Part shown: positions 1 to 64,000 of the stretch, piece after piece
Position numbering within the stretch: the first letter of the stretch is position 1
How the letters are laid out: each line of letters begins with the position of its first letter
Origin: a bacterium
GTDB lineage: Bacteria > UBA8248
Assembly: GCA_965202625.1 (NCBI GenBank)
Contig: CBDBBI010000010.1
Coordinates: 480,001-544,000 of the forward strand
Direction: 5' to 3'
Length of the DNA stretch: 64,000 bases
Made by a program: the position numbers and the translations under genes
Notes under the pieces: generated by a model
Told to the model about the DNA's origin: nothing
Seen by the model: only the letters and a program-made list of their open reading frames with translations
The model's database searches: none

Positions 1-235
1 GGAACTTAAAGTCGCTGCCGAGGCCATAATGCTTGGCGAACGCAGGGCCCATGCGCTTGGCCGTCCGGTCGCTGAAGAGGGGGTTGATGATCGTGACGGC
101 CCCCTCTTTTTTCGCCGCGCGCACGAGCTCGGCCTGGTTTTTCATCATCGCATCGGATGCGGGTGTGCCCAAGGCGATGATGGCCAGTGCAAAGATGGCG
201 GCGATGAAACCAAATTGACGGGTGAGGTGTTTCAT
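1..235 (-). CDS. ABC transporter substrate-binding protein, N-terminal part (runs off window)
   Basis: Not in the ORF track. Minus-strand translation from ATG 235 gives MKHLTRQFGFIAAIFALAIIALGTPASDA (signal peptide)...ELVRAAKKEGAVTI, typical of Fe3+/thiamine-type SBPs. RBS AAGGAG upstream. Confidence 0.7.
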   Translation of the reverse strand, partial: MKHLTRQFGFIAAIFALAIIALGTPASDAMMKNQAELVRAAKKEGAVTIINPLFSDRTAKRMGPAFAKHYGLGSDFKF

Positions 236-709
236 TGAAAATCTCCTTTCGATTACTTGATTAGGGTAGGGGCAAGCCCCCAGTGTAAAAGATTCGACCA
301 TTTCCTCTTTTTCCGCAAGGATAGACGGGCAGGTGAGGCAAGCGATCCCCTTGTTGCTTGCCCTTCGCCGTTGCCAGAATATTTTGTCAGTGAAAATAAC
401 AGATTTTTCATATCTGTCAATGCCCCTTTCCTTCAATCGGCAACTAGGCGGAGAGCGTCGAAGAACCCTTCTCTGCTTCTCTCGCCCGGCGCCCTGCACC
501 TTGATTGCGCTTGGAGATTTCCTGCTATATACAAAGTGGTTGCGCGTCTCTTGAAAGTTCACGGCGAAATGTTCATAGAGATCGAGAGCAGTTCTTACAA
601 AGTGACGGACGAGGCGGGAGGTTGTCGTTATAGGACACGGCTGGCGGATCGGCGCGTCTTTTCTCTTTGGCGATTCTTTCCCGGTCGAAATTATGAGCGA
701 GGATTTTCC

Positions 710-1549
710 TTGAACGCGAAATCAGTCGGCTCGCCCCTCATTCAGACTTGCGAGCTGGAAGCCCCGTCGGGTTCGTTCATGACACACGTCACGGTGCTTC
801 TCGTCGGGGATGGTCCCTATGTCCTCTTTGATGCGGGGTACCCCGAGCGCGTTCCTGAGACGCTCTCCTGGGTGGAGGCGCGGGCGGGGGATGACCTGGA
901 GAAACTCGTGCTGACTCACCATCACTTCGACCATGCCGGCGGGGCGAAGGCGGTTTGCGAACGATTTGGCGTCAGTGCCTACGCGCATCCCCTGGAGATG
1001 AACTTTCTGGAGGAGGAACAGTCCGGTTTGGCGGTTTCTCCGCTGTGCGAAGGAAAAGTCATTGAATTGGGAGAGGTGCTCCTGGAGGTGCTCCTGACGC
1101 CGGGCCACTCTCCGGGACATCTCTCCTTCTGGTGGGAGGCGGAGAAAATCCTTCTAGGGGGAGACAATGTTCTTTTTCCTTCCACAACGGCCGTGGTCGC
1201 TCCAAAGGGAAACCTGGACGATTACCTCGAATCGTTGCGGAGGGTGAGGGGGCTCGCGCCCCGGTTCATCTACCCGGGCCACGGTCCGGTGATCGAGGAG
1301 CCGATTCGCAGGATTGACGCGCTCCTGGAGCACCGTAAAATGCGCGACGCGCAGTTTCTGGAGGCCCTGGGCGCCGGGCATGACACCCCCTCCAGAATTG
1401 CGGAGGTAGTTTATCAAGATTTGTCCGAGTCCCAGAAAAGCTTGGGTGCGCGGATGATAGCGTTGCACCTGGAGAGGTTCGTAGAAACTGGAGAAGTGGA
1501 GCGCGCGGGTGAGCGCTATTCGTTGACGCGACCCCTTCAGGGAGACTGA
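710..1549 (+). CDS. MBL-fold metallo-hydrolase (LACTB2-like, C-terminal winged helix)
   Basis: THHHFDHAGG, TPGHSPGH, GGD and PGHG motifs. Start trimmed to TTG 710; ATG 779 is an alternative. Confidence 0.85.
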   Translation: MNAKSVGSPLIQTCELEAPSGSFMTHVTVLLVGDGPYVLFDAGYPERVPETLSWVEARAGDDLEKLVLTHHHFDHAGGAKAVCERFGVSAYAHPLEMNFLEEEQSGLAVSPLCEGKVIELGEVLLEVLLTPGHSPGHLSFWWEAEKILLGGDNVLFPSTTAVVAPKGNLDDYLESLRRVRGLAPRFIYPGHGPVIEEPIRRIDALLEHRKMRDAQFLEALGAGHDTPSRIAEVVYQDLSESQKSLGARMIALHLERFVETGEVERAGERYSLTRPLQGD

Positions 1550-1555
1550 AACTCT

Positions 1556-2365
1556 TTGCTAACGAATTGCCACACGCTGATTCTGCGGACGCTGCTTGAG
1601 CGCCATCCCAAGGTGCCCCATTCTGAGAATGACGCCTACGTTTACAACGTGGCACCCGATTCTTTGCCCCTCTCGGGGGAGTTTAAGGCCAGGCAAACCC
1701 ACCGGTTCGCCCCACCGGCCGGAGTCATGCACCGATTCCCGAAACTTTTGTGGGTGAAATGCCACCTGGTAGTCGACAACATCTGCCATTATGGGGATAT
1801 CGCCAAAGCGGCGAGCGGACTGTCGCCCTCCCAAAAGGGGGGCTACGCTTACGCGAAGGGCGCCGCGCTCATCCCCTTGATACGCGAGTTCGCAGACGAA
1901 ATGGGCGTTTCGCTGGATGGGGCGAGTCTCCACTATCTCGCGCACGTTTTGGTGGAAATCGCTGTGGATTACGCCATCTATCGCGACGACCGTACGGTGG
2001 CGGAGCATCTTCGAGACGCCCAACTTTTCATGAGCACCGCGCAAAAGCGTGAATACGCGAGGAGCCTCGGTGCCTTCTATAGGTGCGCGCCGGAGAAAAT
2101 CGAGAGCGCGGGTGACGCGCCTCAAAAATTTTACGGTGACCTCCACAACATCGACAATCTTTTCGTGGATGGACGAACGAAAATCGTCTTAAGGAAGCTT
2201 GGTTTGCCCTTCAGCGCGGAGAACACAAGAAGAACGTGCCGCTTGATTGAGGAGGGAGCGCGGATGATAGGGGATTACATGAACTTCATCGACGACTCCG
2301 TGAAAGCCCTCTCGAACTGGAGGGTATGGGAGGGAGACGCCACCATCGCCGGCGAGGTTTTTTGA
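1556..2365 (+). CDS. Hypothetical protein, probable zinc-dependent phospholipase C/P1-nuclease-like fold
   Basis: N-terminal H, APD, H, HLVVDNICH and HVLVEIAVD spacing resembles the Zn_dep_PLC metal ligands. Starts 6 bp after the MBL gene. Confidence 0.55.
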   Translation: MLTNCHTLILRTLLERHPKVPHSENDAYVYNVAPDSLPLSGEFKARQTHRFAPPAGVMHRFPKLLWVKCHLVVDNICHYGDIAKAASGLSPSQKGGYAYAKGAALIPLIREFADEMGVSLDGASLHYLAHVLVEIAVDYAIYRDDRTVAEHLRDAQLFMSTAQKREYARSLGAFYRCAPEKIESAGDAPQKFYGDLHNIDNLFVDGRTKIVLRKLGLPFSAENTRRTCRLIEEGARMIGDYMNFIDDSVKALSNWRVWEGDATIAGEVF

Positions 2366-2515
2366 CGGGTCTCCACGCGGTGGCTTTCCCTGGACAACGT
2401 TGCGCACGCGCGACCCCGCTCCACAAGTGCTTTGACGCTGGTTCGACCGCTCGGGAGGGTTGTTGCGCCGTTGCTCGAGCCAAGAGGCACTTGCGTCATG
2501 CTGAACAAACATTGT

Positions 2516-2607
2516 CCTTTATGCCATTTGGCATAAAGGTGGACCTATCACAATGGCTTTGTTTTATATGATTATATGAAAGTTGAGGGAGGACTATATG
2601 AAAGTTG
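2516..2607. repeat. 11-bp-arm palindrome plus two 13-bp direct repeats
   Basis: CCTTTATGCCA-TT-TGGCATAAAGG at 2516-2539; TATATGAAAGTTG at 2573-2585 and 2595-2607. Confidence 0.8.
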
Positions 2608-2655
2608 CACCAGAGGGATGAGGTCGGTCTTGGCCTTGGACGTGCGTTTCCTGCC

Positions 2656-2931
2656 CTACTGGTTCACGGCGTCCCTGAGATTGGCACCCGCCTTGAATCT
2701 CGGCACGTTGGCAGCTTTTACTTCAATCTCCTCGCCCGTTCTCGGATTGCGTCCCTTGCGGGCCGCTCGCGTAGAAGCGCTGAACGTGCCGAAACCCGTG
2801 AGCGTCACCTTCTCACCGTCCTTGAGAGCAGAGGTTATGATATCCACGAATGCGTTGAGGGCGTGCTCAGCGCTCGATTTGCTCAGGTTCGCCTGCGCCG
2901 CGATGGAGTCTATGAGTTCGCCTTTGTTCAT
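2656..2931 (-). CDS. hup: DNA-binding protein HU
   Basis: MNKGELID...GFGTFS...RAARKGRNPRTGEEI signature; RBS AGGAG. Confidence 0.97.
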   Translation of the reverse strand: MNKGELIDSIAAQANLSKSSAEHALNAFVDIITSALKDGEKVTLTGFGTFSASTRAARKGRNPRTGEEIEVKAANVPRFKAGANLRDAVNQ

Positions 2932-3145
2932 TTCCTGCTCTCCTTTTTATTGCTCTGTGTGCGGGCGTCGCACGCATGCTCAAATTATATAACTCCTGGA
3001 AATCGGACTCAAGATAAAACTCTGGTTAGGGGCGAAAATCAAACCCTAAGGGTGAGAAAATCAAATATGAAAATACATTATAGCCCTGGGGAAAATCCCG
3101 CGCAAGCGAAAAATAAGTCCCCTTTTTGTGTCGATCCGGGCTGAA

Positions 3146-4396
3146 TCACGGAACCGGAAATTTCCACAGCGCGTCTTTTTTTACCATCTGATCGTATGAA
3201 AAAAGGGCGACGCCATCCGCTCCCGCCTCTCGGGCGGCGCCCCATTCGCCCCAGATGCCTTCTGGGCGACGGATGAACAGGTAGGCACCCAGGCCAATAA
3301 CGATTTTCGGTGCGCGCGAGCGATTGCGAGCGGCCATTTTCGTGGCGACCACGCTTCGGCTGATTTGGGCCGCCAAGCGCGTGTCTCTCGTGTAGTTCAT
3401 CACGACGACCTTGTCCAGAAATCCGTTTTCGATCCAGCCCCGCCAGTCCTGAAACGCAGAGAGGTAGGCCCGTTCCGCCCAAGGGAGAACTGCTGCGGAA
3501 ATAATGGCTTGAGGGTTCAAATCTCTCACTGTCTCATAAACGTCGCGAACCGCCGCCGTTACCTGCGCGCGTCTCCACGCATCCCACGCATCTGGGTTGG
3601 CCTCTGCCGCGTCCGCGCCGGCGAGAGGTGCCTTTTTCCAGGTTTTTTTCTGAAAACGCGCGACGGAAATCTTATTGTAGCCAAAATCAAGGCGCGGGGA
3701 AAAGCGCGACCCTGGGGATATGGGAAGCGCGTAGGGATAGCGGATGAAGTCGAGATGGATTCCCGCCAGTCTCGGATATTTTCTGACCAATTCCGCCGCG
3801 ATGGCGACGAGGCGTCCGCGCACGCCCGGGTGGCCCGGATCTAGGAAAATTCCGGGCGTTCCCAACGCGAAACCTCTCGCCCATTCCGGCTTTCCGGAAA
3901 GGGGATATTCGAGGAGGGAGCGTCCATATTGATCCTTGAGCACAGCCTCCGCCCCGAGTTGACGGATGATGGGAGCGTCCTTATTTCTCGCCAGGGCGAA
4001 TGCGTTTATCCAGGCGTGTATCCTGATGGCGCGACCGTCTTTTCGGGAGGACAGCGCGAGCAGGAAAGTGAGTGGGTCTCGCCCCGCTCGCTTTGCGGGT
4101 GAATCATCCGCCAGACGCGTAGGGAACCACGCCTTTCCGGAGCGATAGACCTGCGCGTAAATGTCTGTGACGCCGGCTGCGCGTGCGCGCTTCACCAAAC
4201 CTTTTATTCTCTCGTTGCTGTCGAGGGTTCTGTTCTCGCCTTCCGCCTGCACCCACAGGCCGACCTCGAACCGGCTCCCTCCAAGGTAATTTTTGAGGGA
4301 GTTCTCAAAGGATAGCGCGCCCAAATGGGCGCACCCTGAAACGAGGATCGAGATGAGGACGCCGCACGACGCGCCCATGAGCTGGAGTGGCTTCAT
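3146..4396 (-). CDS. Glycoside hydrolase-like family 10 (YddW/DigH-like) lipoprotein
   Basis: Lipobox VSGC; IYAQVY, IRIHAWIN, FLDPGHP, GIHLDFIRYP and QDWRGW motifs. Confidence 0.85.
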   Translation of the reverse strand: MKPLQLMGASCGVLISILVSGCAHLGALSFENSLKNYLGGSRFEVGLWVQAEGENRTLDSNERIKGLVKRARAAGVTDIYAQVYRSGKAWFPTRLADDSPAKRAGRDPLTFLLALSSRKDGRAIRIHAWINAFALARNKDAPIIRQLGAEAVLKDQYGRSLLEYPLSGKPEWARGFALGTPGIFLDPGHPGVRGRLVAIAAELVRKYPRLAGIHLDFIRYPYALPISPGSRFSPRLDFGYNKISVARFQKKTWKKAPLAGADAAEANPDAWDAWRRAQVTAAVRDVYETVRDLNPQAIISAAVLPWAERAYLSAFQDWRGWIENGFLDKVVVMNYTRDTRLAAQISRSVVATKMAARNRSRAPKIVIGLGAYLFIRRPEGIWGEWGAAREAGADGVALFSYDQMVKKDALWKFPVP

Positions 4397-4536
4397 CCGG
4401 TCTTTTCTGTGAGGGCGGGCGTTCGTAGCTTACGTTACGCAGGTTACAATGTGTCCCGAAACGTAGTCAATCAAAAATAAGCGCGATCGGAATAAAGGGA
4501 ACGAACGAGAGGCAAGCCCGGCCTTTCGCCAGCCCT

Positions 4537-5109
4537 TCATAGAAGTCCTTCGAGGGCAAGCGCTCTCCTCGCTGCCGAGGTGGCCTCGGCCAGCGCTTTA
4601 TCTTCCGCTTTGCACATGGGTTCGCCTCGAATTGCTCGATACCCCTCGATTATGTGCTGGGGGGAAATTTGCCCCTGGAGTGCTTCCCAGGCGCTCAGTG
4701 CCGCTCCCAAATGCGCCGCCACGGGCACTGCGGAATGCCTTGATGCGATGGCATCGATGTCCACGGACGCGAGGCGGACGTCGGGGGCTTTGATGGCGTT
4801 CGGAGTGTTGAGGACGAGGACGCCGCCGGATTTTTTCACAGCGTTTCCCATCGGGGGCACGACGGCGAGGCGCGGGTCGCAGACGATTTCAAGGTCATAG
4901 CTCCTCGGAATGGCGAGATCGGCGAGCGGGCTTTTTGAGACCTTCACCACCGCCCTGTCGGGAGAGCCGGCGGGGGAGGGAAACCCGGGAGTCCGCACCT
5001 GGGTGGAGAACCCCGCTCGGGTGGCCGCCTCGCCGAAGACGCGCGCGGCGAGCAGGAAAATGTCCCCGCCGTCGATCTCGCGTCTCCCATGAAAGCAAAC
5101 TACGCGCAT
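4537..5109 (-). CDS. 2-oxoacid:acceptor oxidoreductase gamma-subunit-like protein (divergent)
   Basis: MRVVCFHGR..., GSPDRAVVKVS, YDLEIVCDP, GVLVLNT and VDIDAIA follow the POR-gamma pattern, but the GRGGQG motif is degenerate. Confidence 0.6.
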   Translation of the reverse strand: MRVVCFHGRREIDGGDIFLLAARVFGEAATRAGFSTQVRTPGFPSPAGSPDRAVVKVSKSPLADLAIPRSYDLEIVCDPRLAVVPPMGNAVKKSGGVLVLNTPNAIKAPDVRLASVDIDAIASRHSAVPVAAHLGAALSAWEALQGQISPQHIIEGYRAIRGEPMCKAEDKALAEATSAARRALALEGLL

Positions 5110-5388
5110 GAGGCGTTCTCGATCGTTGAGACAAACAAGAAAAAAACGCAGCATACTACACGTTAGCAAAATGCGGACTCCTTCTCCATTTCAAGTTGAC
5201 ATCGAAAACGGGGACTTACAATATGGGTTAAGGAGAATCTTCCGGCACTGGCGACGTCGCGTCCCATGGCGTGCGTGGTCAGCCGCGAAGACTTGTCTGG
5301 TTCTAGAGGGGCTGAAACTTTGCATAGCCTGCGCGTGGAGCGCCGATTCCGCCCGGCGCGTAGGAGCCTGAGCGATAGGGAGTGCGCT

Positions 5389-6783
5389 TTGAACAAGAAG
5401 TTCAGGATATTCACATACGGCTGCCAGATGAACCGCTACGACACGGAGACGATCACCGGCTACCTAGAGCGAGAAGGATATAGGGAAAGCGACTCGAACG
5501 AGGGGGCCGACCTGATTCTATTGAACACTTGCTCTATTCGAGACAAGGCGGAACAGAAGGTCTACAGTCAGCTCGGTCGGCTTGAGAAACTCAAGGCGTC
5601 GAACCCCGACCTAAAAATCGGCGTGTGCGGCTGTTTCGCCACGCGCGACGGGGAGGCGATAGCGAAGCGGCGCAAGTCGGTCGACCTCGTATTCGGCACT
5701 CAGAACATCGCCAAACTCCCGATCCTTCTGGAGGAGCTGGAGGAGGGGCGGGTGATGGATACCGCGTCCATCCCGCCGGATTTCACTGAACTCGCCCCGA
5801 TTGAGCGCGGCGGCGGGCTGAACGCTTTTGTGAGCATTGCGCGTGGGTGTGACAACTTTTGCTCCTTCTGCGTCGTGCCCTACACGCGGGGCCCCGAGTG
5901 GAGCAAGCCTAGTGCCCTTATTGTGGACGAGGTGGAGCGCGCGGTGGAGGAGGGGTTTCGGGAGGTCACCCTCCTCGGCCAGAACGTAAACTCCTACGGT
6001 CGAAAATCTCCAGGTGAGCTTTCCTTCGGCGGGTTGCTGAGACGCCTGAACGAGGTGGACGGGCTGGCGCGTATCCGCTTCATGACGTCGCATCCCAAGG
6101 ATTGCGACGAGGAAATGATCGACGCTATGGAAGGGTGCGAGAAGGTGTGCGAGCATCTCCACCTGCCGGTGCAATCCGGCGCGGACGCGGTTCTCAGGCG
6201 CATGGAGCGCGGATATACGGCACAAGAGTATCTGGAGAAAATCTCTCTATTCAAGGAACGTGTGAGAGACGGGGTGCTCACCTCGGACGTCATCATCGGT
6301 TTTCCGGGCGAGCGGGATGTTGATTTCCAGGAAACGCTCCGTATGCTGCGCGAGGTGCGCTATGATAATATTTACATGTTCAAATACTCCCCCCGTCCTG
6401 GGACGCCCGCCCTCGGGATGGAGGGGACGCTTCCCGAAGAAATGCTGTCCGAGCGCTTTGAGGAGGCCAGTCGGGTGCAGCGCGAGGTGACGGAGGATCA
6501 GCATGCGGCTCTCCTCGGTGGCCTTCAGGAGGTGATGGTTGAGCGGGCCGCGACGCCCAAGGGCACCCCCTCCGGATGCGCGGACTGCTTGGAGGCTGCG
6601 CGTGCGCCGGAGTCGAACTGGTTTGCGGGTCGCGGCAGAGGGAATCACAGGGTAGAATTCCTGGCGGAGGGTTTTACCCCTGCTCCCGGTGACCTAGTCG
6701 AAGTGAAAATCATGCGAAGTGGGGTTCACTCTTTGGCTGGCGTTTCGCCGCCAAGCGCCGTGGCGATGGAGGAATACGAATGA
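5389..6783 (+). CDS. miaB: tRNA-i6A37 methylthiotransferase
   Basis: TYGCQMN, LNTCSIRDKAEQK, radical-SAM CDNFCSFC, YSPRPGTPA and a TRAM domain. Start trimmed to TTG 5389. Confidence 0.95.
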   Translation: MNKKFRIFTYGCQMNRYDTETITGYLEREGYRESDSNEGADLILLNTCSIRDKAEQKVYSQLGRLEKLKASNPDLKIGVCGCFATRDGEAIAKRRKSVDLVFGTQNIAKLPILLEELEEGRVMDTASIPPDFTELAPIERGGGLNAFVSIARGCDNFCSFCVVPYTRGPEWSKPSALIVDEVERAVEEGFREVTLLGQNVNSYGRKSPGELSFGGLLRRLNEVDGLARIRFMTSHPKDCDEEMIDAMEGCEKVCEHLHLPVQSGADAVLRRMERGYTAQEYLEKISLFKERVRDGVLTSDVIIGFPGERDVDFQETLRMLREVRYDNIYMFKYSPRPGTPALGMEGTLPEEMLSERFEEASRVQREVTEDQHAALLGGLQEVMVERAATPKGTPSGCADCLEAARAPESNWFAGRGRGNHRVEFLAEGFTPAPGDLVEVKIMRSGVHSLAGVSPPSAVAMEEYE

Positions 6784-7346
6784 TGGTCGAGATGGCAGTC
6801 AAGGGCCTCACGCTCGATCCGCACACCAACGTGCCGATTGTGATTCTGCGCGAGACCGAGGGCGAGCGTGCCCTCCCCATCTGGGTGGGCATTTTTGAGG
6901 CGCACGCCATCGCGCGCGAGATCGAGCACTTTGAGACGCCCCGTCCGATGACGCACGATTTGATCAAGAACATGATCAACGACCTCCATGGCCGGGTGGA
7001 GAAAATCCGGATCAACGATTTGAGGGATAACACCTTTTTCGCCGAAATCTATCTTTCCATGAACGGCTCGGAAATCGTTGTCGACTCGAGACCCTCGGAC
7101 GCCATCGCCGTGGCCCTTCGCATGGGCAGTCCGATATTCGTGGAGGAGAAGGTGCTTGAGGAGGCGAAGAGCATTGAATTCAATGAAGGGGAGGCGAAGG
7201 AGGGTGCCTCGGTCGACGGGGCGGATGAGGAGGGACAAACACCGCTCGCCGGTGCGGAGAGACCGGCGGAGGACGTGCCCGAGGATATCAAGGAGTGGCT
7301 CAAGGATTTGAAGCCGGGCGATTTTCTGAAAGAGGACAATAATTGA
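6780..7346 (+). CDS. Bifunctional nuclease family protein (DUF151)
   Basis: LPIWVGIFEA, RPMTHDL and DSRPSDAIAVA motifs; overlaps the miaB stop. Confidence 0.92.
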   Translation: MMVEMAVKGLTLDPHTNVPIVILRETEGERALPIWVGIFEAHAIAREIEHFETPRPMTHDLIKNMINDLHGRVEKIRINDLRDNTFFAEIYLSMNGSEIVVDSRPSDAIAVALRMGSPIFVEEKVLEEAKSIEFNEGEAKEGASVDGADEEGQTPLAGAERPAEDVPEDIKEWLKDLKPGDFLKEDNN

Positions 7347-7380
7347 GGCGACTCCCGCCGGGCGTCGTCCCCACCGGAGT

Positions 7381-8037
7381 TTGATCGGCTTGCTTCTCTA
7401 TTTGTTGCGACACGGAGAGACGGACTGGAACGTCGAGCAGCGCATACAGGGCGTCTCCGACACCGCGCTCAACGAGGTGGGAGTCGCCCAAGCCGAGGCT
7501 CTCGCCTGCGCGTTGCGAGGGTGTTCGATTGCATGTGTCTATACGAGTCCGCTGAGGCGGGCAAGGCGCACCGCGGAGATCGTCGCCCGGGCTCTTGATG
7601 CCCCCCTTCTTGAGGAGGCAGGCATCGCTGAGTTGAACCAGGGTGAACTCGAGGGGGCGGCCTTTCGGCACCTGCATCAAACGCATCCTGAATTCATGGA
7701 AGTTTGGCAAAATCATCCCGCAGAGGCGCGTATGCCGGGCGGAGAAAGTCTGCCGGAGCTACAGGAGAGAGCCTGGGCCGCGATGGAATGCCTCCTAGAA
7801 GCGCACGAGAGTGAGGTCATCGCCGCGGTGAGCCACAATCTGGCGATCATCACGATTCTATGCAACATTCTGGGTGCGGAACTCAACGGATTCAGACGGT
7901 TGCGTCAGCATAACGCTGCAATGAACATCGTCGAGCACACCCCCCAGCGGGGCTGGAGTGTCGTGACAATGAATTCCTTGGCCCACCTTCAAGAAACGCC
8001 CGTCTCGGGACGGAATTCTTATCTGCCTTATCTTTGA
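7381..8037 (+). CDS. Histidine phosphatase (phosphoglycerate mutase family)
   Basis: LLRHGETDWN, TSPLRRA, PGGES and VSH motifs. Confidence 0.92.
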   Translation: MIGLLLYLLRHGETDWNVEQRIQGVSDTALNEVGVAQAEALACALRGCSIACVYTSPLRRARRTAEIVARALDAPLLEEAGIAELNQGELEGAAFRHLHQTHPEFMEVWQNHPAEARMPGGESLPELQERAWAAMECLLEAHESEVIAAVSHNLAIITILCNILGAELNGFRRLRQHNAAMNIVEHTPQRGWSVVTMNSLAHLQETPVSGRNSYLPYL

Positions 8038-8159
8038 GAACGCGGGGGTTTAGTCGTAGTCCTTGCCTTCCTGGTCAGAGACGTTTCTGTAGTAGTCTTG
8101 AATGGCGTTGACAAGGCGGTCAAACTCGGTTTTGCGCTTTTCCTGCTTCGCCGCTGTGT

Positions 8160-8191
8160 AGCGATAGAACAGATAAGCGATAGAACAGATA
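8160..8191. repeat. 16-bp perfect tandem duplication
   Basis: AGCGATAGAACAGATA at 8160-8175 and 8176-8191. Confidence 0.85.
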
Positions 8192-8529
8192 GAAGACGAT
8201 GAAGCCCACCGTGAACTCTGCGCGCGCTCGGTTTTTTCTCTTTGGCGTGAGCGAGAGGCGGGAACCGTTCGATACGCGCCCGTCAGGTGATCTCTGCGAA
8301 GAGCGTTTGCGTCGTGACGTCCGGACGCGGCAGTGGGGAAACATTACTGATTTGCCCATCAAAGCACTCCATGGACAAGATGTGTGGCAGGGGTGGAGAA
8401 CCCTATCCGCTGGGTGGCGGCCTGTCAACTAAACTAAACGGATGGACGTGAAATTGCGGCGAGGTGGCCGGCGCGTCTCCTCTTTTGAGCGGGCGCGCGC
8501 AGGATGAGGTCTGGTGAGGGGGCGTCGGA

Positions 8530-10641
8530 ATGAGTGAAAGAGAGCGTAAGAGGTATATGCTAAGGCGCGCTTCACGTTCGCGCGCTCGCCTCATCGCGTA
8601 TGAAGAGGAGCTGAACCCTGGGCAGCTCGAGGTGGTGATGGCGGGCGACGGCCCGCTTCTCGTCATTGCGGGAGCGGGCAGTGGAAAAACGCGCGTAATC
8701 ACTTATCGCCTCGCGCGCCTTATTGAGGACGGTGTCGCGCCCGAATCTATACTGCTCGTTACCTTCACGAACAAGGCCGCGCGCGAGATGCTCCATCGCG
8801 CCGCGTCTCTCATACAGTCGTCCGCGCGGCGCGTGTGGGGCGGAACGTTCCATCACGTGGGGAATCTCATCTTACGGCGCTACGGTGCGCTCATCGGCTA
8901 TCCGCCGAACTTCACCATACTCGATCGGGAGGATTCCGCAGATCTCGTCACCGACTGTGTCCGCCTCGCCGGGTTTAACCCCAAGGATAAGTACTTTCCC
9001 AGAGGACGCGTTCTGGAGTCGATCTTCGCCCTGGCCACCGATACTGACAGGGGCGTCTCACAGGTGGTTTTAGAACGGTATTCATATCTGGCGAACCGCT
9101 TGGGCGAGATAGAACAAATCGCCGCCCACTACGAGAGGCGTAAAAAAGAGATTCAGGCGGTGGATTTCTCCGGCTTGCTCACCCTCACGCGGGATTTGCT
9201 CGCGGAGCGCGAGGAGGTGAGGCGAGAGATTCAGGCACGTTTTCGCTACATACTCGTGGATGAATACCAGGACACGAACAAGGCGCAAGCCGACGTCGTG
9301 GACCACCTGTCCGGAGGGCGGCGCAACTTGACTGTGGTGGGGGACGACGCGCAGAGCATTTACAGCTTTCGGGGCGCACACTTTGAGAACATCATCACTT
9401 TTCCGGAGAGGTACCCCGACGCCAAGCTTTTTCGTCTAGAGGAAAACTATAGGAGCACGGCGTCCATTCTCGCACTGGCCGACGCTTCCATCGCCCACAA
9501 CAAGCGCCGGTTCGAGAAAAAACTGAAAACCTCCCGCCCCGAGGGAATCACGCCGGCCCTCGTGAGCGCGCGCGACGCGACGCAGCAGGCGGACTTCGTG
9601 GTCGATCGGGTGCTGGCGTTGCGGGAGGACGAAGGGGTGGCGCTCTCTCAAATTGCGGTGCTCTACCGGGCGCATTTCCACTCCATGGAGCTGCAGATGG
9701 AGCTCACGCGCCAAGGAATTCCGTTTGAGATCAGGAGCGGGCTACGCTTTTTTGAGCAGCGCCACATTAAGGACGTGACGGCGTTCCTGCGACTCGTGAG
9801 CTCTCCGGCGGATGAAGTGGCCTGGAAGCGCGCGCTGCGCCTGCTCCCCCGGGTGGGGGAGGCGACGGCGAATCGGGTCTGGGAGGCGGTGCGGGGGCAG
9901 CCGGACCCCTTCTCCTTTCTCATACGCGACGCGGAGGGGCTCGTGTCCGGCGGTGCGCGCGCCGGGTTTGAGGTTTTTAGAAAGCTCGTCTTCGAGATGG
10001 CGGGCGGGGAGAACGCTGCCCGCACGCCGTCGGAGATGATCAACCTCGTTTTGGATCGGTTTTATCAAAATTACGTCGAGAATACGTTTGACGACGCTCT
10101 CTCGCGCGTGGAGGACGTGCGCCAGCTCGCGGATTTCGCCATGCGGTATGAGGCGGCGCCGGCGTTTTTGTCCGAATTGGCGCTCATGGGGACGGCCGCC
10201 GCGACGGGGCCCACGCCGCTGAACGATGGGGAGGGGCTGGAGGAGTCCATCGTCCTGAGCACGGTGCACCAAGCGAAGGGCCTCGAGTGGAAAGTGGTGT
10301 TCCTGCTATGGCTTACTGACACCCGTTTCCCCTCGGCGAGGGCGTTGGCCGACCCCGAGGGGGAGGAGGAGGAGAGGCGTCTGTTCTACGTTGCTCTCAC
10401 GCGGGCCAAGGATGAGCTCTACATGTGCCAGCCCATGATCGAGAGCGAGGGATGGAAGACGGGAACGTTCTCTAGGCTCTCCCGATTCGTGGAGGAGTTG
10501 CCCGGGGAATTATACGAGCGCTGGCTTCTCAATGAGGCGGATGCATCCACGGAGGATGCGGGGGATTCCGTGAGCACCTCCCGGCTCGCGGACCCGGAGG
10601 AGCCTGACGGCCTGCGCTACGAATATGACGGGGCCGATTGA
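8530..10641 (+). CDS. ATP-dependent DNA helicase, UvrD/PcrA family
   Basis: AGAGSGKT, TFTNKAA, VDEYQD, VGDDAQSIYSFRGA, STVHQAKGLEW and EERRLFYVALTRAK motifs. Confidence 0.95.
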   Translation: MSERERKRYMLRRASRSRARLIAYEEELNPGQLEVVMAGDGPLLVIAGAGSGKTRVITYRLARLIEDGVAPESILLVTFTNKAAREMLHRAASLIQSSARRVWGGTFHHVGNLILRRYGALIGYPPNFTILDREDSADLVTDCVRLAGFNPKDKYFPRGRVLESIFALATDTDRGVSQVVLERYSYLANRLGEIEQIAAHYERRKKEIQAVDFSGLLTLTRDLLAEREEVRREIQARFRYILVDEYQDTNKAQADVVDHLSGGRRNLTVVGDDAQSIYSFRGAHFENIITFPERYPDAKLFRLEENYRSTASILALADASIAHNKRRFEKKLKTSRPEGITPALVSARDATQQADFVVDRVLALREDEGVALSQIAVLYRAHFHSMELQMELTRQGIPFEIRSGLRFFEQRHIKDVTAFLRLVSSPADEVAWKRALRLLPRVGEATANRVWEAVRGQPDPFSFLIRDAEGLVSGGARAGFEVFRKLVFEMAGGENAARTPSEMINLVLDRFYQNYVENTFDDALSRVEDVRQLADFAMRYEAAPAFLSELALMGTAAATGPTPLNDGEGLEESIVLSTVHQAKGLEWKVVFLLWLTDTRFPSARALADPEGEEEERRLFYVALTRAKDELYMCQPMIESEGWKTGTFSRLSRFVEELPGELYERWLLNEADASTEDAGDSVSTSRLADPEEPDGLRYEYDGAD

Positions 10642-10800
10642 GCGCTTGGCGACGGGAGCGGCTTCGCGTTATAATTTCCATTACATTTTCAGAAAGAAGT
10701 CCCTTGCCCTTGAAGGCGGAAGGGTTTTTCGTCATGTGCGCCCGTGGGGGCGATTCTCTGATTTCGCTATGGCGTCTTGTATGATGGGGGATAAAGGAGC

Positions 10801-11607
10801 ATGACTGGACAAATGGAATACGGACCGGGGAGTTTCGCGTGGGCCGACCTAGCGGCGCGGGAGCTGGGCGTCGCCAAGGATTTTTACGTCTCCCTGTTTG
10901 ACTGGACGCTTGAGGAGGTGCCCATGGGGTGTGGCGCGGTCTATTCGATATTCCGCAAGGGCGATAAACAGGTCTGCGGCATGTACGAGATGTGTCCCGA
11001 CATGCGCGAAGGCGACCACCCCTCCTACTGGCAGAGTTACGTGGCGGTGGAAAACACGGATGAGACCGCAAAAAAGGCGGCCGAATTAGGTGCGCGCTTG
11101 ATCCAAGAACCGTACGACGTACCGGAGGCGGGCCGCATGGCGGTGATTCGGGATCCGGCAGACGCAATCCTGTCTCTCTGGCAGCTCAAAGAGCACGAGG
11201 AAGTCCCGATGATGAACCAGCCGGGTGCGATTAGCTGGAACGAACTGCTCACAAGGGACTTAGAGCGCGCCGCTTCGTTCTACGCTGCGCTGTTCGGCTG
11301 GACGAGCGTCGTGAAGCCCAGCCCCGCCGGCGGGGATTACACGGTTTTCCAGAGCGGCGAGGAACATCGGGCTGGAATGCTTGAAATTCGGCCTGACATG
11401 GGCGATATGTCGCCGTGTTGGGTGGTATATTTCGGAGTGGAGAATCTCGACGCCGCTCTTGAAAAAGCCAAGAGTCTAGGTGGTAAGGGCACGTTTGACC
11501 CACTGGACATTCCGGACGTGGGGAGAATTGGGGGAATCGCGGATCCGCAAGGGGCGTGTTTCACGGCGATGGAATCGGCTATGGCGTCGGTGGGCTCGTC
11601 TGATTGA
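10801..11607 (+). CDS. VOC/glyoxalase family protein (two domains)
   Basis: Duplicated W.EL...FY..LF.W...DP.GA modules; RBS AAGGAG. Confidence 0.9.
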   Translation: MTGQMEYGPGSFAWADLAARELGVAKDFYVSLFDWTLEEVPMGCGAVYSIFRKGDKQVCGMYEMCPDMREGDHPSYWQSYVAVENTDETAKKAAELGARLIQEPYDVPEAGRMAVIRDPADAILSLWQLKEHEEVPMMNQPGAISWNELLTRDLERAASFYAALFGWTSVVKPSPAGGDYTVFQSGEEHRAGMLEIRPDMGDMSPCWVVYFGVENLDAALEKAKSLGGKGTFDPLDIPDVGRIGGIADPQGACFTAMESAMASVGSSD

Positions 11608-11761
11608 CTCCCGTGGCCACGAGACGCCCACACATCGACCGAGCCGGCGCACATGGTCGCCGATTCGCGAATAAGAGCATGAATACCTCATAAAACGTCA
11701 AACGACAGATCGCGCCTTTGGGCACACCCATCGCTAACCTCACTGGGAGTATGAAAGACGC

Positions 11762-12406
11762 ATGAAATATCAAACCATTGACCCCGCAGAGAACCACTGG
11801 CGGCAGAATTATCGCCTGCTCGTCGGCTCCGTCGTGCCGAGGCCCATCGCTTGGGTGAGCACCATCAGCGCGGACGGCTACGTGAATCTCGCGCCCTTTA
11901 GCTTTTTCACCTGCGTCGGACATGACCCGCCTCTGCTCTCTATATCGGTGGGCGTGCGCGAAAAGGCGTATAAGGATACCGCGCGGAACATCATGGAGAC
12001 CCAGGGCTACGTCATCCACACCGTGGTGGACGGCCTCGAGGAGCAGATGAACGTTTGCGCGGGCGACTACGCCTTCGAGGTGAGCGAGTTTGAGGAGGCG
12101 GGCCTGACGCCGGTCGATTCCGATTTTGTGAAGGCGCCACGCATCGCCGAGGCGCCCGTGGCCATGGAATGCCAATTTCGGCACCTCATCACGAACGGCC
12201 GCGAACACCTCACCAACGTCATCATCGGCGAGGTGGTGTGTTGGCACGTGCGCGAGGACGTGATGATAGAGGATGGAAAATATATCGACCCGGTTTTGCT
12301 CAGGCCTGTGGGTAGGCTCGCCGGGAATGGGTATTGCCGCTCGCGCGAAGTGTTCTACATGCAGCGGCCTGACAGACAACCGGAGCAGCCGAGTCCGAAG
12401 GGTTGA
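11762..12406 (+). CDS. Flavin reductase family protein
   Basis: VVPRPIAWVST, NLAPFSFF, KDTARNI and GRLAGNGY motifs. Confidence 0.92.
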   Translation: MKYQTIDPAENHWRQNYRLLVGSVVPRPIAWVSTISADGYVNLAPFSFFTCVGHDPPLLSISVGVREKAYKDTARNIMETQGYVIHTVVDGLEEQMNVCAGDYAFEVSEFEEAGLTPVDSDFVKAPRIAEAPVAMECQFRHLITNGREHLTNVIIGEVVCWHVREDVMIEDGKYIDPVLLRPVGRLAGNGYCRSREVFYMQRPDRQPEQPSPKG

Positions 12407-12450
12407 GGCCGAGGTGATGTAAGTCCTCTTAAAGTGAAGGAGGAGATGAG

Positions 12451-13521
12451 ATGGGCGATATTCCAGAGATGATGAAGGCCGCTGTCACGCACGGTGCGGA
12501 GGAGGTGCGCATCGAGCACATTCCGGTACCCGCGTATGAGCCGGATCAGGTGTTGGTCAAGGTCGCCGCCTGCGGTGTTTGCGGCACCGACATCCACATC
12601 TACGAGGGGCACATGCGTCCGATGTGGCCGCCCCATTATCCCTTCATCCAGGGGCATGAGTGGGCGGGGGAGGTGGCCGCCATCGGGAGTCGTGCGAGAA
12701 CCACCCTCAAGGTGGGCGATCGCGTGATCATGGAGCCGACGATTGGCTGCGGGGCCTGTCCCACTTGCATCCGGGGCGACTACCATATCTGCGAGAACGC
12801 CTCAAAGCCCGACGGCGGTTATCGCCTCTTGGGCCATACGGCGAACGGCGCTTTCAGTGAATATGGCGTCGCCCCGCCAAACAATCTGCACAAGATGCCC
12901 GAATCCCTGGGCTGGGAGGAGGCGGTCATTGTGAACCAAGTCGTTATCGCCCTGCACGCCATTGAGCGCGCGGGAGTGGAGCCGGCTGACACGGTGGCGA
13001 TTCTTGGCCCTGGCCTTCTGGGGCTTTCGGTGCTACAGCTCGTCAAGATGCTAGGCGCGTCGAAAACCTATCTCACCGGCCGCGGCTATCGCTTGCGAAT
13101 AGCGGAAGAACTCGGCGCGGACGTCGTCATCGACATCACGAAGGAAGATCCAGTCGCCGTCGTCAGGCGTGATACGGGCGGCCGAGGCGTGGATTTGGCG
13201 ATCGAGTGCGCCGGCCCGCCGGAGACGATGCGCCAGGCGGTGGACATGGTCCGGCGCGGCGGGCGCGTAGTGCTGGAGGGGCTCAACGGCGGCCAGGAGG
13301 TAGCGTTCAACAGCGACCGCATTGTCCTTGATGAGATCGCGATATTTGGCGGGCGCGGGTCGCCCAACTGCTACCCGAGAGCCATTCAGATGATGGCGGA
13401 CGGCCGCATTGACACGAAGAAAATGCTCACGCACACGTTCGCGCTCGATGATTTCGCCGAGGCGATACGCATGTTCAAGGCGAGGGAAGATGGCGTCATG
13501 CGCGCGATGATCACGCCCTAG
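12451..13521 (+). CDS. Zinc-dependent alcohol/polyol dehydrogenase (MDR family)
   Basis: CGTD, GHEWAG, CGACPTC...C and GPGLLG motifs. Confidence 0.92.
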   Translation: MGDIPEMMKAAVTHGAEEVRIEHIPVPAYEPDQVLVKVAACGVCGTDIHIYEGHMRPMWPPHYPFIQGHEWAGEVAAIGSRARTTLKVGDRVIMEPTIGCGACPTCIRGDYHICENASKPDGGYRLLGHTANGAFSEYGVAPPNNLHKMPESLGWEEAVIVNQVVIALHAIERAGVEPADTVAILGPGLLGLSVLQLVKMLGASKTYLTGRGYRLRIAEELGADVVIDITKEDPVAVVRRDTGGRGVDLAIECAGPPETMRQAVDMVRRGGRVVLEGLNGGQEVAFNSDRIVLDEIAIFGGRGSPNCYPRAIQMMADGRIDTKKMLTHTFALDDFAEAIRMFKAREDGVMRAMITP

Positions 13522-13594
13522 ATTTGACGGGCGTCAACTTGCTACGCCGGCCCGCCCGATCTCTGGTTTTTGCGCTCAGGAGAAGAGAAACCCG

Positions 13595-14560
13595 ATGCCC
13601 GCGAAACTTCTGCCACTACTGTCGTGGGCAGCTACACGCAGCCCGACTGGCTCATCAATCGAGACAACTTGACGAAACGTCTCCCCCTGCGCGTGGGCGC
13701 GCGGGAGATTTGGCGCGTGCCGCCGAAGTTTCTCGAGAGTGCGTAGGACGACGCGACCCTCCTTGCGATTCGCGACATGGAGCGTGCGGGAATCGACATC
13801 ATCACGGACGGCGAGGTGCGCCGTGAGAGCTATTCCAACCGCGTGGCCACGGCTCTCGGCGGCATCGACACCAAGCGCCACGGCTTCGTCAAGGACCGAT
13901 CAGGCAGGGACAACCCTGTCCCCCGGGTGGTCGGGAAAATCCACCGCAAAAACCCTATAGAGGCGCGCGATGTCGCGTTTTTGCGCGCCAACACGGAGCG
14001 GGAGATCAAGATCACGCTGCCGGGTCCCTTCACCATGACGCAACAGGCCCAGGATGATTTCTACCATGATGAGCGGGCGATGGCGCTCGATTACGCCCGC
14101 GCGGTGAACGAGGAGATGAAGGACTCTTCAGCGCCGGGGCCGACGTGGTGCAGCTCGACGAGCCCTCTATATGCAGGCGCGCGCTGAGAAGGCGCGAGAA
14201 TTTGCCGTGGAAGTCCTCAACGCGGCCCTGGACGGCGTCGAGGAGATGACCGCCCTTCACATGTGCTTTTGGCTACGCAGCCATCGAAGCTTGGCAGGGA
14301 CTGGGAAAGCCCGACGCCTACTCCTTCCTGCCGGAGTTGAACGAGAGCGCGATCGATCAGATATCCATCGAGGCGGCCCAGCCCGGAATCGATCTCGCCA
14401 TCCTCAAGAAACTTCCGGAGAAGACCACCATATTGGGCGTCATCGACAACGGCGACCCGAAAGTCGAGTCGCCACAGGTCGTCGCGGCGCGAATTCGGGA
14501 GGTGCTCACGCACGTATCGCCCGAGCGACTCATCCCCGCTCCCGACTGCGGAATGAAATA
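13595..14560 (+). pseudogene. Cobalamin-independent methionine synthase II-like gene, 5' part (disrupted)
   Basis: TVVGSY.QPDWLI, ITDGEVRRESY, KITLPGPFT, LHMCF and PAPDCGMK motifs. Several frameshifts, in-frame TAG at 13744, and cut by the IS insertion at CGMKY. Confidence 0.85.
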
Positions 14561-14582
14561 TGGAATTTCCTAGTTTAAGGTC
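14561..14582 (+). repeat. Terminal inverted repeat (transposase-distal end)
   Basis: TGGAATTTCCTAGTTTAAGGTC. Confidence 0.95.
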
Positions 14583-14602
14583 GTTTTCTTTTCTTTTTTC
14601 TC

Positions 14603-14631
14603 TTGTATTGCTGAACATACTCTACTACACT
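14603..14631 (+). promoter_or_regulatory. Sigma70-type promoter just inside the TIR
   Basis: TTGTAT-17 bp-TACACT. The predicted +1 near A14639 coincides with the 5' base of a long stem. Confidence 0.6.
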
Positions 14632-14638
14632 CCTTGCC

Positions 14639-14792
14639 ATCGCCAAACTGTTCATGAGGGGACCTGTTTTGTCGGGTCGCCCATGGAATAGAAAACCGTT
14701 CACCTACTGATCGGAAATACATGGGAACCCACCATAACCTCGTGGATTGTTTGGCGACCGACCCGGCCTCATAGGGAGGCTGGGACTTTTTT
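14639..14792 (+). ncRNA. Unclassified structured RNA / leader attenuator (~150 nt)
   Basis: 14640-14659 pairs with 14738-14757 (19 of 20 positions, 3 G-U), enclosing two further helices. Bounded by a promoter and an intrinsic terminator. Confidence 0.6.
14762..14792 (+). terminator. Intrinsic terminator upstream of the OMP gene
   Basis: CCCGGCCTC-ATAGG-GAGGCTGGG-AC-TTTTTT. Confidence 0.7.
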
Positions 14793-14815
14793 GGGTAAGG
14801 AAAGGGGTCGCAACA

Positions 14816-15496
14816 ATGAAGCGAGGGATATTTCTGTGTGCAGTAGCTGTTCTGGGTATGGCCTTGTCCATTCCGCTCATCGCAAAAGCGGAAGAGGCGG
14901 GGAAATGGTATTTTACGCCCAGTGCAGGGTTGTTGTCGCCAAGGGACACGGATGTGGAGAGCATCGCCGGTATCAACCTGGATGATACCATCCTCAGTGG
15001 AACGGCAGAAACCGACAACGGGCTGTTTCTGAGCGCGGCAGTTGGCCGTTCTTTCGGTCGTCTGAGGGGAGAGATTGAGGCTTTTCACGGAAGATTTGAT
15101 TTCACCGAAAAAGCGGAACTGAGTGAAGCGGTTACGATTGGCGGCGTCCAGTTTGCTCCTGGAGAATATGAACTGGGAGATGGGAACGTCAAAATTACGG
15201 GGCTGATGGTGAACGCATGGGTGGACCTGGGCGCGAGCGACTGGAGCATCAACCCTTACCTGGGAGGAGGAGTTGGACTGACGCGCATCAAGGCGCCAGC
15301 TGGTTCCGACAGCGGATTCTCCTGGCAGATCGGTGGGGGTGCGCTCTTTCCCGTAAGCGAGAATGTTTCCATTGATGCCAAATATCGGTTCATGAGCACT
15401 GCCTATGAACCTGAATTTGAAGGTCTCTTTGGCGATGTCGAGTATGAGAAACTCCAGTCTCACGCATTCACGCTGGGTCTTAAGTTCACGTTCTAG
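14816..15496 (+). CDS. Outer-membrane beta-barrel protein (OmpA-TM/Opa-like, small barrel), IS passenger
   Basis: Signal peptide MKRGIFLC...AKA; LMVNAWVDL, PYLGGGVG and FSWQIGGG motifs; C-terminal LGLKFTF beta-signal. Confidence 0.9.
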   Translation: MKRGIFLCAVAVLGMALSIPLIAKAEEAGKWYFTPSAGLLSPRDTDVESIAGINLDDTILSGTAETDNGLFLSAAVGRSFGRLRGEIEAFHGRFDFTEKAELSEAVTIGGVQFAPGEYELGDGNVKITGLMVNAWVDLGASDWSINPYLGGGVGLTRIKAPAGSDSGFSWQIGGGALFPVSENVSIDAKYRFMSTAYEPEFEGLFGDVEYEKLQSHAFTLGLKFTF

Positions 15497-15512
15497 TCCT
15501 GGTTTTTCCAAG

Positions 15513-15550
15513 GCCGGCCCCTGCTGACGTAGGGGTCGGCTCTTTTCTTT
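15513..15550 (+). terminator. Intrinsic terminator between the convergent OMP and P63C genes
   Basis: GCCGGCCCCTGC-TGAC-GTAGGGGTCGGC-TCTTTTCTTT. Confidence 0.8.
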
Positions 15551-16446
15551 CAATCTTCTATGCCCAGAAGCATTTGCTCTTTCTCCTTCGGAAACGCCCG
15601 CGTAAGTCTTCCCTTGAAATCATTCCAATTCGGAGATGAGCGCATGAGCGCAATCACCGCCGCGAGGTGCTCCTTGAGTTTCGGGTGCCCAAGACTGGGC
15701 GTGAACCATTGATGGTGCTTGTGTTTTCTGTGTCCTTCGGGAGCGACAGGGTTTCTCTGTTGCAATTCTTTCAGCACGCCCGGAGCGATGCGCGCATACA
15801 CGATATCGTTGGTATAACGTCCTATGACGCTTGGGCGACTCACGCCGTCCGGGCCTGACCATTTCTTGAGCCTGAATATCTGTTCGTAAAATTCATACGG
15901 AAACGTTTTTGTCCAGGGCTGTAATTCCTTGGCTATGAATTTTTCGAGAATCACACTGAGCGCACGTTCCTCGCGTATGCGCTGATAGCCTGTCGCCTCA
16001 TCGACTAGAGCGATGATGCCTACGGCGGCAAGGGCGCGAACGAGCAGATCGCATCTCTCCGCTATGTGGGCTTGTTGCTTTGTGAGAACCTTTGCATCAC
16101 GCGCGGCCAAGACCACATTGCATACGTCAACAAGCAAAGTGGCCGGATACGCATAGGCCGTTCTTCCACCATCTGGCGGCTGAAATTCAATAGTAGAAAT
16201 GAGGCGCGCGGTTAAGTCATTGATATTGATACCTTTTTTCTCTAAATTGCCTACAAATTCGGCCATTCGGGGCGCGCCAGTTTTTTTCGCGCCCCCAGCA
16301 CTCAACCCAACGCTTGATTGAAACCCCCTCTGACTCAAGACGCGCGTCTCATCTTCCAGCACGTAGCAGGGAATCTCCACCTCTCCGATGACGAGGGGAT
16401 TGTAGGGCGTGCCCGCAATGACTTTCAAAGGCTGTTGTTTGTTCAT
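15550..16446 (-). CDS. P63C domain-containing protein, IS passenger
   Basis: IPCYVLED..RVLSQ, GIIALVDEATGYQ, PWTKTFP.EFYEQIFRL, YTNDIVYARIAPGVL and KHHQWFT, typical of phage Mx8 p63C-domain proteins. ATG overlaps the transposase stop. Confidence 0.85.
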   Translation of the reverse strand: MNKQQPLKVIAGTPYNPLVIGEVEIPCYVLEDETRVLSQRGFQSSVGLSAGGAKKTGAPRMAEFVGNLEKKGININDLTARLISTIEFQPPDGGRTAYAYPATLLVDVCNVVLAARDAKVLTKQQAHIAERCDLLVRALAAVGIIALVDEATGYQRIREERALSVILEKFIAKELQPWTKTFPYEFYEQIFRLKKWSGPDGVSRPSVIGRYTNDIVYARIAPGVLKELQQRNPVAPEGHRKHKHHQWFTPSLGHPKLKEHLAAVIALMRSSPNWNDFKGRLTRAFPKEKEQMLLGIED

Positions 16447-17312
16447 GCGCCCAGTCCTCTGCTGATGGTGAGGTCAAAAGCAAACGTCGGTTTCGCGTCG
16501 CGCAGGTTGTAGCGATAGCAGAACTCATCCACGTAGCGTTGCAGGTGCTTGCGGCTCACGCTGTGGAAGGAACCGAACATCCCCCGCTTCAGGAGCGCCC
16601 AGAAACCCTCTATGGTGTTCGTGTGCACGTCGCCGTCCACATACCATTTCTCATGCTTGATGACGCGATGCGGGAGCACCTTCTCCATGCCCCGATAGCC
16701 CATGTATTCATCCGTGATGAGCTCCGATTCGTGCGTCTTGATGCGTTCCCGGACAAACGCCCGCATATGCCGCGCCTTCATGCTTTCCTTCTTCACGGCC
16801 TTGGCAGAAACCTTTCCTCCGCGCTCGACGGCCCCCACCACCGGGGCCTTGTCGGTTCCCCTTCCGCGTTTCCTCGGAGGCTCGCCCTTGCCTTTGCGCG
16901 GCTTTCCGCCGATGTATGTTTCATCCATCTCAATGACGCCTTTCAGGAGATCGCGCCCCTCGGCTTGCGCCATTGCCTTGCGAATCTGCATGGCTATACG
17001 CCACGCCGTGTTCTTGTTCACTTTCAGATCGCGCGACAGCTGAAGGGCGGACAATCCCTTCTTGGCGTTCAGAATGAGGTTGATGGCCAGAAACCATTTC
17101 TGAAGGGGAAGGTGGGTATGATGAAAAATCGTGCCCACCGTCACGCTAAAAGACGTGATGCAATCGTAACATCTCCACCTGTGCTGGCTTCGCGCGACCT
17201 TGACGGAACCGCAATAGGGACAGCACGGCAGGTCGCCCCACCGCGCCTCCTCCAGATGCGCAATACACGATTCCTGGGTGGGAAACCTCTCGAAAATCTC
17301 TATAATGTCCAT
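16443..17312 (-). CDS. IS1595-family transposase
   Basis: Zn ribbon CPYCGS...CYDC; GTIFH; HTH; EMDETYIGG; ITDEY; HTNTIEGFW; YVDEFCYRYN. Confidence 0.95.
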   Translation of the reverse strand: MDIIEIFERFPTQESCIAHLEEARWGDLPCCPYCGSVKVARSQHRWRCYDCITSFSVTVGTIFHHTHLPLQKWFLAINLILNAKKGLSALQLSRDLKVNKNTAWRIAMQIRKAMAQAEGRDLLKGVIEMDETYIGGKPRKGKGEPPRKRGRGTDKAPVVGAVERGGKVSAKAVKKESMKARHMRAFVRERIKTHESELITDEYMGYRGMEKVLPHRVIKHEKWYVDGDVHTNTIEGFWALLKRGMFGSFHSVSRKHLQRYVDEFCYRYNLRDAKPTFAFDLTISRGLGA

Positions 17313-17387
17313 GACGTTTCCTCAGTCGGGGTAGAGTTTATCCTGAAAACACAAGAGAATCATACCCTGACCAACGGAGAACATCAA

Positions 17388-17409
17388 GACCTTAAACTAG
17401 GAAATTCCG
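17388..17409 (-). repeat. Terminal inverted repeat (transposase-proximal end)
   Basis: Reverse complement CGGAATTTCCTAGTTTAAGGTC fits the CGGnnTT end of the ISNha5 group. Confidence 0.95.
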
Positions 17410-17486
17410 ATGAAATATATGAACAGGGAAACCGCTTTCGGTAAACTCAAGTCCCTGCCATCGTGCGCCGAGAGCTCGGTAGGTAG
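17410..17486 (+). pseudogene. 3' remnant of the methionine synthase II-like gene
   Basis: MKYMNRETAFGKLKSL...AIVRRELGR* continues the CGMKY motif. Confidence 0.8.
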
Positions 17487-17989
17487 CGCTTCTCCCTGCG
17501 CTGTCATGACGGGGCTGCTTGAAGAGGCTGCTTGAAGAGGCTGTAGCCAAACAAAAATAATTGCGAATTGCCTGGAGAAACAGCGGATTTTCCGAGGTGA
17601 AACGACTTGGAAAAAGATCGTGAAGGGGAACTGAAAAAGTCGCTCAAAGCAGGTCGCCGAGCGTGATGGCGGCGAGGGTGCCCGCGTCTGCCGCACTCTT
17701 GACGTCGGGATGCGTGGAGGCATCGCGTAGCCGCTCATCAATTTTATACGTGCGCGAAAAGGGAATTGACGATAGGCGGCGTCCCCATAGAAAATAACGC
17801 GGCGACCTTCTGCGCGCGCAGGGAGCGTTTTGGTGAGGCGATGGCTCCGTCCGCGCTAATGAACGGCTGATACCGTTATTTTATGACAGATTTGGGAAAT
17901 TTTATTGTACGGGCAAAAAAAGGTAATCTAGTCTATAAATTAAGATTTCTGCTCTCTTTGTTTGCGATTTGCGCCCGTGAGGAAACCGC

Positions 17990-18907
17990 ATGATCGATGT
18001 TCCTTCGTGCCCCGACGGCCCCCATGCGCCATCGGGGGGGGGGCACCTGCCCTTGGGCCAAGACGGGAATGGCAGATCCCCCGAACCCATCCTCTTTTGT
18101 GAAGACAACCTCGCTTTCATGGCCAGATTTCCTGATGCGATGATGAAGCTCGTCATCACTTCGCCCCCATACAACTTGGGGAAGGAATACGAATCGAAAA
18201 CATCGCTCGATTCCTACCTGTATGCACAGGAGCGCGTGATAAAGGAATGTGTCCGACTTCTTCATCCCCAAGGCTCCATCTGCTGGCAGGTCGGGAACTA
18301 TGTGCGAAACGCTGAAATCATTCCGCTTGATACCGTGCTCTACCCCGTATTTCGTGCGGAAGGACTCAAGCTTCGCAACCGAATTGTCTGGTGTTTCGGC
18401 CACGGGCTCCATTGCGCCAAGAGGCTCTCGGGCCGATACGAGACGATCAACTGGTGGACGAAAGGTGATAATTACACTTGGAATCTCGACCCAATACGAG
18501 TTCCGGCGAAATATCCTGGCAAGAGGCATTTCAAGGGGCCGAGAATGGGGCAGCTTTCGGGAAACCCGAAAGGCAAGAACCCGACTGACGTCTGGGCGTT
18601 CCCGAACGTAAAGAGCAATCACCCGGAAAAGACCGTTCATCCCTGCCAGTTCCCCGTCGAGCTGGCGGAGCGTCTTGTTCTTTCCATGACGGATGCAGGC
18701 GACGCGGTGCTCGACCCTTACATGGGCGTTGGTTCCGCCATTATCGCTGCGCTCATGCACGGAAGAGCGGCTTACGGTTGTGACATTGTTCCCCAATACG
18801 TGGAGATCGCCCGCCAGCGAGTGCGCGAGCTGCGCGCGGGGATTCTCAAAACACGCCCGATGGGGAAGCCCATCTACGACCCCTCGAAACCGAAAGGGGG
18901 GCATTAA
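17990..18907 (+). CDS. Site-specific DNA methyltransferase (N4-C/N6-A, beta class)
   Basis: ITSPPYN precedes HPCQFP and VLDPYMGVGS; G10 run at 18034-18043. Confidence 0.93.
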   Translation: MIDVPSCPDGPHAPSGGGHLPLGQDGNGRSPEPILFCEDNLAFMARFPDAMMKLVITSPPYNLGKEYESKTSLDSYLYAQERVIKECVRLLHPQGSICWQVGNYVRNAEIIPLDTVLYPVFRAEGLKLRNRIVWCFGHGLHCAKRLSGRYETINWWTKGDNYTWNLDPIRVPAKYPGKRHFKGPRMGQLSGNPKGKNPTDVWAFPNVKSNHPEKTVHPCQFPVELAERLVLSMTDAGDAVLDPYMGVGSAIIAALMHGRAAYGCDIVPQYVEIARQRVRELRAGILKTRPMGKPIYDPSKPKGGH

Positions 18908-19519
18908 GTGCGCATCAAGGCCCGTTACTCTCATCTGAACGGCGAGGAATATCTGATCGTCCACCGCAATCAGTTGTGGGAAGAGATACAGGACGTGATT
19001 TCAGAGGTTGACGCGGAGGCTTGTCGGACCAAGATCTCCCGGGAAAAGACCATGCCGGGAAAGGTGCTGTTCTCGCCCGCCGACATGAACCGGGAGTTCA
19101 AAGATGGTCTTAAGGCGCACGGCTGGAGCGAGCGGAGAAACACGTTTTGGCTTGCGGCAGATGAAAAGCTCATGCGCGGCATTTATGGGTTGCCGGAAAG
19201 CGAGCAGAAACGCGCGATTGAGCAGGCGGGGCATGAACCGATCATGTCCTACAACCAGACGGATTTCGTGAAAGAGCGCGTCGCGGTAGAGGTTCAGTTT
19301 GGCAAGTACGCCTTCGTCGCGCACGACCTGTTCGTGAAGCATCTCAGCTTCTACGTTTCCGAAGTCATTGACGTAGGCGTCGAGATACTCCCCATGAAGG
19401 AACTAGAGCGGGAGATGTCCTCCGGCGTCGCTTACTATGAGCGGGATTTGCTGAACGTTCTACGCCAGGGCCGCGGAGTTCCTGCAGTTCCTCTGGTGCT
19501 CGTCGGAGTCGCGCCGTGA
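18908..19519 (+). CDS. Type II restriction endonuclease, BglII/BstYI family
   Basis: YSHLNGEE, QTDFVKERVAVEVQFGKY (D..ExQ catalytic motif) and IDVGVEILP. GTG abuts the MTase stop. Confidence 0.88.
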   Translation: MRIKARYSHLNGEEYLIVHRNQLWEEIQDVISEVDAEACRTKISREKTMPGKVLFSPADMNREFKDGLKAHGWSERRNTFWLAADEKLMRGIYGLPESEQKRAIEQAGHEPIMSYNQTDFVKERVAVEVQFGKYAFVAHDLFVKHLSFYVSEVIDVGVEILPMKELEREMSSGVAYYERDLLNVLRQGRGVPAVPLVLVGVAP

Positions 19520-19582
19520 GGTGCGTTCCGATCGAGCCAAGCGGGGTAATGCCCCCTAAAGTCCACACGGTGCGCGGCGCTC

Positions 19583-20245
19583 CTATTCGCCGCCCTCCTG
19601 AAAGGCGATGCGCTCGCCGGGAGGTTCGACCACGAGATGGAGGGCCTCGGCGACGCGCCCCGTCAGATTCCACAGCCCGCAGATGAGGGTGAGGGAGACG
19701 AGCTGCTCCGTTCCGAAATGGCGCTTCATATCCGCAAACGCCGCATCGTCCTCCTTGGCCGTCAGGTTCGTCACCGCCTCCGCCCAGGCAATGACAGCCT
19801 TTTCCTTCGCGTTGAAAAGGGGACTCTCCCGCCAGCCGTTCTCTTCAAGCATGTTGATCTGCTCTTGCGTGACGCCTTGAGCCCGACCGAGCTCGACGTT
19901 GTGCCCGAGTCAGTTGTTGCACGCGGTCAAGATCGCCGTCTTGATGATAACGAGCTGGGCCATGCGCAGGTATTCGGGGTCGGTTTTCTGGTGTGCGACC
20001 CTGAGCTTGCCGTCCATGATCTGCCAACCCTCGACGAAGCCGGGCGCCCAGCCGAGCAGGCGCAAGAAACGCGAGACGCGCCCCCATCGCTTTCTGCCGC
20101 GCGCATAAAGGGGCGCGAGTTCGGCGATCAGGTGTTCAGGAATGTCGTCCGGATCGATCAAGGGCACGCGGGGCAGGGGGCAGCTCATCATCTCATCGGT
20201 GACGCCCATCCCCCGGGCGAGGCCCGTGGCTTCGTCTATCGGCAT
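19583..20245 (-). CDS. AhpD/carboxymuconolactone-decarboxylase-like selenoprotein (CxxU)
   Basis: Two track ORFs are in one frame, separated by TGA 19910-19912 in ...TACNN-U-LGH. SECIS-like hairpin follows; RBS AGGA before ATG 20245; 220 aa. Confidence 0.85.
19872..19899 (-). promoter_or_regulatory. Bacterial SECIS element
   Basis: ACGUC-GAGCUC-GGUC-GGGCUC-AA-GGCGU. The G-initiated apical loop is separated from the UGA by 21 nt. Confidence 0.75.
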
Positions 20246-20471
20246 GGGGATTGTCCTTTCCTGAGGCGGGAGATTTGGGCGCGCTCGCGCAGGAGACAAT
20301 CCGCCATGAGCAAAAGCTATGCTCGCCGCCGCCAAACTGCGCACTTCTCCGCCGCCGTCGGCACCCCCATCACAACGCACAATGTGTGTTCATCTATATA
20401 TTGCTGCTGGTTTGTTTCTATTATACATTCAGTTTTCTCGCAAGCAATGAACCTCGACGCCGGACCAAAGG

Positions 20472-21746
20472 ATGAGGGTCATCATGTGGAGATGGAGAGT
20501 TTTCGCATTTTTCGTTGTCGCGGGCGTTCTTGTCGCTTGCGGCGACGAACACAACGATGAGGTCAGTGAAAGCAAAGTCATCCGGCCGGTGAACGCCATT
20601 GTGGTAAAGCCTGTTTCCCTCGAATTTCAGCGCAGCTATCCGGCCGTTGTGCTTCCTGCGCGGGAGGTGACTCTTTCCTTTCGCAATTCGGGCCGCATCA
20701 GAAAATTACCTGTGCGGGCGGCCACGCTGGTCAAGCGGGGCGAGTTGATAGCCCAGTTGGACACGCGCGACTATCGAACGATTGTCGGGCAACTAGAAAG
20801 CCAAAAGGCGCAGGCTGAGGCGCAACTGCGCTTGTTGCGAAGCGGTGCGCGATTCGAGGATATTTCCGCTCTGGAGGCTGAGCTGCGGGCCGCGCGGGCG
20901 CAGGTAAATGCGGCGCGAGAGCAGGTGAAAAGAACCAAAACCCTGTTGAAGCAGGGTATTGTTTCACAAGTCGGGCTGGACAAGGACGAGACCGCACTGG
21001 CGGTAGCGGAAGCCAACTTGAGGGTAAGTCAGGCAAAGCTCAACAAGGGCAGGGCCGGCGCCCGATTGGAGGAGATCGAAGCGCAAAAAGCAGCCATCGC
21101 AGGACTTGACGCGCGGCTGCAAGCGGCTCGCGCGGATTTGGCCGACACGACTCTGCGGGCTCCCTTCGATGGGATCATTGCGCGCCGGCTGGTTGACAAT
21201 TTCACCAATGTCCAGGCGAAGGACCCGATTGTCCTGTTGCAGGAACTCGCCACGCTGGAACTCGGATTTGACGCGCCTGGGCCGGATGTGGCCCGCTTCG
21301 GTAAAGCGAAAAACGTAGTGCTGACGGCATCGCTTGACGCTCTGCCGGGCGAGGAATTCGAAGCAAAACTGGTGGAATTTTCGACGCAAGCCAATTCCGC
21401 CACACTGACCTATCGGGGCCGTGTGTCAATCGGACGGCCTGAAGGCGCAACCATTTTGCCCGGCATGGTGGGCTCCGTAAATATTGCGCAAAAGGCGATA
21501 TCCGGTGGCGGCATTGTGGTGCCAATCACCTCCGTTGTGTCAAAAGCGGACGGCGCTCCCTTCGTCTGGGTGATTGCGGCCGGAAGCGGCGCGGTCGAGA
21601 AACGGCCGGTGCGGACGGGTGAGGCGATGGGAGCGAAAATCAGAATCCTGAGCGGTTTGTCGCCCAGAGATGTCATAGCGGTGGCGGGACTGTCGCGCTT
21701 GCTTCCGGGAATGGTCGTCCGCCCCGTCATCGATGGCGGGCGCTGA
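20472..21746 (+). CDS. RND efflux periplasmic adaptor (MFP)
   Basis: Lipobox LVAC; lipoyl halves; long coiled coil; LRAPFDG. Confidence 0.93.
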   Translation: MRVIMWRWRVFAFFVVAGVLVACGDEHNDEVSESKVIRPVNAIVVKPVSLEFQRSYPAVVLPAREVTLSFRNSGRIRKLPVRAATLVKRGELIAQLDTRDYRTIVGQLESQKAQAEAQLRLLRSGARFEDISALEAELRAARAQVNAAREQVKRTKTLLKQGIVSQVGLDKDETALAVAEANLRVSQAKLNKGRAGARLEEIEAQKAAIAGLDARLQAARADLADTTLRAPFDGIIARRLVDNFTNVQAKDPIVLLQELATLELGFDAPGPDVARFGKAKNVVLTASLDALPGEEFEAKLVEFSTQANSATLTYRGRVSIGRPEGATILPGMVGSVNIAQKAISGGGIVVPITSVVSKADGAPFVWVIAAGSGAVEKRPVRTGEAMGAKIRILSGLSPRDVIAVAGLSRLLPGMVVRPVIDGGR

Positions 21747-21748
21747 TA

Positions 21749-24700
21749 GTGATGGACCTCGCTAGATTCGCGATGGAAAAGCGCCTGATCAGCGCGCTTT
21801 TTACATTCCTGATTTTGGGGGGTGGATACTACGGCTACAAAAACTTGCCGCGCTTCGAGGACCCCGAATTCATGATTCGCCAAGCCCAGATCATCACGCC
21901 CTACGAGGGTGCGAACGCCGAGGAAGTTGCTGAGGAGGTAACCGAGGTCATCGAGGGCGCCATTCAGCAAATCGCGGGTGTCAAGGAAATCAAATCGCTT
22001 TCATCTATCGGGCTATCGGAGGCCAGAGTCGAATTCTCCATTGCATCGACGAAGAGTCGACTCGCTCTGCAGCAGAAATTCACGCAACTGCGCGCCAAAA
22101 TCTCCGATACGCAAAGTCGCTTGCCGCCAAACGCGGGCCCCGCCGTGGTCCATGATGACTTTGGGGATGTCTACGGACTTTATTTCGCCATAACCGGAGA
22201 TGGCTATTCCCTCTCGCAGCTGAATGATTACGCCAAAGCACTCCAGCGAGAACTTGTGCTCGTCCCCGGTGTTTCCAAGGTGGTTTTGAGCGGCGCGGCA
22301 CAGGAAGTCATTTATGTAGAATATGCTCCCACCCGGCTCTTCGGCCTTGGCCTGTTGCCGGAGCAGGTAGCGCAAGCGTTGAAGGGCCAAAATCTCATCG
22401 CCTCTGCGGGCGCTGCGCCAGCGGGGGACCTGCGTCTGGCGATACGCCCGGAATCAGCCATTGATTCGGTGGAGGCGATTGAGGGTCTCGTCATTGCGGA
22501 TCCCGCATCGGGCAGGGTCCATCGGCTTCGGGATGTTGCGAACGTTATCCGTGGCCAGAAAGAACCGGCGTGGCTGCGTTTTTTCCGCAACGGGCAACCG
22601 GCGGTCGTCATGGGCGTTTCCGGCATTCTGGGTGGAAACGTCGTGCGTATGGGCGATGACGTCAAGGTGCGAATGGCGGAACTGATCGGTGATAGACCGA
22701 TTGGGATCGACGTCACGCCGATCTCCGATCAAGGGGAGACGGTGCGCGTCTCGGTAAACGGCTTTGTCAGCAACGTGCTCCTCGCTCTGGCCATCGTGGT
22801 GGGCACTTTATTGGTCTTCATGGGCTTGCGTTCCGGTATTCTGATGGGCGGCATTCTGCTGGTGACCGTCGCCGCGACGCTGTTCGGTATGTATGTTTTC
22901 GGCCTGCACATGCAGCGCGTTTCCCTCGGTGCGCTGATCATCGCGCTCGGAATTTTGGTGGACAACGCCATCGTCGTTGTAGAGGGGACGCTGGTGCAGG
23001 TGCATCAGGGCGAGGATGCGACCTCCGCGGCATCCGCGATCGTCCACAAGACCAAGTGGCCGCTCCTGGGCGGGACGATCGTCGGTTTCCTCGCCTTCTC
23101 TCCCATCGGCTTCTCGCCCGACAACACCGGCGAATATGCGGGTTCGCTGTTTTGGACCATCACCATCGCGTTGGTGTTTTCTTGGTTGATAGCGATCTGG
23201 CTAACGCCCTATTTCTGCACGTTGTTGCTTATGCCGAAACCGATGGACGATAACACGCCCAAGCCGGGGGAGGGCTTCATTCTGCGCGGCTACCGACGCT
23301 TTCTCGAGGGGGTTCTACGGTTCCGCTGGATCACAATGGCGCTGGTCGCGGTTGCCCTGACTTTCGCCGTTGCCTTGTTCGGCCTCGTGCGGCCGGGCTT
23401 TTTCCCCGCATCGACGCGCGCGCAGTTAGTGGTCGATTATTTGGTGCCTGAAGGCACGGATATCGACCGCACGACGGCCGACGTGACCGAGATAGCAGCC
23501 TGGGTCCGGAATCAGGAAGGGGTGAGGGGGACCAACACCGTAGTGGGCGGAGGCCATCTTCGCTTCATGTTGACCTATTCCGCAGAAAGCGCCAGCCCTT
23601 CCTACGGCCAGATACTCGTGGACGTCGCCGATTCTACAGCTATCGAGCCTCTGCTGCCGCTCATTCTCGAGCACATCGAACAAAAATATCCCGACGCTGG
23701 CGCCAAGGTCTGGAAATTCAGCCTCGGCCCCGGTGGCGGATCGAAAATTGAGGCGCGCTTCACCGGCCCGGAGCCGACTATGCTCAGAGGTCTTGCCGAA
23801 CGGGCCAGCGCGATCTTTGCAAAAGAGGGCGCAGTCGGCGTCAAGGATGACTGGCGCAGCATGGTCCGGGTGGTGCGGCCGCGGATCAGTCAGCCGAACG
23901 CTAAGCGGCTGGGGTTGAGCCAAAATGATATTTCCAAGGCGTTCGCCGGGAATTTTGATGGGACAATCATCGGTTTCTATCGCGAGGCAGACGAGTTGCG
24001 GCAGATCATCATGCGGCCAACCAAGAGCAACCGCGATGATGTGGCCGATTTGAACGGTGTCCAGATATTCAGCCCCGTGACCGGAAAATACGTGCCGGTG
24101 AGCCAGGTTGTCGACGCTTTCGACGTGGTATTCGAGAACGGCCGCCTGCGCCGCGTCGACCGTTCGTTGTCAATCACCGCGCAGGCCGACCCGCCGCTCG
24201 GCGTGCTCGCGAGTGATCTTTTTGCCCGTGTTCGACCAAGGATCGAGGCCATTGAACTACCGCCGGGATATCGCCTGCAATGGGACGGCGAATACGGGGC
24301 CAGCCAGGAGGCCAACAGCGGCCTGGCGTCCACCATGCCCTTCGGTTTCGGCGCCATGGTCGTCGTCGTTTTCCTGCTTTTCAACGCCGTGCGCCAGCCG
24401 CTCATCATCTGGCTGACGGTGCCGCTCGCCTTCGTCGGCGTGATTTACGGCCTTATCCTGACCGACACGCCGCTGGAATTCATGGCGATACTGGGCGTTC
24501 TCAGCCTGACCGGCATGTTGATCAAGAACGCCATCGTCCTGATCGATCAAATCGACGCGGAAATCGCTGAAGGCAAAGCGCGCATGACCGCCATCGTGGA
24601 CGCCGCAGTCAGCCGCGCCCGGCCGGTCGTGCTTGCCGCGCTGACCACGATACTCGGCGTGGTTCCCTTGCTGTGGGATCCGTTCTTCAAGAGCCTCGCT

Positions 24701-24808
24701 ATTGTCATCATCTGTGGTCTGTCCTTCGCCACCGTGCTGACACTGCTCATCGTGCCGACGTTCTATGCCACTTTCTTCCGCGTGGGCGGCGGAGAGACGT
24801 GGAAGTAG
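21749..24808 (+). CDS. RND efflux permease (AcrB/AcrD/AcrF family)
   Basis: 1019 aa; LGILVDNAIVVVE, GMLIKNAIVLID and RARPVVL motifs. Confidence 0.95.
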   Translation: MMDLARFAMEKRLISALFTFLILGGGYYGYKNLPRFEDPEFMIRQAQIITPYEGANAEEVAEEVTEVIEGAIQQIAGVKEIKSLSSIGLSEARVEFSIASTKSRLALQQKFTQLRAKISDTQSRLPPNAGPAVVHDDFGDVYGLYFAITGDGYSLSQLNDYAKALQRELVLVPGVSKVVLSGAAQEVIYVEYAPTRLFGLGLLPEQVAQALKGQNLIASAGAAPAGDLRLAIRPESAIDSVEAIEGLVIADPASGRVHRLRDVANVIRGQKEPAWLRFFRNGQPAVVMGVSGILGGNVVRMGDDVKVRMAELIGDRPIGIDVTPISDQGETVRVSVNGFVSNVLLALAIVVGTLLVFMGLRSGILMGGILLVTVAATLFGMYVFGLHMQRVSLGALIIALGILVDNAIVVVEGTLVQVHQGEDATSAASAIVHKTKWPLLGGTIVGFLAFSPIGFSPDNTGEYAGSLFWTITIALVFSWLIAIWLTPYFCTLLLMPKPMDDNTPKPGEGFILRGYRRFLEGVLRFRWITMALVAVALTFAVALFGLVRPGFFPASTRAQLVVDYLVPEGTDIDRTTADVTEIAAWVRNQEGVRGTNTVVGGGHLRFMLTYSAESASPSYGQILVDVADSTAIEPLLPLILEHIEQKYPDAGAKVWKFSLGPGGGSKIEARFTGPEPTMLRGLAERASAIFAKEGAVGVKDDWRSMVRVVRPRISQPNAKRLGLSQNDISKAFAGNFDGTIIGFYREADELRQIIMRPTKSNRDDVADLNGVQIFSPVTGKYVPVSQVVDAFDVVFENGRLRRVDRSLSITAQADPPLGVLASDLFARVRPRIEAIELPPGYRLQWDGEYGASQEANSGLASTMPFGFGAMVVVVFLLFNAVRQPLIIWLTVPLAFVGVIYGLILTDTPLEFMAILGVLSLTGMLIKNAIVLIDQIDAEIAEGKARMTAIVDAAVSRARPVVLAALTTILGVVPLLWDPFFKSLAIVIICGLSFATVLTLLIVPTFYATFFRVGGGETWK

Positions 24809-24930
24809 GTTTACGGGAAAGAACTTCAAAACTGGCAATCCATGAGAACAAACCCGTGAGAGCGGCCGAATTTCTGCCATCATCCTGCAATTGCAAAAAC
24901 GGGTTCGAGAACTTCGAGCTGACGCCCGAC

Positions 24931-25058
24931 TGAGCAGGCCCAAAAAGCGCGAGACTTTCCCCCAGTGCCTCTTTGCCGCGCGCATACAAAGGCGCGCTCA
25001 TAGGTCAAATGTTCCGGCATGTCGTCCGGATCGATCAAGGGCGCGCGGGGAAGGAGAG
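24931..25058 (-). pseudogene. Fragment paralogous to the 5' part of the AhpD-like selenoprotein gene
   Basis: LPRAPLIDPDDMPEHL / APLYAR / KRHWGKVSRFLGLL in shifting frames matches LPRVPLIDPDDIPEHL...APLYARGRKRWGRVSRFLRLL. Confidence 0.8.
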
Positions 25059-25519
25059 TGATTTTTACCGTGTTCCCAACCGTTTGCACGTCCCGAGGAT
25101 GATCTATATCTTCCCACATGAGCGAACCGTCGCTACGCCGTGTGGATGCACCTTAGAGAAACCTTCCCGTCTTTACTGGAGAACGACTCCGGCGGCGTCT
25201 CGTTTTAGGGCGGAGCTCTTCACTTCATGATGCGGAAGAAGGCATCGAGCAGAGGAAGGAGGAGAAGAGCCATGGTTGCCTTGCCGGACACGCAAGAAGT
25301 CGGGGGACGCCGATCCCTTCATGGATGGGAAGGAATCCCGTGGCCGTCGCATAGGCGAGAAACAGTAAAAAGTAAGTGGGAAATAATAAAAATAAGAGAG
25401 ATAGAATATGGTTTATAAATTCAATATAACAAATTGATAAATTGCTGTTTATGAGTTTTCGACATACGCCTTTTGTGTTCTTGTTACTGGTGCGTGCGAG
25501 AGGGGGCGATGCGTCCTCC

Positions 25520-26743
25520 TCATGCCGGCATCACCTTGGGATGTTCCAGCATGTCCTTGAGCGTGGCGAGGAACTCGGCTGCCGGCGCGCCGTCGACGAG
25601 GCGGTGGTCGGCGTTGACCCCGATGTATGCTGTCGTTCGGGGCACGACCTCGCCCGCGCGCACCACGGCGCGCTCTCGCGCTGCGCCCACGGAGAGGATA
25701 GCGGATTCAGGGTGGTTGATAATGGCGCTGAAGTGATCGACCCCGTAGGCGCCCAGGTTCGATACCGTGAAGGTGCCGCCCTCCAGCGAGTCGGGCCCCA
25801 GGGCGCCCGCGCGGGCCGCCTCGGCCAGCGATCTTGACTCGCGCGAGATGGCGTCGATGGATTTCTGGTCCGCTCCCCTGATGACGGGCACCATCAGCCC
25901 CCCATCGACCGCGACGGCCACCCCGATGTTCACGTCTCGCATCTGCTCCAAGGTGCCTTCGCCCAGACGGACGTTCACGGCCGGACAACGGCGCACGGCG
26001 CGGGCGGTGTAGAAGATAATGAGGTCGTTGATGGATACCTTCACTCCCAGGTCGCTTTCCCAAGCTTGGCGGCTGGCCTCGCGCACAGCGAGAAGGTTGG
26101 TGAGGTCCACCTCGGCCTGCATGGTGATGCGTGGCGCCTGGGACCAGCTGTGGAGCATCCGATCCGCGATGATCTTCCGCATACCGGCCAGGGGAATGGC
26201 ACTGGCCACGAACGCAAGGTCGCTCCCTGCGGCCGGTTCGGCCAGGATGCCCGCTTCCGCCGCCGCTCTCACGTCGGCTTGTATGATTCTGCCGCCAGGG
26301 CCTGATCCTTTGAGGGTGCGAAAATCGACTCTTAACTCACGAGCTACGCGCCTAGCGGCTGGGCTGGCGAATATCCGGCCCGCAGGCGTGGACCTTAGCG
26401 CCTCGGGCGCGGACGTCGCCCGCGTGGATGGCGGACTCGCCTGCGTGTCCCTGGCGCTGGGCCCGGCTTTGGCTGCGGCGTTTTCAAATTTACTGATGTC
26501 CTCTCCCGCCGCGCCGATGACAGCGATATTCACGCCGCAGGAGACGACGTCGCCTTCTCCCGCCAACGTTTTGAGCAGGAGGCCCCCACCTGGCGATTCG
26601 ACCTCGTATTCGACCTTGTCGGTCTGAATGTCGAGAATGATCTCGCCTTTTTCGATCGCTTCACCTTCACCCTTACGCCATTTGAGAATACTACCTTCTT
26701 CCATCGTGAGACCGAGTTTGGGCATCGGGAGTGGGATGGCCAT
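25520..26743 (-). CDS. Dihydrolipoamide acyltransferase (E2)
   Basis: MPKLGLTMEEG, lipoyl-Lys QTDKV, E3-binding ASPAARR and catalytic DHRLVDG motifs. Confidence 0.93.
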   Translation of the reverse strand: MAIPLPMPKLGLTMEEGSILKWRKGEGEAIEKGEIILDIQTDKVEYEVESPGGGLLLKTLAGEGDVVSCGVNIAVIGAAGEDISKFENAAAKAGPSARDTQASPPSTRATSAPEALRSTPAGRIFASPAARRVARELRVDFRTLKGSGPGGRIIQADVRAAAEAGILAEPAAGSDLAFVASAIPLAGMRKIIADRMLHSWSQAPRITMQAEVDLTNLLAVREASRQAWESDLGVKVSINDLIIFYTARAVRRCPAVNVRLGEGTLEQMRDVNIGVAVAVDGGLMVPVIRGADQKSIDAISRESRSLAEAARAGALGPDSLEGGTFTVSNLGAYGVDHFSAIINHPESAILSVGAARERAVVRAGEVVPRTTAYIGVNADHRLVDGAPAAEFLATLKDMLEHPKVMPA

Positions 26744-27221
26744 GTTTCTTCTTACTCCTCATCATCCGGGTGATGAAATGTCGCAAAACTACTTTAAGTA
26801 TACCATGTGCGCCGGCGATTACGTTATTTGGTGCAGACGCACTCAATGGAGGTGCCTATGTAGTCAAAGACCTCCCTAACCACCAAGGCGGCGACTTCCG
26901 TTCCCCAGCCGCAGCGTTGCATTGCCTCCGAGCCTGAGTATGCGTTTATGATTCTTGTTAAACGAGGTCAGATGCTCGCGTATTAATGAGGGGCAAGTGC
27001 GCTTTTTTGAGGCGAGTTTCTCGCACCGCTTTTCCAAAGATGCCGCGCAAGGTCGCTTCCCCGTCTGGTTTGCTCTTCCGTATTTTTGTCTACTCTATTT
27101 GATGAAATCTAGCACTTGCCATGCCTTTGGGCAAGAATGCTTCCACACGGGGTCAAGAATATATTGCGCTTGCGCTTTGCTCGAATGTCGATTAGAGTAT
27201 TAGTGATTTTCATTGTTCAGT

Positions 27222-27250
27222 AAGTGGGTCAATTGATGACCCACTTTTTT
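27222..27250 (+). promoter_or_regulatory. rimP leader hairpin / attenuator
   Basis: AAGTGGGTCA-ATTGA-TGACCCACTT-TTTT just upstream of rimP, like the widespread GTGGG..CCCAC-U-tract rimP leader. Confidence 0.75.
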
Positions 27251-27275
27251 GTTCTCCTTTGAAATAGAGATTGTT

Positions 27276-27773
27276 GTGATAATTGATGTCGATGGTGAGA
27301 TCTGGATGACCGTCCATGAAGTAGTTGGCGACCTTGGACTTGAATTGCTTGATATCGAACTGGCCGAAAACCGAAGCGAGCGTCTCATTCGGGTGTATAT
27401 TGAAAAACCAGAAGGCATTCTCCTGTCTGACTGCGTGGCTGTCAGCCGAGCACTCGAAGAGTGTTTCGATAGAGAAAATATAATCAAAAATTCGTATCGC
27501 CTTGAAGTATCAAGTCCTGGCATGGAAAGGCCCCTGCGGAGAATGCGGGATTTTGAACGCTACGTTGGACGCGAGGTGCGAATGCGCTTGAAAGGGCAGC
27601 GAAAAAAAGAGAAGAGGCGCATTTCAGGGAAGTTAATTGGGGTTGATGAAAACATCGTCCAGGTGCTTCTAAGGAGTGGGGAGAAGGCGTCATTTTCATT
27701 GGTGGATATTGCAAAAGCGAACCTAGAGGTGGATTGGGAAGCGGAATTCCAAAGAGCGGGGGGATGGGGGTAG
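27276..27773 (+). CDS. rimP: Ribosome maturation factor
   Basis: IRVYIEK, DCVAVSR and YRLEVSSPGMERPL motifs; start uncertain. Confidence 0.93.
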   Translation: MIIDVDGEIWMTVHEVVGDLGLELLDIELAENRSERLIRVYIEKPEGILLSDCVAVSRALEECFDRENIIKNSYRLEVSSPGMERPLRRMRDFERYVGREVRMRLKGQRKKEKRRISGKLIGVDENIVQVLLRSGEKASFSLVDIAKANLEVDWEAEFQRAGGWG

Positions 27774-27811
27774 CGTTCATGCATCCATGTCCATGATGGA
27801 GGAGTAGTTTT

Positions 27812-29158
27812 GTGAGTGAAGAATTGATTGCTGTTCTGACGCAACTAGAACGCGAGCGAGGCGTCACCAAGGACATCCTCCTTGATACCCTGAAGGTCGC
27901 CATGGCGTCAGCCGCCAAGAAACAATACGGCTTGGGTAAAAACATAGACGTCTCATTTGACGAGCAAACCGGCGAAATCGGCGTCAAGGCGGCAAAAGAG
28001 GTGGTGAGAATTATTCAAAATCCCCAGAATGAGATACTTTTGGATGAAGCACGCAAAGAAAACCCTGATATTCAGGTTGGGGATTTTCTTTCCCAAGGTG
28101 TCGAAACTGAGGGTCTAGGCAGGGTGGCTACGCAAATCGCCAAGCAAGTGATATTGCAGCGAGTCCGGGAGGCCGAGCGCGCAAACATTTACCAGGAATT
28201 CAAGGATCGTGCAGGGGATTTGATTACGGGTTCTGTCTCACAGGTGGAGCGCGGCAACATTTATGTGGATATTGGACGTACGGAGGCACTCCTCCCTCGT
28301 CGAGAGCAAATTTTCAGGGAAGTGTATAAGCGTGGAGACCGCATTCGCGCCTATGTCATGGAAGTCCGGGAAATAACGAAGGGCCCCCAAATTATTCTTA
28401 GCAGGACGCATCCGGGCCTGCTCATTCGTCTGTTTGAGATGGAGGTTCCTGAAGTTTACGATGGAATAGTGGCCATAAAAGGATGTGTCCGAGAGCCGAG
28501 CGGGCGTTCAAAAGTTTCGGTCGTGAGTCATGAGCGGGATATTGATCCTGTTGGTGCTTGTGTGGGAACGAGAGGCAGTCGTGTGCAATCGATTGTTCAG
28601 GAACTGAGAGGAGAGAAGATTGATATCATTGCTTGGAGTGATGATATACGCACGTATGCGGCGAATGCGCTCAGTCCTGCCAAAATACAACACATTGCCT
28701 TGTTTGAGGATGAACGTCGAATAGAAGTGCTAGTGCCTGATGATCAGCTTTCTTTGGCCATAGGGAAAGGCGGGCAAAATGTTCGCTTGGCAGCGAAACT
28801 CTTAGGCTGGAAAATTGATCTACAAGGGGAGGGTGAGTATCGGCGAATTATTGCTGAGCAGGCATTTTCAAGTGACCAGGGTCAAGAGAAGAAGGCGACG
28901 AGCACGATAGAGCAGGACGAAGGTGTTCAAACAACAGAGTCTGATGAAGATTCCCCGGGTGAGTTGGTGGAGCTAGAACTCGTTGGTGAGAAAATGGCGC
29001 GGCTTTTAGCGGATAATGGTTTTTCTACTATCGTGGCAATTAGTGCGGCGTCGACGGAAGAGTTGTGCCAGGTTCCCGGAATAGGACCAAAGCGTGCTGA
29101 ATTGCTTATTGAAGCGGCCCAATCGCATAAAGCGTCTGCTGGCTCAAGGCTTGAATAG
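27812..29158 (+). CDS. nusA: Transcription termination/antitermination factor
   Basis: AKQVILQRVREAER; S1 and KH domains; LSLAIGKGGQNVRLA; C-terminal HhH. Confidence 0.97.
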   Translation: MSEELIAVLTQLERERGVTKDILLDTLKVAMASAAKKQYGLGKNIDVSFDEQTGEIGVKAAKEVVRIIQNPQNEILLDEARKENPDIQVGDFLSQGVETEGLGRVATQIAKQVILQRVREAERANIYQEFKDRAGDLITGSVSQVERGNIYVDIGRTEALLPRREQIFREVYKRGDRIRAYVMEVREITKGPQIILSRTHPGLLIRLFEMEVPEVYDGIVAIKGCVREPSGRSKVSVVSHERDIDPVGACVGTRGSRVQSIVQELRGEKIDIIAWSDDIRTYAANALSPAKIQHIALFEDERRIEVLVPDDQLSLAIGKGGQNVRLAAKLLGWKIDLQGEGEYRRIIAEQAFSSDQGQEKKATSTIEQDEGVQTTESDEDSPGELVELELVGEKMARLLADNGFSTIVAISAASTEELCQVPGIGPKRAELLIEAAQSHKASAGSRLE

Positions 29159-29180
29159 ATGCAAAGCGATCTACAGCATA

Positions 29181-29720
29181 ATGAGGGAACGGACCTTGCC
29201 TCAGAGAATATGCGCAACCTGTCAGAATAAAGCCGATATGGGATTTGGGGAAATGGTGGGCAGGCTCAGAACGGAAGGTTATTTGTGCCTCAAAGAGAAG
29301 AGCGCATTGCTAGTTTGGGGTGCGCTTGCATTTATGGTCTATTCGTTCGAATCGTTTCGGAATCGCGCTGAGAAAAAAGAACCTAAGAGTTGACTCGAAG
29401 TGTGAGAATACTTTTAGACAAAAGATGGAGGGTATCCTGCGCGCCTTCAAGAGAAAGGGTGTATTGTTCAAAAATTTAAGACATTTGAAACGGATGTCGG
29501 AAGAATTTTATATTCGGTCTCTGTGATATGAAGGAATGAATGAAAGAGCATTGAACCGAAAGCCAACTTAACGTGTTATATCTGGCGGATTCCATCATTG
29601 TGGATGATCTTTCCTCGCAGATATTGCAGGGAGAAGAAATAAGCATCGGCTGAGGTGCGATATTTCTTGGGGTTCATTGTAGATTTACCCTGCCTTCGAT
29701 TTAGGGTGTGAATAATTTGT
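29181..29720 (+). pseudogene. Degenerate ylxR (DUF448), possibly with an L7Ae/ylxQ remnant
   Basis: PQRICATC and GYLC motifs at the syntenic position between nusA and infB; frame broken near 29330; 3' limit uncertain. Confidence 0.55.
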
Positions 29721-29732
29721 GGTGGAGGTTTT

Positions 29733-32006
29733 ATGGCGAATATACGCGTGTACCAACTGGCCAAGAATCTTGGGTATGACAGCAGACCCTTTGTTGAGGA
29801 ATTGGCTAGGGAGGGAATTGTAGTCAAAAGCCATATGAGCACCGTGGATGATGAAACGGCCGAACTGGTCATGACGCTTTTTTCGCAAGAAACGCCTCAG
29901 GAGGAAAAAGCGGCACTGAAAAGCAAGGCAAAAAAACCAAAGGTTTCAGAGAAAAAAACGATCGCTCAAGATGAGAAGGCAAGTAGTGGGAAAGCGAGTG
30001 ATGATGTCCTAAAAGAACTAAAATCCAAGGAAAAACGTAAGGCTCTTCAGTCTGACGAAGAAGCAGCGGCCAAGAGCGGTATCGTCACTGAGGTTACTGC
30101 TGATGAAAAGCCAGACGCGGAAAAAGACGAAATTAGTCCACAAGAGCAAATAGCCTCAGAAAAATTAACCCTATCTCCAAAAGATGAAGCCTCTGTCCTG
30201 CCACCCAGCTCCGAGAAGGTTAAACAGACGAGCAAAGAAAGAGCTATTCGCCGGCATGGAGGGCGCGTGCGCATTGCAGAGACCATAACGGTGAAGGAAC
30301 TTGCGGAGAAGATTAGCGTAAAACCAACGGAAGTGATCAAAGAGTTAATGAAGAAAGGCCAGATGACGACTATCAATCAAATGATAGATCATAGCATGGC
30401 CACCCAGATATCTGAAATCTTTGGCTATGAAGTTGAAATATCCAAGGATAATATCGAAGATTTACTGATTCAAGAAGAAGACAGGCAAGAAGACCTCGAA
30501 CTCAGAGCCCCGGTTATCACAATTATGGGTCATGTGGACCATGGAAAGACGAGGCTCCTTGACGCCATCCGCAAAGCAAACGTAATGGAAGGCGAAGCAG
30601 GCGGAATAACGCAGCATATTGGTGCCTATCGCGTCACTACGGACAAGGGGACGGCTGTATTTTTGGATACTCCAGGACATGAAGCCTTTACGGCCATGAG
30701 AGCGCGCGGTGCGCAAGTGACGGATTTGGTTATCATCGTTGTGGCAGCGAACGAAGGAGTCATGCCCCAGACGCGAGAGGCGATCGATCATGCGAAAGCT
30801 GCCGGGGTTCCAATTATGGTGGCGATGAATAAAATGGACTTGGCGGATGTAAACCCCGACAGGGTAAAGCAACAGCTCTCCACCTTGGACTTGATTCCAG
30901 AGGAATGGGGTGGTGATACTGTGTATTCGCCCATTTCCGCAAAGGAGAATATGGGTATTGACGATCTTTTAGATATGGCCATATTGCAGGCGGAACTTAT
31001 GGAGTTGAAGGCGAACCCGAATCGGCCCGCCAACGGCGTTGTAGTTGAAGCAAAGCTGGACAAGGGTCGCGGCCCGGTGGCTACCGTTCTGGTTGAACGT
31101 GGGACTTTGAATGTGAGCGATAACTTCGTGGCGGGCAAATGGAATGGCAAAGTTCGGGCGCTGCTGGATGATCAAGGTCGTAAATTGAAGGTTGCCGGAC
31201 CCTCTACTCCCGTAGAAATCTTGGGATTTGCAGGGGTTCCCGAGGCGGGTGATACGTTTACGGTTTTAGAGGACGAGAAAATGGCGCGAGAGATAAGCGC
31301 AAGGCGCCAACAACGTGAACGAATGGCGTCTCTTATGGCTTCCGCGCATGTTTCTCTGGAAAGTTTCATGGAAAGCGTAGAGGAAGGTCGGCTAAAAGAG
31401 CTCGGTTTGATTCTGAAAGCAGACGTGCAGGGAAGCATAGAGGCACTTAAGGAATCCTTGGGCAAGCTCGGCAATGATGAGGTGAGCGTCAAAGTTCTGC
31501 ATAGCGCAGTAGGAGGAGTTACCGAAACCGATGTGATGCTTGCCGCTGCTTCATCGGCCGTTATCGTAGGGTTTAACGTTCGTCCGACTCCCGGGGCCAC
31601 AGAAGCCGCGAAGCGTGAGAAGGTAGAAATTCGCTTATATTCCGTCATTTATGATGCGATTGATGAAATCAAGCTGGCTCTTGAGGGAATACTCGAACCC
31701 GTTCAGCGAGAGGTGGTGCGCGGACATGCGCAAATCAGGGAACTATTCCATGTTCCCAACGTAGGGACAATAGCGGGCTGTTATGTCACCGACGGAAATA
31801 TCAAAAGGGATTCAGGAATTCGACTTATTCGCGATAGCGTAGTGATCTATACGGGGAAAATTTCATCTTTGCGGCGATTCAAAGATGGTGTGAACGAGGT
31901 GCAGTCCGGCTATGAGTGTGGAATCGGAATTGAGAATTATAATGATATCAAGCGAGGTGATATTATAGAGCCATTCGTTGTGGAAGAAGTATCTCGGACC
32001 CTCTAG
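29733..32006 (+). CDS. infB: Translation initiation factor IF-2
   Basis: [27 protein letters not shown] and NKMD motifs. Confidence 0.98.
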
Positions 32007-32039
32007 GCACATTTCTGTCGCCTGTGAAATTTTGCGTCC

Positions 32040-32324
32040 ATGTCCATTGTTGGGCTTCTCACAGTCGACATTCAGATTCCTGAATGTCGCTCCCTAAAAG
32101 CGAAGCGCAAGGTAGTCCAATCGGTAACGACGCGTTTGCGTCAGCGGTTCAATGTTTCTGTCGCCGAAGTCGATTTTCAGGATAAATGGCAAAGATGTCG
32201 CATCGGCGTGAGTTTGGTAAGTAATGATACGCGACTCGTAGACGGCCAATTGCGAAAAGCGCTGAACTTCCTCGAGGGAATGGGTCTCATAGTTTTGCTG
32301 GATTATGATATTGAGATTTTTTGA
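32040..32324 (+). CDS. DUF503 family protein (YlxP)
   Basis: SLKAKRKV and FNVSVAEVDFQDKWQR motifs; conserved position after infB. Confidence 0.92.
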   Translation: MSIVGLLTVDIQIPECRSLKAKRKVVQSVTTRLRQRFNVSVAEVDFQDKWQRCRIGVSLVSNDTRLVDGQLRKALNFLEGMGLIVLLDYDIEIF

Positions 32325-32350
32325 TTTTCAGGAGAACGAGCGAAAAAAAA

Positions 32351-32710
32351 ATGAGTCATTCTCGCATGTTGCGTGTGGCGGAACTCATACAGTCGGAATT
32401 GGCGAATCTGGTGATGAGAGATGTGAAAGATCCGCGCGTACGGCATGTTGTGATTACGCGAGTAGAAGTGTCTCCTGATTTGACGTCTGCGAGAGTATCT
32501 TTCAGCCGTTACGGTGAAAATCAGGGAAACTCCGAAGAGATGGAAGAGGGGAGAAAAGGTCTCCAAAGCGCGAGCGGTTTCTTGCAAAGGAAACTTGCCG
32601 AGCGATTGGAATTGAGAAGTACGCCAAGGCTGAAATTTTTCGCTGATCATGGTTTAGCGCATAGCTATGAAATGGAGCGTTTATTGTCTGAGGTGAATAA
32701 ACGAGGTTAA
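32351..32710 (+). CDS. rbfA: Ribosome-binding factor A
   Basis: VKDPR, ITRVEVSPDL and LRSTPRLKFFAD motifs. Confidence 0.95.
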   Translation: MSHSRMLRVAELIQSELANLVMRDVKDPRVRHVVITRVEVSPDLTSARVSFSRYGENQGNSEEMEEGRKGLQSASGFLQRKLAERLELRSTPRLKFFADHGLAHSYEMERLLSEVNKRG

Positions 32711-32720
32711 GGAAGGAGGA

Positions 32721-33650
32721 ATGTTGGCGCTCTCGGGAGTGGTAAACCTCAAAAAAAAACATGGCCCCACTTCGCACGATATGGTCGATGAGGTGAGGAG
32801 ACTTCTTCCTAGAAAAACGAAAGTGGGTCACGCAGGGACACTTGACCCTATGGCCGAAGGCGTTTTGCCGATTTGCATTGGTAATTCGACAAAATTGTTT
32901 TCATATTTTTTAGAGTGCCGAAAAACGTATCGGGCCGTTATGCTGTTTGGACGTGTGACGGATACCTTGGACATTACGGGAAAATTGTTGGATGAGTCGG
33001 ACCCGGGCGATATCACTTTCTCTCAAGCCAGAGAGCTTCTGAGCGCTGTGCAGGGAAAGACCACGCAGCTACCGCCGATGTATTCCGCTTTAAAAGTCGA
33101 TGGAAAACGCTTACATGAGTTTGCGCGTTCGGGCCGGGAAGTTGAAAGAGAGAAACGGATTATCGAGGTATTTCAAATAGAAGCGGTCAAAATTGATGGT
33201 CCACAACTTACCTTTGACGTCACGTGTTCTCGGGGAACGTATATTCGCTCCATTTGTCATGATATTGGCGCCACGCAAGGTTCTGGTGGATGCCTACAAG
33301 CGCTTACGCGCACTGCTTTGGGCCCGTTTGCGCTTGAGGATTCAGTTCCGATCGGAGAAGTGCGGAATTACGTGAAAGACGGGCGACTCGGAGAGATTCT
33401 CATAAGTCCGGTCCAGGCTCTCGCGCATTTACCCGCCGTCTTTGTGCATCCGAGAGCAAAGGTGAGGGTATTGAATGGCGCGCCAATTAGGTTGGAAGAT
33501 GTGCAACAGGGGGTTGATTTGCCTGTAGGTACTCGTGTCCGTATGCTGAGCGAACCGGGAGATTTGTTGGCGGTTGGAAAGATGCTCTATAAAGATAAAC
33601 AGAAACGAAACGAGAGGTTTGTGGCACCTGAAAAAGTATTTGGTCCCTAG
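32721..33650 (+). CDS. truB: tRNA pseudouridine(55) synthase
   Basis: KVGHAGTLDPMAEG, QLPPMYSALK and CSRGTYIRS motifs. Confidence 0.96.
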   Translation: MLALSGVVNLKKKHGPTSHDMVDEVRRLLPRKTKVGHAGTLDPMAEGVLPICIGNSTKLFSYFLECRKTYRAVMLFGRVTDTLDITGKLLDESDPGDITFSQARELLSAVQGKTTQLPPMYSALKVDGKRLHEFARSGREVEREKRIIEVFQIEAVKIDGPQLTFDVTCSRGTYIRSICHDIGATQGSGGCLQALTRTALGPFALEDSVPIGEVRNYVKDGRLGEILISPVQALAHLPAVFVHPRAKVRVLNGAPIRLEDVQQGVDLPVGTRVRMLSEPGDLLAVGKMLYKDKQKRNERFVAPEKVFGP

Positions 33651-33785
33651 AAGCGCGCGGGGAGGATGTGCCTCGTATTTACATTGATGAAAAAGTTGTA
33701 TAGAATTTGCCTGTTTTCAAGATGAATGCGTGAATGAGTCCCGGGGGACGGGGCGACATTCCAAGAAGTGGAGGAAGTAAAGGAA

Positions 33786-34055
33786 ATGCCTTTAGTGAAG
33801 GCGAAAAAATCGGAAGTTATAGAAAAGTTCCGGACGCATGATACCGACACTGGTTCTCCAGAAGTGCAAGTAGCTATTTTAACCGAGCGGATTATCTACC
33901 TTACAGCGCACTTCAAGACCCACAAGAAAGATCATCACTCCCGAAGAGGGTTACTGAAACTCGTGGGTCAGCGGCGTCGCCTTCTTGATTATCTGAAAGA
34001 GAAGGAAATTAACCGCTACCGTACGATCATTCAGGAACTCGGCCTGCGCCGCTAG
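33786..34055 (+). CDS. rpsO: 30S ribosomal protein S15
   Basis: [10 protein letters not shown] and [22 protein letters not shown] motifs. Confidence 0.98.
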
Positions 34056-34087
34056 GCGGTGCCCCTTCCCCAGAGGGAAGTAATCAC

Positions 34088-36223
34088 ATGCCATTATATC
34101 GCAAAGACACGTCTATAAATGGTTATACCCTCGCCTTTGAAACGGGTGAGATCGCCAAGCAAGCCGGTGGCGCCGTCATGATGCACTATGGAGAAACTGG
34201 CGTGCTCTGTACCGCTTGCGCCTCGTTTTCTTCTCGTGAGGGGATAGACTTTTTCCCGCTTACCGTTGATTATCGAGAGTTTTTCTACGCAGCCGGAATT
34301 ATTCCGGGCAACTTCTTTCGGCGAGAAGCAAGGCCCGGCGAGAGAGAAATATTAACTTGTCGTTTGATCGATAGGCCTATCCGACCTCTTTTTCCAAAAG
34401 AATTTCGCTGTGAGACGATGATCCAGGTGATGGTCATGTCTTATGACAAGTTGAATGATTCCGACATCTTAGCGCTCAATGGCGCTTCCGCCGCCCTCCA
34501 TATTTCGGACATCCCTTTTGCTGGCCCAATCGGCGCCGTTCGCGTCGGAAGAGTCGATGGAAAGATTATTGTCAACCCCACGGTCGAGCAGCAAATTGAC
34601 AGCGACGTAAATTGTGTGATGGCCGGAACGTCAGACGCGATAGTCATGGTGGAAGCCGGTAGTTTTGAAGTTTCCGAAGATGTGTATATGGAAGTATTTG
34701 AAAAAGGTCATTCGGTGATCCGGGATCTGTGTGCTTTACAGGATGACTTGAGGGCGGAATGTGGAAAAGCAAAGCGATCGATAGAGCCTGAGGAAGAAGA
34801 TGCGGAACTGCTTGAAAAGGTTCGTGAAATTGTTGTTCCCAAATTGAAAGCGGCCGCTGAAGTTCACGACAAAGCGGGGCAATACGACGCGATTGATGAA
34901 GCGAAATCTGCTGCCGTCGATTCTCTTTGTCTATCCGGGGAAGGAGTGCCAGCTAAGGAAGTGGTTTCGGATTATTTCGGCAAGATCGAAAAAGAGGTAT
35001 TCCGCGGTTTGATTCTGGATGAGGGAAAACGTGCGGATGGTCGGTCACTTCGTGACGTCAGACCAATTACTATCCGGATGTCGCCGCTTGCCAGACCTCA
35101 TGGCAGCGCGTTGTTTACGCGAGGTGAAACCCAGGCGTTTGTGACGGTAACCCTCGGCACTGCTTCTGAAGCACAACTGATAGACACATTAGATGGCAAG
35201 GCCGATAGGACTTTTCTGTTGCACTATAATTTCCCCGGATTCAGCGTTGGTGAAGCGAAGCCAAATCGAGGCCCCGGTCGCCGGGAAATTGGTCATGGCG
35301 CGCTTGCTTCTCGCGCTGTACAGGCGATATTGCCTGAACATGAAGATTTCCCCTATACGATTCGGGTGGTTTCAGACATTACGGAGAGCAATGGCAGCTC
35401 ATCCATGGCGACCATATGTGGCGCAAGCTTGGCTTTAATGAAAGCGGGTGTGCCGATAACATCCCCTGTGGCCGGCATCGCTATGGGGCTGATTAGCGAA
35501 CAATCCACAGGAAGAACGGCGATACTCACCGATATTCTGGGCTTGGAAGATCATTTGGGTGATATGGACTTCAAAGTGGGTGGTACACGCCATGGCATTA
35601 CTGCGCTTCAGATGGACATCAAGATTAAGGGACTTCAATTGAGCCTCGTAAGAGATGCTCTTGCGCAAGCGAACGATGCGCGAATGTACGTGCTTGATCA
35701 GATGGATAAGGTGATCTCCCAGCCGAACGAGGAGATATCTCCTTATGCGCCGAGAATTATGACGATGCAGATCTCCAAGGATCGCGTGAGAGATGTGATT
35801 GGACCGGGTGGAAAAGTGATTCGCGGCATTGTCGAGGAAACGGGGGCGGATGTAGATATTGAGGATGATGGCACCATCTTTATCTCGTCTACGGATGAAG
35901 CGGCAGCCCTTAGGGCGAAAGAGATTATTCGCGAACTCACTCAAGAAGCCGAGAAGGACAAGATTTATTATGGGACGGTGAGAAAAATTATGGACTTCGG
36001 AGCGTTTGTCGAGATATTCCCGGGGACGGATGGCCTTTGTCACATCAGCATGATCTCGAAGCGGAGGATTGGCTCCGTGAGCAACGTCTTAAAGGAGGGC
36101 CAGAAAATTCTTGTAAAATGCGTAGAGGTGGAAGGAAACGGCAGAATTCGCCTTTCAATGAAGGATGTGCGCGAAGATGAATTGCCCGAGGAATGGAAGC
36201 AATTCTATGCCCCGGTGGTCTGA
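34088..36223 (+). CDS. pnp: Polyribonucleotide nucleotidyltransferase
   Basis: FFPLTVDY, RLIDRPIRP, RREIGHG, SNGSSSMA and GDMDFKV motifs; KH and S1 domains. Confidence 0.98.
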   Translation: MPLYRKDTSINGYTLAFETGEIAKQAGGAVMMHYGETGVLCTACASFSSREGIDFFPLTVDYREFFYAAGIIPGNFFRREARPGEREILTCRLIDRPIRPLFPKEFRCETMIQVMVMSYDKLNDSDILALNGASAALHISDIPFAGPIGAVRVGRVDGKIIVNPTVEQQIDSDVNCVMAGTSDAIVMVEAGSFEVSEDVYMEVFEKGHSVIRDLCALQDDLRAECGKAKRSIEPEEEDAELLEKVREIVVPKLKAAAEVHDKAGQYDAIDEAKSAAVDSLCLSGEGVPAKEVVSDYFGKIEKEVFRGLILDEGKRADGRSLRDVRPITIRMSPLARPHGSALFTRGETQAFVTVTLGTASEAQLIDTLDGKADRTFLLHYNFPGFSVGEAKPNRGPGRREIGHGALASRAVQAILPEHEDFPYTIRVVSDITESNGSSSMATICGASLALMKAGVPITSPVAGIAMGLISEQSTGRTAILTDILGLEDHLGDMDFKVGGTRHGITALQMDIKIKGLQLSLVRDALAQANDARMYVLDQMDKVISQPNEEISPYAPRIMTMQISKDRVRDVIGPGGKVIRGIVEETGADVDIEDDGTIFISSTDEAAALRAKEIIRELTQEAEKDKIYYGTVRKIMDFGAFVEIFPGTDGLCHISMISKRRIGSVSNVLKEGQKILVKCVEVEGNGRIRLSMKDVREDELPEEWKQFYAPVV

Positions 36224-36249
36224 GGAAGCGAAATCTGAGGATATATGCG

Positions 36250-36278
36250 GCCGGCCTCTTGCGTGAGGCCGGTTTTTT
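36250..36278 (+). terminator. Intrinsic terminator after pnp
   Basis: CCGGCCTC-TTGCGT-GAGGCCGG-TTTTTT. Confidence 0.85.
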
Positions 36279-36352
36279 ATTTATAGGCGGCGCATTCGTT
36301 TTCTATGATGACAGTGAATCGCCACACGGCCTCATATATTCCGAGGGTGGAA

Positions 36353-37441
36353 ATGAATAAAAAATCGTTGGGCGTAGGCGTTGTCGGCTCTGGCAGGATC
36401 GGAACGTTGCGAGCCAATTTGGTCTCCCAACATCCATCTCTAGGATTTTTGGCCGTATCGGACCTCGATCCGAATCGGGCGAAAGAACTAGGAAAAAAAG
36501 TAGGGGCGCAACTCGCTACCGGTAGGAACGAGGAGATAATAGAACACCCAGATGTCACCACGGTCATTGTGTCCACGCCTGAGCATGAGCACGCGAATTC
36601 CATCATACACGCCTTAGAATTAGGCAAACCTGTTTTGGTTGAAAAGCCGATCTCCCTAACGCTGGAGGATGCCGATCGCATCCTCTCTGTAGCCAAGAGG
36701 ACGGAAACGGAACTCAGGGTGGGTTACGCCCAGCGATTCAAGCGTCGCTACCAGATGGCGAAAGAGCAAATTATTCAGGGGAGATTAGGAGAAATTCTGG
36801 CGGGCATGGGCCGAACCTGTAATACTCGCGCTCAAGGACTACAGATCCTCCAGCGTTCTCCCCACGCCACGCCAGTGCTTGACGTCCTCACTTATTGGGT
36901 GGACATGACCTGCTGGTTCATGCAGGGACATAGGCCGGTAGAAGTGGTCGCCCGTGGAAACGGCAAAATATATAAAAAATACGGGTATTCGGCGAACGAT
37001 GTCACTTGGTCCATAATCACGTTCAGCAATGGGGCTGTAATGAATCTGGGCGTTTTTTACGCTTTACCCGAGAAGTATCCTGCACTCGGTCAAAGTGTGA
37101 GGATGGAGATTTATGGTACGGATGGCGTTTTAATGCTTGATGAGGACCATAAGGATGAAATGCTGTATACGGACAAGGGAATTCCCCACACATACATACC
37201 GGATCATCGCATCAACACGGCGTTCTTGAGCAGTACGACACCCGGTGATTGGGCGGTGGGCAACTATTGGGGGCCTTTAGGTGATGAAACGAGAAGTTGG
37301 CTCGATCATGTCATCAACGGGCGACCCACGACCCATGCCACCGCGGAGGATGCGCGTCAAACCTTGGAGGTGACTATAGCGATGGAGCTCTCCTCCCAGA
37401 CGGGAGAGGCTGTGGGGCTGCCATTGGGCGAGGGATATTAA
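36353..37441 (+). CDS. Gfo/Idh/MocA family oxidoreductase
   Basis: GVVGSGRIG, STPEHEH, VLVEKP and VGYAQRF motifs. Confidence 0.9.
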   Translation: MNKKSLGVGVVGSGRIGTLRANLVSQHPSLGFLAVSDLDPNRAKELGKKVGAQLATGRNEEIIEHPDVTTVIVSTPEHEHANSIIHALELGKPVLVEKPISLTLEDADRILSVAKRTETELRVGYAQRFKRRYQMAKEQIIQGRLGEILAGMGRTCNTRAQGLQILQRSPHATPVLDVLTYWVDMTCWFMQGHRPVEVVARGNGKIYKKYGYSANDVTWSIITFSNGAVMNLGVFYALPEKYPALGQSVRMEIYGTDGVLMLDEDHKDEMLYTDKGIPHTYIPDHRINTAFLSSTTPGDWAVGNYWGPLGDETRSWLDHVINGRPTTHATAEDARQTLEVTIAMELSSQTGEAVGLPLGEGY

Positions 37442-37539
37442 AGAATGCGACCTATGGGCGAAGACGAAGATACTGCCTTTTCCTTTTGGAGCCAGTTGCA
37501 CACAATCACTTGACGATGTTTCGCTGTTTCCCACCCTTG

Positions 37540-38355
37540 TTAAATGCGCATAAGATCCTGGCCAAAAATAATTTTTCCTCTAAAGAACCGCGCCACCTCT
37601 TCTATGGCTTTCTCTTTGGGCACCATGGGTGGCGTAAGATGCGAAAGAACGAGGGTTTTTATATTTGCCTCCGTCGCGGTTTGGCCAACTTCTTCTGTTG
37701 TCGCATGATGGCCGGCGATGATTTTCGCCATGTGTTCTGTTTGCCCGAGCATCTCAACGATAGATTCCGGAATGCACGGGTGCATCATTAAAATGTCGGC
37801 GTCTCTTGCAAATGGTACCAGTTTGTCAGTTGGACTCCCATCGCTTGCGATGACGATGCTTATTCCTTCTGCTTCAAATCGATATGACAGGATATCGCCG
37901 ACATTCCCATGGTGCATGCATTTATCGGCATAGATTTTCAGTCCATCGATTGTGAGCACATTCTTGGGAAAGATGACGGTTGTCTTCAGGTCAAGTCCGG
38001 TTCTGGGTTTGCCTTCTTGTGCCCGAAGTTCAATATCATACTCATAGTAATGAAGCATTCGCGCAACGTGCTGCTCCACAGGTGTGGGACCAAGAACGTG
38101 CAGAGTTTCCGACGCCCCGAACAACCAGCGCGTGATGTAAAAATCGCCAAAGCCGGTGAAATGGTCTGAGTGAAAATGCGTAAAAAAAAGATGGTCGACC
38201 GATTGAAGCGGATAGCCCGCGGATACAATTTGACGTGGAACGTTCCTGCCCGCGTCCACGAGATAAAGCTTATCCCCAAGAGCAATTCCGTTCGCGTGCC
38301 CACTCGCTTCAGGATATGGCGGCGGCGAGCCCACGCCCAACAGGATGAGTTCCAT
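37540..38355 (-). CDS. MBL-fold hydrolase (RNase Z/arylsulfatase AtsA-like)
   Basis: LLGVGSP, LVDAG, THFHSDH, HHAT and LVLSHL motifs. Confidence 0.88.
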   Translation of the reverse strand: MELILLGVGSPPPYPEASGHANGIALGDKLYLVDAGRNVPRQIVSAGYPLQSVDHLFFTHFHSDHFTGFGDFYITRWLFGASETLHVLGPTPVEQHVARMLHYYEYDIELRAQEGKPRTGLDLKTTVIFPKNVLTIDGLKIYADKCMHHGNVGDILSYRFEAEGISIVIASDGSPTDKLVPFARDADILMMHPCIPESIVEMLGQTEHMAKIIAGHHATTEEVGQTATEANIKTLVLSHLTPPMVPKEKAIEEVARFFRGKIIFGQDLMRI

Positions 38356-38470
38356 ATGGCACCTCTATCGAAAAATATGGGTTGATAAGGAAGGCAGAAC
38401 CAAGGCGGAACCTCGATTAACAAATAAACTGACTTACTCGATATGTGCTCCGGACCGCCTCTTTGCTTGA

Positions 38471-39478
38471 CTATTGGACACCGTCGGGGATTTTATAGCC
38501 CTTTTCCTTCCAATACCTGGCCGCGCCAGGATGGATTTTGAGACCAATAGCGGCCATTTGATCGAGGGCGGGGGCTACTTTGAATCCTGATAGCCAGCCA
38601 CGGTGCACTTTGGGAAGAAATGCGCGCCCGCGTTTTGAAAAATTGATGCGCGCCACCTCATACACCACGGAAGGGGGAACATGCGCTCCTGCCGCCGTCC
38701 AGGCGGTGTAGCCCACTGTAGAAATATCTTCGGTGACGCCGTTGTATGAACCCGCTGGAATGTGGACGTTGAAATACGCTGGGCTGTCTTTGAGAAATTT
38801 CTTGAGCGTCTCGCCCGTAATCGGCAAGAGACGAATGGGAGCGGCGGCGGCCGCTTTGACGAACGCAGGCCCTGGGACGGGCAGGGGGATGGAAAATGCT
38901 TGAATACGATTATCCTTCATCGCATCGGCCAAAGCCCCAAAGGTCATGTATTCTCGCCGCACTTTCAGATCGGCATGCTTTATCAGACGGTCCGTCATAA
39001 AATGGGCATTCCCTCCTTTGCGGCCAGAGCTGATTGCTTTCCCATTGAGAGATTGTAAGGATCGAATGTCGGAGCTATGAAACGTAGCCATCTGGAACAT
39101 GGAGACTGTAGCAGGACCGATACCGCGAAGGTTCTTGTGTTTTTTCTTATAAGGTTTTTTTCCCTTCAAAGCGCGTAGAACGAGCCCGGCGACACCAAGC
39201 CCAAAATCCGCTTTTTCAGCTTCTATAAGGCGTAGATCCTCAACGGCGCCGCGGGTGGTCTTGTTCGACATCTGGACAAATTTCGAGTTCTCTGACACCA
39301 GGGCGGCCAAACCCCCATACATGACGTAGATGCTCGTCCCAGGGCCGGAACCCACAACGGACACATAGGTAGGAGCGGCTGAAAAGGACAAGTTCGTCAA
39401 AAATGAAAATGAAATGACTATGGCAGCCACGACGGATACAATTCGCACGTTTCTCATTTTGAGCTCCTGAGGAGTCAT
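38471..39478 (-). CDS. TAXI family TRAP transporter solute receptor
   Basis: Signal peptide; TRGAVEDL, IPAGSY and IHPGAARYWKE motifs. Confidence 0.88.
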   Translation of the reverse strand: MTPQELKMRNVRIVSVVAAIVISFSFLTNLSFSAAPTYVSVVGSGPGTSIYVMYGGLAALVSENSKFVQMSNKTTRGAVEDLRLIEAEKADFGLGVAGLVLRALKGKKPYKKKHKNLRGIGPATVSMFQMATFHSSDIRSLQSLNGKAISSGRKGGNAHFMTDRLIKHADLKVRREYMTFGALADAMKDNRIQAFSIPLPVPGPAFVKAAAAAPIRLLPITGETLKKFLKDSPAYFNVHIPAGSYNGVTEDISTVGYTAWTAAGAHVPPSVVYEVARINFSKRGRAFLPKVHRGWLSGFKVAPALDQMAAIGLKIHPGAARYWKEKGYKIPDGVQ

Positions 39479-39523
39479 ACAAAGGAATATTCGTTTCCAA
39501 AACGGCGCCCTGCTAAACTGGAT

Positions 39524-40519
39524 TCAATCCGCTAGCGCGGAGTAATCCTCTGTGTAGTTGGGGGCTGGAGTGGTTCCTTGTCCTTGAATGATGTGGATCT
39601 TGCCTTCCGTTTTGTCGGCGTTTCGAAAGCCTCGTTGCACCCCCGTGGGCACCCAGCAGGCGTCCCAGGGATCGAGAACGGCTTGTTGGAGTCTTCCACG
39701 CTCATCCGCCCAGTAGACAGCCCACCTACCTTCGAGCGGAATAAAAATTTCCTCGCACGGATGATCGTGAAGCGGCGCGCCTCGGCCATTGCCGCATTCT
39801 ACCATGGCGTATCCTATCTCTCCCTCGCATAGAGATGGCGGCGGGCCTTCATCCGTATCGCCGGATACGCCCCCGATGTAGCGCCTGAGAGAACGAACAC
39901 CCTCCGGAAGCTGCGCTTCGTGATAAACGTTCCAGTTGCGAGGGCATTCATGGAAGCGGACTAACTGGGTGGCTGGGTCATAGGTGGGCTTTTTGACGTA
40001 AGCCTCAGTAGGAGCGTCATCGGGCGAGCCTTCTCGCAATGATTCGGGATAAAGAGGATATTGGTAGTCTCCCTGGCCGTGGATAAAATGAATGAACCCA
40101 TCGTCTGCTCCAACATTTCTGAACCCACGCATGATGCCCGATGGGATGCGGATGAGATCGTATTTGCCAAGTATGACGCTTCTCGGGCTTTTGGTTTTCA
40201 CGTCTTCCCAGAATATTTCGAATTCGCCTTCCCAAACCATGAAAATCTCTTCATCAGGATGATCGTGAAGCGGCGCGCCGTTTTGAGGAGCCGCCATTGC
40301 GACGCCACAGGAGAATTCCCAACCAGGGAGAGGGGAGCGGAGATTTCGCCCAGAAATACCGCCAATATATCTGTAAATTGCCCGGTGGTTCCCCTCAATA
40401 TGAGATTCGTGATACTCACCCCAATCAGGAATCAATTCGCTAAAACGGATTACCGTAACTGGCGCCACCGTAGTTTTCGACCGCAGCATTCGCTGGGCCG
40501 AAATTTTGGTCATATTCAC
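39524..40519 (-). CDS. Bicupin-domain protein
   Basis: Internal duplication: GAPLHDHPDEEIF..RGFRN and GAPLHDHPCEEIF..RGFRN. Confidence 0.88.
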   Translation of the reverse strand: MNMTKISAQRMLRSKTTVAPVTVIRFSELIPDWGEYHESHIEGNHRAIYRYIGGISGRNLRSPLPGWEFSCGVAMAAPQNGAPLHDHPDEEIFMVWEGEFEIFWEDVKTKSPRSVILGKYDLIRIPSGIMRGFRNVGADDGFIHFIHGQGDYQYPLYPESLREGSPDDAPTEAYVKKPTYDPATQLVRFHECPRNWNVYHEAQLPEGVRSLRRYIGGVSGDTDEGPPPSLCEGEIGYAMVECGNGRGAPLHDHPCEEIFIPLEGRWAVYWADERGRLQQAVLDPWDACWVPTGVQRGFRNADKTEGKIHIIQGQGTTPAPNYTEDYSALAD

Positions 40520-40687
40520 TTCTCATCCTCCCCCGATAGCGAGAATTGTCGTCCCATCAATTCCACCCTTATAATCAACGCCAAAATATCGGAGGCTCCA
40601 TTCTATCATCATCAGCGGTGTATTCATAATAGTACTTGCTTTCAGGAGGAGTGCCGAAGAGCGCTCTCGGACTACTGAGAGGCTCAT

Positions 40688-42179
40688 ATGATTCTACCAA
40701 TTAGGGTATACGCAATAAAGTTTGTCGTTTTAATGGCTTTCTCATCTTCAGCCTTCGCCCCAGCGGCGGATTTCGCTTTGGTGACTGGGAAAGTGCTCAC
40801 TGCCGACGCGAATTTTTCTATCCCAAAGGCGGTGGCCGTTCAGAGAGAGCGCATTTTTTCTGTAGGGAGCGAATATGAGATACACTGCCTAGTGAGTTCC
40901 AGAACAAAAATGATCGACCTGCAGGGAAAAACGCTCATCCCGGGCCTGATTCATAACCATGTTTACTTTGTCCGACATGCGTTGCGATGGGAGCATGAAG
41001 CGAGAATTCATGGGGTTACTTCACACCCAAAGGCGCTTTCCATCATTGCTGCTAAAGCGAAATCAATGAAACGCGGAGAGTGGGTTCTCACCCTTGGAGG
41101 ATGTAGCCCAGTCCAATTCCGCGATTAAGCCGGGACTGTTTACGAAAGCGGAGTTAGATAGGGCGGCCCCGAACAATCCAGTATTCATACAACAATCATA
41201 TTGACTTATGATTCAGAACAGCCTAGGGCTAAAAAAATGGGCATCAAAGCCAAATCGAAAGAACCGAGGGGCTGGCGCATAGCAAGGAGACGATTTTGGT
41301 AGTCCAACGGGCGTCATCTTTGGTCGTCGGGCCATTTTTCTATTCTGGCGTCATGATCTGCCAGAAATTACGCAAGAAAAAATCATATCTAGCCTCAAAG
41401 AACTGATGACCGACTTCAATCGTGTCGGTATTAACAGTTTACTTGAGTTGGGCGGTGGCGGGGTGCTGGATGAAACTTACATCACAATCAAGAGAAAATT
41501 GACGCGAAAATGATGGGTGAAATTGCGCTTGGGGAGAATATGTATGCGCCTATCCATGATTCTCCGTTTAGACCGTCTCGCGCCTCGAATGAGGATTATT
41601 ATGAATTCGCAAAAGTTTCCGAGGCGGCTGCCGAGTGAGGGTGGACGATTCACGAGCACACTTTTCGTGGTGCGACGATTATCCGTTATCTCGACATATT
41701 TGAGGCAATAAATCGAAGAAAAAAGATAACGAATTTGCGTTGGTCAATTCATCATGTGGACTTCATCTCGAGGAGAAATATCGACCGCGCAAGAGTACTT
41801 GGCATGACATTGGCTCTGCACAGCAAGAGATTACGATTTTGGATCCCTTGCTCAGGCCAAGACTAGGAAAGTGAGCCCTCTCACTGCCGCCGTTGAGAAC
41901 GGTGCAAAATAGCGGGGTCGTTTGGGTACTAGGGACGGATGCCGGAGTCGTAGCGCCTTATCCACCAATGCTCCCCCTGTGGTGGGCGTTGACAGGCAAG
42001 GATTTGAGCGAAAAAAGGGCGCTTTCCGAAGCGGAGACCGTTTCTAAAAAAATGCGCTCATCGCCCATACGAGATCGAACGCATATCTGTTTTTCAAGGA
42101 AAATGCGCTAGGCTCTATTGAGAAAGGCAAACTTGCCGATATCGTCGTGCTCGACTCGCTCTGTGTTTCAATGGTTTGA
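40688..42179 (+). pseudogene. Secreted YtcJ-like amidohydrolase (many frameshifts and stops)
   Basis: IDLQGKTLIPGLIHNH, AAPNNPVFIQ, RWSIHH, LGTDAG and LGSIEKGKLADIVVLD fall in different frames. Confidence 0.85.
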
Positions 42180-42306
42180 TTGTGCTTTCGCTGTTGAAAA
42201 AATGAGAGAAACGTAGTTTGAAAACAAGAACCGGATAGAAGGCTCACGGCGTTGTAGTTATATTTTGGGTAAATACCAACGCTCATTTTTATCAGGAGGT
42301 GAGGGA

Positions 42307-43440
42307 ATGGGGACGGATATCCAATGGGAGGCGATTCTCAAGCGCGACGTGAAAGCGGATGGACGTTTTGTCTACGCCGTTCGTTCTACCGGAATTTATT
42401 GTCGTCCCTCGTGCGCGAGTCGAAAACCCAAGAGAGAGAACGTTGTTATTTTCAAACTCCCCGAAATGGCGGAAGAGAGTGGATTCAGACCTTGTCTCAG
42501 GTGTTTTCCCCAGAACGCCGCATACGATCCTAGGTTCGACAAGATAAGAAGAGCGATTTGCTACCTTGAGGAGCGCGTCGAAGAGAGTCCGACCCTCAAA
42601 GAGGTGGGACGCGCAGTCGGCATGAGTCCCCATCATTTGCAGCGGCGCTTCAAGCAGGCGCTTGGTGTGACCCCTCGTCAATATCTTGAGTCCCTTAAGT
42701 TAAGGAAATACAAGAGTTTAATTAAAAATGGACGGGATTTGGCGGGTGCCTGCTACAAGGCCGGATATGGGTCAAGTAGTCGGGTGTATGAGCGCGCGTC
42801 GCACTATATGGGGATGACGCCCGGTGCTTACCAGAAGGGAGGGGAGGGCATCTCGATTCAGTATGGCGTCGCCGAATGCCGACTGGGGAAATTGCTGGTC
42901 GCAGCGACCGAGAAGGGCGTGTGTTGGGTGAGCGTCGGAGAGACGATCGATACCCTCATCCGGAGCATGCAAAGCGAGTTTCCCAAAGCGAATCTGCGCC
43001 GTAACGACCATAATCTCAAAAAATACTTAAAGGTTGTCGCAGGTCTTGCGGAAGGAGAAGCGCGCTTCGTGTCTTTGCCGGTGGATGTGCGTGCCAGCAC
43101 TTTTCAGTGCCGGGTGTGGGAGCGTTTAAAATCCATTCCTCTAGGAATGACAACAACATACAAGGAAATCGCCGGAGAATTGGGCCTGCCCGGAGGTGCT
43201 CGTGCTGTGGGGAGGGCATGCGCGCAGAACCCGGTCGCTCTACTCGTTCCTTGTCATCGGGTGGTGCGGGAGGATGGGTGCCTCGCCGGCTATCGCTGGG
43301 GGGTGGAGCGGAAGAGAAAGTTACTGGATATGGAGAAAAAAAGTCTAAAAACAATTGATTACGTGGAAAGAAATGAAATAAAGCTTGAACCCATGAAAAA
43401 CCCTTCGGCGGCGCTTGGCGGTGGAGATGAATGTATCTAA
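42307..43440 (+). CDS. ada: Bifunctional transcriptional activator / O6-methylguanine-DNA methyltransferase
   Basis: GIYCRPSC..FRPCLRC; AraC HTH; VPCHRVV. Confidence 0.95.
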   Translation: MGTDIQWEAILKRDVKADGRFVYAVRSTGIYCRPSCASRKPKRENVVIFKLPEMAEESGFRPCLRCFPQNAAYDPRFDKIRRAICYLEERVEESPTLKEVGRAVGMSPHHLQRRFKQALGVTPRQYLESLKLRKYKSLIKNGRDLAGACYKAGYGSSSRVYERASHYMGMTPGAYQKGGEGISIQYGVAECRLGKLLVAATEKGVCWVSVGETIDTLIRSMQSEFPKANLRRNDHNLKKYLKVVAGLAEGEARFVSLPVDVRASTFQCRVWERLKSIPLGMTTTYKEIAGELGLPGGARAVGRACAQNPVALLVPCHRVVREDGCLAGYRWGVERKRKLLDMEKKSLKTIDYVERNEIKLEPMKNPSAALGGGDECI

Positions 43441-43489
43441 TACCGCTCCGCCGCCGGATGCTCGACCCCGCCGCCGGAAGGCGCGTCAG

Positions 43490-43740
43490 AGTGTGTGAAG
43501 TTTTTACCGTCTTCGTAGAGACAGCTACGGGGTGTTGTCTTGCCCCTGCTGTTGTCCGACTGGAGTACGTGCGAGACCCCAGAAATCAGGACAGCCCCGG
43601 GAGTGTCTCTTGCAATGTGTGCGAAGGTGTGGGGAGAGGGCTTCTACCTCCGAGGCGTGGTGCCTCGTGCCGAGCGTTGGTCCCGAAGGACTAAGGGGCT
43701 GTATCCCTTCGGGCGTTTACGCCTGAGGGGTATCGTTAAC
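43490..43740. other. Orphan structured non-coding element with an IS200/IS605-like terminal hairpin
   Basis: CCCTTCGGGCG-TTTA-CGCCTGAGGGG-TATCGTTAAC plus several adjacent hairpins, between convergent genes. Confidence 0.45.
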
Positions 43741-43786
43741 GAGCAGCAAATGCCGCGTAGATTGGTTTTCGGAGTCGTGGCGATCG

Positions 43787-45145
43787 TCAAGCACTCTCCG
43801 TTCGCGTGACAACCCTGCCGTGGCCCGCTTGCCCCGTGACGACGCCGTCTTCCATCACGACCACCCCGCGGGAGATCGTCACCTCGGGCGCGCCCTTGAC
43901 TTCCCAGCCGTCGAACGGTGTCCATCCGCACTTGGAGACTACGTCGGCGTCGCGCAGCGTCTCCTCCCGCTCCATGTCCACGATAATAAGGTCTGCATCC
44001 GCGCCCGCCTGGAGGCACCCCTTTTGCGGATAGATGTTGAAAATGCGCGCGGGCGTCTCGCAGCAGATTCTCACCATCTGATTCAGCGTCAGGAGACCCT
44101 CATTCACGGCGTTCAGCATCAGGCGGACCGTCGTCTCCACTCCCGGTATTCCGAAGGGCGCTTCGTGGATGTTCTCCAACCCGTCCTCTTTCCTTCCGCG
44201 GGGGAAAGGGCAGTGGTCGGTTCCGATGCTGTCCACCATGTCACGTCCGAGCGCCTCGCGCATCCCCTCGCGCGTCTCGGCCGAGCGAATCACGGGCGTG
44301 AACTTCACGAACGGGCCCATCTCCGCGAGATGGGAATGGTCGAGGTAGAAATACTGGGGGCAGCTTTCGGCGAAGATGCGCGCTCCGCGCGCGCGCGCCG
44401 CCTGAATGGCTTCGAGAAGGTCGGGCTGGCTCACATGCGCGACCAGTACAGTGCAGCCCGTAAGTTCGGCGAGGGCTACGGCGTCCATCGTCGCCACATA
44501 TTCGCTCTCAGGGTTTCGCCAGTCGCTGACGCACATGTAGTCCGTCCGATCTTCGGCGTCGATGCGCTCCTTCGACTTCTTGAGGATCGAGTCGCTCTCG
44601 CAGTGGAGCATTACCGTCGCCCCGAACATCCGCGCCTCGCGCATGATGTTCATTAGAACGCCCTCCGACAGGTCGGGAACCCCATGAAGTTCACACATGA
44701 ACCCCTTGAAGCCCAGCGCACCGCCCTCCCACATGGGACGCAGGTGCGCGAGGTTGTCCACATCGAGACCTCCGAGTTGTCCGAAATCCACCACCGCGCG
44801 CGAGTCGACATAGGCGGCTTTCTCCTCAAGTATCTCCCGCGTATAGACGAGTGGCTCGCTCCTGTGATGGTCGATCACCGTGGTGACGCCGCCTCTGGCC
44901 GCCGCCTTGGTTCCCGTTGTCCAGTCCTCCCTATCCGTGAAGCCCGGGTCCATCATGTGTACGTGCTCATCCACCATGCCCGGAAGGAGAAAGCGTCCGC
45001 CCGCGTCTATCTCGCGCCGCGCCGCGCCCCCTTCTCCCCTCTGGGTGATGGCGGAAATCTGCCCTGCGTCCACCCGTACGCAGCCTTCATACGTTCCGCC
45101 GGGCGTCACGATTCTCGCGTTGTCGATCAATAGGTCGGAAGCCAT
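43787..45145 (-). CDS. Cyclic amidohydrolase (allantoinase/dihydroorotase-like)
   Basis: PGMVDEHVH, GGVTTVID, GFKGF, HCE, AHVS, ESCPQY and GTDHCP motifs. Confidence 0.9.
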   Translation of the reverse strand: MASDLLIDNARIVTPGGTYEGCVRVDAGQISAITQRGEGGAARREIDAGGRFLLPGMVDEHVHMMDPGFTDREDWTTGTKAAARGGVTTVIDHHRSEPLVYTREILEEKAAYVDSRAVVDFGQLGGLDVDNLAHLRPMWEGGALGFKGFMCELHGVPDLSEGVLMNIMREARMFGATVMLHCESDSILKKSKERIDAEDRTDYMCVSDWRNPESEYVATMDAVALAELTGCTVLVAHVSQPDLLEAIQAARARGARIFAESCPQYFYLDHSHLAEMGPFVKFTPVIRSAETREGMREALGRDMVDSIGTDHCPFPRGRKEDGLENIHEAPFGIPGVETTVRLMLNAVNEGLLTLNQMVRICCETPARIFNIYPQKGCLQAGADADLIIVDMEREETLRDADVVSKCGWTPFDGWEVKGAPEVTISRGVVVMEDGVVTGQAGHGRVVTRTESA

Positions 45146-45302
45146 TCGGATACTCCTTTTCGATCGTATGAAGCGTCGTGCGTCAGGGTGAAACGCCGCA
45201 CACTTCAAGAATAGCCGGTATTATTGCGCATTCGCGCACGGGGAACAATCGAGGCATCGGTGCGTGCGGACGCTCTCGGTGGATACGTGTCGATCCGCTT
45301 TC

Positions 45303-46368
45303 TCACCTTCTGGCACGCTCCTCGGGAATCAGGGGCAAGTTGTTCCTGCTCTTGCGCTCGAACTCGGAGAGCGCTTGTTCTATCGCCAGGAATCGCTTCG
45401 CCGTGGAGGGATGGGTGGACCCCGCCAGGTGTATCGACTTCGGATGCGCCGCACCGAGACGCCGCCAGAAGGACGCCGCTCCCCTAAGGTCGTATCCGCC
45501 GCGTCCGGCGTGGTACACGCCCACGTAATCGGCTTCCGCCTCGAACTCCTGAGAGAAGGCGTGTCTCCCCGCCTGCGCGCCGATGTTCGTCACGTCCACG
45601 CCCGACCAGGCGGTGATGGCCGCTCCCAGGAGGGTACCCAGGAGCTGGTTGCCGACCTTCGACTCAATGTGGCCGCGCGTGTTGTGCGCCAGTTCATGTC
45701 CGATGACGAGGGCGAGCTCCGCGTCGTTCCGGGTAAAGCGAAGCATTCCGGTGGTAAGGTAGATTTTCGTCCCGTCCGCCCAAGCGTTCACGTCGTTCTT
45801 GTTGAGGAGATGCACCGGATAGTCGCACGCGGCGGTGGGCTGGAGCGTAAGGTCGCGCGACTCTCCCCGCCGCGCTATGGTGAGCGCAAACTCCGCGCCT
45901 GGGCGGGCGCGGCGCTTTATGGCGTCCCATTTGCTCGGTGCGCCTTTGCCTACTCCGAGGGTTTCTCCGTTCAAGCGGAGAACCCTGTCGCCCACCGCCA
46001 GGCCGGCAGCGTGAGCGGGCGAGTCTTCAACGACATGGGTAACTGTGAGGTGTTCGCCAACATCAAGCGTCGCGCGGGCAATTTCTCGCCATGGGGGTTT
46101 CCAGGCTTCGAGCGTGTGGAGATGAGCGCCGAAACGAGCTCTGACCTTGTCGCCGCAGAGCGCGGCGTTTCCCGGCCATGATCCGAAAGGCGACATCACC
46201 TATTCGCTTTTGGCGGCGAACCCACGTCTCCATCGCCACGATGCGTTGCTTGCGCGCCTCGATTCGGGCGAGTTTATCGTCAACGGTGGGAAAGCTGCTC
46301 CTTGGGGCACACCCGGTGAGGGTCAGGATGCTGATGAGAGTTAGAGAGGCAAAAATCTGTCGTTTCAT
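45303..46368 (-). pseudogene. M48 metallopeptidase lipoprotein with PDZ domain, single frameshift
   Basis: Lipobox LTGC lies in one frame; PDZ, NAWA, HELAH, EAEAD and STHP lie in another. The shift is at GGGAAA near 46170 and could be a sequencing error. Confidence 0.75.
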
Positions 46369-46545
46369 CGGTTTTATTCTTCTTCTTTCCAGTAGGGAAT
46401 AGCCCCAGTGCACTGAAGAACCATGCGGACAGCAACCTCTGGCTGGTATCTTTATAGTAATTTTTGATCGCTGACAAAACTTATGTCCCGTAGAGCAGGG
46501 TTTTAAGTTTTTCTCCCTGGGTTTTGGTGGCACGCTCGCTCACCT

Positions 46546-47652
46546 TTATTTTGCGTCCGGCGTTTTCTGGGCACTTTCCAGCCGCCGTCTTTTTTGTATG
46601 ACGCCTGAGAGGCGATACCAGGCCGCGCGACCGGGGTCGATTTCCGCCCCGCGGGCAATCAGACGCGAGGCGAGGGCGAGCTCCTTATTCAGATAGACAA
46701 GCAGGGAGGCGAGGTTCAGAAGGACAGTGGCGTCCTCGGACGATCGATCCGCCGCCTTCTTGAGTATCTCCTCCGCCTCCTCGTAGCGGTATTGGGAAAC
46801 GAGGTATTTTGCGTATTTGTTGACGACGGTCGGATTCTCAGGGGCGAGCTTCCGCGCCTTGCGGTATGCGGCGAGGGTCTCTTCTAGGTCGCCCGCCTCG
46901 TCCATCATCCGCGCCAGGGCGAGCCAGGCTTCCAAATTGTCGGGGTTGAGTGCGAGGGCGCGCCGTATGAGTGCGAGGGCGGCCGCATCCTTTTTTTGTT
47001 TTATGAGGTTTACGGCGCGATCATAAAACGCGCGCGTGGTTTTCTGAAGAATCGAAAATCCCTCCTCCGATTTGATGATTCCCGACGTCTGTCCGAGCGC
47101 GAGGCCGATTACCTCAGCGCGGACGGCGGGGGCCAGCTCTGAGGGTTTCGCCCTGGTCGCGCCGCCATTCGCGTTTTTTCTGAACACATCCGCCACCTCG
47201 TGGAAGGGAACCTTGAGAATCGCGGTTTTGTCAAAAGCCTCTTTCGCCATCTCGTAGGTGGGCAGCGTCAGAACGTGGAAGAAATGTTCTTTCTCCGTTT
47301 TTTGTGATGGCTTTGGCGCGATGTGGGGCGTCTTTTGGGATGCGGGGCGCGCGCGGTCTCTATAGCAGCTCGACAAGAGGACGAGAGTGACAAAAACAGC
47401 GGCGATTTTGCCGCTCTGCCTATTTTTGCGCTTTTTGACGCCGCCCGCTTCAGGTGGAAGCGGCGAGGAGCAATGGCGACTGACGCGCCGACCGCCCACG
47501 ATGGTCTCCCAGCCTTCGACGGAGGCGCGACAAACAGGGGCGCTCTGTGTGGCGAATGTGCATGGCGAGCCGCACTCCGCATTTTTCAGACGGATTTCGA
47601 CCATCCCTTTATCCCTGAGGATTTTGCGCGAATTCACGATGTGAATCGACAT
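46546..47652 (-). CDS. TPR-repeat lipoprotein with a degenerate PpiC-like domain (true start likely downstream)
   Basis: LLSSC lipobox, GQTSGIIKSEEGF, and ALALNPDN / LAPEN TPR units. Confidence 0.7.
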   Translation of the reverse strand: MSIHIVNSRKILRDKGMVEIRLKNAECGSPCTFATQSAPVCRASVEGWETIVGGRRVSRHCSSPLPPEAGGVKKRKNRQSGKIAAVFVTLVLLSSCYRDRARPASQKTPHIAPKPSQKTEKEHFFHVLTLPTYEMAKEAFDKTAILKVPFHEVADVFRKNANGGATRAKPSELAPAVRAEVIGLALGQTSGIIKSEEGFSILQKTTRAFYDRAVNLIKQKKDAAALALIRRALALNPDNLEAWLALARMMDEAGDLEETLAAYRKARKLAPENPTVVNKYAKYLVSQYRYEEAEEILKKAADRSSEDATVLLNLASLLVYLNKELALASRLIARGAEIDPGRAAWYRLSGVIQKRRRLESAQKTPDAK

Positions 47653-48329
47653 AGAAAGTTTCGCGTATGCGGGGCGCGCGCACCGCCTAAGAGGCGATCG
47701 CGCAAAGCCCGCAAATCCTCCTCATGGTCAACGTCTCGCCATTTGGGCAGGAGCAAGACGCCAAGACCCGGCGCGCGCGCCCGCCGGATGGTGCGAGAGA
47801 GCACCTCGTTTGTGCTCCAGGGGATGCCCGTGAAAAGCGTGGGGAGGGGCTGATTCACACCGATGAGATAGTAGCCCCCGTCCGACGTAGGCCCAAGCGC
47901 GACGGCGGGCTCCTCCTTTCTTTCAAGGAGATGGAACGCCTCGTGCAAAACACGGCGCGGCAGATCTGGAAAATCCGTACCTATGAGCGCCGCGCGCCCC
48001 CCCCCAGCGAGATGCCGCCCCAGTGCCGCCGCCATGCGCGCGCCCAGGTCCGTGCCCGTTTGCGCGCGATGCAAAAAGGGCCCAGGTAGCCATTCGGAGA
48101 GCGGAAACGCATTGAGCGACTCACCTGGCTCCAACGCCCACTCGCAGATGAGGCCGACGCCCGGTCGTTCTGCGCGCAGGGCGAGGGCCGTCTCGGCGGC
48201 GTCGCGCAGAAAGCGCGAATACAGACGCGCGGCGCCCTCTCTCCCAAGCACCGGAATGAGCCTCGTCTTCACCCGACCGACAAGGGGCGGCTTGGCGAAC
48301 AGGATGAGAGATTCCGCCGCCATCTGCAT
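47634..48329 (-). CDS. TIGR04282/DUF2064 glycosyltransferase-like protein
   Basis: FAKPP..GRVKTRL, Q.GTDLGARM, IGTDFP, LGPTSDGGYYLIG, IPWST and DVD motifs. Confidence 0.88.
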   Translation of the reverse strand: MQMAAESLILFAKPPLVGRVKTRLIPVLGREGAARLYSRFLRDAAETALALRAERPGVGLICEWALEPGESLNAFPLSEWLPGPFLHRAQTGTDLGARMAAALGRHLAGGGRAALIGTDFPDLPRRVLHEAFHLLERKEEPAVALGPTSDGGYYLIGVNQPLPTLFTGIPWSTNEVLSRTIRRARAPGLGVLLLPKWRDVDHEEDLRALRDRLLGGARAPHTRNFLCRFTS

Positions 48330-48432
48330 TCCTTAAATTGGAGGGCTGTGGAGGAAAACTTCGCCGCTTGCTAGAATCATACCCTGGTTTGGTCATCATT
48401 TCGCGTAACACACGCCACAAAGGACGAACAAA

Positions 48433-48876
48433 ATGGAATTCAATCAAGAGATTACGGTCGCCGCGCCCCGGGAGGAGGTATGGGCTTTCATCTGGCGGGT
48501 CGAGGAGTTCGCCTCCTGCGTTCCCGGCGTGAGGAGTGTGGAGAAGATCGACGAGGCGACCTACGACGTGATTGTCGAGCAGAAGATCAGCTTCCTCAAG
48601 GCACGCTTTCATCTGCGAATCCGGATCGAAGAGGTGCGTGCGCCGGAATATATCCGCACCGTGGGCGAGGGGAAGGACTCCAAAATCGCAGCCAGCCTGA
48701 AGCAGAAAAACGAGGTGATCCTTGATGCGCTCTCTCCGAGCGAGACCAGAGTGCGCATCCGCTCCGGTGTGGACGTGTTTGGAAAACTCGGCTCGCTGGG
48801 CTTCAGCGTCATCAAGAACCAAGCGAACAAGGTTTTTTTCGATTTTGCCAAAAACGTGAAGCAAAAAGTGGAATGA
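48433..48876 (+). CDS. CoxG/SRPBCC family protein
   Basis: APREEVWAF, CVPG and GKLGSLG motifs. Confidence 0.85.
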   Translation: MEFNQEITVAAPREEVWAFIWRVEEFASCVPGVRSVEKIDEATYDVIVEQKISFLKARFHLRIRIEEVRAPEYIRTVGEGKDSKIAASLKQKNEVILDALSPSETRVRIRSGVDVFGKLGSLGFSVIKNQANKVFFDFAKNVKQKVE

Positions 48877-48958
48877 AGGACAAACTCCCCCTCATCGCGC
48901 GTCGGACGTATTCGAGGGAGGAGCGGATTTCCCTTGATAGGCCAATCCGCCGCAAAGC

Positions 48959-50020
48959 CTAGTCGAACACCACCGCTGCTCTTCCCGTCACCCGATTGTC
49001 GATCAACGCCTGAAATGCAGTTTCCGTCTCCTCCAGCGGGAAAGTTTTAGTCACGATCGGCTTGATCTTTCCTTGTTGCACCAGCGTGAGCGACTGCATG
49101 AGCTCCTCCATTGAGCAATATCGCGAGCCGTGTATCTCCTGCGCGTTGTTGAGCAGATGGAGCGGATCGACGGTGAAACGCGGGGAGATGTCGTCGTAGG
49201 CCGCCGGCGGTCGGTAGCCCACGATCACCAGCTTGCCCGCGCGCGCCAGGCTGGCGAGACCCGCCTCGAGCGTCGTGCGCGAGGCAACGTAGTCGATGTA
49301 GGCGTCCACTCCACGCCCGTTGGTCAGGGCGAGAATTTCCTCGACCGTATCGCTCTTTTCGGGGTTCAGAGTGGCGAAAGCACCCAACCCGGAGACGGTC
49401 TCCAGCTTTTTCTCGGAGACATCGATTCCGATGACGTGGCCGCCGCACACCTGCGCCATCTGCACCGAGTGAATCGCCACGCCGCCGCCCGCGCCCACAA
49501 TCGCCACCACATCCCCCGGTTTTATCTGTGCCTCGGCTACGCAGTTGTGGTAGGGAGTACAGATGGCGTCCGCCGCCACACAGGCGTCGAGGGAGCTAAC
49601 GCCGTCGGGGATTTTGCACAGGTTCACTCCGGGGACAAGCGTGTACTCGGCGTATCCTCCGTCCATGACCAGGCCGAAGAATCCCCTGAAATTCTCGCAG
49701 AGCGTCTCACGTGCGCTGCGACAATATCGGCAGTTGTGGCAGGTGAGATAAAAATGACATGTCACATGGTCTCCCGCCACCACGTTCGTGACGTGCGATC
49801 CCGTTTCGACGACCTCTCCGGCGATCTCGTGTCCCAGTATCCTGGGATAGGCATCTACGAGGCCTGGCGTGCGACGCATGATGACGAGCGTGAGTCCCAC
49901 GCCTGTGGCCTTGAGGCGCACTAGCGCGTCGTTTGACCCGGGCCGGGGGATAGGAACCTCCTCCATCTGAAACGATCCACCCAACTCATGAAGCCGCATT
50001 GCTTGCATCGTGGATGCCAT
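48959..50020 (-). CDS. Zinc-binding alcohol dehydrogenase family protein
   Basis: LGHEIAG, CHNCRYC...C and GAGGG motifs; the usual catalytic C.TD is replaced by GLTL. Confidence 0.88.
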   Translation of the reverse strand: MASTMQAMRLHELGGSFQMEEVPIPRPGSNDALVRLKATGVGLTLVIMRRTPGLVDAYPRILGHEIAGEVVETGSHVTNVVAGDHVTCHFYLTCHNCRYCRSARETLCENFRGFFGLVMDGGYAEYTLVPGVNLCKIPDGVSSLDACVAADAICTPYHNCVAEAQIKPGDVVAIVGAGGGVAIHSVQMAQVCGGHVIGIDVSEKKLETVSGLGAFATLNPEKSDTVEEILALTNGRGVDAYIDYVASRTTLEAGLASLARAGKLVIVGYRPPAAYDDISPRFTVDPLHLLNNAQEIHGSRYCSMEELMQSLTLVQQGKIKPIVTKTFPLEETETAFQALIDNRVTGRAAVVFD

Positions 50021-50390
50021 GTCCGAGCTCCCTCGTCTCATTGGATGCGCCAGACGTTCGAATGGGACGCACAACAACGTTGACGTTGATCGTAAAAGCA
50101 TAAACTAAACCTTTTCGGCCGCCCTGGAAAGAAGGAGACACTATATTATAATAATGTTCCACGGTTCGTCTGGCCCTATCCTTTTCGGGCGCGCGCTTGG
50201 TGATGGATGGCGCATATTTCGTCCGAGGTGGTCCGAGAGCCGAATGATGCGCCGGACGCGCTTCTTTTTCGCACGCGCGCACTCTCTCGTTTCCTCTTCC
50301 GTAGGCGCAGGAGCGCCTTTTCTAATCACATGTGAAGTCGTGCTAGAGTTTATTTCTCAAGGTGGTGCCACGAGAAGGAGAGGAGTTTTG

Positions 50391-50780
50391 GTGTTCAAAC
50401 TGTTTTTGCTTTTTACGCTAATCCCCCTCGCCGAATTGATGATTTTGATCGATCTGGGAAAATCCATTGGCTTAGGGCCGACATTGGGAATCGTCATTCT
50501 CACCGGCGTACTGGGCGCGTGGGCGGCGAAAGCCCAGGGACTTTACGTGGTGACGCGCATTCAGGCGGAGATGGCCAACGGAGGGCTTCCCGGGGCGGAG
50601 CTGCTTGACGGAGCCATGGTGCTTGCTGGCGGCGTGATGCTCCTCACGCCTGGCCTTTTGACGGACTCCGCTGGCTTCGCGTTGATGGTCCCCTCTGTCC
50701 GGGCCGCCCTTCGCGCCTGGTTGATGAAAAAAATGGGAAGAATGATCGAACAGGGAAGAGTGCATATCTACCGGGGCTAG
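50391..50780 (+). CDS. fxsA: FxsA family membrane protein
   Basis: FTLIPLAEL, QG and LLTPGLLTD motifs; RBS GAGGAG. Confidence 0.9.
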   Translation: MFKLFLLFTLIPLAELMILIDLGKSIGLGPTLGIVILTGVLGAWAAKAQGLYVVTRIQAEMANGGLPGAELLDGAMVLAGGVMLLTPGLLTDSAGFALMVPSVRAALRAWLMKKMGRMIEQGRVHIYRG

Positions 50781-51057
50781 GGGGGAGGCGTTTCATGGCC
50801 AGGCGCGCTGAGCACAGAACTGGGTCGATTGTCTCCCGGTGAGGAAAGCGCTTACAGGTTCCCGCCGGCATCGCGAAAAAGAAAGGGAGGGTGCCGACTC
50901 GCCCGTCCGCTTGAGAAGTGCCAACGCGGAGGTTTCAGGACGCATTCTCTCCACCGATGGTCGGCGGGCGTTCATTTTATGTAACACCCCGAGTTTCGAT
51001 GAACGGGGCGAGGCTACGCACAAAATATTATAAATTATTCATATGAATAACATAAAA

Positions 51058-52320
51058 TTATAAAAATCTTTTGACGTAGGTTACTACTTCTTCGCGCTTA
51101 ACTTCATTTTGTCGGCTTTCGACCATGTGGCGAACGCTCACCACCCCCTTGGCCGCCTCATCCTCGCCAAGGAGAAGCACGAAACGCGCCCCGAGGCGAT
51201 CTGCACGCTTCATCTGGCTTTTCACGCTCCCTCCCCCGAAGGAGCGCTCCGTCTGAATCCCGCGCGCTCGGAGCTCCGAGGCGAGCGCGAACGCCTCCGC
51301 TCGCGCGGCGTCGCCGAGGGCGGCGACGTAGACATCGATTCTTTCCGTCGGGGCCGACGCTCTTTCGCCCGCCAACTGCAAGAGACGTTCCATTCCGACG
51401 GCGAAGCCAAGCGCCGGCGTGGGGGGACCGCCCAACGCCTCCACGAGGCCGTCGTAGCGTCCCCCACCGCACACCGCATTTTGCGCCCCGAGTCGCTCGC
51501 TCGTCACCTCGAAGACGGTGAGGCGATAGTAATCCAGGCCGCGAACGAGTCTGGGGTCCAACTGGTAGCGGACGCCCGCGCCCTTCAGAAGTGCGCATAC
51601 GCCCACAAGGTGTGAACGGCACGCGTCGTTCAAGAATTCATCGATTCTCGGCGCACGCGCAATAATTTCCTCATGCGCCGGATCCTTGCTGTCCAGAAAG
51701 CGCAAGGGATTGCGCTCGATTCGCCCGGCAATTTCCGGGCCGAGGTTTTTGGCCTCCTCCCACAGATAATCCTTTAGGGCGGCCGAATAGGCCGGGCGGC
51801 ACTCCTCGTCGCCCAGGTTGTTGATGCGAAGCGCGAGGCCCCCAAGGCCCATGGCACCCAGGAACTCCATCAACATGACGATGACTTCCGCGTCAATCGC
51901 CGGATCCTCTGTCCCGAAGACCTCCGCGTCGATTTGGTGAAATTGCCGCAGGCGCCCAGCCTGGGGGCGCTCGTAGCGAAACATCGGGCCGATGCAGAAC
52001 AGCTTGGAGACGCTCGAGCGGTGGTAGAGGCCGTTTTGGACGTAGGCGCGGCAGATCGAGGCGGTGGCCTCGGGGCGCAGGGTGATGGAGTCGCCGCCCT
52101 TGTCCGTGAAGGTGTACATCTCCTTGGAGACGATGTCCGTTTCCTCGCCGATGCCGCGCGAGAAGAGCTCCGTGCGCTCGAACACGGGCACCCGGATCTC
52201 TCCGTAACAGTAGCGCGTGAAAACCTCGCGCGCCAGGTCCTCGGCCCGTCGCCAGTTCAGAGTCTCCTCCGGCAGCACGTCCCGAACGCCGCGCACCGCC
52301 GGGAGCCTGGACCGCGCCAT
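51058..52320 (-). CDS. hisS: Histidine--tRNA ligase
   Basis: RGVRD, LRPEATA, FRYERPQAGRLRQFHQ, LVRGLDYY and GGGRYDGL motifs. Confidence 0.97.
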   Translation of the reverse strand: MARSRLPAVRGVRDVLPEETLNWRRAEDLAREVFTRYCYGEIRVPVFERTELFSRGIGEETDIVSKEMYTFTDKGGDSITLRPEATASICRAYVQNGLYHRSSVSKLFCIGPMFRYERPQAGRLRQFHQIDAEVFGTEDPAIDAEVIVMLMEFLGAMGLGGLALRINNLGDEECRPAYSAALKDYLWEEAKNLGPEIAGRIERNPLRFLDSKDPAHEEIIARAPRIDEFLNDACRSHLVGVCALLKGAGVRYQLDPRLVRGLDYYRLTVFEVTSERLGAQNAVCGGGRYDGLVEALGGPPTPALGFAVGMERLLQLAGERASAPTERIDVYVAALGDAARAEAFALASELRARGIQTERSFGGGSVKSQMKRADRLGARFVLLLGEDEAAKGVVSVRHMVESRQNEVKREEVVTYVKRFL

Positions 52321-52329
52321 CCCTATCCT

Positions 52330-52859
52330 CCAAAAGCAGCTTCGAGCAAACGGGGCAGGGCGACGCATGAGGGTGCTCTTACACGCCTCGCTCACGCCTG
52401 CGGTCATTTCCGTCGGTTCGGTCGGGGCTCACCTTCAGAACGAACGCGCCATCGCGCGCGGTCATTGCCGGTATGGAGGCGGCTGGCTGCACGATGGCGG
52501 ACATACCCGCCACGATCAGATAATCCTAATCATCCACCGCAATCATCGCCCTGCGCAACCACCCAGGGCCGAAGGCTTCTCTGAACCATATCACGTGGGG
52601 GCGCAGAAGGTCGCCGCACTCCCCGCACAGGGATGGCAGGTTGTCGGGGAACTTTCCGGTTCTCCCATGCAGGGGCCGCGCGCGCCGGTGAGGCGGTGGA
52701 GATCGCCAATATTTTGCGTGATGAGGGCGTAGCGAGAGACATCGCACTGCGCCCGCGGTCAAGGGCCGCCGCTCCTTGAAAGGTGAGCACGCCGCTCTCC
52801 GCGCTTACGCCCGCACCGGTGAGGACGACTACAAATTTCGCCCGTCTCAGCTCGTCCAT
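52330..52859 (-). pseudogene. cobB: NAD-dependent deacylase (Sir2/CobB) remnant
   Basis: VLTGAGVSAESG, LATP, LHG, CGECG.LLRPHVIWF and VQPAAS spread over several frames with deletions. Confidence 0.8.
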
Positions 52860-53159
52860 CGCTCGTTGCGTAAATTTTTTTTATTCCTCCGTCACGTGGC
52901 GCGCCAGTAACGGAGTCTGAGAGCGGCACCATAGGACGCTAAAGGCGTGCGCCTCCTCGTTTGCGAGAGTAGGCGAAGTACGCGGAAAAAGTCGAAAATT
53001 CGTCCGCTTTGCCATCGGCGAATGGGTGCCGTCGCCACTGGAAAGGTAAGGCATTCCCTCATCGCGCGCAAATATGAAGCGAGTAAGTTGACACGCGTGC
53101 GGAGGCCGCCTAGGTTTGGCGGTGTTTTGGAACTCAAACGAAATTCGGGAGTTTTCTGG

Positions 53160-54860
53160 GTGGCGCGAAACGGCTCGCAAGTTCTACTGGACGCACTTCA
53201 GGCGAACGGGACGAAATACGTTTTCGGCATTCCGGGCACGCTGACGCTGCCGTTCTACGACGCGATGCGCGACGGCGCGGGCGCGATACCAATCGTCACG
53301 CGCCACGAAGGGAGCGCGGGTTTCGCGGCGGATGGCTACAACAAGGTTTCCGGCAAAACGGGCGTGACGTTCACCGTGCCGGGTCCTGGTGGCACGAACA
53401 TCGCCACGGCACTACGCTCTGCTTACGAGGACAGCGTCCCTCTCGTTGCGGTGACGGCCACGCTCGCAGACGACATGCGCGACAGAAGCGCCATTCACGA
53501 TGTGGACATGGAGAAGGCCCTCGCCGGCTGCGTGAAGAAGGCATTCACACCCGATTGCGTCGCGGGCGTCGCCCCCGCCGTTCAGGCCGCCTTTCGCTGG
53601 GCGACGGCGGGAAGACCCGGCCCGACCCAGGTGGTGATGAAAGCGAACCTGTTTCAGGCGAAGGAGGAGAGGAAAGTCATGGTGCCTGCGTTCGATGCGC
53701 CGGCACCGGTGCCCCCCATCGATGAGCGCGCACTGGACGTGATCGCCGAGTCGCTTCTCGCCGCTAAGCGAACCGTGGTTTACGCGGGCAACGGCGTTGT
53801 GAGCGCCGGCTGCGAGAGAGAAACGCAGCTTCTCGCCGCTAAGTTGGGCGCACCCGTCGTCACTTCTGTGAAAGGCCGGGGAATTCTCTCCGAGGCAGAC
53901 CCACTCTCCTTTGGCTTGGTCCATTTCTTAGGGTGCGAGGAGACGCTTAGGGAGGCGGACTTATGTCTCGCGCTAGGGACGGGTTTTGGGCAGTTCTCCA
54001 CTTTTTACTTCAAGGTGGGAATGCCCAAGAATATCGCGCAGATCGACATCGACCCCGAGCGGGTCGGGCGAAATTATCCCGCCTCTACAAGGCTGGTAAG
54101 CGACTTGAAGCCTGCACTTCAGGGGCTGCTCAAGAGAATCGCGGAGGTCGATGACGTCCCCCTCTCGGAGGGACATGTGCGCGTGCGCGCGGGGAGGCGG
54201 CAGTATGAGGAGAGGCTGCGCTCGTTTTTGACGAAGCCGGCCGCGCCGCCGTTCCACGGGCTTTTCGTGATGAATACGCTGCGCGAGAATACCTCGCCCG
54301 ATACGATTTTCGTCTCTGACTCCTCCGCCACCCAGAGCTGGCTGATGGAACAGGCCTTCGTGGTGCACAGACCCAGAAGCGTCCTGCTCTCAGAGGCGTA
54401 TCAGTCGATGGGCTACGCCCTAGGCGCCGCGATAGGGGCCAAACTCGGCGCGCCCGAGCGTCCGGTCTGCGCTGTCGTGGGAGACGGGAGCTTCACCATG
54501 GCCTGCGGGGAGCTGGCGACAGCGACGGCCCTTGACCTCTCTCTCACCTACCTCGTTTTCAATGATGGGGAATACAACGCGCTCAGGCACTCTCAAAAGC
54601 ATGTGTTCGGCGGGCGCTACATTGCCACCTCGTTGAACAATCCGGATTTCCCCGCCCTTGCACGAGCGTTCGGCGCGCACGGCCATCGTGTAGGTTCGGA
54701 GGAAGAGTTGCGACGCGCCATTCGAGATTCCCAGGCGCAGGGCGGCGTTCATGTCATTGATTGTCCCATCGATCGTGAGGCGCTCTCCTCAAGATGGGAG
54801 CGGACGGTGAAGTCCTTCCGCCGAGGCGCCGCCACCGCGCCGCCGGATGCTGGCGCCTGA
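53160..54860 (+). CDS. Thiamine pyrophosphate-dependent enzyme (acetolactate synthase-like)
   Basis: VFGIPG, TRHE, GPGGTN, GRPGP and VGDGSF..ND motifs. Confidence 0.9.
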   Translation: MARNGSQVLLDALQANGTKYVFGIPGTLTLPFYDAMRDGAGAIPIVTRHEGSAGFAADGYNKVSGKTGVTFTVPGPGGTNIATALRSAYEDSVPLVAVTATLADDMRDRSAIHDVDMEKALAGCVKKAFTPDCVAGVAPAVQAAFRWATAGRPGPTQVVMKANLFQAKEERKVMVPAFDAPAPVPPIDERALDVIAESLLAAKRTVVYAGNGVVSAGCERETQLLAAKLGAPVVTSVKGRGILSEADPLSFGLVHFLGCEETLREADLCLALGTGFGQFSTFYFKVGMPKNIAQIDIDPERVGRNYPASTRLVSDLKPALQGLLKRIAEVDDVPLSEGHVRVRAGRRQYEERLRSFLTKPAAPPFHGLFVMNTLRENTSPDTIFVSDSSATQSWLMEQAFVVHRPRSVLLSEAYQSMGYALGAAIGAKLGAPERPVCAVVGDGSFTMACGELATATALDLSLTYLVFNDGEYNALRHSQKHVFGGRYIATSLNNPDFPALARAFGAHGHRVGSEEELRRAIRDSQAQGGVHVIDCPIDREALSSRWERTVKSFRRGAATAPPDAGA

Positions 54861-54872
54861 GCAGGGACTTTT

Positions 54873-57416
54873 TCACGGCGCGCGCGGGTTTCCGCGCGCC
54901 AAAGGGGGGTTGAAGCGTCGTTTTCTCTCCGCAGGGCGTGAAGGGCGTTGCGCGAAGCGAGAATGGAACGCGCTCCAGTGCGCCTCGCCGCTCTCGGGCC
55001 AGGCGCGCGCGACGCGGAATCGCTCGACCTTGAGAGGCACCGCTCCCGGCTCTGCCTTTACGCGCAGCATTCCGCCGCGCCAGGGGCGATATATCCCCAG
55101 CTTCTTTTGCCTCTTTCTGATTCTTCGCCAAAGGTCGGATTCGATCCGCCTCACGCTTTGGGGTGCGGCCAGAATGATTTCGGGCGTTCGCGCTTCGAGC
55201 CAATTAAGAACCGCAGGTTCTCTGAGGAAATTCTCCGGCAAACGCACGAGGTCATAGCGTTTCTCGGAAAACCATCGCACGTCAAAGACAGGATATCTCG
55301 AGGGCAACATGAGTAGCCAGCGGAAATACCGGTTTTTCACCTCAAATCCCATCGCCCCCTTTCTCCAAAAACGTAGGGAAACCCGAGTCTCCCCTCCAGC
55401 CATACGCCAGATGGTGAGGGGAGCATTCCGCCGGGCGGCGCGCCGGCGATATGCGTCTGAGGTGAATAGGTCCTCAATGCGACGTTGGCTCTGAATCCGG
55501 ACGCCGGCGGCGAAATCGCTTGAGGCTAAGCGCCTTCTCCGGTGTCGGGAGTGGTAGAGCATTGTGTGCCAGGTCAATTCGTTCTCTCTGCGCATCAGGG
55601 GGGCGAGCACATTTCGCCAAACGTTGAAGCCTCCTACGCTCCGACGGCCGGAGCCATCGACCGCAAACCCCTTCCCATCCGGAAGACGGAGGAAAAAAGC
55701 GTCCACGCCCCCGGCGTCGGGCAAAAGCAGCGTCGTGTGCCCGGGGCGCGAAGATTGTGTGTCAACTTGCGGGAGTAACAGCAGAAACGTCAGACCGCAC
55801 ACGCCCACCCAGGCGCCCTTGCGCGACCGCGCACGCGTTGAGCATAGCGCGACACTCAACAGGAAAAATATCAAGATGATGAGCCAGGTGGAGGGTTTCG
55901 GCACGCTGAGGCTGCCCCATGGAACTTTAGCGGAGTAGGTTGATACGAGAATCATGAACTCTGCGAGCGCGGTGCTGATCCAAGCGGCAGGCATCAGGAG
56001 TGTGCCCACGCTCGAGGGGCTGATGGCGGCCGCGGCGGTGGCCACGAAAGAGAGGGGTACGAGCAGAGAGGCGACGGGGATAAGCAGAAAATTCACGAGC
56101 AGACCGATGGGGTGTGCCTCCTGAAAATGCAGCGCGGTCAACGGCGTTATGGCTGCTGTGACGACCACCTGGATGGTGGCGAGTTGACGCGCCCGCGTCC
56201 CCCAGTGTCTCCCATCCCAGACGCTCCGCCTCGCCTCGCCTCGCGGAAGCCTGTCCGCCGCGAGAATAATCGCGCTCGTCGCCACGAAGGAGAGTTGAAA
56301 CCCCACGTCCCAGATGAAGCCGGGTTCGATCAGCAGGATGAGGAGGGCGGCGAGGGTGATGGAATGAAGCGCAGCTGCCGGGCGCTCCAGAAGCCGAGTG
56401 AGAAGATAGGCAACGATCATGATGGCGGCGCGCGTGGTGGAGATGCGCGCCCCGCTCAGCAGGGCGAAGAGAATCACCAGGGGGATGGCGCCGAGCACCG
56501 CGACCTTCGTCGGCGTGAGGACGAACGGGCGGAGCGGAAAAAGCGGAGGCGGAAGCCAACAGAGAACACCCCGAAGGGAGAAGAAGAAAAAAGCGGCGAT
56601 AAAGCCCACATGCAAGCCGCTGATGGCGAGCAGATGGGCCGCGCCCGACTTTCGAAAGGCGGTTTTGAGTTCCGGGTCAATCTCCTCGCGCAGACCGATG
56701 GTAATCGTCTCGATCAGGCCGGCGACGCGAATAGAATACGTGGAGCGAATATGCGCACTCATGTTGTCTCGAAACTGAAACAGGCGCCGTCGCCAGTTCC
56801 ATTTTTCCTTTGTCTCAAGAACATGAACGTTGCGCACCGAGGCATAGCCGACGGCGTGGACGCCTCTGAGACGCAGGAACTCCCGGTAGTCAAATCCGCC
56901 TGGGTTCTTGAAGTTGGGGGGGCGCCTCAAGTGCACGCGCCGGACGAGAAGCCGATCGCCCACCTGAGGTATTTTGCTGAGAGGCGAGGCGAGCGTGAGC
57001 CGCGCGATGCCGGTCATGGGAATTTCCACACCCCGAATGACGGCCCGCTCCGCGCTGAGGTATATACGCGGCCTGCGCGACGCGCCTTTGTTTCGCTCCA
57101 CGGGTTGGGAGAGACGGCCGGTGAGGTGCAAGCGCCCGTAAGGGATGTGGCGGAGCAGATGATGCGCCGGCACCCCTTGGCGATGCAGCGTCGGAACGAC
57201 AAAGGAGGCAACCAGACCGATGAGGACGAGGAGCGCCGCGACCGCGCCTCGGGCTTTCCCTTGAATCCGACGGTTCATGGAGATGAGGACGAAGAAGGAC
57301 AACGCGAGGGAGGCAGTGATGACGTAGGCCGTTTCCCCTTCCTTGAAGTCGAGGGGAAAGCCGCCCGTCAGCAAGCCCACTATATAGCCAATCGCCAGCA
57401 AGTGCAGGGGATGCAC
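54873..57416 (-). CDS. comEC: ComEC/Rec2 DNA uptake channel
   Basis: NPGGFDY, HLLAISGLHVG, RAAIM and GFQLSF motifs; degenerate C-terminal MBL domain. Confidence 0.92.
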   Translation of the reverse strand: MHPLHLLAIGYIVGLLTGGFPLDFKEGETAYVITASLALSFFVLISMNRRIQGKARGAVAALLVLIGLVASFVVPTLHRQGVPAHHLLRHIPYGRLHLTGRLSQPVERNKGASRRPRIYLSAERAVIRGVEIPMTGIARLTLASPLSKIPQVGDRLLVRRVHLRRPPNFKNPGGFDYREFLRLRGVHAVGYASVRNVHVLETKEKWNWRRRLFQFRDNMSAHIRSTYSIRVAGLIETITIGLREEIDPELKTAFRKSGAAHLLAISGLHVGFIAAFFFFSLRGVLCWLPPPLFPLRPFVLTPTKVAVLGAIPLVILFALLSGARISTTRAAIMIVAYLLTRLLERPAAALHSITLAALLILLIEPGFIWDVGFQLSFVATSAIILAADRLPRGEARRSVWDGRHWGTRARQLATIQVVVTAAITPLTALHFQEAHPIGLLVNFLLIPVASLLVPLSFVATAAAAISPSSVGTLLMPAAWISTALAEFMILVSTYSAKVPWGSLSVPKPSTWLIILIFFLLSVALCSTRARSRKGAWVGVCGLTFLLLLPQVDTQSSRPGHTTLLLPDAGGVDAFFLRLPDGKGFAVDGSGRRSVGGFNVWRNVLAPLMRRENELTWHTMLYHSRHRRRRLASSDFAAGVRIQSQRRIEDLFTSDAYRRRAARRNAPLTIWRMAGGETRVSLRFWRKGAMGFEVKNRYFRWLLMLPSRYPVFDVRWFSEKRYDLVRLPENFLREPAVLNWLEARTPEIILAAPQSVRRIESDLWRRIRKRQKKLGIYRPWRGGMLRVKAEPGAVPLKVERFRVARAWPESGEAHWSAFHSRFAQRPSRPAERKRRFNPPLARGNPRAP

Positions 57417-57539
57417 GATCTCTCCATGTAAGGTGCTCCCTATGCTATATCAAGATGCGCCGGGCACGCATCCTCCTGGTTTTTTCGCCTGTTTTCGTGA
57501 TAGATTTTGAAACAGAAAAATTTTCTGATTTTCAAGAGG

Positions 57540-58541
57540 ATGGGAATGCGGAAGCGGGCTCTGGGGGAGACGGGTCTTTATGTGTCCGAAATTGGATTCG
57601 GGACAGGCGGAATCAGCCGCCTAATGGTGAGCGGCGACCACGAAGCGCAGTTTCGCGCGATTCGCGCCGCCTTAGACAGGGGAGTGAATTTCTTTGACAC
57701 GGCGATGGGCTATGGGAACGGGAAATCGGAAGTTAACCTCGGCGCGGCGTTAAGGCGATGGGGAGCGGACGTCACCCTCGCGACGAAAATTCGCCTCTCC
57801 GTCGAGGAGCGCGACACCCCCAGAGAGGCGGTGATCGCCTCGGTGGAAAGGAGCCTAGAACGATTGGGCCGAAAGAGCGTTGACCTGATTCAGATTCACA
57901 ACTACGTGGCACCCGACAGGGACTGGCCAGCGGGAGTGGTGCTCGCCCCCTCCGACATTTTTCGGGCGGGCGGAGTGCTCGACGGTTTTCGGGAGTTGCG
58001 CGAACGCGGGCTTTCGCGCTTCTTCGGATTCACCGGCATCGGGGAGCCCGTCGCCTTGGCCGAGTTGGTGGACAGCGGCGCATTTCACACGATACAGGCG
58101 TATTTTAACTTGCTCAACCCGAGCACGGCGTATCCGGTCCCGGAGGGTTTCAGTGCGCTTGATTATGGACTGCTACTCAGGCGCGCCGCGCAAAAGGGGA
58201 TGGGCGTGCTAGCGATTCGTACCCTCGCCCTGGGTGCGCTCACTGAGACGCCGAATCTGCTGGGTTTTCTGGATGAAAATCCGCCGGTTCTCTCACCAGG
58301 CTCTACATACGACGAAGACGCCGCGCGCGCCCAGCGGCTTGCGTTTCTCGTTCAGGAGGAACGCACCCTGGCCCAGACCGCCCTTCAATTCGTCCTGATG
58401 TGTGAGGAAGTCTCTTGTGCTCTGGTGGGCTTCTCGAACATCGGGCAGATCGACGAGGCGCTCTCTTGCATGGAAGCTCCGCCTATCTCCGAGGATGACG
58501 CACGAAGGCTCGAATGCGTCTGGGGAAATGATTTCGCCTAG
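57540..58541 (+). CDS. Aldo/keto reductase
   Basis: LGETGLYVSEIGFG, FFDTAMGYG and SLERL...DLIQIH motifs. Confidence 0.92.
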   Translation: MGMRKRALGETGLYVSEIGFGTGGISRLMVSGDHEAQFRAIRAALDRGVNFFDTAMGYGNGKSEVNLGAALRRWGADVTLATKIRLSVEERDTPREAVIASVERSLERLGRKSVDLIQIHNYVAPDRDWPAGVVLAPSDIFRAGGVLDGFRELRERGLSRFFGFTGIGEPVALAELVDSGAFHTIQAYFNLLNPSTAYPVPEGFSALDYGLLLRRAAQKGMGVLAIRTLALGALTETPNLLGFLDENPPVLSPGSTYDEDAARAQRLAFLVQEERTLAQTALQFVLMCEEVSCALVGFSNIGQIDEALSCMEAPPISEDDARRLECVWGNDFA

Positions 58542-59491
58542 CCCAGGCACGAAGCATCGCAAGCCAATGTACGTTCCATATAGAAAGCGATTCTCCGCCC
58601 GGCCGACATGTGGACGCTGAGATTCTCCCCACTCCCGATCATGCCATCTATGCCAATTACCCAATCGTCAATCCCGATTCTGAAGGCGGAGTGGCTGCTC
58701 ACGAACGCGGATGCGGGCCTCATCTATTTCGCGTTTTACGCTGACTACGTCATGGCCTCCGCTGTGCCCACAGGAGCGACGGATTACTTCAGCGCGAGAA
58801 CATCTATCTGTTCTTGGCCACCTAGCTGGTCCTCGAGAACTTTATGTTCGTCTTTCTCGCCGAGGGCTGTGGACCGTCGCTTTGCTTTAGTACCCAGACG
58901 AAAATCGTGTTGGGCTTCGCCTTTTCTTCACCTTCCGCATGTCGGCGTCGATGCTTCTAAAGAGCTGGATGCTCCCCGATTTCGGCTGCGTTTCACCTTT
59001 CCCGCTAGCTCGATCGGGCTCGCCGTCGGCGTGCTCATGGTGTCGATTTAAGTGTCTCCCCCCCCCCCTTTCGCTCGGGTGCTGGATACTCATGTGCGTG
59101 TTTTGGACTAATAGATTCAGACGGCTTCCGAGCATCAGCGGAAGTCTTGCTCTTAAGCGGGGCGATGATGTTTTCCATAGGTTTTCTGTTTCATTCACCG
59201 CTGGTTTTACTGGACGCGACTCTGGGCTGCTGCGCCGTTTTTGGCTTCTCTTCGGCGCGCTCTCTCATCCGTTGAGGGTAGAGTAGGCTACGCTCCGGAC
59301 GTCGCTACCCCGGGCTCTGAGGGGCGGGCAATCTCTGCGAGGGAATGGAAGGCGGCACATAGGCGTTTAGCGTCGTTTGGTTTTCCTGTATCGTGGAAGG
59401 TGCGTGTAAGACGCTTGAATTATGGCCCCGAAACGGGTAAGCTCCCGCACATGCGGCATGGGAGCCACCAGACTTGGGCACGGATGGGGGG

Positions 59492-61285
59492 ATGCGGAAC
59501 TTGAGCGATCTGCTGGAAGAAGGAAGAACCCACCATTGCGGGTCGCTTCGGGCCGCAGACGTCGGCGCCGAGGTCGTCCTCATGGGTTGGGCGGGTTCGA
59601 GCCGCGATCATGGCGGGCTGATTTTCATTGACCTGCGGGATCGCTATGGCGTCACCCAGGTGGTGGCCGATCCCTACTACGACGAGGCAGCCCACGCCCT
59701 CGCCGATCGGGTGCGCGCCGAATGGGTGCTCGCCGTTCAGGGGGTGGTTGTTGAACGCCCCGAGGGGATGGCGAACCCGAACCTCGCCACCGGTGAAATC
59801 GAGGTTCGAGTGACGAGGCTGGAAATTCTCAGCGAGGCGCGAACCCCTCCTTTTGAGATAGAAGACAACTCCGAGGCCAGCGAGACCCTGCGTCTCCAAT
59901 ACCGCTACCTCGACCTGAGACGCCCCGCCTTGCGGGAGAATTTCATCAAGAGGCACCAGGCCACCCAGGTGATTCGCAATTTCCTTACGGAAAACCAATT
60001 CGTGGACGTCGAAACACCCTTCCTCACACGGAGCACTCCCGAGGGGGCGCGGGATTATCTGGTGCCGAGTCGACTCGCGCGCGGCCACTTCTTCGCTCTT
60101 CCCCAGAGCCCGCAAATGTTCAAGCAAATTCTCATGGTCGCAGGCTTCGATCGCTACTACCAGATTGTCAAATGCTTTCGAGACGAGGACTTACGCTCCG
60201 ATAGGCAGCCGGAGTTCACGCAAATCGACGTCGAATGCTCCTTTCTGAACCAGGACACTTTTTTCGGCCTCATGGAAGGACTAGTTGCCAGAGTGTGGAA
60301 GGAAGTGAGCGGGGTGAATATAGAGACACCCTTCGATCGTGTTCCCTACGCGGAAGCGATGGCGCGATACGGAACCGACCGGCCGGATAGACGTTTTGGG
60401 ATGGAACTGGCCGCGTGCACGGACGTGGCGCAGGCGAGCGAGTTCAAAGTGTTCAGAGCGGCGGTGGAAAAGGGAGGGGCGGCCCGAGCCATGGTGGGGC
60501 CGGGGATGGCGTCAGCCTCGAGAAAGGAGATAGACGATGTCGTCGCGCGGGCGCAAGAGCTGGGCGCGGGGGGCCTCGCCTGGGCGAAGCGAACCGAACG
60601 CGGATATGAATCGAACATCACCAAGTTTTTTCTGGACGGTCAGCTGGAGGAGATTGGCGCGAGAGCGAGCGTGGAGGTCGGCGATTTGTTAATGATGGTG
60701 GCCGACGCCCCGAAGGTGAGTGCGTCTGTCCTGGGCCAGCTGCGCGAGGAGATCGCCACGCGCTTGGGCCTCGTCTCTTCAGATGATGAGAAATTTGATT
60801 TTTGCTGGATCGTGAATTTCCCCCTGCTGGAGTATGACGCGGCGGAGGGGAGATTTCGCGCGCTTCACCATCCCTTCACGGCACCTGTCGCAGAGGACGA
60901 ACCGCTTTTTGATTCCGAGCCCGGCGCCATCCGCTCCCAAGCGTACGACATGGTGGTGAACGGACATGAAATCGGCGGCGGCAGCCAGCGCATTCACCAG
61001 CGCGAGATGCAGAAAAAAATGTTCGCCGCCCTGGACATGAAAGAGGAAGAGGCGCAACGGCGCTTTGGTTTCTTCATGGAGGCGCTGGAGTTTGGGACGC
61101 CGCCCCACGGAGGAATTGCGTTCGGCCTGGATCGCATCATGATGCTCTTGCGGGGCACCTCCTCAATTCGGGACGTCATCGCGTTTCCCAAAACCCAGAA
61201 AGCCGCCTGTCTGATGACGGGCGCGCCGGCCGAGGTTGAGCGCCTCCAGCTTCGAGAGCTGGGTATCGACGGGGTGTTTCGGTAA
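59492..61285 (+). CDS. aspS: Aspartate--tRNA(Asp/Asn) ligase
   Basis: RDHGGLIFIDLRD, LPQSPQ, FRDEDLR.DRQPEFTQ, HHPFT and PPHGG motifs. Confidence 0.97.
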   Translation: MRNLSDLLEEGRTHHCGSLRAADVGAEVVLMGWAGSSRDHGGLIFIDLRDRYGVTQVVADPYYDEAAHALADRVRAEWVLAVQGVVVERPEGMANPNLATGEIEVRVTRLEILSEARTPPFEIEDNSEASETLRLQYRYLDLRRPALRENFIKRHQATQVIRNFLTENQFVDVETPFLTRSTPEGARDYLVPSRLARGHFFALPQSPQMFKQILMVAGFDRYYQIVKCFRDEDLRSDRQPEFTQIDVECSFLNQDTFFGLMEGLVARVWKEVSGVNIETPFDRVPYAEAMARYGTDRPDRRFGMELAACTDVAQASEFKVFRAAVEKGGAARAMVGPGMASASRKEIDDVVARAQELGAGGLAWAKRTERGYESNITKFFLDGQLEEIGARASVEVGDLLMMVADAPKVSASVLGQLREEIATRLGLVSSDDEKFDFCWIVNFPLLEYDAAEGRFRALHHPFTAPVAEDEPLFDSEPGAIRSQAYDMVVNGHEIGGGSQRIHQREMQKKMFAALDMKEEEAQRRFGFFMEALEFGTPPHGGIAFGLDRIMMLLRGTSSIRDVIAFPKTQKAACLMTGAPAEVERLQLRELGIDGVFR

Positions 61286-61286
61286 G

Positions 61287-62270
61287 ATGTCCGACCGTAA
61301 AAATCTCTCTCTCAACTACGGCGGCGCGCGCGAATTGGACCTCGAACAAATCCTCAGAGGGGCAGATGCGCGTCCTGAGATGCCAAGGGGGTTTCGCTCG
61401 GGCTTCGTCGCTATCATCGGACGCCCCAACGTGGGCAAATCCACTCTCCTCAACCGCATTCTCAGGAAGAAAATCGCCATCGTAACACCAAAGCCCGGAA
61501 CCACGAGACGTCGGCTTCTTGGGGTACTGAACGCCAAAGGCGCGCAGGCGGCTTTTTTCGACACCCCTGGTCTTGAGCGTCCCGCCTCGAAGCTCGGACG
61601 TTTTTTGCTTGAGGAGGTGAAGGTCGCCTGCGCGGGAGCGGACCTCCTCCTGTTCATGACAGACGACGCGAAGGGGAATGCGGATGAGAACGCGCTCGCA
61701 CTAGTTGTGGATACAGGCGTTCCGGCGTTTCTCCTCATAAACAAAGTGGATGCGATGAGGGACAAGACGAAACTCTTACCGATTCTGGCAAAATACGCCG
61801 AGGACGGTGGATTCCTGAACGTGTTTCCCGTCTCGGCCCTCAAGGGGGACAACATGGCGCCTCTGGTTCGGGAAATCCTCCGCGTCCTTCCTGAAGGCCC
61901 GAGATATTTCTCTCCCGATACGACGACGGACATCAGCGAGACCATCCTGATAGAGGAGTTCGTTAGAGAGCAGGCGTATCGGCAGCTACACAGGGAAATT
62001 CCCTATGCCGTAGCAGTACGAGTGCGCGAGATGGAACGCATCAAGGGCTCCGGCCTGTTGCGCGTCGAGGCAGAAATCTACGTGGAACGCAAGAGCCAGA
62101 GGGGCATTCTGGTGGGCAAGGGGGGCGGGCAGATCAAGAGGATCGGCGAATGCTCTAGAAAGGAGATCGAAGCGCGCCTAGGCGAGAGGATCTATTTGGG
62201 GCTAAAAGTTCGTGTCAAGCACAACTGGCGGCAGAAGGATGCTGCCCTTGAAGAGCTCGGGTATGGGTAG
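61287..62270 (+). CDS. era: GTPase Era
   Basis: GRPNVGKST, DTPG and NKVD motifs; KH domain GKGG. Confidence 0.96.
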   Translation: MSDRKNLSLNYGGARELDLEQILRGADARPEMPRGFRSGFVAIIGRPNVGKSTLLNRILRKKIAIVTPKPGTTRRRLLGVLNAKGAQAAFFDTPGLERPASKLGRFLLEEVKVACAGADLLLFMTDDAKGNADENALALVVDTGVPAFLLINKVDAMRDKTKLLPILAKYAEDGGFLNVFPVSALKGDNMAPLVREILRVLPEGPRYFSPDTTTDISETILIEEFVREQAYRQLHREIPYAVAVRVREMERIKGSGLLRVEAEIYVERKSQRGILVGKGGGQIKRIGECSRKEIEARLGERIYLGLKVRVKHNWRQKDAALEELGYG

Positions 62271-62279
62271 AATCCAGAT

Positions 62280-62468
62280 TTAGCGATTCTGGGCACGCAT
62301 TCGTTTTTTGTGCGCGGCGAGTATCTTTCTTTTGCGCTTCACGCTGGGCTTCTCATAGTATTCGCGTTTTTTGATTTCCGTGAGAATGCCCGATTTTTCA
62401 CATTGTTTTTTGAATTGCTTGAGGGCTTTGTCGATGGATTCTCCCTCGTGTACTTTCACGCCTGGCAT
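62280..62468 (-). CDS. rpsU: 30S ribosomal protein S21
   Basis: [12 protein letters not shown] and [12 protein letters not shown] motifs; RBS GGAGG. Confidence 0.96.
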
Positions 62469-62594
62469 AAGTGTTTTGCGCCTCCCGCTGTGATATGAGG
62501 TTGTGGAATGCGACACTCAAGGTTCCTAACTATCTCTCATCCACGGGATTTCGTCAAGCCTTGATGCGAAGATATATTGTTGAGGGATGCTTTC

Positions 62595-63365
62595 TTGGCC
62601 ATTCTGACTGACGACGCCATCGTCCTGGGCGCGCGGCCATACTCGAATACGAGCCTGATAGTTACGTTTCTCACCAAACATCACGGAAAGGCACGGCTCA
62701 TGGCCAGGGGCGCGCGAGCGGCAAAAGCCAAGTCGGGTGTGGGACTGGAGCCGGCGAGTGAGAGTCATCTCGAGTGGAGCCAGCGCGGCGGCAATTTGGG
62801 CAAGATGAGAAAATGCGAGACGACCCGAATATATAGAAGGCTTTGGGAAGACTATGAAGCCATGCGCACGGCCTCGCGCCTTTTACGGGTACTGGATGCG
62901 GTTTTGGATGTCGGAGAGGGCGAAGGTGCGCACTATCAGCTGCTCAGGCTGTCGCTGGAGACGCTAGAGGGGGGCGCGCGAGCGGCGAGCATGGAGGGAG
63001 TCTTTCTTCTCATGCTGCTCAAGGCAACGGGGTTACGCCCGGTGCTCGCCTATTGCGCGGCGTGCGAAAAGATACCGGAGAGCGAGGCGGCGCGCTTTGA
63101 CCTTGCGACGGGCGAGTTGCGCTGCGCGCGCTGTCCACAGCCGCCCGCGCGGGGGATGCGCCTGCGCGGGCGGGCGGTCGCCGCGTTGCGGGAGGTTCTT
63201 CGCTTTCCTCCGGAGAAGTGCTTTTCCGTTCAATTCATCTCCTCCTTGCGGCCTGAAATCACCGATGAAATCACCAAGTGTGCGGAGGCGTTCTGGGGCT
63301 ATCATGGGGGGAGACCTCTGCCGAGGCATTCAGGCCGCCGCGCCCCTGGCCCCGCGTTGACGTAA
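62595..63365 (+). CDS. recO: DNA repair protein RecO
   Basis: AIVL..RPY, HGK...ARGAR and Zn finger CAAC...CARC motifs. Confidence 0.9.
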   Translation: MAILTDDAIVLGARPYSNTSLIVTFLTKHHGKARLMARGARAAKAKSGVGLEPASESHLEWSQRGGNLGKMRKCETTRIYRRLWEDYEAMRTASRLLRVLDAVLDVGEGEGAHYQLLRLSLETLEGGARAASMEGVFLLMLLKATGLRPVLAYCAACEKIPESEAARFDLATGELRCARCPQPPARGMRLRGRAVAALREVLRFPPEKCFSVQFISSLRPEITDEITKCAEAFWGYHGGRPLPRHSGRRAPGPALT

Positions 63366-63431
63366 TTCCGCAAGGGGGGTATTTCTCGTTCGGTGGTTTT
63401 CCCTTACCCCCCACTTTCTGGTGAGACGCGC

Positions 63432-64000
63432 GTGTTGAAACAACTATTGACCCCCATATTCGAGAGCGCGTTGGAAAGCGCACGCGCGGCGGGAGACTTG
63501 ACATCCGGGGCCGCCGTGCCGGCGTTCGTCATCGAGACGCCGCCAAATGATGCGTTTGGGGATTTCTCCTGCAACGTCGCCATGACGCTAGCTAGAGCCG
63601 AGCACATGCCGCCTCTGGCGATTGCGGGGCGAATCCTCAAGCACATCAAGGCTCCGGCGGGGCTTTTGAAGGAGGTTCGCGTCGAGAAACCAGGCTTCAT
63701 CAACCTCTATCTCGACCCTGATTTCCTATGCGCGCGCATGAAGGACGTATTGTCCGCTCCGGATGATTTTGGAAAAAACGAATCAGGAGCGGGCAAATCT
63801 GTTCACCTGGAGTTCGTGAGCGCGAACCCCACCGGCCCCCTTCACGTCGGCCACGGCCGGGGCGCCGCGCTTGGCGACGTTCTGGGCCGCCTCCTAGAGG
63901 CGTCGGGCTTCAGGGTGCACCGGGAGTATTACGTAAATGACGCGGGCAACCAGATGGAGACGCTGGGAAAATCCGCTTATGCGCGCTATTTGCAGGAGGC
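63432..64000 (+). CDS. argS: Arginine--tRNA ligase, N-terminal part (runs off window)
   Basis: Not in the ORF track: FGDFSCNVAM, PGFIN, EFVSANPTGPLHVGHGR and EYYVNDAGNQ. Confidence 0.95.
   Translation, partial: MLKQLLTPIFESALESARAAGDLTSGAAVPAFVIETPPNDAFGDFSCNVAMTLARAEHMPPLAIAGRILKHIKAPAGLLKEVRVEKPGFINLYLDPDFLCARMKDVLSAPDDFGKNESGAGKSVHLEFVSANPTGPLHVGHGRGAALGDVLGRLLEASGFRVHREYYVNDAGNQMETLGKSAYARYLQE

Follow-up and report, generated by a model that had tools for sequence, protein, structure and literature searches.

The window is a 64,000-nucleotide stretch of bacterial DNA in which 14562-17408 is occupied by an IS1595 transposon whose inverted ends are perfect over 21 bp. A structured RNA is encoded inside this element, directly followed by the gene of an outer-membrane protein (OMP). 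The features of the region are listed below, with TIR denoting a terminal inverted repeat.

14562..14593: left TIR, with its 21-bp perfect core at 14562-14582
14603..14631, + strand: promoter-like TTGTAT-17-TACACT (7/12 consensus positions)
14639..14769, + strand: conserved RNA core, matched by our covariance model R1 at 111.8 bits
14640-14659 with 14738-14757, + strand: P1 closing helix (repeat search and RNAfold)
14661-66 (GACCUG) with 14673-78 (CGGGUC), + strand: P2 hairpin (RNAfold)
14673..14679, + strand: seg2, CGGGUCG, the 3' arm of P2, near-invariant across the family, with its complement at 14759-14765
14680-85 (CCCAUG) with 14720-25 (CAUGGG), + strand: P3a (RNAfold)
14686-95 and 14715-19, + strand: A-rich internal loop of P3 (RNAfold)
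14696-14714, + strand: P3b apical stem (RNAfold)
14726-33, + strand: junction AACCCACC, conserved in the family
14758-66, + strand: conserved tail CCGACCCGG, part of the core
14759..14765, + strand: seg3, CGACCCG in the tail, complement of seg2 and 5' portion of the hairpin that follows
14762..14792, + strand: P4 hairpin and U6 tract, intrinsic-terminator-like (9 pairs, 7 of them G-C)
14803..14818, + strand: Shine-Dalgarno-like AGGGG and the OMP ATG (14816), from the sequence
14816..15496, + strand: OMP_b-brl gene, an outer-membrane beta-barrel of 226 aa with a signal peptide (domain search)
15550..16446, - strand: P63C-domain protein gene, in the same transposon
16443..17312, - strand: IS1595-family DDE transposase gene (Zn ribbon and DDE_Tnp_IS1595)
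17377..17408: right TIR (repeat search)

The transposase carries the DDE_Tnp_IS1595 domain and an N-terminal Zn ribbon (Pfam E-values of 1.4e-35 and 2.5e-09), both ends are flanked by a 9-bp direct repeat (ATGAAATAT), and the 21-mer of the TIR occurs within the genome at those two ends only. The transposon end that the initial annotation placed next to the RNA is thus real, and the surrounding element has the transposase domains, TIRs and flanking duplication of its family. A second IS1595 transposon of this genome is laid out alike and likewise has TIRs, with TAAAAAAT as its duplication. In common with IS1595-family insertion sequences are the Zn ribbon and DDE_Tnp_IS1595 domains, the short TIRs, the flanking repeat of ~8-9 bp and the internal passenger genes. 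The structured RNA leader of a passenger gene is an extra feature here, and literature searches on IS1595 elements found no conserved leader of this kind.

Folding of 14639-14792 on the + strand with RNAfold gives a minimum free energy of -76 kcal/mol and a z-score of -5.47, which none of 200 shuffles equals, and the opposite strand of the same stretch folds more weakly (z of -2.40). The arms of P1 are 20 nt long and 80% Watson-Crick, with 19 of the 20 positions pairing in RNAfold once G-U is allowed. The terminator-like P4 hairpin runs from 14762 to 14784 and is followed by ACTTTTTTGG. P1, P2, P3a, the A-rich loop, the apical stem and the terminator were all found by RNAfold and from the sequence at the coordinates originally proposed, which confirms that the unit of promoter, structured RNA and terminator described in the initial annotation is real. 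That unit also carries no annotation of its own: the whole window has no match to Rfam at the gathering threshold, and a search of 14400-14950 at E<=10 returned only a chance match to K_chan_RES, so that no known family matches significantly. Literature searches did not find the motif described (the key original paper on sRNA-Xcc1, an RNA discussed below, was outside their reach), and blastn of a plasmid collection with one alphaproteobacterial copy gave no match.

The proposed promoter holds up in its position but less so in its sequence. A promoter scan of the window did not call TTGTAT-17-TACACT, which agrees with the consensus at only the 7 positions noted above. However, the model start lies 36 nt beyond its -35 box, which places the box where homologues have TTGAC. 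This motif is found 28-45 nt upstream (-45..-28) in 39 of 59 copies, 23 of them exactly at -33, compared to 4 of 349 control windows.

Co-transcription of the RNA and the OMP gene is seen in RNA-library contigs (four runs from one study), which cover 14658-15496 and connect the RNA with the OMP reading frame, as expected of the leader that had been proposed for this gene. One contig of 827 nt spans 14658-15484 across the terminator, and such contigs prove neither a single transcript nor a start site. The stretches 13500-14657 and 15497-17600 have no RNA-contig cover, which is no sign of silence.

A family of structured leader RNAs

The RNA of the window is one member of a family of structured leader RNAs of ~125 nt that has not been described previously. 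The covariance model finds 7 copies in the window's own genome and, among 51 genomes from the phylum, has matches in 24. Within the genus, 20 of the 22 genomes besides the window's own have a match, with up to 15 copies each. True matches at 40-90 bits are also present in MAGs of Alphaproteobacteria, one of which has up to 20 copies. The copies are scattered within genomes and not arrayed, with one tandem pair in genome G008. A pattern scan of genome contigs provided 36 stretches, which were then checked with the model; one of them, from Auribacterota (L099), is a chance match for which the covariance model gives none. The copy on a 5.6-kb contig labelled Alphaproteobacteria (L094) equals a Nitrospinota-type copy (L090) in model score and length, and this contig is possibly mis-binned. 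Of the sampled words, the sponge-metagenome runs contain a fraction of just 0.17, and no habitat is claimed.

Covariation among the homologues is strong, in keeping with the structured RNA that the initial annotation proposed. In an alignment of 31 sequences 93.3% of helix cells pair and double changes occur at 26 of 32 pairs, which 0 of 500 shuffles reach, and slid controls for this alignment pair at 33-43%. With 58 distinct sequences the corresponding values are 92.5% and 28 of 32 pairs, again matched by 0 of 500 shuffles, and P1 has double changes at all 17 of its 17 pairs. Mismatches in the helices are G-U in 240 cases and A-C in 37, and because G-U outnumber A-C we conclude that selection acts on the RNA of the + strand. 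The internal loop of P3, GAAUACAANA opposite GGAAUA, is near-invariant across 59 copies; in the window copy it is GAAUAGAAAA opposite AAAUA. A conserved, covarying, aptamer-like fold 5' of genes is therefore present in the family. A pairing of GGGU in seg2 with ACCC of the junction, obtained from RNAalifold on 3 sequences, was dropped, as C52 would face A140 in 20 of the 58 sequences.

The initial annotation left it to the placement of homologues to separate action in cis from action in trans, and the homologues precede genes and not transposon ends specifically. In 29 of the 59 copies the core is followed at 34-48 nt by the start of an ORF with a Shine-Dalgarno sequence before it, and the other 30 lack a called ORF at that spacing, both figures coming from heuristic ORF calls. 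The downstream ORFs are predicted to encode mostly signal-peptide, lipoprotein or OMP products. A crude regular expression detects a signal-peptide-like N-terminus in 29 of 40 nearby ORFs, and Pfam and NCBIfam searches of 35 products identify OMP_b-brl (3), TbpB_B_D (3), Slam-dependent surface lipoprotein (4), Sel1 (2), GT25 (2) and ankyrin (1). The OMP of the window has two paralogues elsewhere in the genome, and all three carry the leader.

Relation to sRNA-Xcc1 and other known RNAs

The small RNA sRNA-Xcc1 (RF02221) is found on integrons, transposons, plasmids and phages and was first found in Xanthomonas campestris. Its Rfam model scores two alphaproteobacterial copies of our family at 34.1 bits (L088) and 30.4 bits (L101), for a gathering threshold of 53 bits. 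The same model matches none of 6 Nitrospinota loci, does not match the window copy at E<=10, and in the window's own genome matches no leader copy, with only an unrelated match of 22.9 bits at C10:617990. In the reverse direction, R1 matches none of 35 viral loci with sRNA-Xcc1-type motifs at E<=1. Because the two models miss each other's members, in these viral loci and in the Nitrospinota copies scanned, the partial homology rests on the two sub-threshold matches together with shared motifs.

Both RNAs have a GUCGGG../..CCCGRC helix that is followed after 1-3 nt by a hairpin with the loop AAUACAANA opposite GGAAUA. They also share a promoter-like sequence of their own upstream, carriage on mobile DNA, and a small hairpin downstream, with the ribosome-binding site of the gene ~35-50 nt further on. 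The RF02221 alignment places seg2:seg3 on the closing helix of sRNA-Xcc1 (GgCcGGggG with CccCCgGcC), seg2 aligning with its 5' strand and seg3 with its 3' strand. It places P3 on hairpin 1, whose loop AAUACAAuA opposite GGAAu has a counterpart in P3. Judging from this alignment, homology to the closing helix appears to be the real meaning of the pairing that the initial annotation took for an antiterminator.

The two RNAs differ in how the junction is closed. In the leaders a helix of 17-20 bp, formed by a 5' extension with the region after P3, takes the place of hairpin 2, and the region that would be hairpin 2 supplies the 3' strand of P1. Instead, the closing helix has its 5' strand capped as P2 by an upstream sequence that mimics the 3' strand. 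The downstream genes also differ, being those of surface or secreted proteins here and of antirepressors there. Of 47 genuine sRNA-Xcc1 copies, 40 have a hairpin-2 loop that matches the ribosome-binding region downstream. Complementarity of this kind is not seen in the leader family, where the RNA core scores 7.44 against its own ribosome-binding region and 7.37 against those of other members, with no excess. In phage contigs sRNA-Xcc1 precedes antirepressor genes, and viral contigs with genuine copies have C4 and isrK beside them.

The C4 antisense RNA (RF01695) of phages P1 and P7 is encoded in a leader, and its loops base-pair with the icd-ant operon downstream, at the ribosome-binding region. 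Our leader is similar to C4 in being a structured leader RNA on mobile DNA before a gene needing tight control, but it has no sequence or structure match to C4, and complementarity to its own ribosome-binding region was not detected. Taken together with RF02221, the leader is apparently a new, circularly permuted leader-type variant of sRNA-Xcc1-like RNAs. In such a permutation P2 would be the sRNA-Xcc1 closing helix with a loop as its cap, and P1 would be hairpin 2 opened.

Function of the leader and competing explanations

We consider it probable, at roughly 60%, that 14639-14792 serves the OMP mRNA as its 5' leader, a member of the new ~125-nt family that acts in cis and belongs to a passenger module of IS1595. 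The structure and its conservation, the gene context, the co-transcription, the carriage on transposons and the partial homology are shown by the data. The leader is most likely cis-regulatory, and this, the switching mechanism and any ligand are what we infer. A sigma-70-type promoter of its own would lie directly upstream of each copy, which has the long P1 closing a three-way junction with the P2 hairpin and the P3 arm with its near-invariant loop. After P3 come the junction AACCCACC, the tail ACCGRCCCGR, a variable hairpin, and the ribosome-binding site and start codon typically 34-48 nt on. The RNA would act in cis on the gene of the exported or surface protein downstream. Its conserved tail could pair with a strand of the downstream hairpin or alternatively with the 3' arm of P2, and the folded core may bind some factor or ligand that biases this choice of partner. 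The downstream hairpin would be a terminator in the window, and elsewhere would adjoin pyrimidine-rich stretches able to cover the ribosome-binding site. Because P1 is 17-20 bp long, the core should fold with or without ligand. Leader and gene together form a passenger module of IS1595-family transposons, and the many copies per genome and the presence in two phyla are explained by this unit riding on them.

It is rather unlikely that the RNA is instead a stand-alone sRNA of ~150 nt, with its own promoter and an end at 14762-14792, that works in trans or, once processed, on the mRNA it came from. Such an RNA would resemble the C4 RNA of P1 and P7, which represses a downstream antirepressor gene. 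The canonical terminator of the window copy would suit this explanation, as would the core in common with RF02221, since sRNA-Xcc1 has been reported as a discrete 88-nt sRNA; on Northern blots it is a discrete RNA of ~100 nt (PMC2996969). The match of the hairpin-2 loop to the ribosome-binding region in genuine sRNA-Xcc1 copies points the same way, and in L101 only a small ORF follows the RNA. However, the RNA contig crosses the terminator into the OMP frame, the spacing to the start codon is kept at 34-48 nt in about half the copies (29/59), and the family gives no signal of complementarity to its own targets. Homologues do have a hairpin at the position of P4, in varying registers, but a U-rich tract follows it in only 5 of the 43 scored, so termination cannot be the general output of the family.

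The rarity of terminators also counts against a small-molecule riboswitch that would work as a terminator/antiterminator switch, with seg2:seg3 opposing P4, an explanation that we regard as improbable. Both alternative pairings on which the built-in antiterminator of the initial annotation was based are complementary in sequence (14673-79/14759-65 and 14654-59/14767-72), and seg2:seg3 is conserved, being complementary in 94.5% of cells. The switch itself is only partly supported. Shuffles reach 94.0% because both strands are near-invariant, and the only compensatory change is common to 4 related sequences. Forcing seg2:seg3 in the window gives -57.0 against a minimum of -75.3, i.e. 18.3 kcal/mol worse, and the pairing competes with P1, P2 and P4 and needs a P1 of 17-20 bp to open. 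Lengthening the seg2:seg3 helix by two pairs was rejected, as 51/58 and 33/58 sequences pair at these positions compared to 47.2 and 29.9 by chance. In favor of a riboswitch, seg2 and seg3 are each more conserved than their other partners, and near-invariant unpaired nucleotides sit within a covarying scaffold in two phyla, in many copies per genome and once in tandem. The family is in this respect like the orphan riboswitch candidates of the Breaker/Weinberg type, which have covarying multi-helix junctions with invariant unpaired nucleotides 5' of genes, are multi-copy and occasionally tandem, and have a variable hairpin like an expression platform after the core. It is unlike them in its very long P1, its transposon carriage and the lack of a coherent metabolic gene set, and the downstream genes indicate no metabolite.

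The association of the RNA with IS1595 passenger modules is real and enriched. Across ten genus genomes about 12 of 33 IS1595 transposase loci have the RNA within ~3.5 kb, at least 15 of the 20 copies in one alphaproteobacterial MAG (G068) are near a transposase, and a Paracoccaceae MAG has a 71%-identical transposase, P63C and the RNA together. The distance from RNA to TIR is 60-115 nt in the window, in the other transposon of its genome (G000) and in L107, where the -35 box lies within the TIR. A TIR search of 12 further transposase-linked loci gave clear TIRs in L107 and L118 and weak ones in L110; the other nine had unconvincing TIR scores (<=26). This closeness, and the presence of P63C beside the RNA in the window and L101, could suggest an RNA that serves the transposon by partnering its transposase or P63C, for example in controlling transposition. 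The initial annotation had raised such a partnership, which we now find very improbable. About 64 of 76 copies in the ten genus genomes have no transposase nearby (~12 do), two genomes (G069 and G070) have the RNA while lacking an IS1595 transposase, and P63C accompanies the RNA in those 2 lineages only. The RNA of L118 lies 1.4 kb inside the element, directly 5' of a cargo gene and not at the end, and the RNA always faces the downstream gene, never the transposase.

A DNA-level element, such as a MITE with terminal inverted repeats, an integron attC site or an invertible promoter switch, is barely credible: the inverted repeats of 17-20 bp around ~80 bp, the multiple copies, the association with mobile DNA and surface-protein genes, and the integron association of sRNA-Xcc1 (10.1101/2025.06.18.660453) would fit it, but the arms covary freely around an invariant interior, the opposite of a transposase-bound TIR, are unlike the IS1595 TIRs and vary in sequence (GCCAAAC, GCCAGAT, GCCACAT, GUCACGU) so that an attC core is not kept, the excess of G-U over A-C indicates strand-specific selection on RNA, the promoter lies outside the repeats, and the copies are scattered.

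The cis-acting leader that we prefer belongs to a structured RNA family outside Rfam 15 with unusually clean covariation. Its members precede dozens of genes for surface or secreted proteins in Nitrospinota and some Alphaproteobacteria, including lipoproteins, OMPs, Sel1 and ankyrin proteins. As the RNA is physically within an IS1595 cargo module, it would be a mobile regulatory cassette common to phyla, which is rarely documented. The partial homology ties the leader to sRNA-Xcc1, which is annotated in many phages, integrons and pathogens, and the match between hairpin-2 loop and ribosome region of sRNA-Xcc1 before antirepressor genes offers a testable model for the whole superfamily.

A wider and more speculative idea, which we put forward tentatively and hold to be possible rather than probable, is that the leader is a permuted offshoot of sRNA-Xcc1 that IS1595 adopted as a portable "promoter plus RNA switch" for surface lipoprotein, OMP and eukaryote-like genes across marine phyla. 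The sRNA-Xcc1 class as a whole might be a widespread means of translational control on mobile DNA that has gone unrecognised, and the core of the leader might sense a common signal or factor. If true, one input would coordinate as many as 20 surface-protein genes dispersed over a genome. Should a ligand or protein partner exist, it would show how the surface is coordinated in these bacteria.

Fold and setting of the window copy

The sequence of 14603-14815 is as the initial annotation described it, and the structured RNA flagged there, here called the leader RNA (14639-14792, + strand), has one dominant predicted fold when 14630-14800 of the + strand is folded with RNAfold (-76 kcal/mol, z -5.47, equalled by 0 of 200 shuffles). 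The opposite strand of this region folds much more poorly (z -2.40).

Elements of the leader RNA and start of the downstream gene
14640-14659 with 14738-14757, + strand: P1, closing helix of 19 pairs (RNAfold)
14661-14678, + strand: P2, hairpin GACCUG/CGGGUC (RNAfold)
14680-14685 with 14720-14725, + strand: P3a, arm CCCAUG/CAUGGG bearing an A-rich internal loop and an apical stem (RNAfold)
14762-14784, + strand: P4, G+C-rich hairpin of 9 pairs, then U6 (fold and terminator-type scan)
14816, + strand: start of the OMP_b-brl gene

The proposed promoter, TTGTAT-17-TACACT, agrees with the consensus at 7 of 12 positions only and is not called by a promoter scan. Rfam 15 returned nothing at gathering over the whole window, and a chance match only in 14400-14950 at E ≤ 10.

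The transposon end at which the RNA had been placed is real. Terminal inverted repeat (TIR) arms, with a perfect core of 21 bp, were found at 14562-14593 and 17377-17408 by an inverted-repeat search, and ATGAAATAT adjoins both outer ends of the IS1595 transposon they delimit (14562-17408). The promoter-like site, the leader RNA and the OMP gene on the + strand are followed by two - strand genes convergent with the OMP gene, one for a P63C-domain protein and one for an IS1595 transposase with Zn ribbon and DDE. Neither the TIR core nor the P63C-transposase segment occurs elsewhere in this genome. The insertion site is the 3' end of a cobalamin-independent methionine-synthase-like gene with remnants at 13777-14578 and 17409-17530; 5' of the insertion it consists of two overlapping ORFs (13777-14187, which matches Meth_synt_2, and 14171-14578), and it may be frameshifted besides carrying the transposon.

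Four metatranscriptome runs of one study contain this region as assembled contigs. Seven contig pieces fall on 13500-17600, all within 14658-15496 and with zero mismatches. One of 827 nt corresponds to 14658-15484 and spans the terminator-like hairpin, joining the leader RNA to the OMP frame. The contigs would fit a start near 14639 with read-through of the hairpin; they give neither true ends nor single-molecule proof, and uncovered parts do not equal silence. A second contig begins at 14659, so that contigs of two samples start about 19 nt past the predicted start, where the 5' strand of P1 has its inner end; this could be ordinary 5'-end loss in assembly or a processing site.

Distribution, covariation and gene context

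A DNA search found three more partial matches in the same genome, each before a paralogous OMP gene, and matches in 16 of 61 genomes (60 relatives and its own), often several each. R1, a covariance model built from 31 sequences of the family, finds 7 copies in the window's genome and matches in 24 of 51 phylum genomes and in 20 of the 22 other genus genomes, with at most 15 copies each. A pattern scan of one genome per prokaryote species gave 36 stretches, all but one confirmed by R1, in MAGs labelled Nitrospinota/Nitrospinaceae, 'bacterium' or Alphaproteobacteria, the last including Paracoccaceae, Rhodospirillales and Parvibaculaceae. The alphaproteobacterial matches score 40-90 bits, and five alphaproteobacterial genomes hold 1 to 20 copies each.

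Helices P1-P3, drawn from a single sequence in the initial annotation, covary in alignments of both 31 and 58 sequences. With 31 sequences, pairing holds in 93.3% of cells and both sides have changed at 26 of 32 pairs; none of 500 shuffles matches these values, and sliding the partner by 1-3 columns leaves 33-43% pairing. With 58 distinct copies, 92.5% of cells pair and double changes occur at 28 of 32 pairs (0 of 500 shuffles as good, slid partners 31-44%), in an alignment that was fitted to R1 and is biased toward structure, whereas the MAFFT-based count on 31 sequences is free of that bias. The conserved fold is one of + strand RNA: helix cells hold 240 G-U against 37 A-C, an excess that would be expected under selection on the + strand RNA rather than on duplex DNA.

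In the consensus, P1 has 17 pairs, all covarying and free in sequence. The 3' arm of P2, CGGGYCG, is nearly invariant and its 5' arm, GRCCY, more variable; a single G links P2 to P3. P3a, of 6 pairs, opens into an internal loop with 5' strand RAAUACAANA and 3' strand RAAUA, mostly invariant by position in 57-59 of 59 copies, and P3b is variable, often with a CU-rich loop. Then come the junction AACCCACC, a variable stretch, the P1 3' strand and a nearly invariant tail, A-CCGRCCCGR. Some hairpin always lies 3' of the tail, in a register that varies among copies. A U-rich tract follows 5 of 43 simply scored hairpins, and the window copy is among the few with a canonical terminator.

A 'mini' variant (L119-L122, from genomes G002 and G012) has a short P1 of about 8 pairs and an intact P3 core and tail. 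G002 holds at least 8 near-identical copies of it within a repeat that measures at least 1.2 kb (93-96% identity) and in L121 stops exactly at the RNA 3' end. One tandem pair of leader RNAs, about 70 nt apart and scoring 85 and 39 bits, lies at L123:577-916 (G008:C1:1849276-1849615, - strand), and G003, G005, G010 and G012 have other pairs, spaced 0.4-2 kb apart.

The RNA has a fixed place between promoter and start codon. In 39 of 59 copies the model start is preceded by TTGAC at a distance of 28-45 nt (exactly at -33 in 23), compared with 4 of 349 control windows, and a start codon with a Shine-Dalgarno-like word lies 34-48 nt past the model end in 29 of 59 by a heuristic ORF call. An ORF begins within 90 nt in 40 copies; a crude regular expression recognises a signal-peptide-like N-terminus in 29 of these 40, and many encode a lipobox and then a glycine run. 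Most of 35 downstream products have no Pfam family, and an all-against-all BLAST gave one cluster of 9 lipoproteins, including an alphaproteobacterial member.

Family matches among 35 downstream products
Slam-dependent surface lipoprotein: 4
OMP_b-brl: 3
TbpB_B_D: 3
Sel1: 2
Glycosyltransferase 25: 2
Ankyrin: 1
GH113: 1
DUF4875: 1
SNase: 1

The RNA is carried as a passenger module of IS1595 transposons, and tblastn places IS1595 transposases in 12 fetched RNA loci. The other full-length transposase of the window's genome shares 36% identity with that of the window and belongs to a second transposon (G000:C10:1864605-1868014; TIR GGGAATTATATACTATAGTGCCC, 8-bp duplication TAAAAAAT). A weak, divergent RNA copy at 1864720-1864866 (48 bits) starts 115 nt from the left end of this element; four cargo ORFs come next, and the transposase is convergent with them. 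In the Paracoccaceae locus L101, one of the 12, the transposase is 71% and the P63C protein 53% identical to the window's, and an end sequence similar to the window's lies 64 nt upstream of the RNA. There the RNA (L101:2816-3060, - strand) precedes a short hydrophobic-peptide ORF with a strong ribosome-binding site, followed by the converging P63C gene, with no OMP gene. When PF12762 and R1 matches were compared by hand in ten genus genomes, about 12 of 33 transposase loci had an RNA copy within about 3.5 kb, as did about 12 of 76 RNA copies a transposase. The alphaproteobacterial MAG G068 has 96 transposase and 20 RNA matches, at least 15 of the latter near a transposase; in it and in L072, L080, L081, L093 and L103, identical RNA copies form families of 5 and of 7 members, and L080 has tandem 2.1-kb duplications within the element. 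No IS1595 transposase was found in genomes G069 and G070, although RNA copies are present.

Two layouts bear on whether homologues sit before genes or at transposon ends. In the convergent one, the RNA and then cargo face the transposase, and in L107 the -35 box lies inside the TIR itself; in the co-directional one the order is transposase, RNA, cargo, and in L118, with clean TIRs at 373-402 and 3009-3038, the RNA is internal, 1.4 kb inside and directly before the cargo. In both, the RNA faces a downstream gene, so that this gene rather than the end of the transposon is its constant partner.

Relation to sRNA-Xcc1

An Rfam scan of nine homologue loci at E ≤ 1 gave matches to sRNA-Xcc1 (RF02221), an RNA of phages and integrons, exactly on two alphaproteobacterial copies (L088, 34.1 bits; L101, 30.4 bits), below the gathering score of 53 bits; L088 searched alone gave E = 1.8e-4. 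In the L088 alignment the Rfam closing helix, GgCcGGggG/CccCCgGcC, falls on the leader P2 3' arm and the tail, so the 'antiterminator' of the initial annotation appears to be the counterpart of that helix. Hairpin 1 of sRNA-Xcc1, with loop AAUACAAuA opposite GGAAu, falls on P3. A short pattern from the RF02221 consensus fetched more than 100 viral contigs; 17 of 19 small viral loci scanned hold bona fide members (57.7-77.5 bits), several beside isrK and C4. R1 found none of the RF02221 members in 35 viral loci, and RF02221 matched none of the Nitrospinota copies scanned (homologue loci and the window's genome). The two families are therefore distinct as whole models and have a core in common.

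The junction order is closing helix, hairpin 1, hairpin 2 in sRNA-Xcc1 and P2, P3, P1 in the leader family; with P2 as the closing helix and P1 as hairpin 2, both run in the same cyclic order. We infer that the leader family may be a circular permutation of the sRNA-Xcc1 junction, in which the upstream GRCCY would mimic the tail, capping the helix into P2.

Among 47 distinct viral sRNA-Xcc1 copies with an ORF 20-70 nt downstream, the hairpin-2 loop is complementary over at least 7 nt to the ribosome-binding region of its own gene in 40, compared with 762 of 2162 cross pairs with other members' genes (mean run 8.09 versus 6.19 nt). The leader family gives no such signal in this test (7.44 own versus 7.37 cross). 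The genes that follow are of antirepressor types (P22_AR_C 13, KilA-N 10, Rha 9, P22_AR_N 7, ORF6N 7, AntA 6, Bro-N 2); on phage contigs (L124-L203, for example L131:7182-7311, L133 and L153) the RNA lies about 27-60 nt before them. The sequences suggest that phage sRNA-Xcc1 may be a translational repressor of the C4 kind and not a generic trans sRNA, in an arrangement which we take to resemble the P1/P7 C4 system.

In published accounts, sRNA-Xcc1 is a discrete 88-nt RNA in Xanthomonas (PMC2996969), sits 5' of symE in the integron cassette most widespread in Xanthomonas (10.1101/2025.06.18.660453), is multi-copy in Xylella (PMC12189769) and precedes an ORF6N gene in APSE phages (10.1101/2020.03.17.996009). 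The leader RNA motif is not described in the full-text literature searched, a body outside which the primary sRNA-Xcc1 paper and supplements lie.

Mode of action

We infer that the leader RNA controls the downstream gene in cis; the main rival is a stand-alone or processed small RNA. The initial annotation had proposed a terminator/antiterminator switch, and both the window terminator and the complementarity of 14673-14679 (in the P2 3' arm) to 14759-14765 (in the tail) are present. However, forcing this pairing costs 18.3 kcal/mol, and it needs P1 opened because the segments sit at opposite ends of this 17-20 bp helix. Its 94.5% pairing (94.0% when shuffled) reflects conservation, not covariation, with one U-A compensatory change common to four related copies. 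Together these make that switch a weak proposition. Conservation is higher in the P2 3' arm than in its P2 partner and in the tail than in its P4 partner, and the register of P4 drifts, as would be expected if something other than P4 constrains the tail; for this reason a switch involving the tail is kept, with modest confidence, as our leading guess at mechanism. A MITE, an attC site or an invertible promoter is rejected, given covarying arms of variable sequence around an invariant interior, the strand-specific G-U bias, a promoter outside the repeats and dispersed copies.

We class the leader RNA as a relative of sRNA-Xcc1 that is permuted and of leader type. It matches no Rfam family at threshold, and what is new is its gene context, surface and secreted proteins, and its vehicle, the passenger modules of IS1595.
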